Source: Cylindrospermopsis raciborskii Cr2010 (GTDB lineage Bacteria > Cyanobacteriota > Cyanobacteriia > Cyanobacteriales > Nostocaceae). From it: 32,000 nt of DNA. Every line of letters begins with the position of its first letter. Position 1 is the stretch's first letter. Below are positions 1-32,000 of this stretch, piece after piece. The stretch spans positions 510,001 through 542,000 of the forward strand of contig NZ_CP065936.1 of assembly GCF_003367075.2 (NCBI RefSeq). Reading direction: 5' to 3'. The notes below the pieces were generated by a model. The model was not told where the DNA came from. It saw only the letters and a list, made by a program, of their open reading frames with translations, and ran no database searches. The translations under genes and the position numbers were made by a program.

Positions 1-564
1 AAAAGCATATTTCCGGATGACAGAACTTTCCCCATCCCGATTGAATTTATGCTGCATCTAAATAGAAGTTCCATAGCCCTGCACTGACCAACATCAATTG
101 ATCATCAAAATCGGTCACACGATTCCTATATACAGAATGTACACAGTTATATCTCTTAATTCCAGAGTGAGCGTGCTCACACACAACTCGCTGACGACTG
201 AGTTCTCGATTCTCCTCCTTTTGCTGCTGTGTTAACTCCTTACCTTTCGGTTTCTTGTGTGGTAAATGGACATTGACAAATTCTTTCTCCAACCCATGAA
301 AACCCAAATCTCCCTCTATTGCTACTTCATCAGGAATGTATTGCACTATCTCTGATTCATGGAGTAGCCGTTTGTCATGCACTTTACCTGCTCTGGTTTT
401 CGTCAGAATAATCACTCGTTTCTCCCTTGTGCTGACTGTAATCTGCTTGCATGTATGCCGCTTTTTCTTGCCAGAGTAATACTCTTTTTGGCGTTCTCGG
501 TTTTGAGGACGCTGGACTGGACGCTCCGTACCATCCACAATCACCTCCTTCACATCTGGAAACC
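1..564 (-). mobile_element. Terminal part of an IS5-family (DDE_Tnp_4/Harbinger-like) insertion sequence, cut off by IS1
   Basis: Contains only the catalytic half of a DDE transposase. Sequence to the right is replaced by the IS1 terminal repeat starting at 565. The window edge hides the outer end. Confidence 0.65.
47..564 (-). pseudogene. IS5-family DDE transposase, 5'-truncated (C-terminal ~172 codons)
   Basis: ORF 47..592 has the motifs VDGTERP, YYSGKKKRHT, GDLGF and VCEHA typical of DDE_Tnp_4 transposases, but the N-terminal HTH half is missing. Its first ~9 codons (TTG start, IHPANMQR) are read out of the IS1 inverted repeat. Confidence 0.7.
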
Positions 565-1320
565 GGCGTTGCATATTTGCGGGATGAATCAACTAAACGC
601 GGGTATTACTTCATACTTTAAATAGTGAAGTAATAATTTAATTGAATACCTAAGCATATCTACAGATTTTGAATAGCATAGCGTTTTTCTATGTAGTCGC
701 GCTAAGTAGTGACGTAAACGTGTATTTTCACCCTCTACCCTAGTCATATATGTTTTGCTCACAATATGATCCTCTGGCTGAATAAAACTCGGATAAACCC
801 TCCACCCATCAGTAACATAAAAAAAGCATTGCCAGAGTTTAACGATGTCCCACAAAGGTTGAAATGCTTGTGAGCTGTGGTCTCCCACAACCCAAGCCAG
901 GATATTTTTACGGAAGTGATTTACTGCTGTCCACAACCATATTTTGTTTTTTTTTGATCCCACAAAGGTCTCCAACTCATCAAGCTCACCTACCAAGGGT
1001 GTTTCCTCAACTGGTGGAGCATCTGGAAGTATGGAACCAATTTGTTTTAGCCAGTAAATAATAGTTGTATGATGAACGCCTTTATCGCGTTCAATTGCTC
1101 TAAATCCCATACCGTTAACATAAGAGCGCAGGCAACTTTGTTTAACTTCTTCTGAATAGCCTTTAGGTGGACTATAGACATCGATAAATTGACGACCACA
1201 ATCAACACAAATGTGATTTTGTTTACCTCGACGTTTGCCATTCTTTCTGATTTTGGAAGACCCGCAGTTTGGACAATGCACAGTAGATTACCTCAATTCA
1301 TACCTCTATTATGCAACGCC
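565..1320 (-). mobile_element. IS1-family insertion sequence (756 bp)
   Basis: Bounded by 25-bp imperfect terminal inverted repeats, 20/25 identical: 565-589 GGCGTTGCATATTTGCGGGATGAAT and the reverse complement of 1296-1320, GGCGTTGCATAATAGAGGTATGAAT. They start GGYG-TGC as in classical IS1. The size matches IS1 and the element encloses a single fused IS1 transposase ORF. Confidence 0.85.
589..1281 (-). CDS. IS1-family transposase (fused InsA-InsB type, 230 aa)
   Basis: N-terminal zinc-finger CPNCGS...CVDCGRQF, an HTH (HHTTIIYWLKQ), then a DDE region (WLWTAV...YVTDGW...). No frameshift is needed. Confidence 0.85.
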   Translation of the reverse strand: MHCPNCGSSKIRKNGKRRGKQNHICVDCGRQFIDVYSPPKGYSEEVKQSCLRSYVNGMGFRAIERDKGVHHTTIIYWLKQIGSILPDAPPVEETPLVGELDELETFVGSKKNKIWLWTAVNHFRKNILAWVVGDHSSQAFQPLWDIVKLWQCFFYVTDGWRVYPSFIQPEDHIVSKTYMTRVEGENTRLRHYLARLHRKTLCYSKSVDMLRYSIKLLLHYLKYEVIPAFS

Positions 1321-1721
1321 ACAAATCTTTCTACTGCGGATTTAATTCCCCATTGACAGAATGAAGCTAGAATTACTTCTGTATCAGAGTGTCCACGAAA
1401 AGTATGACCTAGCCCAATCAGTTCCTGGCGCAGCTGGGAAAAGTTATAAATTTCACCATTGAATACCAGAATATAGCGACCATCAGATGATGCCATAGGT
1501 TGTTTCCCTAGGGGAGAAAGGTCCACTATGGATAGGCGGCGGTGTGCTAGGGCTATCCCTGCTCTTTTATCTGTCCATGTTCCCCCGTCATCAGGTCCTC
1601 GATGGTAGAGAGGCTTGGACATTTGCTGGGCAATCAACTCCAACTCTTGACTGTTAATTGATTTAGTCCAATAACCAGTAATTCTAATTGATTTAGTCCA
1701 ATAACCAGTAATTCCACACAT
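1321..1721 (-). pseudogene. asnB: Asparagine synthase (glutamine-hydrolysing) N-terminal stump, truncated by IS1
   Basis: ORF 1293..1721 starts MCGITGYW (Ntn-amidotransferase catalytic Cys2) with HRGPDD, LAHRRLSIVD, NGEIYN and GHSDTEV. After ...AVERFV the reading frame runs into the IS1 end (ALHNRGMN*). It also carries a 30-bp in-frame tandem duplication. Confidence 0.8.
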
Positions 1722-1727
1722 GGGGTT

Positions 1728-2783
1728 TTAATATCTTTTTAAAAGTTCTAATACTTTTGGTGCAGTTACTTGAATACAATACTCACGTTCAACCTTTTGC
1801 CGACCAGCTTGTCCCATCTTAAACCTCAGATCTGGATTAGATAACAATTTCTCCAGAGCATCTTCCCACTCTGAAAGAGTGGTTGCTAAAAAACCATTAA
1901 CACCATGCTCGACAATCTGAGTATTCACACCAATAGGGGAGGCGACCACTGGCAATCCACAGGCCATATATTGAATTAACTTGTACCCACACTTGCCGCG
2001 ACTGAATGAAGAATTATCAAGTGGCATGATGCCAATATCAAGCTTACTTATGAGACCGACTTCCGTTTCCTCACTCCATGGAACTGATTCCATGGGAATT
2101 TGCAGTTCACGAGTATTAATTCCAATAGCAAGGCATCGACTTTTATCTTGAACTGATAATTGGTTGAGTAGAGGAGATAGCATACGGAGATGCTTTGCTG
2201 TAGATCTTTGACCAATCCAACCGATACAGGGTAAGTGGTTTTTTCTTACGGAATTTACACAATGATATTTGTTCAGATCTATTACTGTAGGTACGACTGC
2301 AACATTCTCCGAACCTGCAGTGCGGGCAAATTGTGCCAAGTAAGAGTTGCCAGCAATAACGAGTGCAGAACTGCAAATCAAGTCCGGATGTTTATTAGCA
2401 AGCAGATATCTAACTAAAAAGTTAGGGTGTTGATCATAATTATGGAAAACAGCGTCATCATAATCAAGGACGTATGGTATGTTCTTCAAGAAGATATTCT
2501 TTTCAAACCAAGCAGGTAACCAGGGAAAACACTCTTTTTCAATCCATAGAAGATCATACTTAGGAAGTGTCGGAACCATCTTTAGTCGAGAGAAGTATCC
2601 TCTCAAAACGTTATATATATTCTTACTTCCACCTTGGAGACTGCTAACATATTGATCGGAGAATAAAGAAGATACAGTAACCTGTATACCATTTTTTTCT
2701 AACCATGGAATATACTGGTAGGATCTTAACCGTGATGAGGCTCCTAGTTTTCCATATCTGGTAAGTATCAGGAGGTGTTGCAT
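1728..2783 (-). CDS. Glycosyltransferase, GT-B fold (family 4/1-like), 351 aa
   Basis: C-terminal half has the typical GT1/GT4 pattern (GWIGQ..., MPL...S..KCGYKLIQYMACGLPVVASPIGVNTQIVEHGVNGFLA). Confidence 0.75.
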   Translation of the reverse strand: MQHLLILTRYGKLGASSRLRSYQYIPWLEKNGIQVTVSSLFSDQYVSSLQGGSKNIYNVLRGYFSRLKMVPTLPKYDLLWIEKECFPWLPAWFEKNIFLKNIPYVLDYDDAVFHNYDQHPNFLVRYLLANKHPDLICSSALVIAGNSYLAQFARTAGSENVAVVPTVIDLNKYHCVNSVRKNHLPCIGWIGQRSTAKHLRMLSPLLNQLSVQDKSRCLAIGINTRELQIPMESVPWSEETEVGLISKLDIGIMPLDNSSFSRGKCGYKLIQYMACGLPVVASPIGVNTQIVEHGVNGFLATTLSEWEDALEKLLSNPDLRFKMGQAGRQKVEREYCIQVTAPKVLELLKRY

Positions 2784-2942
2784 AGTTACAGCAAAACTAG
2801 TTTACATAGGATGAGTAGCACTTTAAATATATGATTGTGTTTAGTATAGTTGTCTTTTGATTTGAAGTCGAATAAAAGTGTTGTAAATTAGCTTAACGCA
2901 GACAATAATTTGCAACTACATACATGAATCAGTCGCTAATTC

Positions 2943-2967
2943 GGTGTTGCATATTTGCGGGATGAAC
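2943..2967 (+). repeat. Orphan IS1 terminal inverted repeat
   Basis: GGTGTTGCATATTTGCGGGATGAAC is 23/25 identical to the IS1 left end at 565-589 in the same orientation. Similarity stops abruptly on both sides. Confidence 0.7.
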
Positions 2968-2979
2968 TGGCATCCGAAA

Positions 2980-3639
2980 TCATTGAAAAATCGTTGAAAA
3001 TTTGGGTAAATCATCCCATGATTCAGCAACGCCGCTAATTCTACTAATTAGATAGCGAACTTCATAGCAAGGAAATATGTAACACAGGTTTTCTTCATAA
3101 AACTCCTTCATATAGATACATGAGTTAAAAAAAGTACCCAGCAACAGTTTAAATCCATGTCTTATATAAAAAGGGGGCGCTGACTTAAAAATAAGATCGA
3201 CTTTTTCAGTTTTAAATTTTAGGTTCATATTATAAGTAGGAACCTGTCGAAAAAAGGGTGACCCCGTGGACAAATAACAAAAAGTATAAAGTCCGAAAAA
3301 TCTTTGATGGGTTGGATCTGAATAAAAATAAGGATTTGAAAAATGAGGTGCTACTAGCTCTATGCTGCCACCTGGTTTAACGATCCTTTCTAACTCTTTC
3401 ATCAACAGAAACAGATCTGGAATATGTTCGATAAAATGATAGGAATAAACTTGGCTAACAGTACCGGTCTTAAAGCAAACTAAAACCTCGTAAATATCAC
3501 CAACAATGTCAACACAAGGTGCATCTAAAATGTCAATTCCAATTGCTTCAGGATGTCTTTTTCGTGAGCCGCATCCTAGTTCAATTGTAACAGGATATTT
3601 GTTATCTAAACAGCCAATAACGTTGTTCTTATCGATCAT
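2980..3639 (-). CDS. Class I SAM-dependent methyltransferase
   Basis: Motif I IELGCGS..., then FIEHIPD and VKPGGSIELVAP. The ORF track starts at 3744, but the ATG at 3639 (MIDKNN...) lies 7 nt after AAGGAG and avoids overlapping the upstream gene, so it is preferred. Starts at 3645 or 3744 are alternatives. Confidence 0.7.
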   Translation of the reverse strand: MIDKNNVIGCLDNKYPVTIELGCGSRKRHPEAIGIDILDAPCVDIVGDIYEVLVCFKTGTVSQVYSYHFIEHIPDLFLLMKELERIVKPGGSIELVAPHFSNPYFYSDPTHQRFFGLYTFCYLSTGSPFFRQVPTYNMNLKFKTEKVDLIFKSAPPFYIRHGFKLLLGTFFNSCIYMKEFYEENLCYIFPCYEVRYLISRISGVAESWDDLPKFSTIFQ

Positions 3640-3733
3640 TAACATTCTCCTTATATAGCAGTATGCGGTTGAATGAGATGCAAACTGATGTACTAAACAG
3701 ACGAGATCACTGGAAAATTGGAATCTAGAACTC

Positions 3734-4504
3734 TCATGAACCATTTCTCTGGTTTGTTTTCGCTAATGCTTGTAAATGAGAAATTTTCCTATACCACTTA
3801 AGCAATCGAAGATTAAACAAAAACCACTGAAGATAAAAGTTATAACCATGTGCAACTAAAGCCTTAAACTGATCAGAAAAGCTAATGAGCTGACTTTTAT
3901 TGCTTATACCTCCATCTGAAAATTCTCCAGCAATGAAATCTGGATATGAAAATTTTGCACCGCTTACTAATGCTCTAATCATAAACTCACCATCTGCATA
4001 AATAGGGTACATATTAGAATAATTACCAAGTTTTTTGTGAAGACTACATCTTATGGCAGTCCCTACTGAATGGGCGGCAATCAAGCTACTACCTCCATAC
4101 AACCAAACTAAGTGCGATCCCTTGGGCTTTTTAAGCCTTTGCAAAATTTTTACGTTCGCAGCGATGATATCCGCATTATCCTCAAGAATAGCTTTTTTGA
4201 AGTTTGCTACAGCGTCAGCATAAAAGACATCGTCACACCCTGCGACTACATAATAACCTTCATTGCATAACTCTAAGCCAGTATTAATAGCGTGATATAT
4301 ACCAAAATCATTCCTGTTGAGAATTAATTTTTTAGCGATGCCTTGTATTTTTTCTGCCTTTTGAAGAGTGTTGTCATTCGATCCTCCATCAACTAATATC
4401 CAAACAAAGTCCTTATCTGTCTGTGACTCTAACGATTGAATTAACCTTTCTATACAATTTCCAGCATTAAAACTTGCTGAAATGATATATAATCTAGTTT
4501 TCAT
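3734..4504 (-). CDS. Glycosyltransferase family 2, 256 aa
   Basis: N-terminal GT-A signature: IISASFNAG..IERLIQSLESQTDKDFVWILVDGGSNDNT, plus a DD motif (AGCDDVF). Confidence 0.8.
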   Translation of the reverse strand: MKTRLYIISASFNAGNCIERLIQSLESQTDKDFVWILVDGGSNDNTLQKAEKIQGIAKKLILNRNDFGIYHAINTGLELCNEGYYVVAGCDDVFYADAVANFKKAILEDNADIIAANVKILQRLKKPKGSHLVWLYGGSSLIAAHSVGTAIRCSLHKKLGNYSNMYPIYADGEFMIRALVSGAKFSYPDFIAGEFSDGGISNKSQLISFSDQFKALVAHGYNFYLQWFLFNLRLLKWYRKISHLQALAKTNQRNGS

Positions 4505-4544
4505 GTACTTTAGCCTACCAGTGGATTCGGTGGAAAATAGAAAA

Positions 4545-5312
4545 TCATAAAGCAGTATGGGACTCCGTTTTTTCTCAGCATTGTGTTTAGAAGAGCGATC
4601 GCGAAGTACTCCCCATGGGATCTCGCCTTTTCATATTGTATACTTTTACTCAGATTAAAGAATGTTGCATCAAAGTTTACCTTGATGGTTATCTGTTTGC
4701 TGAATGCGATCGCCTATTTACAAGAGCAGTATAGGATTTCCTTGTTTCTCACCGTTATGTTCACAATGGTGATTGCGAAGCACTCCCCATGGGAGCTCGC
4801 CTTTTTATAGTGTATACTTTTACTCAGACTAAAGAATATTGCATCAAAGTTTACCTTGATGGTTATCTGTTTGCTGAATGCGATCGCTTATTTACAAAAG
4901 GAGTATGGGATTCTATTTTTTCTCAACGTTGTGTTTAGAAGGGCGATTGCGAAGCACTCCCCACGGGAGTTCGCCTTTTCATAGTGTATGTTTTCACTTA
5001 GCTTAAATAACATCGCCAAAGTTTAGTTGGATGATTATTTGTTTGGTAAATGCGATCGCTCATTTACAAAAGGAGTATGGGATTTCCTTTTTTCTCAACG
5101 TTATGTTTACAATGGCGATTGCGAAGCACTCCCCACGGGAGCTCGTCTTTTATAATGTATGCTTTATAATGTATGCTTTTACTTAACTTAAAGAACACTG
5201 AATCAAAGTTTAGTTAAATGATTCTATGTTTGCTAAATGCGATCGCCTGTTTAGAAAAGGAGTATGGGATTCCATTTTTTTTCACAGCTGTGTTTAGAAG
5301 AGCGATCGCTCT
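4545..5312 (+). repeat. Tandem array of ~174-bp units (4 full units plus one unit head)
   Basis: The anchor AGTATRGGA occurs at 4554, 4728, 4902, 5074 and 5261. Each unit has a conserved head containing a hairpin plus T-tract and HIP1 sites, and a more variable tail. Confidence 0.9.
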
Positions 5313-5351
5313 TGATTAAAAGACATTTGTCAGGGCAATCTTCCAGAGTGC

Positions 5352-5579
5352 TTATGCTACTTGAATATATTTCAAGGGGTTTTTAGGCTGGGGTAGAGGT
5401 TGGTTATTTTCTTGATAAAGCTGAAGATAACTGTCAATCACTTGCTGACCATGTTTGGCTGCTTCCTCATAAGTATTCCCGTGGGTGTGGATGTCTTGAA
5501 AAGGGAAGTCAGGAAGGTGAACTACATAGCAGTTATCCTCTTGAGACCAGAAAATAATCATACTATAATGTGAATTCAT
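5352..5579 (-). CDS. hicB: HicB-family antitoxin (75 aa)
   Basis: YSMIIFWSQEDNCYVVHLPDFP...THGNTYEEA is typical of short HicB/UPF0150 proteins. It overlaps hicA by 4 nt (ATGA). Confidence 0.8.
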   Translation of the reverse strand: MNSHYSMIIFWSQEDNCYVVHLPDFPFQDIHTHGNTYEEAAKHGQQVIDSYLQLYQENNQPLPQPKNPLKYIQVA

Positions 5580-5782
5580 TGTAATTCTTCTAGTCTTGCG
5601 AGTCTTTGTTTAACTTGTTTCTCTAAATAGATTTTAGCATCGTCACCATCCTTACCTGCAATTGTTATCGGCATATCTGGCATTTTTTCGTGAATCCAGA
5701 TTGTGTGACTACCTTTACCAGTCCGTTGGATAAACCCGGCTTTTAACAACATTGCCTTTAGTTCTCGAATTTTTTTAGGCAT
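5576..5782 (-). CDS. hicA: HicA-family mRNA interferase toxin (68 aa)
   Basis: MPKKIRELKAMLLKAGF...GKGSHTIW...GKDGDDAKIYLEKQV matches the HicA/YcfA pattern. It is translationally coupled to hicB. Confidence 0.8.
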   Translation of the reverse strand: MPKKIRELKAMLLKAGFIQRTGKGSHTIWIHEKMPDMPITIAGKDGDDAKIYLEKQVKQRLARLEELQ

Positions 5783-5806
5783 TCAAAGTTATTAAATAAA
5801 TACATA

Positions 5807-5861
5807 AAAGGAGTATGGGATTTCCTTTTTTCTCAACGTTATGTTCAGAATAGTGAGCGCC
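5807..5861 (+). repeat. Isolated head of the 174-bp repeat unit
   Basis: AAAAGGAGTATGGGATTTCCTTTTTTCTCAACGTTATGTTCAGAATAGTGAGCGCC is about 80 percent identical to 5255-5310. It lies on the far side of hicAB. Confidence 0.8.
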
Positions 5862-5877
5862 CGTTTATAAAAACATC

Positions 5878-7116
5878 CTAATTTTTCTGGAGAACTTCAC
5901 TGTAAACCTTACAATACTGATCAGCTATTAAATGATTAGCCCACCTCCCAACAGCGCGTTCTCTAGCAGCTAATCCAAGATCACTAAGTCGCGAATGGTC
6001 GCATAAAACCCACTCAATACCTAAGGCTAAATCATCAGCATTAAAAGCTTTAGCTAAATATCCCGTTTTAAGATGCTCTACTATATCAGGTAACCCACCA
6101 ATGTTAAATGCAATTACGGGTGTGCCACAGGCGTGGGCCTCAAGACCGGTGTTGGGAAGGTTATCCTGACGCGAAGGAATGACCATTGCATCAGCAGCAG
6201 AGTAGAGAATTCGCAGACTAAGATCATCATGCAAATGACCAGTGTAGTGTATGGGAAACCCTAGGTCTATGGGTTCTCTAGGTTCCAATTGTCCAAACAC
6301 GACTAATTCTAATCCAGCAAATTGCCCACGGAGGAGATTAAGAGCTGATCGCAACAGGTCAAATCCTTTTCGGGGATCGCGAGACCCACCTACCGCCCCG
6401 AATAACAGTAAGGGAACGTCTGTGGGTAGATCCAAAAGTTTTCGCGCCAGATTTCTGTCAAAGGGTTGCCATATCTCAGTATCAATAGCATAGGGTATTA
6501 ATTTGACTGGCCAGTTGTGCATTAGGTGGCTTTTGGTTACACAATCTGCCAACCATTGGCTAGGAGTGACAATTTGTAGCGGCTTTTTCCAGTGCTTGAG
6601 TTTGCGATTCCATGTCCACCGGTTAAGGTCAAAGCCACTCTCATAGTCCGGTCGATTATCTTTCCAGTAGCCCTCGCGCCAGCGAAATTCTTCTGTGTAA
6701 TGCTCCGCTCCACAAAATGCCCACATGTCATGGAGAGTCCATACTATTGGTTTATCTAGTTTACCTATATCGCTGATTGACAGCATTTCTCCGTTTAACC
6801 AATGTAAATGAAGTATGTCTCCATCCGAAGCATTGAGCCGTTTTACCCAGGTGGATGGGATGATCGCGGGAGAATGAAGAACTTTGTTCTCGGTTTGGAA
6901 GATTTGTTGAAATAAAACCTCTATCTGAGGGCGAATTTTAGCCAACCCCTTGCCCAATTTGGTTTTGTGTCCATTTACGGTCCAATCTCCCGACTGAGCT
7001 ACATTTACTGCCATGGTGGAATTCACTCCGTGAAGACGCAGGGCTTTGTGAATTCGATAGGCCGCACGTGATGCACCTCCCAGAATGTCGGAGTGATTAA
7101 TATGTATTATTTTCAC
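5878..7116 (-). CDS. Glycosyltransferase family 4 (GT-B), 412 aa
   Basis: N-terminus MKIIHINHSDILGGASRAA. C-terminal motif PSRQDNLPNTGLEAHACGTPVIAFNIGGLPDIVEH..TGYLA (EX7E-type). Confidence 0.8.
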   Translation of the reverse strand: MKIIHINHSDILGGASRAAYRIHKALRLHGVNSTMAVNVAQSGDWTVNGHKTKLGKGLAKIRPQIEVLFQQIFQTENKVLHSPAIIPSTWVKRLNASDGDILHLHWLNGEMLSISDIGKLDKPIVWTLHDMWAFCGAEHYTEEFRWREGYWKDNRPDYESGFDLNRWTWNRKLKHWKKPLQIVTPSQWLADCVTKSHLMHNWPVKLIPYAIDTEIWQPFDRNLARKLLDLPTDVPLLLFGAVGGSRDPRKGFDLLRSALNLLRGQFAGLELVVFGQLEPREPIDLGFPIHYTGHLHDDLSLRILYSAADAMVIPSRQDNLPNTGLEAHACGTPVIAFNIGGLPDIVEHLKTGYLAKAFNADDLALGIEWVLCDHSRLSDLGLAARERAVGRWANHLIADQYCKVYSEVLQKN

Positions 7117-7152
7117 AAATTATTCCCATGAGAAAATTCAAAAATTAAATAT

Positions 7153-7391
7153 CTAGCTAGGCTTTTTCGCCTCGATATACATTGACTCTAAACCCTTTCT
7201 AGGAAGTCCGTCTACATCCACGTCTAAGGGCTGAAATGGAAATTCGTGGAACATACTTGTATTGAAGCTGCATCGACTAGTAGCGATAAAACCAACTGAC
7301 TCCAGTGCTCGCTGTATTTGGCGGAAGTCCCACAACCAGTGATGGCGTTCCCCAACAGTTGCCAGACTAACATTTTGCGTGCGAAATGCCT
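7153..7391 (-). pseudogene. C-terminal stump of a SAM-dependent methyltransferase
   Basis: The frame is open from the IS630 junction: ...GERHHWLWDFRQIQRALESVGF...SMYIEAKKPS, the usual tail of polysaccharide-cluster methyltransferases. There is no SAM-binding N-terminal part, and the stump abuts the IS630 left end. Confidence 0.6.
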
Positions 7392-7482
7392 TACAGCAAT
7401 TTTCATGTAGTTAAACTACAAAATAAGATAAGCTATAATAAGGGTAATAAACTAAAATAGAGTAGAAGTACTGTCAAATTAT

Positions 7483-7851
7483 ATGCCAAAACCTTATTCA
7501 ATAGATTTGCGTAATCGCGTGATTGTAGCATGGGTTGCTCAAGAGGGATCTCAACGCCAGTTGGCAGAAAGATTCAAGGTCAGCTTATCATTTGTGAGAA
7601 ATTTAGTACGTCGTTATCGTGAAACTGGGCAAGTTGAGCCAAAGCAATGTGGAGGATATGAAAAGCCTGTAATTGCAGGCCAATATTTAAACATGATCAA
7701 GTCTTGGCTGGATGAGAAAAATGATTTACTACTTTCAGAATTGTGCGATCGCCTGAGAGAAACGACGGGCACTAGTGTTAGTATCACAACCATGCATCGA
7801 GCCTTAGAAAAGTTGGGTCTACGTCATAAAAAAAAGTCTAAATGCCAGTGA
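7483..7851 (+). CDS. IS630 transposase, N-terminal HTH part (orfA, 122 aa)
   Basis: MPKPYSIDLRNRV...GSQRQLAERFKVSLSFVRNLVRRYRETG is the typical IS630 DNA-binding half. It ends just after an A8 run. Confidence 0.8.
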   Translation: MPKPYSIDLRNRVIVAWVAQEGSQRQLAERFKVSLSFVRNLVRRYRETGQVEPKQCGGYEKPVIAGQYLNMIKSWLDEKNDLLLSELCDRLRETTGTSVSITTMHRALEKLGLRHKKKSKCQ

Positions 7852-7927
7852 ACAGGAGACTCCACGTGTTCAAGAATTAAGGCATGATTATCGTCGTTGG
7901 GTAGATACAGTTGATATTAGAAATTTA

Positions 7928-8431
7928 GTGTTTTTAGATGAATCGGGGATAAATTTAGGGATGTCAAGGTTGTTTGCCAGAAGCCAAGATGGACAAAGAG
8001 CAATTGGTAGCGTACCAGGAAACAAGGGCAAAAATATTTCTCTGATTGGGGCTTTAAATATGGATGGAATTCTGGCAGCAATGACTGTAGAGGGAAGCAC
8101 AAATACAGAAGTATTTCTCACTTATGTAAATCAGGTTTTAGTACCTCAATTATGGAAAGGGGCTATTGTTGTTATGGATAATTTAAAGGTTCATTATGCC
8201 GAGCGCGTGAGATTGTCAATTGAATCAGTCGGTGCAAAAGTTAAGTTTTTACCCCCCTATTCTCCAGACTTATCTCCGATAGAATTGTGTTGGTCAAAAT
8301 TAAAGCAATTTCTCCGTAGTCGGGAGGCACGAACATTAGAAGCCCTAAATGAGGCCATGACAAGTGCAGTAAATTATATTACAGCAGAGGATGCGCTTAA
8401 TTGGTTCAATCATTGTGGTTTATTTACATGA
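7928..8431 (+). CDS. IS630 transposase, DDE catalytic part (orfB)
   Basis: Contains FLDESG, VMDNLKVH and PPYSPDLSPIE (DDE/D motif series). This frame is open from 7808 and overlaps orfA across the A8 run at 7828-7835. The track start at 7928 is GTG. Confidence 0.8.
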   Translation: MFLDESGINLGMSRLFARSQDGQRAIGSVPGNKGKNISLIGALNMDGILAAMTVEGSTNTEVFLTYVNQVLVPQLWKGAIVVMDNLKVHYAERVRLSIESVGAKVKFLPPYSPDLSPIELCWSKLKQFLRSREARTLEALNEAMTSAVNYITAEDALNWFNHCGLFT

Positions 8432-8442
8432 AAACTGCTGTA

Positions 8443-9059
8443 ATCAGTTTAGCTCGTAGGTTCCTAATATAGGTTTTGATGGTTTCTTCTTCTGGTGGAT
8501 TTTCCCAAGCCCAAATTTGGTCAATTAAGATGCTACGAGTAGCAATACGTCCATTACAACGCAATAGAGCTTCCATGAGAGCAAATTCTTTAGGTGTCAA
8601 ATGAATAGGTTTTTTCCCATATAAAACTTTGTACGTGCTAAAATCCAAGGACAAGTCACCCCAGGTGAGAGTGTTATTAGTTACAGGCTTCCCTCGGCGT
8701 AATAATGCCCGAACTTGGGCCATTAGTTCTTGCAAATTAAAGGGTTTGACCATGTAAGAGTCCGCTCCAGCATCTAAACCTGTGATTTTATCACTAATTG
8801 TATCGCGAGCAGTGAGCATGAGAATGGGTAAAGTACAACCATGGTCACGCAGTTTTTGGCATAGTCGAATCCCGTCTAGTTTAGGTAGGGTAATATCCAT
8901 AATTATCAGGTCATAGTTTATTACTGATAAGTCCTGTAATCGCCTCCAAGCAGCTTCACCATCCCTGACACATTCTACTTCGTACCTTTCCATGGTTAGA
9001 GCTTCTGTCAGGGATTCTGTTAGGTAATAATCATCCTCTACAACAAGAATCCACATCAC
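8443..9059 (-). pseudogene. OmpR-family response regulator, 3'-truncated by IS630
   Basis: The receiver domain is intact (VVEDD...IIMDITLPKLDG...MLTARD...KPF). The winged-helix domain stops at ...YIRNLRAKL and lacks the terminal beta-hairpin. The last 6 codons of ORF 8424..9059 (ITAVFM*) come from the IS630 end. Confidence 0.7.
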
Positions 9060-9074
9060 TATTTAACTGATGTT

Positions 9075-10334
9075 TTAATTTGACTTTTTTAAACTTTCTG
9101 CTATCAGCAGTTTTTTGTTTAGTATTTCTAGGGCAGCTTGATACTGCTTATCATCTGAACTGCCTACTTGTTCACGCCTAATCATTGATTGTTTAACCTC
9201 TACATCTGGCTTAATCCCTAATTTATTAATATCTCGATGGTTCGGTGTTTCATATTTAGCAATTGTCACTGCTAAACCAGAACCGTCAGTTAGTTGAAAT
9301 AATGACTGAATTAGCCCTTTACCAAAAGTAGTTTCACCGACTAGCTCCGCTCTACCATTGTCTTGTAAAGCACCCGCTAAAATCTCGCTGGCACTAGCAG
9401 TGCCCTGGTTGACCAAAATCACTAGAGGATCCTGAGTTAAAGCTGGACCAAAGGCTTCAAAACTCCCTTGTATACCTTGACGGTTAACAGTATACACTAC
9501 CATTCCCGAGTCTAACCATTGACGGGCTACCTCTATCCCCGCTTTTAATAGTCCTCCTGGATTATTGCGCAAATCCAAAATGTAGGCTGTCGACCCCTGC
9601 TCCTCCATGCTATTAATTGCATTCGCTAGTTCTAAAGCAGCATTAGCATTGAATTGTGAAAGACGAATATAACCAATGGGCATTCCTTCCGGTGAAAGAC
9701 GTAAGTCAGCCAGTACAGGATTTAATTCAATGCGATCGCGCACTAAAACTACTTCTTGATTTGGTTGTCCCTCGCGACCAATCAGTAGGGTGACTACTGT
9801 GCCAATGGGTCCACGCATCCGCGCTGCTGCTTCATCCAGGGTGATATTTTCCGTGGATAATCCCTCAATTTGTAAAATCCGATCTCGTGGTTTTAAGCCT
9901 GCTCTTTCTGCAGGTGAACCCTGAATAGGTGTAATTACCTCTAATATACCAGTTTCAGAATTGAGAGCGATTTGTAAACCTATACCGGTCAACTCTCCGG
10001 AAGTGTTAACTTGTAAACTGCGATACTGGTCTGGGTCTAAAAATCTGGTGAAAGGATCATCTAGGCTTTTAAGCATATCTCGCACTACTTTGTATGCTGC
10101 TTGATCATTTCCCAGGGGTTGTTTAAAAGCTCGTTGTCTTACACTTTCCCAGTTTTGGTTATTAAAACTTGCATCTATATATGATCTATTAACAATTCGC
10201 CAAGCCTCAGCTACTACTTTTTGCTGTTGAGTTAAAGCAATAGCTGATGGAACAAAGTAGCTAAAACCCCAGATGAAAGCCACACCAAAAGCCAAAAGTA
10301 ACGAAAATCCCCATCGTAAGAGCCATTTATTCAT
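9075..10334 (-). CDS. S41-family carboxyl-terminal processing protease (Ctp), 419 aa
   Basis: Signal/TM N-terminus, a PDZ region (GIGLQI...GSPAERAGLKPRDRILQIEG), and a catalytic region (LVNQGTASASEILAGAL...TFGKGLIQ). Confidence 0.85.
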   Translation of the reverse strand: MNKWLLRWGFSLLLAFGVAFIWGFSYFVPSAIALTQQQKVVAEAWRIVNRSYIDASFNNQNWESVRQRAFKQPLGNDQAAYKVVRDMLKSLDDPFTRFLDPDQYRSLQVNTSGELTGIGLQIALNSETGILEVITPIQGSPAERAGLKPRDRILQIEGLSTENITLDEAAARMRGPIGTVVTLLIGREGQPNQEVVLVRDRIELNPVLADLRLSPEGMPIGYIRLSQFNANAALELANAINSMEEQGSTAYILDLRNNPGGLLKAGIEVARQWLDSGMVVYTVNRQGIQGSFEAFGPALTQDPLVILVNQGTASASEILAGALQDNGRAELVGETTFGKGLIQSLFQLTDGSGLAVTIAKYETPNHRDINKLGIKPDVEVKQSMIRREQVGSSDDKQYQAALEILNKKLLIAESLKKSN

Positions 10335-10727
10335 GGAGCTTTTTTCCTCTTATTCCTAACTAAACTAATTATTAACCTCCGGTAGGGAAGTTTTTAATGA
10401 AATTTCACTCTCAATTATGTTACTTTTCTTATGGGGGTGTCTTGTAATCAATTCTGAAGTTAATTATTCTTCAGATGACATGGAGAAGCACAACCAGCCA
10501 AAAAACGATAAAATCTTCTTGGGAACCAACATTTTTCACGTTGGCTTGCAAGCGGAACGCAATATATTCCATATTTACAGAATGTTAAGTTTCTGAAAAA
10601 CCTAACAGTTTTGTAACCTAGCTGCTCTTTTTGCTTGCGCATCCCAATAGCTTTGAGAGACTCGTCTTTTTGAAGCGGGGAGAAGTCAATTATCCACCAT
10701 AGGTAATTTGTAGGGACTTGAAATTAT

Positions 10728-11375
10728 ATGGCCAGCGTCTATGATTGGTTTGAGGAACGTTTAGAACTGGAAGCGCTCGCTGAGGACGTAACCAGCAAAT
10801 ACGTACCACCCCACGTTAACATCTTTTACTGTTTAGGCGGAATCACTCTAGTTTGTTTTCTAATTCAGTTTGCCACTGGATTTGCCATGACATTCTACTA
10901 CAAGCCTACAGTAGCAGAGGCATTCTCCTCTGTGCAGTACATAATGAATGAAGTTAACTTTGGTTGGCTAATTCGTTCCATCCATCGTTGGTCCGCCAGC
11001 ATGATGGTATTAATGATGATCCTCCACGTTTTCCGGGTATACTTAACTGGTGGGTTCAAAAAACCACGGGAACTGACCTGGGTTAGCGGAGTAATTCTAG
11101 CAGTCATCACCGTTTCCTTTGGTGTAACTGGTTACTCATTACCTTGGGATCAAGTGGGTTACTGGGCGGTGAAAATCGTTAGTGGTGTGCCAGAGGCAAT
11201 TCCCGTAGTAGGGGTTTTGATTTCTGATTTATTACGTGGTGGTTCTAGCGTAGGTCAAGCCACCCTAACCAGATACTACAGTGCCCACACCTTTGTACTA
11301 CCTTGGCTAATTGCAGTATTCATGCTGTTCCACTTCTTGATGATCCGCAAGCAAGGTATTTCTGGACCATTGTAA
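10728..11375 (+). CDS. petB: Cytochrome b6
   Basis: Near-canonical sequence over the full length: [13 protein letters not shown]...YCLGGITL...[36 protein letters not shown]... Confidence 0.97.
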
Positions 11376-11448
11376 TTGCTGTAAAACTGTAATTAGTGGA
11401 AAATTGTAATTACCAGACACTTGAGTAATCGGGAGACAACAACTAAAA

Positions 11449-11931
11449 ATGTCCACACAAAAGAAACCGGATCTAAGCGATCCTATTTTAAGAGCGAAAC
11501 TGGCTAAGGGAATGGGTCATAACTACTATGGCGAACCTGCTTGGCCCAATGATTTACTTTATGTATTCCCCATTGTAATCATGGGTTCATTTGCCTGTAT
11601 TGTAGCCCTAGCTGTACTAGAGCCTGCATTAGTAGGTGAACCAGCAAATCCTTTTGCCACCCCTTTAGAAATTTTGCCCGAGTGGTATCTGTTCCCAGTG
11701 TTCCAGATTCTCCGCTCTCTACCCAATAAACTTTTGGGAGTATTGGCCATGGCATCAGTACCCCTGGGACTGATTCTTGTTCCCTTTATTGAAAGCGTTA
11801 ACAAGTTTCAAAATCCATTCCGTCGTCCAGTAGCAACAACAGTATTCTTATTTGGTACTCTTGTTACCATCTGGTTAGGTATTGGTGCAGCACTGCCTTT
11901 AGACAAATCTCTAACTTTGGGACTATTCTAA
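11449..11931 (+). CDS. petD: Cytochrome b6-f complex subunit IV
   Basis: Canonical KKPDLSDP...[11 protein letters not shown]...[13 protein letters not shown]. Lies immediately downstream of petB. Confidence 0.97.
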
Positions 11932-12103
11932 ATTAGTCAAGCCCTAATTTTGCTAATCTCAGACTAATGCCTGGGGGTTTTAAAAGTGTATGAGAGAGGT
12001 TAGGGAGAAATCTGTTTCCCGTGATTTCAACTGATATACTTTTGGAACCAACAGGTTACCAAAGAGTGTTAAATGGCTAAACAACAATTTTAGACTCAGG
12101 TCA

Positions 12104-12550
12104 ATGCTTACTAAAGTTCAGCAAGACCGAACAACAGTAAAAAGCGAATTAAAGCTACAGAATCAAGTCCAGGAGTGGTTTGAGACCTTTTGTTTGCGAT
12201 ATCTTGTTCAACAAGGCTGGTCAGAAAGCCACATATACCGTATGAACCTGGCATTAGCAGAAGGCTTTACCAACGCGGTGCGTCATGCTCATCGGAATTT
12301 GCCACCAGAAACAAATATAGAAATTGAATTGGGTTTATGGGTAGATAGATTAGAAATCCGAATTTGGGACTACGGTCAACCCTTTAATCCTGATCAGATA
12401 CCGGAACCTAAACCCGGTACCCTACAAGAGCATGGTTATGGATGGTTTTTAATTCGCCGTCTAGCAGATCAGGTGGTTTATGAACGTATAGATAATCAGA
12501 GAAACTGTTTATTAATCGTAAAGAACCGTTTTGAAGGCATACCTGCTTAA
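12104..12550 (+). CDS. Anti-sigma regulatory factor / RsbW-SpoIIAB-like serine kinase (HATPase_c_2)
   Basis: Contains ALAEGFTNAVRHAH (N-box) and IWDYGQPF...HGYGWFLIRRLADQV (G-boxes). Confidence 0.7.
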   Translation: MLTKVQQDRTTVKSELKLQNQVQEWFETFCLRYLVQQGWSESHIYRMNLALAEGFTNAVRHAHRNLPPETNIEIELGLWVDRLEIRIWDYGQPFNPDQIPEPKPGTLQEHGYGWFLIRRLADQVVYERIDNQRNCLLIVKNRFEGIPA

Positions 12551-12570
12551 ACTAGTATGACCAGCCCGCT

Positions 12571-13200
12571 TCAAGTACCCTTTAACTTTTGATATATTTC
12601 CTGTAAATCAAGAATAGTAAATAGGGTATCAAAATGCAAGTTAACTGATTCATACAATTCTCTTCCTCCTTGAAGTCTGTCTACGAGAGAAACCACCCGA
12701 TCAACCTGATAACCGGCCGATGTGAGGCGTTCTACTGCTTGAAGAGCAGATTTCCCAGTGGTAACCACATCTTCCAAAACCACCACCCTAGCTGCTGGCG
12801 GTAAATTTGGACCCTCAATATAAGCCATTGTACCATGTCCCTTAGCTTCTTTACGAATAATTAGGGCAGGTATGGGTCTATTTTCATAAACAGAGACCAC
12901 ACTAACAGAAGACACAATGGGATCAGCGCCCAGAGTTAAACCAGCGACAGCTTGAGTATCTACTGGTAGAATATTAAGTATTAATCTACCTATAGCTAGG
13001 GCACCCTGGGGATGAAGAGTAACTTGTTTGCCATTGATATAGTAGGAACTCCGCCTTCCAGAAGAGAGAACAAAATCACCTTCCTGATAAGCAAGTTGAC
13101 AGAATAAATCTAGTAACTTCCGACGTAGGAGGGCCAAATCATCAGTAGTTGACCAAATTGTGGAATCATGAGATGTTTTGGTAGAATGGGACATTAGCAC
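12571..13200 (-). CDS. pyrE: Orotate phosphoribosyltransferase
   Basis: FVLSSGRRSSYYINGK and the PRPP-binding loop VVVLEDVVTTGKS. Confidence 0.88.
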   Translation of the reverse strand: MLMSHSTKTSHDSTIWSTTDDLALLRRKLLDLFCQLAYQEGDFVLSSGRRSSYYINGKQVTLHPQGALAIGRLILNILPVDTQAVAGLTLGADPIVSSVSVVSVYENRPIPALIIRKEAKGHGTMAYIEGPNLPPAARVVVLEDVVTTGKSALQAVERLTSAGYQVDRVVSLVDRLQGGRELYESVNLHFDTLFTILDLQEIYQKLKGT

Positions 13201-13221
13201 TGATTAACTGTTAATAGATGT

Positions 13222-13716
13222 CTATTGCTCAATCCTTAAACCCATAATAATTAAATCCCGTTCCACACCTGCTAAATCAGCAACCTTGGGTAAGAGTCCC
13301 CAGTGTTGAAAGCCAAATTGAGCAAATAGTTGTAAACTGGGTTGATTATGGGCAAAAATAAAGCTAAGGAGAGTTTTTATTCCTAAACTAGGACCTTCAT
13401 CGATTGCTTTTAGCAGTAAGGTTTTACCCAAACCACGTCTGTGAAAGCTGGGGGAAATATAAATACTGATTTCAGCAGTAGCATGGTAAGCTGGTCTACC
13501 GTAAAAGGATTGAAAACTTAGCCAACCAGCAATATTGTAATTTATTTCCACTACCCACAGAGGACGTTGTGAGGGTACTCTTTCCTGGAACCATGTCATC
13601 CGACTTTCTAAAGTTACGGGTTCCAGATCTGCAGTGGCCATACGAGTGGGAACAGCTGCATTATAAATGGCGACGATTGCTGGCAAATCTAACTCCGTGG
13701 CATTGCGGATAATCAT
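13222..13716 (-). CDS. GNAT-family N-acetyltransferase (phosphinothricin acetyltransferase-like)
   Basis: MIIRNATELDLPAIVAIYN...RRGLGKTLL...GF...G is the typical PAT/GNAT layout. Confidence 0.75.
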   Translation of the reverse strand: MIIRNATELDLPAIVAIYNAAVPTRMATADLEPVTLESRMTWFQERVPSQRPLWVVEINYNIAGWLSFQSFYGRPAYHATAEISIYISPSFHRRGLGKTLLLKAIDEGPSLGIKTLLSFIFAHNQPSLQLFAQFGFQHWGLLPKVADLAGVERDLIIMGLRIEQ

Positions 13717-13728
13717 CTCAAGTTAGTC

Positions 13729-15093
13729 CTATCTATATCCTTCCCACGGAGAAACTTCTAGAACACCATTGGGTTTGAAAAGCACTCGAAAATGAGCCAG
13801 AGGTTCCCGGTTTTTAGGTGCGGCTAAATTTGAACCGTAGAGGGTTTTAAATATTTCTGGTAGGGGAGTTTCTGTATAATAGTCAAAGGCAACTTGGTTT
13901 AATGGTTCGTAATCGGCAATTACACCATTTTTGTTGATAGCTACTCGATATCTCAATTCTCTTGGAAAGGAAGGTTTAATACTCCAGTTCTGGCGAATCG
14001 TCTGATATAGGGTTTGATTTAACTCCCTTATGGAAGTAGGATCAGTAATTTTGTCACCTATAACATCTGGGGTACGACTATACCCAATCCATGGACTAAC
14101 TTGTAACTGGGCCTTATTTGTAAACACGACCCTAAATTGAGCTATGGGCTCTTTATTACCAGTACCACTGACGGGATTGTATAACAACCTGGGTAGGGGT
14201 GTTTTCTCTATTTGATCATTAGAACTTTGATTAAGTGACTTATATCCTATAATGCGCCCATCTGCTGCCACACCTATACGATAAATCAAATTTTCTCCTA
14301 TTTTTCCCCGACTTTGCCATTCTGAATTGATTTGGTTATACACTTGTCGGTTTAAAGACTTCAACTGGGAGGGGTCAGTAATTTCCGGTACGGTATTGAG
14401 TAGTGCTTCTAAATCTTGAATATCAGATGCTAGTGTGGAATCAGGTGTGGGTGATGTTGTGGAAGCAGGTGATGATTCTGGCACTCCCGAGCTAGTTTGT
14501 GTATTTTGTGTAGTTGGATTCCACTGAGGTGGTGGAATTATGCCCAGGGCCAAGGCTGCTATAGCTAAACTTGATACTCCTACAGTAGCTGGTACTGCTT
14601 GTCTCAATGCCACCTGACCAGACATACCATAACTTCTGCTAACGGGTTGTAATTCCAAGATCAGTTCTGGCAATGTTTGGCTATCAGCAAAAAATTGGTC
14701 AACCGCCTCCACTAAATCAAATAGCCCAACCGTATTCATGTCTATTCTCAGGGGGTTATCTCGGGTATCCGTAGAATCTGAATATATAATTAGTTGGTGT
14801 CTGTCATTATTAATTCTTTCCACTTCTACTAACTCTGACCCCTTGCTGTGGGCCTGGGGATTGGGTACATTACTTAAAAACTCCTGTGCATAGCCACTTA
14901 CCGCCCTGACCAAACTCTCGAAAAATTCTCTGCCCCCACTTATAGGTTGATTGTAGCCTGACAAGTAGCATTCAGCATTAATGAGTATGGACATCTCAGG
15001 TCGAGCCTGAGAAAATGTTGTGGAAGGAGCAGTGCTAAATCCTTCTAAAAGGATTGTGCAGTTAGGTAAACTATATTTACGTTGAATGTTCAT
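13729..15093 (-). CDS. Conserved cyanobacterial protein of unknown function (DUF4335-like), 454 aa
   Basis: N-terminal domain (YSLPNCTILLEGFS...), one hydrophobic segment, an S/T/P-rich linker, then two tandem ~95-aa homologous C-terminal domains. The family name is from memory. Confidence 0.6.
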   Translation of the reverse strand: MNIQRKYSLPNCTILLEGFSTAPSTTFSQARPEMSILINAECYLSGYNQPISGGREFFESLVRAVSGYAQEFLSNVPNPQAHSKGSELVEVERINNDRHQLIIYSDSTDTRDNPLRIDMNTVGLFDLVEAVDQFFADSQTLPELILELQPVSRSYGMSGQVALRQAVPATVGVSSLAIAALALGIIPPPQWNPTTQNTQTSSGVPESSPASTTSPTPDSTLASDIQDLEALLNTVPEITDPSQLKSLNRQVYNQINSEWQSRGKIGENLIYRIGVAADGRIIGYKSLNQSSNDQIEKTPLPRLLYNPVSGTGNKEPIAQFRVVFTNKAQLQVSPWIGYSRTPDVIGDKITDPTSIRELNQTLYQTIRQNWSIKPSFPRELRYRVAINKNGVIADYEPLNQVAFDYYTETPLPEIFKTLYGSNLAAPKNREPLAHFRVLFKPNGVLEVSPWEGYR

Positions 15094-15722
15094 TCTACCT
15101 CGCCGTCAAAAAGAGAAATCCAAAAGCGCTGCATACCAGCTGTACCAGTGCAGAATAGTAGTTTGGCTAATAAATCTATGGCAAGTTGATCCAACTTTTC
15201 ATCAGAATTAGAATTAGGTGTAAGTAGGAGAGAACGTCTAGGATTCATCCGACTTTTAAAATGGGTTCTAAATCTTTCCAGATAATTAGCCAGACGCAAA
15301 TTATGGGACAGAGGAATTTGTTTTTCTGATAGTTGTTGATATATCATTAGTAGCTGACGAATCACCACTGTCAATCTTTTAGCTATACAAGAGGTGATAA
15401 TAACTAAACACTTGGCCTCCATAGTAGTTAGGGGACGACGGGTATGGGCCTTGCGCAGTGGGTTGGCAGCACGCATTCGCCATAAATTAACCCGATTCCT
15501 GATCACCTGATTTAGTTCCAGTTCCTGGGCAAAGGTGAGTATGGCTGCTGATCCACCTAATTCGATGGACTCAATTGCTAGTAAGATTAGGTCAATGTCT
15601 ATGGCAGTTCTCCGGGGACAGGCCCTAGTTCCGATCGCCGGATCTGGTAGTGTTTCCAAAATCATTGGGGTAGAACTATCAGTGGGAGGCTCAAATGTAG
15701 TTGTGCTTGCATAGGAGTTCAT
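15090..15722 (-). CDS. Conserved cyanobacterial protein of unknown function (DUF3038-like), 210 aa
   Basis: Long ORF overlapping the downstream gene by 4 nt (ATGA). No recognisable catalytic motif. The family name is from memory. Confidence 0.55.
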
Positions 15723-15844
15723 GCTCTAAGATATCCTGTAATATACGAGTAAGAAATTTAGTATGGCAAGTTTGTAATCTTGGATTGCATTTTAGTTTCC
15801 ATCATTCTACCATATTTTGTATTAACAATGAACGCCAAACTAGT

Positions 15845-16363
15845 ATGAACTTAAAATCTCTCATTCGTGACATACCTGATTTTCCTAAGCCTGGAATTTT
15901 ATTTAGGGACATTACTACTTTACTGGGTGATCCTCAAGGTTTGCGCTACACCATTGATATTTTGGCAGAAAAATGTGGAACCTTGGAAATGCAGGTAGAT
16001 TATGTTGTGGGTATGGAGTCAAGAGGTTTTATTTTCGGTGCACCTCTAGCTTATAAGCTAGCATCTGGTTTTGTCCCTGTGCGGAAAAAGGGAAAGTTAC
16101 CAGCACCAGTTCACAGAATTGATTATCAGTTAGAATATGGTACAGATAGTCTAGAAGTACATCAGGATGCTTTGACTCCTGGTAGTAGGGTTCTGATTGT
16201 AGATGATTTGATTGCTACTGGTGGTACTGCTAGTGCTACAGCCAAATTGCTAGAAAAAATCGGTTGTGAGTTAGTGGGGTTTGGTTTTATCGTTGAACTT
16301 AAAGATTTGCAAGGACGTAAACATTTGCCTGATGTGCCCATTATATCTCTGGTAGAATATTAG
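15845..16363 (+). CDS. apt: Adenine phosphoribosyltransferase (172 aa)
   Basis: [27 protein letters not shown] and the PRPP loop [14 protein letters not shown]. The start is set at the ATG at 15845; the track extension from 15701 overlaps the divergent gene and is not apt-like. Confidence 0.9.
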
Positions 16364-16389
16364 TAGGTTATGAAAACTCAAGATTGCCC

Positions 16390-17445
16390 ATGACAGATAT
16401 TAAAACAAAGATCATAATTCCCTGGGTTAGGAGTCGAGATTGGTTAATTAAACTGGTTACTGACGAAACATGTATTTATGTTATCAAGCGGTTATTACAG
16501 GCTTTATTAACTGTTTTTCTGGCCTCAGCACTGTCGTTTTTCGTCATGAAGTTTTCTCCAGGTGACTATATAGATACACTTAGGCAAAACCCCAAGATTT
16601 CCCCGGAGAGGATTGAGGAAATTAGGCGGCAATTTGGATTGGATAGAACCTGGTGGGAACAGTTTTTACTATGGATCAGGCAAATCATCACTAGAGGTGA
16701 TTTTGGCACCAGTTTTGTTTACCAGCGTCCTGTAGCTTCCCTAATCTGGGAAAGGATACCAAATACCTTGTTGTTGGCAGTTGCATCCTTAATTGTTACC
16801 TGGGCGGTAGCTATTCCTCTGGGTATTATTGCCGCTGTTCAACAAAATCGGTCCACGGATAAGGTTCTTCAAGTATTGAGTTATGCTGGTCAAGGGTTTC
16901 CCAGTTTTATTACAGCTTTGTTTCTGCTGTTTGTAGCTCAAATTACTACCCCCTTATTTCCAGTAGGTAATATTACTAGTCTTAACCATTCTGAATTGAC
17001 ATGGTTTGGCAAAATATTAGATATTAGTTGGCATATCTTATTACCTTTAATTGCATTAAGTATTACCAGTTTTGCCGGCTTACAAAGGATTATGCGTGGT
17101 CAACTGCTAGATACTCTACGCCAAGACTACATTCAAACTGCTCGCGCAAAAGGACTGCCAGAAAACCGAGTTATTTATGTTCATGCTTTGAGAAATGCTA
17201 TTAATCCTTTAATCACTTTGCTGGGATTCGAACTAGCCAGTCTACTAAGCGGTGCTTTTATTACAGAAAACTTTTTTAACTGGCCTGGTTTAGGCAAGTT
17301 GACTTTACAAGCTGTTTTGGCAAAAGATCAATACTTAGTAATGGCTAGTTTAGTAATGAGTGCCGTATTATTAATTTTTGGGAATTTAATTGCTGACCTA
17401 ATGTTAAAAGCGGCTGATCCTAGAATCAGGTTAGAGGACTTATAG
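16390..17445 (+). CDS. ABC transporter permease (DppB/OppB-like, BPD_transp_1)
   Basis: N-terminal YVIKRLLQALLTVF and an EAA-like loop (DYIQTARAKGLPENRVIYVHALRNA). No cognate ATPase or binding-protein gene is adjacent. ATG at 16390; a TTG at 16384 is an alternative. Confidence 0.8.
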   Translation: MTDIKTKIIIPWVRSRDWLIKLVTDETCIYVIKRLLQALLTVFLASALSFFVMKFSPGDYIDTLRQNPKISPERIEEIRRQFGLDRTWWEQFLLWIRQIITRGDFGTSFVYQRPVASLIWERIPNTLLLAVASLIVTWAVAIPLGIIAAVQQNRSTDKVLQVLSYAGQGFPSFITALFLLFVAQITTPLFPVGNITSLNHSELTWFGKILDISWHILLPLIALSITSFAGLQRIMRGQLLDTLRQDYIQTARAKGLPENRVIYVHALRNAINPLITLLGFELASLLSGAFITENFFNWPGLGKLTLQAVLAKDQYLVMASLVMSAVLLIFGNLIADLMLKAADPRIRLEDL

Positions 17446-17572
17446 CCTTGGCTACATAAACTAGCGCTGCTGAATTAAGACCTTCAACAACGCTTCCTGT
17501 GAGTTATAGGAGCAAATACAAAGTTCTCTAACCCTAATTAGAATTAGTGGTCAATAATTGCTCGGATAAAAT

Positions 17573-17938
<366 letters not shown>

Positions 17939-18012
17939 TTATATATCTAACCAGATTTTTTGTCGGTATTGTTAACCTAATTCATTTAACACTGGTGAGA
18001 AATCCATCTTAT

Positions 18013-18026
18013 GTATTTTATGTCAC
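18013..18026 (-). promoter_or_regulatory. Possible NtcA-type site upstream of glnB (GTG-N8-TAC) with a -10-like TTAAAT 23 nt downstream
   Basis: The minus strand reads GTGACATAAAATAC, one mismatch to GTA-N8-TAC. TTAAAT lies at 17984-17989. The spacing fits class II NtcA promoters. Weak, single-sequence evidence. Confidence 0.3.
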
Positions 18027-20386
18027 CTTTTTGGATTTTCTTGCAGGAGGGACTGCCAATCGGAAATGGCTTGTTCTGTCCACAACCAATTCTGACCCAA
18101 CCTCGCCACTGTAAATTGCCCAGGTTCCTTCTGAATTATCATTTGACGCAGTTTTACTGCTTCGTCAATATATCTTTGCCTTCTATTAGGAGATTGACCA
18201 TTTGCGGACTTGTATAAACCCAAAGCCAATCCCCCATAAGCAGTTAAGGAATCTAGGGAGACCTTTTCATCAGCAGAACCTACAGATCCTACAGTGATTA
18301 ACCCATCACTATTAGATTTTAAGGAAAGATTGAGTGCCCTAAACCAGATGTCATTAGCACGATTCAACTTTCCCTCAGCATAATAAGCAAATCCTAGGGC
18401 ATTATTATACATAACAGAACTAGGTTGATTCTTCACTGCAACATCCCAGTAACGCCGGGCATCATCAATACTGTATTTCTTATCTTGGATTTGAGCGGAC
18501 TGCCAAGCCAATCTTCCGCGCAGAAAATTAAGAGCAGGGTTTTTCCAGTGTTTGGAAGGAACTGAGGAAAGAGCAGTATCTGCCAATTTAAAGGCACCTC
18601 TGTTTAGTAACTCTTCTACAGCAAGGAGACCGCTATCTAAATTGCCCTGACTCAACTCGGTTATTGCTTGGCCAGAAACAATTTCGGTTTTAGCTGTTTT
18701 TAGGTTAATTACCTCTGTTATTTCCCGAGGGGAACTCAAAGGGATATTAGTGATATTGGCTACCAAAGGACGACGATTCCACCACCAGATTAGGGCAATA
18801 ATCATGGCTAGGCCACTGACCACCAAAATAGTCCCTTGGTGTCTACGGCGAACGGTAACTTTAGTTAGGGGCGGTAGTGGGGAAAACCTTCTCACAGACT
18901 CTTGGCTCGATGATTTAGGTGTACTTGAATCACTACCAACACCTAATTCCCTTTCCCTTCTGGTGCTTTCCTGTGCCTTGATTGGTATTTCTGATTGGGT
19001 GACGGACATTTGTTCACTAGCAACCGGTTTATTATTAATTTTGCGAAACAAGTCCGCTACAATAGCCGCATCTTGCTCATCATCGTCATGGATGACTTCA
19101 TCTAAATCCCAGTTATTATCCTCTAACCAGTCTAAATTAGATACTTCACCTTCAAATCCGCCTATAGATGCTTGATAATCTCCAAAAACCTCCGAACTGC
19201 CAGAAACATCTAATTGAGGGCTGAGAAAACCCTCAAATTCCTTGTGTAAATACAACGTAGGCAAAGCCCAGTAGACCTGATGGGAACCATAGGCGGAAAT
19301 TAACCCCTGACGCACTCGACTTACACATAAATCTAGCGGGTAGCCTTGACGAAGATTACGATAGAATAATTGTGTTAATGTCAAAGCTACTTCGTCAGGG
19401 ATGCGTTCAGACATAGCTAAAACACTACTAATACCTCTTTTAACTAGGCTCTCGGTTAAGTTGTACTCCCCCGTATCTCCTTCACTATTGGATTTGGCTC
19501 TGTAAGCTCCCAAACAGGAGTTAAACACCGCCATCTGAATATTATTATTGACCAGCAACCCTGCTAAATCATCACCAGTTAGTGATTCCGTCAGTCCTGT
19601 TCGACGACTCACTAGATAGATCTCCCCGCCCCGAGACCCTAAATTACTATGGCCTGAGTAATGGAGAACATGGTATCTTCCCTGTTCTAGGGACCGAGTT
19701 AACTCTTCTCTACCCGGTTGCTCTAAAACCGTTAGTTCAATTTCTGGCAAGTTCCTACTAGTTTCCTCCCGAACCCAATTATTACGATCTAGCTCCGATT
19801 TTAAATGCAATGCTTCTTGTTTAAGTAATTCAAGTCTAGCCTGATCCACAGGACAAGAAATTACCATTAACACTTTGATGAGATTTTCTTCTTGACGTGG
19901 AGGTAAGCGTATGGGACTTGACACAGAAAGAACACCATTCTGATAGCGAGAGAAAGCAATATAGGGACCGGTTGCTACAGGACGATCTCCCGCATACATA
20001 ACTTCCCAGGGTAATCGTGCCAATTTGTCGTCTTTTATTCCTAAGCGCAATCGCAACAACTGGTGTTGATTTTGGGCAACGCCCTGAGCTGTAATCCAAC
20101 TATCTCTGAGGGTACCTTGAAACAGTGCATTGTATAATTTTTGACCCAGTGCCACCAAGTTTACAGGGTTTCTGGGAGTGCCCCCAGCGGACTGGGTCAA
20201 GCTTTCCCCCTGTAGCACTGATTTTAAAGGGTCATTCATTAAATGTCCCGCAGCTGCTAACCATTCAGCTACAGGCCAAGTCACCAGTTCTTCTGCCAAG
20301 GGCACCCCAAGTGCGACTTGTTCCGTCCGCACCAAGTAGTCACTTTGCCCTACTGGGGTTACGGAAATGTGAAATTCCTGGGTCAC
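18023..20386 (-). CDS. hetF: CHAT-domain (caspase-like) protease with C-terminal TM segment and TPR-like region; probable HetF
   Basis: His/Cys dyad context HYSGHS...AVFNSCLGA, 45 residues apart. The N-terminus MTQEFHISVTPVG... matches HetF-type proteins as I recall them. Identification is supported by the NsiR1-type array immediately upstream on the opposite strand. Confidence 0.7.
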   Translation of the reverse strand: MTQEFHISVTPVGQSDYLVRTEQVALGVPLAEELVTWPVAEWLAAAGHLMNDPLKSVLQGESLTQSAGGTPRNPVNLVALGQKLYNALFQGTLRDSWITAQGVAQNQHQLLRLRLGIKDDKLARLPWEVMYAGDRPVATGPYIAFSRYQNGVLSVSSPIRLPPRQEENLIKVLMVISCPVDQARLELLKQEALHLKSELDRNNWVREETSRNLPEIELTVLEQPGREELTRSLEQGRYHVLHYSGHSNLGSRGGEIYLVSRRTGLTESLTGDDLAGLLVNNNIQMAVFNSCLGAYRAKSNSEGDTGEYNLTESLVKRGISSVLAMSERIPDEVALTLTQLFYRNLRQGYPLDLCVSRVRQGLISAYGSHQVYWALPTLYLHKEFEGFLSPQLDVSGSSEVFGDYQASIGGFEGEVSNLDWLEDNNWDLDEVIHDDDEQDAAIVADLFRKINNKPVASEQMSVTQSEIPIKAQESTRRERELGVGSDSSTPKSSSQESVRRFSPLPPLTKVTVRRRHQGTILVVSGLAMIIALIWWWNRRPLVANITNIPLSSPREITEVINLKTAKTEIVSGQAITELSQGNLDSGLLAVEELLNRGAFKLADTALSSVPSKHWKNPALNFLRGRLAWQSAQIQDKKYSIDDARRYWDVAVKNQPSSVMYNNALGFAYYAEGKLNRANDIWFRALNLSLKSNSDGLITVGSVGSADEKVSLDSLTAYGGLALGLYKSANGQSPNRRQRYIDEAVKLRQMIIQKEPGQFTVARLGQNWLWTEQAISDWQSLLQENPKR

Positions 20387-20548
20387 AACCTCTCCTGTTT
20401 GCTTCCTAAAACTTGCTTCTTACCTAAAAATAAAAAGTCCCTAGTTTCCCTTTGTACTATATTAATATTCTGCTAACACTTTAGAAGTATTTTTTTTTAA
20501 AATGTTCCCATTTGACCATCATTTTTTCCTGGATGGTTTAGAACTTTA

Positions 20549-20554
20549 TCCGGA
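20549..20554 (+). promoter_or_regulatory. DIF-type motif TCCGGA at about -35 of NsiR1 copy 1
   Basis: TCCGGA lies exactly 36 nt before the conserved GGTAGATGCACC start region, the same offset as in all three copies. TTTACT is at the -10 position. Confidence 0.65.
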
Positions 20555-20584
20555 TTTAACTAATTCACACTGGAACACTTTACT

Positions 20585-20643
20585 GGTAGATGCACCTTGA
20601 TCTTCAACTCCCCTAGCTGGCTGCAGGCCTCTAGGGGTTTTTT
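20585..20643 (+). ncRNA. nsiR1: NsiR1-type small RNA, copy 1
   Basis: Conserved 5' part GGTAGATGCACCYTGAT, then a terminator hairpin CCCCTAG...CTAGGGG followed by T6. About 55-60 nt, antisense to the hetF upstream region. Confidence 0.7.
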
Positions 20644-20713
20644 CTTGGGACTAATCAGTTAGAAACTGCTTCAGCTGGCCAATTAAGAAAATCTCTCATT
20701 CCCAATCTTTTTC

Positions 20714-20719
20714 TCCGGA
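20714..20719 (+). promoter_or_regulatory. DIF-type motif TCCGGA at about -35 of NsiR1 copy 2
   Basis: Same 36-nt offset to GGTAGATGCACC. TTAAAT at the -10 position. Confidence 0.65.
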
Positions 20720-20749
20720 ATATGGCATATTGCCGAGGAAGACTTAAAT

Positions 20750-20808
20750 GGTAGATGCACCCTGATAATTAATCTCCTCCGGAGGCCTTAAGCCTCTGGG
20801 GGTTTTTT
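20750..20808 (+). ncRNA. nsiR1: NsiR1-type small RNA, copy 2
   Basis: GGTAGATGCACCCTGATAAT..., an 11-bp terminator stem CCTCCGGAGGC / GCCTCTGGGGG (with G-U pairs), then T6. Confidence 0.7.
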
Positions 20809-20853
20809 ATTGCCCATAAACTATAAATTAAAATTAAACAAGCTCAAAATTCA

Positions 20854-20859
20854 TCCGGA
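20854..20859 (+). promoter_or_regulatory. DIF-type motif TCCGGA at about -35 of NsiR1 copy 3
   Basis: Same 36-nt offset. TACTAA at the -10 position. Confidence 0.65.
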
Positions 20860-20889
20860 TTGCCTTCCCCTGCTACGGGATACTAAGGT

Positions 20890-20948
20890 GGTAGATGCAC
20901 CCTGATAACTAATCCCCCCTAGTCGGCTAAAACCTCTGGGGGTTTTTT
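20890..20948 (+). ncRNA. nsiR1: NsiR1-type small RNA, copy 3
   Basis: GGTAGATGCACCCTGATAAC..., hairpin CCCCCCTAG...CTCTGGGGG, then T6. Confidence 0.7.
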
Positions 20949-21162
20949 CTTGGATTTTTTAGTCCCATGATAACTGCCTTTTGTCTTTCTTTATCTATTT
21001 TTACCTCAAATCCCCTCCCAGAATGATTGCTCTGATCACAAATTGAAACAAATTCAATATTGCCTAATTCTCATTTTTGGACATCAACCTTTACTAAGCG
21101 TTCTGGCGCTATGATGTATTTTATTCATATTAGCTCCAAATAGTTCAATATATCTGTAAACT

Positions 21163-21594
21163 ATGGAACGTGGTCTTTTTTGGTTACCTTTACTGGGGGT
21201 TTTTTTTTGGTTGGCTTGGCAAGGTGCAAGGGAATATCAAAAGGTTGAAACCTATCGTGTCTGGGCTGAAAGTTTTCAACGCTCTAAGTATGATATTTAT
21301 GGGGTAATTGGTCAAAAAGACAACTACATTACCTGGGGAAAACCCACACCCCAAGCCATTGTTCAAGTGCAGACCTTTTCTCTGGTGGATGTTCAAGAAA
21401 TCCGCCTTCTGATAGATGGTCAATCGGTCAGGTTGGACCAACCGCCCCAGAAGGGTCGTTTAATAGAACTGGAGTTCATATTTTACCCAGGTGCTGCTTT
21501 TGCTCCATCTCTAAACATACCTTTTACCGAGATCCCCTTGGCAGCTCAATGGGGTCATTTCCTCCAAAATAGGTTACAAAATTTACCTTCTTAA
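21163..21594 (+). CDS. Hypothetical membrane-anchored protein (143 aa)
   Basis: Hydrophobic N-terminus (LFWLPLLGVFFWLAW). No recognisable motif. The ORF fills the space between the sRNA array and hemD. Confidence 0.5.
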   Translation: MERGLFWLPLLGVFFWLAWQGAREYQKVETYRVWAESFQRSKYDIYGVIGQKDNYITWGKPTPQAIVQVQTFSLVDVQEIRLLIDGQSVRLDQPPQKGRLIELEFIFYPGAAFAPSLNIPFTEIPLAAQWGHFLQNRLQNLPS

Positions 21595-22404
21595 TGACCA
21601 TTCAACAATTGCCTTGATTAGTCCATCAATGGTATATTGTTGGGTAGTAATGTCTACCCGACCTAGTAAGTCTATACAAGTTTTGGATGTCTGTGGACCA
21701 ATAGAGGCGATCGCAGTTTTCTTTAAGTAGTGTTCTATCTCTTGAGGTAAATTATTTTCTAATAATACACAGAAAAACTTGACGGTCTTAGAGCTAGCAA
21801 AGGTAATTACATCTACTGACTGATTAATCAGGACCTGCTGTGCTGTGGTAGGTATGCTCTGGGGACAAAGAGATTCATAAGCGGGAACTTCCACCACTTG
21901 GGCACCTTTTTGTGTTAGTTCTTTGACCAAAATCTCTCTCCCTCCACTTTCAACCCGGGGAAATAGGATCTTTTTACCTGCTAGGTTTTCGGGAAAGTTG
22001 TTCACCAGGGAGTCAGCTATGAAGTCAGGGGGTATGAAATCTGGTTCAAGGTGGTGCGTTTTCAGACTTTGAGCCGTTTTTTCACCGACAACAGCAATTT
22101 TAATTCTATTTATTGCTTGTTTAATTAAGGCTTGCTGATTTTTATTTTGCAATGCCATTCTCTCAAAAAAGTATTCGACCCCGTTAGTGGAGGTAAAAAC
22201 TAACCAATCAAAAGTGGATAATTCTAATATGCTCTGATCTAAGAACATCCAACTGGAAGGAGGACCAATTTCTAGTGCTGGTAGTTCAATTACTCTTGCT
22301 CCTAAATTGGTTAGTCCTTGACTCAATTCGCTGGATTGTCCTACTGCGCGGGTGACGAGGATGGTTTTACCGCTTAGGGGTGTGATGGAGATATTAATTG
22401 ACAC
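21583..22404 (-). CDS. hemD: Uroporphyrinogen-III synthase
   Basis: PLSGKTILVTRA...LPALEI..., a two-lobe HEM4 layout (WLVFTSTNGV, ITFASSKTV). Lies downstream of cobA. Confidence 0.8.
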   Translation of the reverse strand: MSINISITPLSGKTILVTRAVGQSSELSQGLTNLGARVIELPALEIGPPSSWMFLDQSILELSTFDWLVFTSTNGVEYFFERMALQNKNQQALIKQAINRIKIAVVGEKTAQSLKTHHLEPDFIPPDFIADSLVNNFPENLAGKKILFPRVESGGREILVKELTQKGAQVVEVPAYESLCPQSIPTTAQQVLINQSVDVITFASSKTVKFFCVLLENNLPQEIEHYLKKTAIASIGPQTSKTCIDLLGRVDITTQQYTIDGLIKAIVEWSLRR

Positions 22405-22437
22405 GATTCAAGGAGGGGAAGCAATAATTAATCTATT

Positions 22438-23160
22438 CTATACTTTTTCCAGAAATTTTCTCAGTCCCACAACTTCTCCAATCACGATTACAGCGGGAGA
22501 AAGTGATGTGTCTCTGGTTTTTCCCACTATATTACCTAGTTCACCTATGCAAATTTTTTGCTTGGCAGTTCCAGTCCAGCGAATAATTGCTATGGGAGTG
22601 GATTTAGATTTTCCATGTGTGAGTAGTTGGTGGACTATTATCTCTAGGTTTTTTCCTCCCATCAAAATTACTAGGGTTTGTAATCTTGATAGAGCTTCCC
22701 AGTCTAAAATATCAGGATCATGTGCTGTAGCTACGGCAAAACACTGACTTAAAACCGTGTCTGTCAGTGGTATTCCAGCTAATAATGGCCCCGCTAGAGC
22801 TGAGGAAATTCCCGGGATGATTTCAAATTCACAACCTGCTGATTTTAAAGCGGTAATTTCCGCCATACATCTACCAAAAATAAATGGATCTCCTGCTTTT
22901 AGTCTGACTACTTGTTTACCTTCTCGATAATATTTCACTAACAGGTTATTAATTTCTCCTTGGGAGGTGCTTATACCCCCTCCCCTTTTACCTACATCTA
23001 GTTTTAAACAGTTACTGGGGACAGAATTTAATAATTCTTCGTCTACTAGTGCATCATATATTAAAACTTGAGCAATCCCCAGTAATCTATAGGCTTTTAC
23101 TGTTAGATATTCTATATCCCCTGGTCCTGCTCCTACAATATAAACTTTATTTCTGGACAT
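22438..23160 (-). CDS. cobA: Uroporphyrinogen-III C-methyltransferase (SUMT)
   Basis: VYIVGAGPGDIEYLTVKA...VVRLKAGDPFIFGR...IPGISS is the canonical TP_methylase pattern. Confidence 0.88.
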   Translation of the reverse strand: MSRNKVYIVGAGPGDIEYLTVKAYRLLGIAQVLIYDALVDEELLNSVPSNCLKLDVGKRGGGISTSQGEINNLLVKYYREGKQVVRLKAGDPFIFGRCMAEITALKSAGCEFEIIPGISSALAGPLLAGIPLTDTVLSQCFAVATAHDPDILDWEALSRLQTLVILMGGKNLEIIVHQLLTHGKSKSTPIAIIRWTGTAKQKICIGELGNIVGKTRDTSLSPAVIVIGEVVGLRKFLEKV

Positions 23161-23171
23161 TTTCTATCGGA

Positions 23172-24092
23172 TTAATTTAAAAGGGCACCAATGGGAAAGA
23201 TTAGATATTCAAGGAAAAACATTTTCCAAATTAATTGATAAAATTTGGCAATTTCTTTTTTGCTCTCCAAGTTCACTTTCTGGCTTTTTGACCATAGGAA
23301 TATTAGGGGTATGGTGTGACTGATAACTAGAAATGTGGGGTTAATTTCTGCTAACTGGAACATACCAACAATAATTATTCCTATATAACAAAATGTTAGT
23401 AACCAAAGGGCAATATCAAATACAGCTTTTTTCCCTAATTTGATGGTGAAGGTATTAATGTTATAACGCAAGTCCCCCTCCAAATCAGGTATGTCTTTAA
23501 ATATGGCGATCGCCATGGTAAAAACCAGGATAAATAATGTTAAAGTCCAGACGGCAAAGGGTATGCCCTGGCTCCTTTGTAATAGCCAACTAAAATGCTC
23601 AAACAGTCCTAAGTTGATAATAGTTCCCCGGACGGAAAAAATACATAAGGCTGCCCAAAATGGAAATTGCTTCAACCTTAATGGTGGTAAGGAATAGGCG
23701 GTTCCAATTACTAGGCTAGTTACTACCGTAACCAATAAAAATGGTCCACTAATCCAAGCTAGAGCTAGAGCTAAAATACCCGTAGTAATCACAATGGACT
23801 TTCCCTGCTCTTCGGAGAATTCTCCTGCAGCTACGGGTAAATGGGGCTTGTTGATTTTATCAATATCTACGTCTATTAGTTGGTTTAAACCTACAATATA
23901 AATATTTCCGGATATACAAGCTAACCAGGTGATTAAAATTTGACCCAAGTGTGCTATAGAAAAATTAGAGTTGGTCACACCAAGAGTCAGCAAGTATAAA
24001 CCTAGTACACTTAGAGTTGTGCCTATAATGGTATGAGGCCTGGAAAACTTCCACAAGCTGTGGAGCCAATTAGAAGGAGTAAACTGATTCAT
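23172..24092 (-). CDS. Homogentisate phytyltransferase (UbiA family; Synechocystis slr1736-type)
   Basis: FSRPHTIIGTTLSV, NIYIVGLNQLIDVDIDKINKPHLP, FKDIPDLEGD and ESKKEIAKFYQLIWKMFFLEYL closely follow the slr1736 sequence as I recall it. Confidence 0.85.
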   Translation of the reverse strand: MNQFTPSNWLHSLWKFSRPHTIIGTTLSVLGLYLLTLGVTNSNFSIAHLGQILITWLACISGNIYIVGLNQLIDVDIDKINKPHLPVAAGEFSEEQGKSIVITTGILALALAWISGPFLLVTVVTSLVIGTAYSLPPLRLKQFPFWAALCIFSVRGTIINLGLFEHFSWLLQRSQGIPFAVWTLTLFILVFTMAIAIFKDIPDLEGDLRYNINTFTIKLGKKAVFDIALWLLTFCYIGIIIVGMFQLAEINPTFLVISHTIPLIFLWSKSQKVNLESKKEIAKFYQLIWKMFFLEYLIFPIGALLN

Positions 24093-24154
24093 GGGCTATT
24101 TATAAGTTGCTTATGTTTATCTGTAAATTGTATATGGTTCATTTAGTTAACTGG

Positions 24155-24997
24155 CTATTTAATTCCACATAACAAACCAAATTTAATTAAACCCCTTTCA
24201 TATCCACGGCGCATTAAACTAAGAGAGAGCGCCGCTTGAATTGTAGTCCAACCAGAAAACAATAACCCCAGGAATGCTTGGGGGGTAAAAGCAGAATCAA
24301 TTACCACATTCCAAAATGGTGCAACCCCAGTTGACCAATCAGCAGTCTTAATGTTTTTTAGTCCTAATTGACTGGCGATCGCATAGTATTCTGGTAGGGA
24401 AATCACATAGGGTAGACAATAAGCCCGGTAAATATCTTGTAGGTGCTTTTGTTCATCCTCAGTCAGTGGTAAAACATCCGTGGGACGATGACACCATGTT
24501 ACCATGATTAAAGTACCACCTGGTTTTAACACCCGATAACACTCTTGCAGAAATTTGGTTTTATCTGGCATGTGTTCACCACTTTCTAGTGACCACACCA
24601 GATCAAAGGAATTATCACCAAAAGGCATTTCTTGAGCATTGGCCACTAAAAAACTACTCCTTGATTGCAAATTGGCTTCCAGTGCCCTTTCTTTGGCTCT
24701 AGCGGATTGAATTGGGCTGAGGGTAATTCCTGTGGACATGGCATGAAATTTTTGCGCCAAGTATAGGGAACTACCACCTATTCCACAACCCACATCCAAG
24801 ATATCATCTGCATGTTTTACTCCTGACCAATTTAGCACTGCTTCAATTAAATCAATTTGTGCTTGCCTACGTTCCTTTCTTTCTCTTCCATCCGCACCAT
24901 AATAGCCATGATGCATGTGTTCACCCCAAATTTGTTCCCATAAACCAGAGGAAGCATCATAAAATTCTTGGATTTGCTGATAAATTTTTGTACTCAT
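24155..24997 (-). CDS. Gamma-tocopherol methyltransferase (slr0089-type)
   Basis: FYDASSGLWEQIWGEHMHHGYYG, RRQAQIDLI, LDVGCGIGGSSLYLA, WSLESGEHMPDK and WGYERG-like RRGYERGLIKFGLL follow slr0089 closely. Confidence 0.85.
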   Translation of the reverse strand: MSTKIYQQIQEFYDASSGLWEQIWGEHMHHGYYGADGRERKERRQAQIDLIEAVLNWSGVKHADDILDVGCGIGGSSLYLAQKFHAMSTGITLSPIQSARAKERALEANLQSRSSFLVANAQEMPFGDNSFDLVWSLESGEHMPDKTKFLQECYRVLKPGGTLIMVTWCHRPTDVLPLTEDEQKHLQDIYRAYCLPYVISLPEYYAIASQLGLKNIKTADWSTGVAPFWNVVIDSAFTPQAFLGLLFSGWTTIQAALSLSLMRRGYERGLIKFGLLCGIK

Positions 24998-25135
24998 GTT
25001 CTTAAAGGTAAAAATTACTAAAAATCAAAACTCTAGAAAATATATTTTAGAGGTGGTACATATCTGTTTAACTTAAATATAAAGCAATTTTGCTCAATAA
25101 AAAAATCCTGAAAAAACTCTTAACTCAACTTGGTT

Positions 25136-26470
25136 ATGACTGTTGCTCGGACGATATGCTTGGGATTTATGGCGGTTATCTTATGTGGAACCATTCTGTT
25201 GATGATGCCTTTTTCCACTAGCAATGGCACATGGAACGACCCGATAGTAGCACTTTTTACCTCAACTTCCGCAGTCTGTGTGACCGGACTGTCAGTGGTT
25301 GATCCGGGTACCTATTTTTCCTTTTGGGGTCAACTACTGATTTTACTGCTAGTACAAATCGGTGGTTTGGGATATATGACAACTACCACCTTCCTGATTT
25401 TACTAATTGGCAAAAGATTTGATTTAAGGCAAAAGGTAGCTATTCAACAAGCTCTAGACCGTCCAGGTATGAGTGGTAGTAGCCAAATTATTCGCTCCAT
25501 TATTGCTACAACTATAATTTTTGAGATTACGGGAATTTTCCTCTTACTCCCCGCTTTTGTCCCTGACCATGGTTGGAGTCATGGAATGTGGTTAGCAATA
25601 TTTCACAGCATCAATTCCTTTAATAATGCGGGATTTAGTCTCTTTAAAGATAATTTGATAGGTTATCAAACATCCCTACTCGTGGTTTTTACAGTCACTG
25701 GGTTAATCATCTTTGGCGGAATTGGTTATCAAGTCATTTTGGATATGTATCTTTGGTTACGCGATCGCCTAAAAAGAAAAACGACATTTATGGTATTCTC
25801 CCTTGACTTTAAAGTAGCAGTTAGCACTACTTTAATATTATTAGTGGTAGGGACAGTAGCTTTCTTTCTCATAGAAATTAGAAATCCTGAAACCTTTGGC
25901 AAATTTGGATTTTCCGACCAACTATTATTAGCTTGGTTTCAGTCTGTTACTCCAAGAACAGCAGGTTTCAACACCATTGACATTGGTAAGATGAGTGATG
26001 CAGGTCTATTTATTACCATTGCTTTAATGTTCATTGGTGCTAGTCCAGGTGGTACGGGTGGTGGGATAAAAACAACAACCTTGAGGGTATTAACCAGCTG
26101 CACAAAAGCAATACTTCAGGGTAAAGAAGAAGTTTGGCTCTATGAGCGCAAAATAGCCATAACTCTTATTTTGAAAGCCATAGGTGTGGTTTTCGGCTCT
26201 TTGGCAACCGTCTTATCAGCAACAGTTTTAATTAGTTTAACTGACCCAAAACTAGAGTTCATTCAAATTCTTTTTGAGGTAGTCTCAGCTTTTGGTACAG
26301 TGGGACTATCCACAGGGATAACTGGTAGTATTTCTACTGCTGCTAAAATAGTTATAATTGTCACAATGTATATAGGAAGGGTCGGTGTTTTATTGTCAAT
26401 GTCAGCAATATTAGGAGATCCTCGTCCCAGTAGAGTTCACTACCCAGAAGGAAATTTGCTTGTAGGTTAG
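25136..26470 (+). CDS. ktrB: Potassium uptake protein, TrkH/KtrB family
   Basis: Multi-pass membrane protein with repeated selectivity-filter glycine motifs (TVTGLS-like CVTGLS, NNAGFS, RTAGFN, GTVGLSTG). ATG at 25136; a TTG at 25130 is an alternative. Confidence 0.8.
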   Translation: MTVARTICLGFMAVILCGTILLMMPFSTSNGTWNDPIVALFTSTSAVCVTGLSVVDPGTYFSFWGQLLILLLVQIGGLGYMTTTTFLILLIGKRFDLRQKVAIQQALDRPGMSGSSQIIRSIIATTIIFEITGIFLLLPAFVPDHGWSHGMWLAIFHSINSFNNAGFSLFKDNLIGYQTSLLVVFTVTGLIIFGGIGYQVILDMYLWLRDRLKRKTTFMVFSLDFKVAVSTTLILLVVGTVAFFLIEIRNPETFGKFGFSDQLLLAWFQSVTPRTAGFNTIDIGKMSDAGLFITIALMFIGASPGGTGGGIKTTTLRVLTSCTKAILQGKEEVWLYERKIAITLILKAIGVVFGSLATVLSATVLISLTDPKLEFIQILFEVVSAFGTVGLSTGITGSISTAAKIVIIVTMYIGRVGVLLSMSAILGDPRPSRVHYPEGNLLVG

Positions 26471-26473
26471 TTT

Positions 26474-27169
26474 ATGGACATTTCATCATTGAAGTTTTTT
26501 CGCAGTTTAAAACAAGACAATCACCAATTTGCAGTAATTGGATTAGGTCGTTTTGGTCGTTCTGTTTGCTCCACATTACATGGTTTGGGTTATCAGGTAT
26601 TAGCTACAGATGTGGATGAAAAAAGGGTATCTGAAGCATTAAATGAGTCAATTGTCGCTCATGCAGTGCAGTTAGACTCCACCGAATCAGCAGCACTTAA
26701 AGAAGCGGGCATTTTTGAGTTTGATACCGTTATTGTCGCTATTGGCAACTATGTTCAGGAAAGTATTATTACCACTCTTAATGTTAAGGAAGGTGGTGTA
26801 CCCCATGTGGTTGCTAAAGCTTCCAGTGAGGTACATTGTAAGCTCTTAAAAAGAGTAGGTGCAGACCATGTAGTATTTCCCGAATACGAAGCGGGTTGTG
26901 CTTTGGCGCGCACTCTAACTAAACCATCAATTTTAGACCGGTTTGATCTAGATCCAGATAATAGTATTGTAGAGTTGATTGTCCCCGATGAATTTCATGG
27001 TAAAACCGTGGCCGAAATCCAGCTGCGAAATCGTTATGGTCTAAATTTACTAGCAGTTAGTCAGGATGGTAAGTTTAAGATTAATCCTGACCCCAGTAAA
27101 CGACTGGAACGTGGTTCAGCGATGGTAGTAATTGGCTGTAATAAGGATATTAATCGCCTACCAATTTAA
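26474..27169 (+). CDS. ktrA: Potassium uptake regulatory subunit, TrkA-N/KtrA family
   Basis: Rossmann motif AVIGLGRFG plus a C-terminal TrkA-C domain. Starts 3 nt after ktrB. Confidence 0.8.
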   Translation: MDISSLKFFRSLKQDNHQFAVIGLGRFGRSVCSTLHGLGYQVLATDVDEKRVSEALNESIVAHAVQLDSTESAALKEAGIFEFDTVIVAIGNYVQESIITTLNVKEGGVPHVVAKASSEVHCKLLKRVGADHVVFPEYEAGCALARTLTKPSILDRFDLDPDNSIVELIVPDEFHGKTVAEIQLRNRYGLNLLAVSQDGKFKINPDPSKRLERGSAMVVIGCNKDINRLPI

Positions 27170-28281
27170 CTGCAACAAATTCTTGCTTCCGGTAAAATCA
27201 ACATAGCATCACCAAAAGAATAGAAACGATATCTAGATGCGATCGCCTGTTTATAAATACCTAATAATCTTTCTCGACCAATTAGGGAACTAACTAACAT
27301 AAGCAAACTAGAACGAGGTAGATGAAAGTTAGTAATAAGACCTTCCACGACACGCCACTGATAGCCTGGATAAATAAAAAGATTAACTTTGCCTGTATAT
27401 GGTTGTAAAGAACCAGTTTGGGCAGAACCTTCTAAAGCGCGAACTACCGTAGTACCAACCGCAATAATTCGCCCTCCAGCATTTTTGGTAGAGTAAATCT
27501 TCTCTACCAAATCCCCACTAACTTCTATCCATTCTTCATGCATTTGGTGGGTAGTAACATCTTCCACTTCCACTGGTCGAAATGTGCCGACACCAACATG
27601 TAAAGTGAGAAACTCCTGTTCAATACCGCGCTCCCGCAATTTGACCAATAGTTCTGGTGTAAAGTGAAGTCCTGCTGTGGGAGCTGCCACAGCACCGTCG
27701 TATTTAGCATATACAGTTTGATATTGCTCCTCCAGCGCATGAGAATTATTAATATAAGGTGGTAAAGGAACCTCCCCCAATTTGTGTAATAAATGGAGCA
27801 AAGAAACATTTATAGGCAAATCAAATTGCAACAATCTACCGCCCGTATTCTCATCCCGTTCAATCACCCTAGCAGTGAATTGGGGTATTAATTTATCCGC
27901 AGAGGATAATCCCTGATCATCAAAAATAATTTCAGTTCCGACGTTAAAATATTTACCTGGTTTAACCAATGCCAACCAACAATTATGTTGTTTTTCTTCC
28001 AAAAGTAACACTTCCACCCTTGCTCCTGTAGACTTGCGACCATATAGTCGAGCGGGGATAACTCGTGTATTATTCATCACTAATAAATCCCCAGGTTTTA
28101 ATAATTCTGGTAGATCTCTAAAAATGTGGTCTAGAGGAGGTGTGGAGGTTCCCGTATTGGGGGAATTAATCACCATTAAGCGAGAACTGTCTCTGGGAAC
28201 CACGGGGTTCTGGGCAATTAATTCTGGAGGTAGTTCATAGTCATATCCAGATAATGAGATATCTAGGTCACTATTTTGCAT
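27166..28281 (-). CDS. queA: S-adenosylmethionine:tRNA ribosyltransferase-isomerase
   Basis: YDYELPPELIAQNP...SRLMV, VAAPTAGLHFT and GTTVVRALE are canonical QueA motifs. Confidence 0.92.
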   Translation of the reverse strand: MQNSDLDISLSGYDYELPPELIAQNPVVPRDSSRLMVINSPNTGTSTPPLDHIFRDLPELLKPGDLLVMNNTRVIPARLYGRKSTGARVEVLLLEEKQHNCWLALVKPGKYFNVGTEIIFDDQGLSSADKLIPQFTARVIERDENTGGRLLQFDLPINVSLLHLLHKLGEVPLPPYINNSHALEEQYQTVYAKYDGAVAAPTAGLHFTPELLVKLRERGIEQEFLTLHVGVGTFRPVEVEDVTTHQMHEEWIEVSGDLVEKIYSTKNAGGRIIAVGTTVVRALEGSAQTGSLQPYTGKVNLFIYPGYQWRVVEGLITNFHLPRSSLLMLVSSLIGRERLLGIYKQAIASRYRFYSFGDAMLILPEARICCS

Positions 28282-28370
28282 TCTTATTCTTTGAATTAGG
28301 ATATTTAATGTCTAAATGCTTCATATTAGCATCAAGGTTTTTTAAGTGCTGTCAGAGATTAATCTGACAA

Positions 28371-28435
28371 CTCTGGGAGATGAAAGAGCTAATTGGCGTT
28401 CATAAAGCTATAATTGTACATCCTAGGGGAGGTGT
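28371..28435 (+). pseudogene. Diverged 65-bp scrap of an Rpn-like gene
   Basis: About 75 percent identical to 29521-29585 of the intact copy, but placed out of order in front of copy 1. Confidence 0.55.
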
Positions 28436-29194
28436 CAATATGAGGAAGAATTTCCCCAGAGAATGTACATCTATAATTATCGTGCTTTTAACCTAAATCA
28501 AAAACCGGTGATTAGTCTGGCAATTCTGGGAGATGAGAGAGCTGATTGGCAACCAGAAAGTTATAATCATAGCTTATGAGGGTGTGAAGTAACCCTGAAA
28601 TTCCCCATAGTAAAATTACTCAGCTATGAAGCCAAATGGTCAGAGCTAGAAGAAAGTAATAATCCTTTTGCTATCATAGTGATGGCACATTTAAAGACAA
28701 AAGCAACCACCCGGAACCTAGGGGAGAGAGAAAAATGGAAATGGAGTTTAATCAGGGGATTATATGATAAGGGGTTCGATAGAGAGCAAATAATTCGATT
28801 ATTTGGGATAATTGACATCATGATGGAGTTACCCAAAAAGTTACAGGAAAGTTTGGATAGTAAGATAAAGACATTTGAGGAGGATAGAAAGATGCCGTTA
28901 TTAACTAATATGGAGTTAAGAGGAATAGAAACTGGTAAGGAAATCGGTAAGGAAATCGGGAGGGAAATTGGCATATTAGAAAAAGCTCATGAAGATGTGA
29001 AGCTGGTGTTGAGAACAAGATTGGGTGACATACCAGTGAAAATTGAGCAAGCTGTGGATAAAATATCAGTATTGTCTATTTTAGATAAGCTGTTAAAAGT
29101 GGCAATCAAAGTTGATTGTTTTGAGGACTTTCATCAATCCTTAGTCAAATTGTCTCCTAAAGTTCCCGAATCAAATGAGTCAGATAAGAGCTAA
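28436..29194 (+). pseudogene. Rpn/YhgA-like nuclease paralogue, copy 1: lacks the first ~87 codons and has an in-frame TGA at 28577-28579
   Basis: Collinear with 29433-30215 of the intact copy. AAC ATA GGA is changed to AGC TTA TGA. The remaining open frame 28679..29194 (171 aa) starts at the conserved internal VMAHLKTK and covers only the C-terminal domain (variant A). Confidence 0.8.
28934..28969 (+). repeat. 12-bp coding tandem repeat, 3 units (GKEI GKEI GREI)
   Basis: GGTAAGGAAATC x2 plus GGGAGGGAAATT. Confidence 0.9.
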
Positions 29195-30215
29195 TTATGA
29201 CGAACCATGGAAAGAAGCATTAACCGAGTATTTTGAACAATTTTTGCTCTTCTTCTTTCCTTCAATTCACCAATTAATCAATTGGGAAAAAATCCCCGAG
29301 TCTCTGGATAAAGAATTACAAAGAGTCACAGCTTCTTCAAAAACGGAAAAACGCTATGCAGATAAACTATACAAGGTTTGGCTGGTTAGTGGAGAAGAAA
29401 TGTGGGTGTTAATTCATATTGAAATTCAAAGTCAATATGAGGAAGAATTTCCCCAGAGAATGTACATCTATAATTATCGTGCTTTTGACCTAAATCAAAA
29501 ACCGGTGATTAGTTTGGCAATTCTGGGAGATGAGAGAGCTGATTGGCAACCAGAAAGTTATAATCATAACATAGGAGGGTGTGAAGTAACCCTGAAATTC
29601 CCCATAGTAAAATTACTCAGCTATGAAGCCAAATGGTCAGAGCTAGAAGAAAGTAATAATCCTTTTGCTATCATAGTGATGGCACATTTAAAGACAAAAG
29701 CAACCACCCGGAACCTAGGGGAGAGAGAAAAATGGAAATGGAGTTTAATCAGGGGATTATATGATAAGGGGTTCGATAGAGAGCAAATAATTCGATTATT
29801 TGGGATAATTGACATTATGATGGAGTTACCCAAAAAGTTACAGGAAAGTTTGGATAGTAAGATAAAGACATTTGAGGAGGATAGAAAGATGCCGTTATTA
29901 ACTAATATGGAGTTAAGAGGAATAGAGACTGGTAAGGAAATTGGCAAGGAAATTGGTAAGGAAATTGGTAAGGAAATTGGTGAGGGAATTGGCATATTGA
30001 AAAATGCCCGTGATTATGTGAAGCTGGTGTTGAGAACAAGATTGGGTGACATACCAGTGAAAATTGAGCAAGCTGTGGATAAAATATCAGTATTGTCTAT
30101 TTTAGATGAGCTGTTAAAAGTGGCAATCAAAGTTGATTGTTTTGAGGACTTTCATCAATCCTTAGTCAAATTGTCTCCTAAAGTTCCCGAATCAAATGAG
30201 TCAGATAAGAGCTAA
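29175..30215 (+). CDS. Rpn-family (YhgA-like, PD-(D/E)XK, Transposase_31/DUF4351-type) recombination-promoting nuclease / putative transposase, 346 aa, the only intact copy
   Basis: N-terminal YDEPWKEAL and a core YADKLYKVWL...VLIHIEIQSQYEEEFPQRMYIY (D...E-x-Q nuclease motif layout of YhgA-like proteins). The C-terminal helical domain contains (GKEI)4. Confidence 0.8.
   Translation: MSQIRANYDEPWKEALTEYFEQFLLFFFPSIHQLINWEKIPESLDKELQRVTASSKTEKRYADKLYKVWLVSGEEMWVLIHIEIQSQYEEEFPQRMYIYNYRAFDLNQKPVISLAILGDERADWQPESYNHNIGGCEVTLKFPIVKLLSYEAKWSELEESNNPFAIIVMAHLKTKATTRNLGEREKWKWSLIRGLYDKGFDREQIIRLFGIIDIMMELPKKLQESLDSKIKTFEEDRKMPLLTNMELRGIETGKEIGKEIGKEIGKEIGEGIGILKNARDYVKLVLRTRLGDIPVKIEQAVDKISVLSILDELLKVAIKVDCFEDFHQSLVKLSPKVPESNESDKS
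29931..29990 (+). repeat. 12-bp coding tandem repeat, 5 units (GKEI x4, GEGI)
   Basis: GGYAAGGAAATT x4 plus GGTGAGGGAATT. Confidence 0.9.
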
Positions 30216-30805
30216 TTATGACGAACCATGGAAAGAAGCATTAACCGAGTATTTTGAACAATTCTTCTTCTTCTTTCCTTCAATTCACCAATTAAGTGGG
30301 TGAAAAGACAAAAGCAACCACCCGGAACCTAGGGGAGAGAGAAAAATGGAAATGGAGTTTAATCAGGGGATTATATGATAAGGGGTTCGATAGAGAGCAA
30401 ATAATTCGATTATTTGGGATAATTGACATCATGATGGAGTTACCCAAAAAGTTACAGGAAAGTTTGGATAGTAAGATAAAGACATTTGAGGAGGATAGAA
30501 AGATGCCGTTATTAACTAATATGGAGTTAAGAGGAATAGAAACTGGTAAGGAAATCGGTAAGGAAATCGGGAGGGAAATTGGCATATTAGAAAAAGCTCA
30601 TGAAGATGTGAAGCTGGTGTTGAGAACAAGATTGGGTGACATACCAGTGAAAATTGAGCAAGCTGTGGATAAAATATCAGTATTGTCTATTTTAGATGAG
30701 CTGTTAAAAGTGGCAATCAAAGTTGATTGTTTTGAGGACTTTCATCAATCCTTAGTCAAATTGTCTCCTAAAGTTCCCGAATCAAATGAGTCAGATAAGA
30801 GCTAA
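30196..30805 (+). pseudogene. Rpn-like copy 3: 5' stump (35 codons, 30196-30303) fused by an internal deletion to the C-terminal domain (ORF 30296..30805, 169 aa, variant A)
   Basis: The junction ...CACCAATTAAGTGGGTGA|AAAGACAAAAGC joins the first 8 nt of the 112-bp insert directly to codon KTKATT. Confidence 0.8.
30545..30580 (+). repeat. 12-bp coding tandem repeat, 3 units
   Basis: Same as copy 1. Confidence 0.9.
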
Positions 30806-30885
30806 TTATGACGAACCATGGAAAGAAGCATTAACCGAGTATTTTGAACAATTCTTCTTCTTCTTTCCTTCAATTCACCAATTAA

Positions 30886-30997
30886 GTGGGTGAGTGGAAT
30901 TAAATATAAGATCAACGTAGGTTGGGTTGAAGTATGAAACCCAACATCCCCATGGGTCTCGTTACTCGACCCACCCTACAAATAATTGTGCCTCCCT
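30886..30997 (+). mobile_element. 112-bp structured, MITE-like insert
   Basis: Inverted repeats GTGGGTGAGT / ACTCGACCCAC, a nested pair GTAGGTTGGGTT / GACCCACCCTAC, and a local hairpin GTTGGGTT-N9-AACCCAAC. No coding capacity. Confidence 0.5.
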
Positions 30998-31459
30998 TAT
31001 AATTATCGTGCTTTTGACCTAAATCAAAAACCGGTGATTAGTTTGGCAATTCTGGGAGATGAGAGAGCTGATTGGCAACCAGAAAGTTATAATCATAACA
31101 TAGGAGGGTGTGAAGTAACCCTGAAATTCCCCATAGTAAAATTACTCAGCTATGAAGCCAAATGGTCAGAGCTAGAAGAAAGTAATAATCCTTTTGCTAT
31201 CATAGTGATGGCACATTTAAAGACAAAAGCAACCACCCGGAACCTAGGGGAGAGAGAAAAATGGAAATGGAGTTTAATCAGGGGATTATATGATAAGGGG
31301 TTCGATAGAGAGCAAATAATTCGATTATTTGGGATAATTGACATTATGATGGAGTTACCCAAAAAGTTACAGGAAAGTTTGGATAGTAAGATAAAGACAT
31401 TTGAGGAGGATAGAAAGATGCCGTTATTAACTAATATGGAGTTAAGAGGAATAGAGACT

Positions 31460-31531
31460 GGTAAGGAAATTGGCAAGGAAATTGGTAAGGAAATTGGTAA
31501 GGAAATTGGTAAGGAAATTGGTGAGGGAATT
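31460..31531 (+). repeat. 12-bp coding tandem repeat, 6 units (GKEI x5, GEGI)
   Basis: One unit more than in the intact copy. Confidence 0.9.
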
Positions 31532-31736
31532 GGCATATTGAAAAATGCCCGTGATTATGTGAAGCTGGTGTTGAGAACAAGATTGGGTGACATACCAGTG
31601 AAAATTGAGCAAGCTGTGGATAAAATATCAGTATTGTCTATTTTAGATGAGCTGTTAAAAGTGGCAATCAAAGTTGATTGTTTTGAGGACTTTCATCAAT
31701 CCTTAGTCAAATTGTCTCCTAAAGTTCCCGAATCAA

Positions 31737-32000
31737 ATGAGTCAGATAAGAGCTAATTATGACGAACCATGGAAAGAAGCATTAACCGAGTATTTTGAAC
31801 AATTCTTCTTCTTCTTTCCTTCAATTCACCAATTAAGTGGGTGAGTGGAATTAAATATAAGATCAACGTAGGTTGGGTTGAAGTATGAAACCCAACATCC
31901 CCATGGGTCTCGTTACTCGACCCACCCTACAAATAATTGTGCCTCCCTTATAATTATCGTGCTTTTGACCTAAATCAAAAACCGGTGATTAGTTTGGCAA
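31737..32000 (+). pseudogene. Rpn-like copy 5 (same structure as copy 4), runs off the window
   Basis: 31737-32000 repeats 30786-31049 with a 951-bp period. Confidence 0.75.
31837..31948 (+). mobile_element. Second copy of the 112-bp structured insert
   Basis: Identical context and sequence, 951 bp downstream of the first. Confidence 0.5.

What the first reader, a model, noticed from the sequence alone, without database searches (positions are those of the whole stretch)
28371..32000. Head-to-tail array of Rpn/YhgA-like nuclease genes: one intact nuclease plus several near-identical C-terminal-domain-only paralogues
Seen in sequence:
- At least five consecutive copies of one gene family are present, with long stretches that look identical between copies.
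- Only copy 2 (29175-30215) retains the N-terminal PD-(D/E)XK-type core (ADKLYKV...VLIHIEIQSQ).
- Copies 1, 3, 4 and 5 have each lost that core by a different lesion: a 5' truncation plus an in-frame TGA, an internal deletion, or replacement by a 112-bp insert.
- All of these copies still keep a long open frame for the C-terminal domain (171, 169 and 256 aa). Two of those frames begin at or within 4 codons of the conserved internal Met of VMAHLKTK.
- Two C-terminal alleles alternate along the array. Variant A is GREIGILEKAHEDV; variant B is GEGIGILKNARDYV.

Established knowledge, as I recall it: E. coli Rpn proteins are toxic recombination-promoting nucleases. Small proteins made from internal in-frame starts, covering just the C-terminal domain, neutralise the full-length protein, and the pairs contribute to phage defence.

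Inference: here the C-terminal-only function may have been externalised into separate tandem genes. The result would be one toxin/nuclease plus a set of allelic antitoxin-like or decoy modules. The alternative is plain decay of a recently amplified selfish gene.
Basis: partly seen in the sequence, partly recalled or inferred. Interest (0 to 1): 0.7.

Follow-up and report, generated by a model that had tools for sequence, protein, structure and literature searches.

The report
Tandem array of Rpn-like nuclease genes
A cyanobacterial chromosome carries a seamless head-to-tail array with one intact Rpn-like nuclease ("toxin") gene and several nuclease-dead copies that all still encode the small C-terminal "antitoxin-type" module, each with a different number of a four-amino-acid repeat. 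This is an enlarged version of an arrangement already described for E. coli Rpn genes, not a new kind of system.

Summary
Window 28357-32000 holds one degenerate fragment and five head-to-tail units of one gene. Only unit 2 (29175-30215, 346 aa) is intact.

The family is a divergent cyanobacterial branch of the Rpn/YhgA-like nuclease + DUF4351 superfamily. It scores below the curated HMM cut-offs but is linked to them by profile comparison and by intermediate sequences.

Every unit keeps an invariant internal ATG (M239) behind a GAGGAGG Shine-Dalgarno whose Glu codons are held at synonymous sites. Fourteen residues later comes a 12-bp/4-aa GKEI repeat, present in 3, 5, 3 and 6 copies. These are the published signatures of the RpnL/RpnS gene-within-gene toxin-antitoxin.

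Related Cylindrospermopsis genomes carry the array at the same locus with fixed ends and 5 to about 16 units. A second array, diverged to dS 0.72 (dN/dS 0.13), has the same 20-nt-overlap junction, so the architecture is old.

The small-protein frame is open in 31 of 31 units of the four clean assemblies. With only five independent lesions, selection on the defective units is not demonstrated (P about 0.15).

Zhong et al. 2023 already describe separate RpnS genes, rpn arrays and repeat-number specificity. I rate this a new variant of a known kind, of moderate interest.

The parts
28357..28414 (+). Fragment 0: a degenerate piece of a unit (unit nt 333-390, about 81% identity) that forms the fixed left edge of the array
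   Evidence: The same fragment lies next to queA in L001
28434..29194 (+). Unit 1 (lead unit): 5'-truncated at unit nt 257, so the nuclease core is missing. In-frame TGA at 28577-28579. Allele A, 3 repeats
28892..29194 (+). RpnS-like frame of unit 1 (100 aa), running from the internal ATG behind GAGGAGG to the unit's stop
   Evidence: sequence
29175..30215 (+). Unit 2: the only intact full-length gene (346 aa). It has D63 and E83-x-Q85, the family-invariant PD-(D/E)XK-type motif. Allele B, 5 repeats. Its ATG overlaps unit 1's end by 20 nt
29868..29891 (+). Internal translation start signal: TTT GAG GAG GAT AGA AAG ATG (a GAGGAGG Shine-Dalgarno 8 nt before the M239 ATG at 29889)
   Evidence: GAG at 27 of 30 contexts versus 37 of 164 at other conserved Glu codons, P 2e-12
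29889..30215 (+). RpnS-like frame inside unit 2 (108 aa): a long helix carrying the GKEI repeats, followed by a helical bundle homologous to DUF4351
29930..29992 (+). 12-bp (GKEI) repeat, 5.2 copies. The same site has 2.9 copies at 28934-28968, 2.9 at 30545-30579 and 6.2 at 31459-31533
30196..30805 (+). Unit 3 (delta type): unit nt 1-103, the first 8 nt of the insert (30296-30303), then unit nt 516-1041. Nuclease core and middle region are deleted. Allele A, 3 repeats. RpnS-like frame 30503-30805 (100 aa)
30786..31756 (+). Unit 4 (insert type): unit nt 104-294, which include the D...ExQ core, are replaced by a 112-bp insert. Allele B, 6 repeats. RpnS-like frame 31418-31756 (112 aa)
30886..30997 (+). 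112-bp hairpin insert with terminal inverted repeats (MITE-like). A second copy lies at 31837-31948
31737..32000 (+). Unit 5 (insert type), cut by the end of the window. The array continues beyond 32000
   Evidence: L067 shows how a closely related array ends

Best explanation
This is a chromosomal array of Rpn-type 'gene-within-gene' toxin-antitoxin/defence genes from a divergent cyanobacterial branch of the Rpn (YhgA-like PD-(D/E)XK nuclease + DUF4351) superfamily.

What each intact unit encodes.
- A long protein (L, 346 aa here) with an N-terminal nuclease domain.
- A small protein (S, about 92-128 aa) translated from a conserved internal Shine-Dalgarno/ATG at M239. S consists of a long helix carrying a variable number of GKEI tetrapeptide repeats, followed by a DUF4351-type helical bundle.
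- By analogy with E. coli RpnL/RpnS, S would bind and silence L through this helix, and the repeat number would set which S pairs with which L.

How the array arose and changes.
- It arose from a tandem duplication whose junction lies just before the stop codon and just upstream of the start codon. That explains the 20-nt ORF overlap and the lack of a spacer.
- Since then it has expanded, contracted and been shuffled by unequal crossing-over and gene conversion between units, and by slippage of the 12-bp repeat.

The defective units.
- Units that lost the nuclease core are nuclease-dead derivatives. The losses are a hairpin-element insertion/deletion, a further deletion, a stop codon and a 5' truncation.
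- These units are harmless, still carry the S module, and exchange S alleles and repeat numbers with the intact unit(s).

What is shown and what is inferred.
- Shown: the anatomy, the homology, the conserved internal start signal, the repeat variation, recombination between units, the age of the architecture, and purifying selection on the family.
- Inferred: toxicity of L, translation of S and its antitoxin role, and any benefit from the S modules of defective units.
For: Anatomy.

Family.
- 1161 close homologues of about 320 aa in cyanobacteria, with D63, E83, Q85, M239 and P240 invariant.
- 8760 cluster representatives at E<=1e-3.
- The sub-threshold hits to PF04754 (residues 58-106) and TIGR01784 (residues 162-265) are collinear with the models, and PF04754 is seen in 15 of 30 members.
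- hhalign against the E. coli RpnA family aligns ADKLY...HIEIQS with SDVLW...IEHQS at E 0.03.
- Relative P0321 passes PF04754 at 25.2 >= 21.
- hhalign against a Microcystis paralogue carrying DUF4351 (73-78 bits) gives probability 98.6% and E 1e-15 over 288 columns. Repeat aligns to repeat and M239 aligns to its Met.
- A Nostoc plasmid homologue (42% identity, 1e-100) is named Rpn family in RefSeq.

Internal start.
- GAGGAGG lies 8 nt before the invariant ATG in every unit.
- The codons at E234/E235 are GAG in 27 of 30 contexts, against 37 of 164 at other conserved Glu positions. Fisher P is 2e-12.
- RpnA's internal start has the same layout: RBS at K240/E241 and M244 (PMC10327210).

Repeats.
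- GKEI (one hydrophobic residue plus charged residues or Gly) begins 14 aa after M239.
- The number ranges from 1 to 10 among units.
- This matches the published description: repeats start 8-20 aa after the S Met, and their number sets specificity.

Arrays.
- Same locus and same ends with 5 to about 16 units in L067, L001 and L064.
- A second array in strain G7 (L065) has six intact genes of 330-362 aa and the same junction.
- dS is 0.72 and dN/dS 0.13 between the two array types.

S frame open in 4/4 (window), 4/4 (L067), 14/14 (L064) and 9/9 (L065) units.

Recombination between units: all four combinations of core state and allele occur.

Parallel in Microcystis.
- Tandem full-length genes are followed by C-terminal-only ORFs and by core-deleted derivatives.
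- 19 of 22 N-less S modules are intact.
- pN/pS is about 0.2 among stand-alone modules.

Published precedent for separate rpnS genes and rpn arrays.
Against: - The window protein fails the curated cut-offs of PF04754 and TIGR01784.
- The direct profile comparison with E. coli RpnA is weak (E 0.03).
- There are no expression data of any kind.
- The neighbourhood (ktrAB, queA, a fatty-acid hydroxylase, an NRPS) is not a defence island. PADLOC has no Rpn model, so that search is uninformative.
- The absence of lesions in S regions is not statistically significant: five independent lesions, P about 0.15. The units are so similar that open frames are expected anyway. The middle region of insert-type units is also still open (256-272-aa frames).
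- In L001 many S frames are broken. That assembly has indels and substitutions at about 1:1, with about 45% of short indels in homopolymers, which points to long-read errors. Real decay is not excluded.
- 3 of 22 N-less S modules in other genera are truncated.
- The repeat numbers of the window's defective units (3, 3, 6) do not match the intact unit (5).
Confidence: 0.62

Rival explanations
1. Plain decay. The array is a neutral or selfish tandem amplification. The defective units are pseudogenes with no role. Their C-terminal frames are open only because the lesions are few and young and the units are constantly homogenised by gene conversion from the intact copies.
For: - Units differ by only 0-10 point substitutions outside the lesions.
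- The 'useless' middle region of insert-type units is also still open.
- Lesion placement is compatible with uniform chance (P 0.10-0.15).
- The same lesions (insert, TGA) have simply been copied to many units.
- Copy number differs even between genomes whose flanks are 99.97% identical.
- L001 shows broken S frames.
- 3 of 22 N-less modules in other genera are truncated.
Against: - The S frame is open in 31 of 31 units of four clean assemblies.
- The array architecture has persisted through dS 0.72 under dN/dS 0.13.
- The nuclease core has been lost independently, with the C-terminal module retained, in Microcystis and in Cylindrospermopsis.
- Stand-alone modules in Microcystis show pN/pS of about 0.2.
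- E. coli makes protein from a stand-alone downstream rpnS gene.
- The broken frames in L001 look like sequencing errors.
Confidence: 0.3
2. Cassette reservoir. The nuclease-dead units act mainly as silent donor cassettes. Recombination moves their repeat number and C-terminal allele into the intact gene, switching the specificity of the L/S pair, as pilS-type silent copies do for surface antigens.
For: - Four-gamete evidence shows that core state, TGA lesion, allele A/B and repeat number recombine freely between intact and defective units.
- One genome holds a ladder of 1-10 repeats.
- In L064, each intact allele-B repeat number (9, 3, 10, 7) also occurs in a defective unit.
- Allele A resembles the other array type (LEKAH).
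Against: - Recombination among near-identical tandem repeats is expected with no selected function.
- The match of repeat numbers in L064 is not significant (P about 0.17) and is absent in the window and in L067.
- L064 and L065 hold five or six intact genes, so silent donors are not needed for diversity.
Confidence: 0.12
3. Insertion-sequence-like mobile element. The genes are 'putative transposases' that inserted repeatedly at one site.
For: - The family is multi-copy and breaks short-read assemblies in Microcystis.
- It is present on 64 cyanobacterial plasmids.
- Some database names say transposase.
Against: - No inverted repeats were found in 26000-32000 at a minimum length of 40 nt.
- Units join head-to-tail with a 20-nt ORF overlap and no ends or target duplications.
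- The array ends are fixed across strains.
- Zhong et al. found no evidence that rpn genes transpose.
Confidence: 0.03
4. Assembly artefact of a repeated gene.
For: - Unit number and order differ between assemblies.
- Short-read drafts break at the array.
Against: - Four independent assemblies place an array at the same locus with identical left and right ends.
- Units differ by distinct lesions and repeat numbers, so they are not collapsed duplicates of one copy.
Confidence: 0.03

Closest known systems
E. coli RpnL/RpnS gene-within-gene toxin-antitoxin systems (RpnA-E, plasmid RpnP2; Zhong et al. 2023, PMC10327210)
   Same: - N-terminal PD-(D/E)XK-type motif D...E-x-Q, aligned with RpnA.
- Internal RBS and ATG in front of the C-terminal domain.
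- Hypervariable 4-aa repeat (one hydrophobic residue plus charged residues or Gly; KGIE in RpnC, GKEI here) starting 8-20 aa after the S Met.
- Protein lengths that differ in steps of 4 aa.
   Different: - Only remote sequence similarity, below the PF04754 and TIGR01784 cut-offs.
- S is about 100-128 aa, against 49 aa for RpnA-S.
- The genes sit in seamless arrays of 5-16 units, not as single genes.
- Toxicity, the antitoxin role and phage defence are untested here.
Stand-alone downstream rpnS genes (ypaA after rpnE; a second rpnC-S) and DUF4351-only genes (PMC10327210, section 6)
   Same: C-terminal-only copies lie directly downstream of a full-length gene. They arise by local duplication. 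E. coli makes protein from one of them.
   Different: - Here the C-terminal-only state arises by destruction of the nuclease core inside full units (insert/deletion, stop, truncation), not by duplication of the 3' part alone.
- Microcystis relatives do show the 3'-part-only type.
- Several such units occur per locus, with different repeat numbers and two alleles.
rpn gene arrays made by tandem direct duplication (PMC10327210, section 4 and its SI Fig. S1B, which was not readable here)
   Same: Multiple rpn genes at one locus, no target-site duplications, generated by tandem duplication.
   Different: - Zero-spacer units with a 20-nt ORF overlap.
- A ladder of 1-10 repeats within one genome.
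- The same junction conserved in two arrays at dS 0.72.
- Strain-to-strain variation in copy number.
- I could not see the SI figure, so I cannot tell how similar the published arrays are.
Canonical cyanobacterial YhgA-like + DUF4351 proteins (for example Microcystis L016 8825-9829)
   Same: Homologous over 288 columns (hhalign probability 98.6%), with the same domain order, a 4-aa repeat (GIEQ/GIER, 9-11 copies) at the same place, and an aligned internal Met.
   Different: Only about 25% identity. The window family's C-terminal domain is not recognised by PF14261 at threshold.

Membership tests
Rpn / YhgA-like family (PF04754, TIGR01784, COG5464) | Scores above the curated cut-off of the family HMMs | tested here: not met
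   - PF04754: 15.1 bits against a cut-off of 21.
- TIGR01784: 20.7 bits against 52.1.
- 15 of 30 family members hit PF04754 only at E<1.
- I therefore file it as Rpn-like at superfamily level, not as a member of the curated sets.
Rpn / YhgA-like family | N-terminal domain homologous to the YhgA-like PD-(D/E)XK nuclease domain, with the D...E-x-Q motif | tested here: met
   - D63, E83 and Q85 are invariant in 30 sequences.
- hhalign aligns them with the RpnA family's D63/E82/Q84 at E 0.03.
- Relative P0321 (E 7e-79 to the family profile) passes PF04754 at 25.2 bits.
- hhalign to a Microcystis paralogue with borderline PF04754 (18.8-22.3 bits) gives probability 98.6%.
- The fold search gave only weak PD-(D/E)XK hits at E >= 0.1.
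- The link is therefore transitive, not direct.
Rpn / YhgA-like family | C-terminal domain of the RpnS/DUF4351 type | tested here: met
   - The hhalign alignment (probability 98.6%, E 1e-15) runs through the DUF4351 region of a protein that scores 73-78 bits on PF14261.
- Direct PF14261 hits are sub-threshold: 4 of 21 S sequences, best E 0.017. P0321 scores 18.5 bits.
Rpn / YhgA-like family | Internal in-frame translation start with its own ribosome-binding site, giving a separate small protein | tested here: inconclusive
   - The sequence signature is present and strong.
- M239-P240 are invariant.
- GAGGAGG lies 8 nt upstream in every unit.
- Synonymous constraint on the two Glu codons gives P 2e-12.
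- Actual translation was not testable with these tools.
Rpn / YhgA-like family | Hypervariable four-amino-acid repeats (one hydrophobic residue plus charged residues or Gly) starting 8-20 residues after the S start | tested here: met
   - GKEI repeats start 14 residues after M239.
- There are 3, 5, 3 and 6 copies in the window and 1-10 in related arrays.
- The repeat number also varies among homologues.
Rpn / YhgA-like family | S protein folds as a helical bundle with a long first helix, like the RpnA-S crystal structure | tested here: inconclusive
   - The AlphaFold model (pLDDT 73.6) has a long helix at residues 6-52 and three short helices.
- Foldseek against the PDB found nothing significant and did not retrieve RpnA-S.
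Rpn / YhgA-like family | L is a toxic DNA endonuclease, and S binds and neutralises it in a manner that depends on repeat number | not testable with these tools
   This needs expression and biochemistry. It is known for E. coli RpnA, RpnB and RpnC (PMC10327210).
Rpn / YhgA-like family | Anti-phage defence role or defence-island context | tested here: inconclusive
   - The neighbours are ktrB/ktrA, queA, a fatty-acid hydroxylase and an NRPS.
- PADLOC holds no Rpn model; even RpnA gives no hit.
- There are no homologues in phage records and 64 in cyanobacterial plasmids.
Insertion sequence / transposase | Defined ends (terminal inverted repeats) and target-site duplications flanking each copy | tested here: not met
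   - No inverted repeats were found around the units at a minimum length of 40 nt.
- Units abut with a 20-nt ORF overlap.
- The array ends are fixed across strains.

The most novel reading that the evidence does not exclude
The array is a selected diversification device. Seamless tandem units, fast slippage of the 12-bp repeat and recombination between units would keep a standing library of S/L specificity variants (1-10 repeats, two or more C-terminal alleles) in one genome. Nuclease-dead units would serve both as expressed orphan antitoxins and as silent donor cassettes that re-programme the few intact nuclease genes. That would be a cassette-type variation system for a toxin-antitoxin/defence module, and one that recurs in bloom-forming cyanobacteria (Cylindrospermopsis, Microcystis).
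Probability: 0.18. Interest if true: 0.75.

Novelty: new variant of a known kind. Interest (0 to 1): 0.5.

Why it matters
If the reading is right, Rpn-type 'antitoxin inside the toxin gene' systems are not limited to single genes in enterobacteria. They would also form large, fast-changing arrays in bloom-forming cyanobacteria, in a family of thousands of proteins that current HMM libraries mostly leave as 'hypothetical'.

The arrays offer a natural experiment on the published rule that repeat number sets which S neutralises which L. One genome contains L and S forms with 1-10 repeats side by side, plus S-only units.

They also explain a recurrent cause of assembly breaks and strain-to-strain differences in Cylindrospermopsis and Microcystis genomes.

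The core ideas (separate S genes, arrays by tandem duplication, repeat variation) are already in the literature. The advance is one of scale, architecture and host range, not of principle.

Tried and rejected
- Direct Pfam and NCBIfam assignment: sub-threshold only.
- Profile search of PDB sequences with the full family and with the S region: only chance hits, and RpnA-S was not found.
- Foldseek against the PDB with both models: nothing significant.
- PADLOC: no Rpn models, so uninformative.
- Rfam on 28200-32000: no RNA family, including in the 112-bp insert.
- Promoter/terminator scan: the counts are inflated by the repeated units and tell nothing.
- Genome-contig scan: returned no Cylindrospermopsis locus, only Microcystis and other genera. 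The related arrays came from exact-protein look-ups instead.
- Exact look-up of the 169-aa ORF, and cluster look-up of three window ORFs: not on record.
- L001 as a test of 'C-terminal frames broken in orthologous arrays': rejected as evidence, because its indel pattern looks like long-read error.
- Idea that each intact unit is paired with a defective unit of the same repeat number: true in L064 but not significant (P about 0.17), and not true in the window or L067.
- Test of differential decay (lesions avoiding the S region): the direction is right but the test is under-powered.
- Transposon and assembly-artefact readings: rejected (see rival explanations).

Full report

Yes. A mechanical ORF list, repeat finding, the raw sequence and blastn of a reference unit (29175-30195) against the window all show a head-to-tail array running from 28357 to the window end. 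Its parts are:
- Unit 1 at 28434-29194. It is 5'-truncated at unit nt 257 and has an in-frame TGA at 28577-28579.
- Unit 2 at 29175-30215, intact, 346 aa.
- Unit 3 at 30196-30805, which keeps only unit nt 1-103 and 516-1041.
- Unit 4 at 30786-31756, where unit nt 104-294 are replaced by a 112-bp insert at 30886-30997.
- Unit 5 from 31737, of the same insert type, cut at 32000.

Three refinements follow.
- The ORF (1041 nt) is longer than the repeat unit (1021 nt). Each start codon lies 20 nt inside the previous unit's coding end, in another frame, so there is no spacer at all.
- Unit 3 shares the 3-bp deletion and the first 8 nt of the insert with units 4 and 5. It is therefore a secondary deletion of the insert type.
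- The units differ in the copy number of a 12-bp repeat: 2.9, 5.2, 2.9 and 6.2 copies.

**2. What family is it?**

The 346-aa protein has 1161 close homologues of about 320 aa in Microcystis, Dolichospermum, Anabaena, Cylindrospermopsis and other cyanobacteria. Most are annotated as 'hypothetical'. A profile search finds 8760 cluster representatives.

The curated models are missed:
- PF04754 scores 15.1 against a cut-off of 21.
- TIGR01784 scores 20.7 against 52.1.
- Comparison with an E. coli RpnA family profile is weak (E 0.03), but it aligns the right motif. ADKLY...HIEIQS pairs with SDVLW...IEHQS, and D63, E83 and Q85 are invariant in the family.

Stronger links are transitive:
- Relative P0321 passes PF04754.
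- The family profile aligns with probability 98.6% (E 1e-15, 288 columns) to a Microcystis paralogue that carries DUF4351 at 73-78 bits and has 9-11 GIEQ/GIER repeats. Repeat region aligns to repeat region, and M239 aligns to that protein's Met.
- A Nostoc plasmid homologue (42% identity) is named 'Rpn family' in RefSeq.

Fold searches were not decisive. I therefore call it Rpn-like at superfamily level. It is not a member of the curated sets.

**3. The gene-within-gene signature**

Zhong et al. 2023 (PMC10327210) established the following for Rpn genes:
- A small RpnS protein is made from an internal RBS and ATG.
- RpnS blocks the toxic RpnL nuclease.
- A hypervariable 4-aa repeat starts 8-20 residues after the S start.
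- Only an S with the same repeat number blocks a given L.
- S can also be encoded by a separate downstream gene annotated as DUF4351.
- rpn arrays arise by tandem direct duplication.

Here every unit contains TTT GAG GAG GAT AGA AAG ATG CCG. M239 and P240 are invariant across genera. The two Glu codons in front are GAG in 27 of 30 distinct contexts, against 37 of 164 at eight other conserved Glu positions. Fisher P is 2e-12. That is a synonymous-site constraint, as expected for a Shine-Dalgarno sequence.

The GKEI repeats begin 14 residues after M239. The AlphaFold model of the 108-aa product is a long helix followed by a small helical bundle.

The probable small proteins are therefore 100, 108, 100 and 112 aa. 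They start at 28892, 29889, 30503 and 31418.

**4. Related arrays**

Exact-protein look-ups found the same queA-flanked locus in three other assemblies.
- L067 (CP091284.1) is 99.97% identical to the window up to 30303, but it lacks unit 3 and has five units.
- L064 has 15-16 units, including five intact genes of 338-366 aa.
- L001 has about 12 units.
- The left end (fragment 0 plus unit nt 257) and the right end (unit nt 682) are the same wherever both are seen. The array is therefore a fixed locus with a variable interior.
- Strain G7 has a second array at another locus (L065), with six intact genes of 330-362 aa and the same 20-nt-overlap junction. That second locus recurs in another strain.

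Between the two array types dS is 0.72 and dN/dS is 0.13 (N-terminal part 0.09, middle 0.18, S 0.16). The seamless architecture is therefore old, and the genes are under purifying selection.

Lengths differ only in steps of 4 aa, and repeat number ranges from 1 to 10 within one genome. Core state, the TGA lesion, allele A/B and repeat number occur in all combinations. This shows recombination between units.

**5. Function or decay of the defective units?**

The S frame is open in 31 of 31 units of the four clean assemblies. All five independent internal frame-breaking lesions lie upstream of it.

With so few events this is not significant (P about 0.15). The units are nearly identical, and the middle region is also still open in insert-type units.

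L001 shows many broken S frames. However, its indel-to-substitution ratio is about 1:1 and its indels are enriched in homopolymers, which points to long-read errors.

Outside the genus, Microcystis shows the same theme independently:
- Tandem full-length genes are followed by C-terminal-only ORFs that start at a constant junction.
- Core-deleted derivatives carry a heptanucleotide-repeat filler in place of the core.
- 19 of 22 N-less S modules are intact.
- pN/pS is about 0.2 among stand-alone modules.

This favours a retained S function in the family. It does not prove that function for the window's units. By the published repeat-number rule, the window's defective units (3, 3 and 6 repeats) would not be cognate antitoxins of the intact gene (5 repeats).

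**6. Verdict**

- The best explanation is an Rpn-type L/S array built and reshuffled by tandem duplication, unequal crossing-over and repeat slippage. Nuclease-dead units still carry the S module (confidence about 0.6).
- The main rival is neutral decay of the defective units (about 0.3).
- What is new is the scale and seamlessness of the arrays, the repeat-number ladder within one genome, the age of the architecture, and its recurrence in an unannotated cyanobacterial family.
- I rate it a new variant of a known kind, interest 0.5.

Noticed in passing
window 30886-30997 and 31837-31948; L051 5224-5252 (-): The 112-bp insert that replaces the nuclease core folds as a hairpin with terminal inverted repeats (z -3.4). 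Its roughly 55-nt core (AACGTAGGTTGGGTTGAAGTATGAAACCCAAC...) also occurs in a Microcystis novacekii contig. This suggests a dispersed, MITE-like cyanobacterial hairpin repeat. It has no Rfam match.
   Followed up: partly
L006 10997-11770, L007 8228-8990, L036 10001-11531 (Microcystis): Microcystis has recurrent core-deleted derivatives (residues 1-68 joined to 157-end). The nuclease core is replaced by a filler that reads SVISYQLSVISYQ, a short tandem repeat. This is an independent parallel to the insert lesion in the window.
   Followed up: partly
L016 8825-9829; also L005, L009-L012, L020, L036 and L044, about 140 bp upstream of the family gene: Many Microcystis loci carry a 25%-identity paralogue directly upstream. 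It has borderline PF04754, strong DUF4351 and 9-11 GIEQ/GIER repeats. Diverged Rpn-like genes therefore cluster as conserved pairs.
   Followed up: partly
L064 15367-17404 and L001 17424-19461, versus L067 12291-12582: About 2 kb lies between the array end and the fatty-acid hydroxylase gene in two strains and is absent in a third. In L064 its minus-strand ORFs look like IS-type transposase remnants. That reading rests on my own inspection of the translations; no family search was run.
   Followed up: no
L065 17155-18450; L070 1042-2337: A 431-aa ORF with no Pfam hit starts right where the second array ends, and it is conserved in another strain. Its relation to the array is unknown.
   Followed up: no
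L001 12883-15992: These units have about as many 1-2-bp indels as substitutions, and about 45% of the indels lie in homopolymers. This probably reflects uncorrected long-read errors inside the repeat array, so the assembly should not be used to judge frame integrity.
   Followed up: yes
L067 12583-19999 (downstream of the array; beyond the window end): In related strains a fatty-acid hydroxylase gene and a 2112-aa two-module NRPS follow the array directly. The hypervariable array therefore borders a secondary-metabolite gene cluster.
   Followed up: no
window 29175-30215 versus plasmid and phage collections: Homologues occur on 64 cyanobacterial plasmids, 27 of them predicted conjugative, and in no phage record. 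One plasmid (Dolichospermum pUHCC0315c) has two adjacent copies next to a Tn3 transposase and an integrase.
   Followed up: partly
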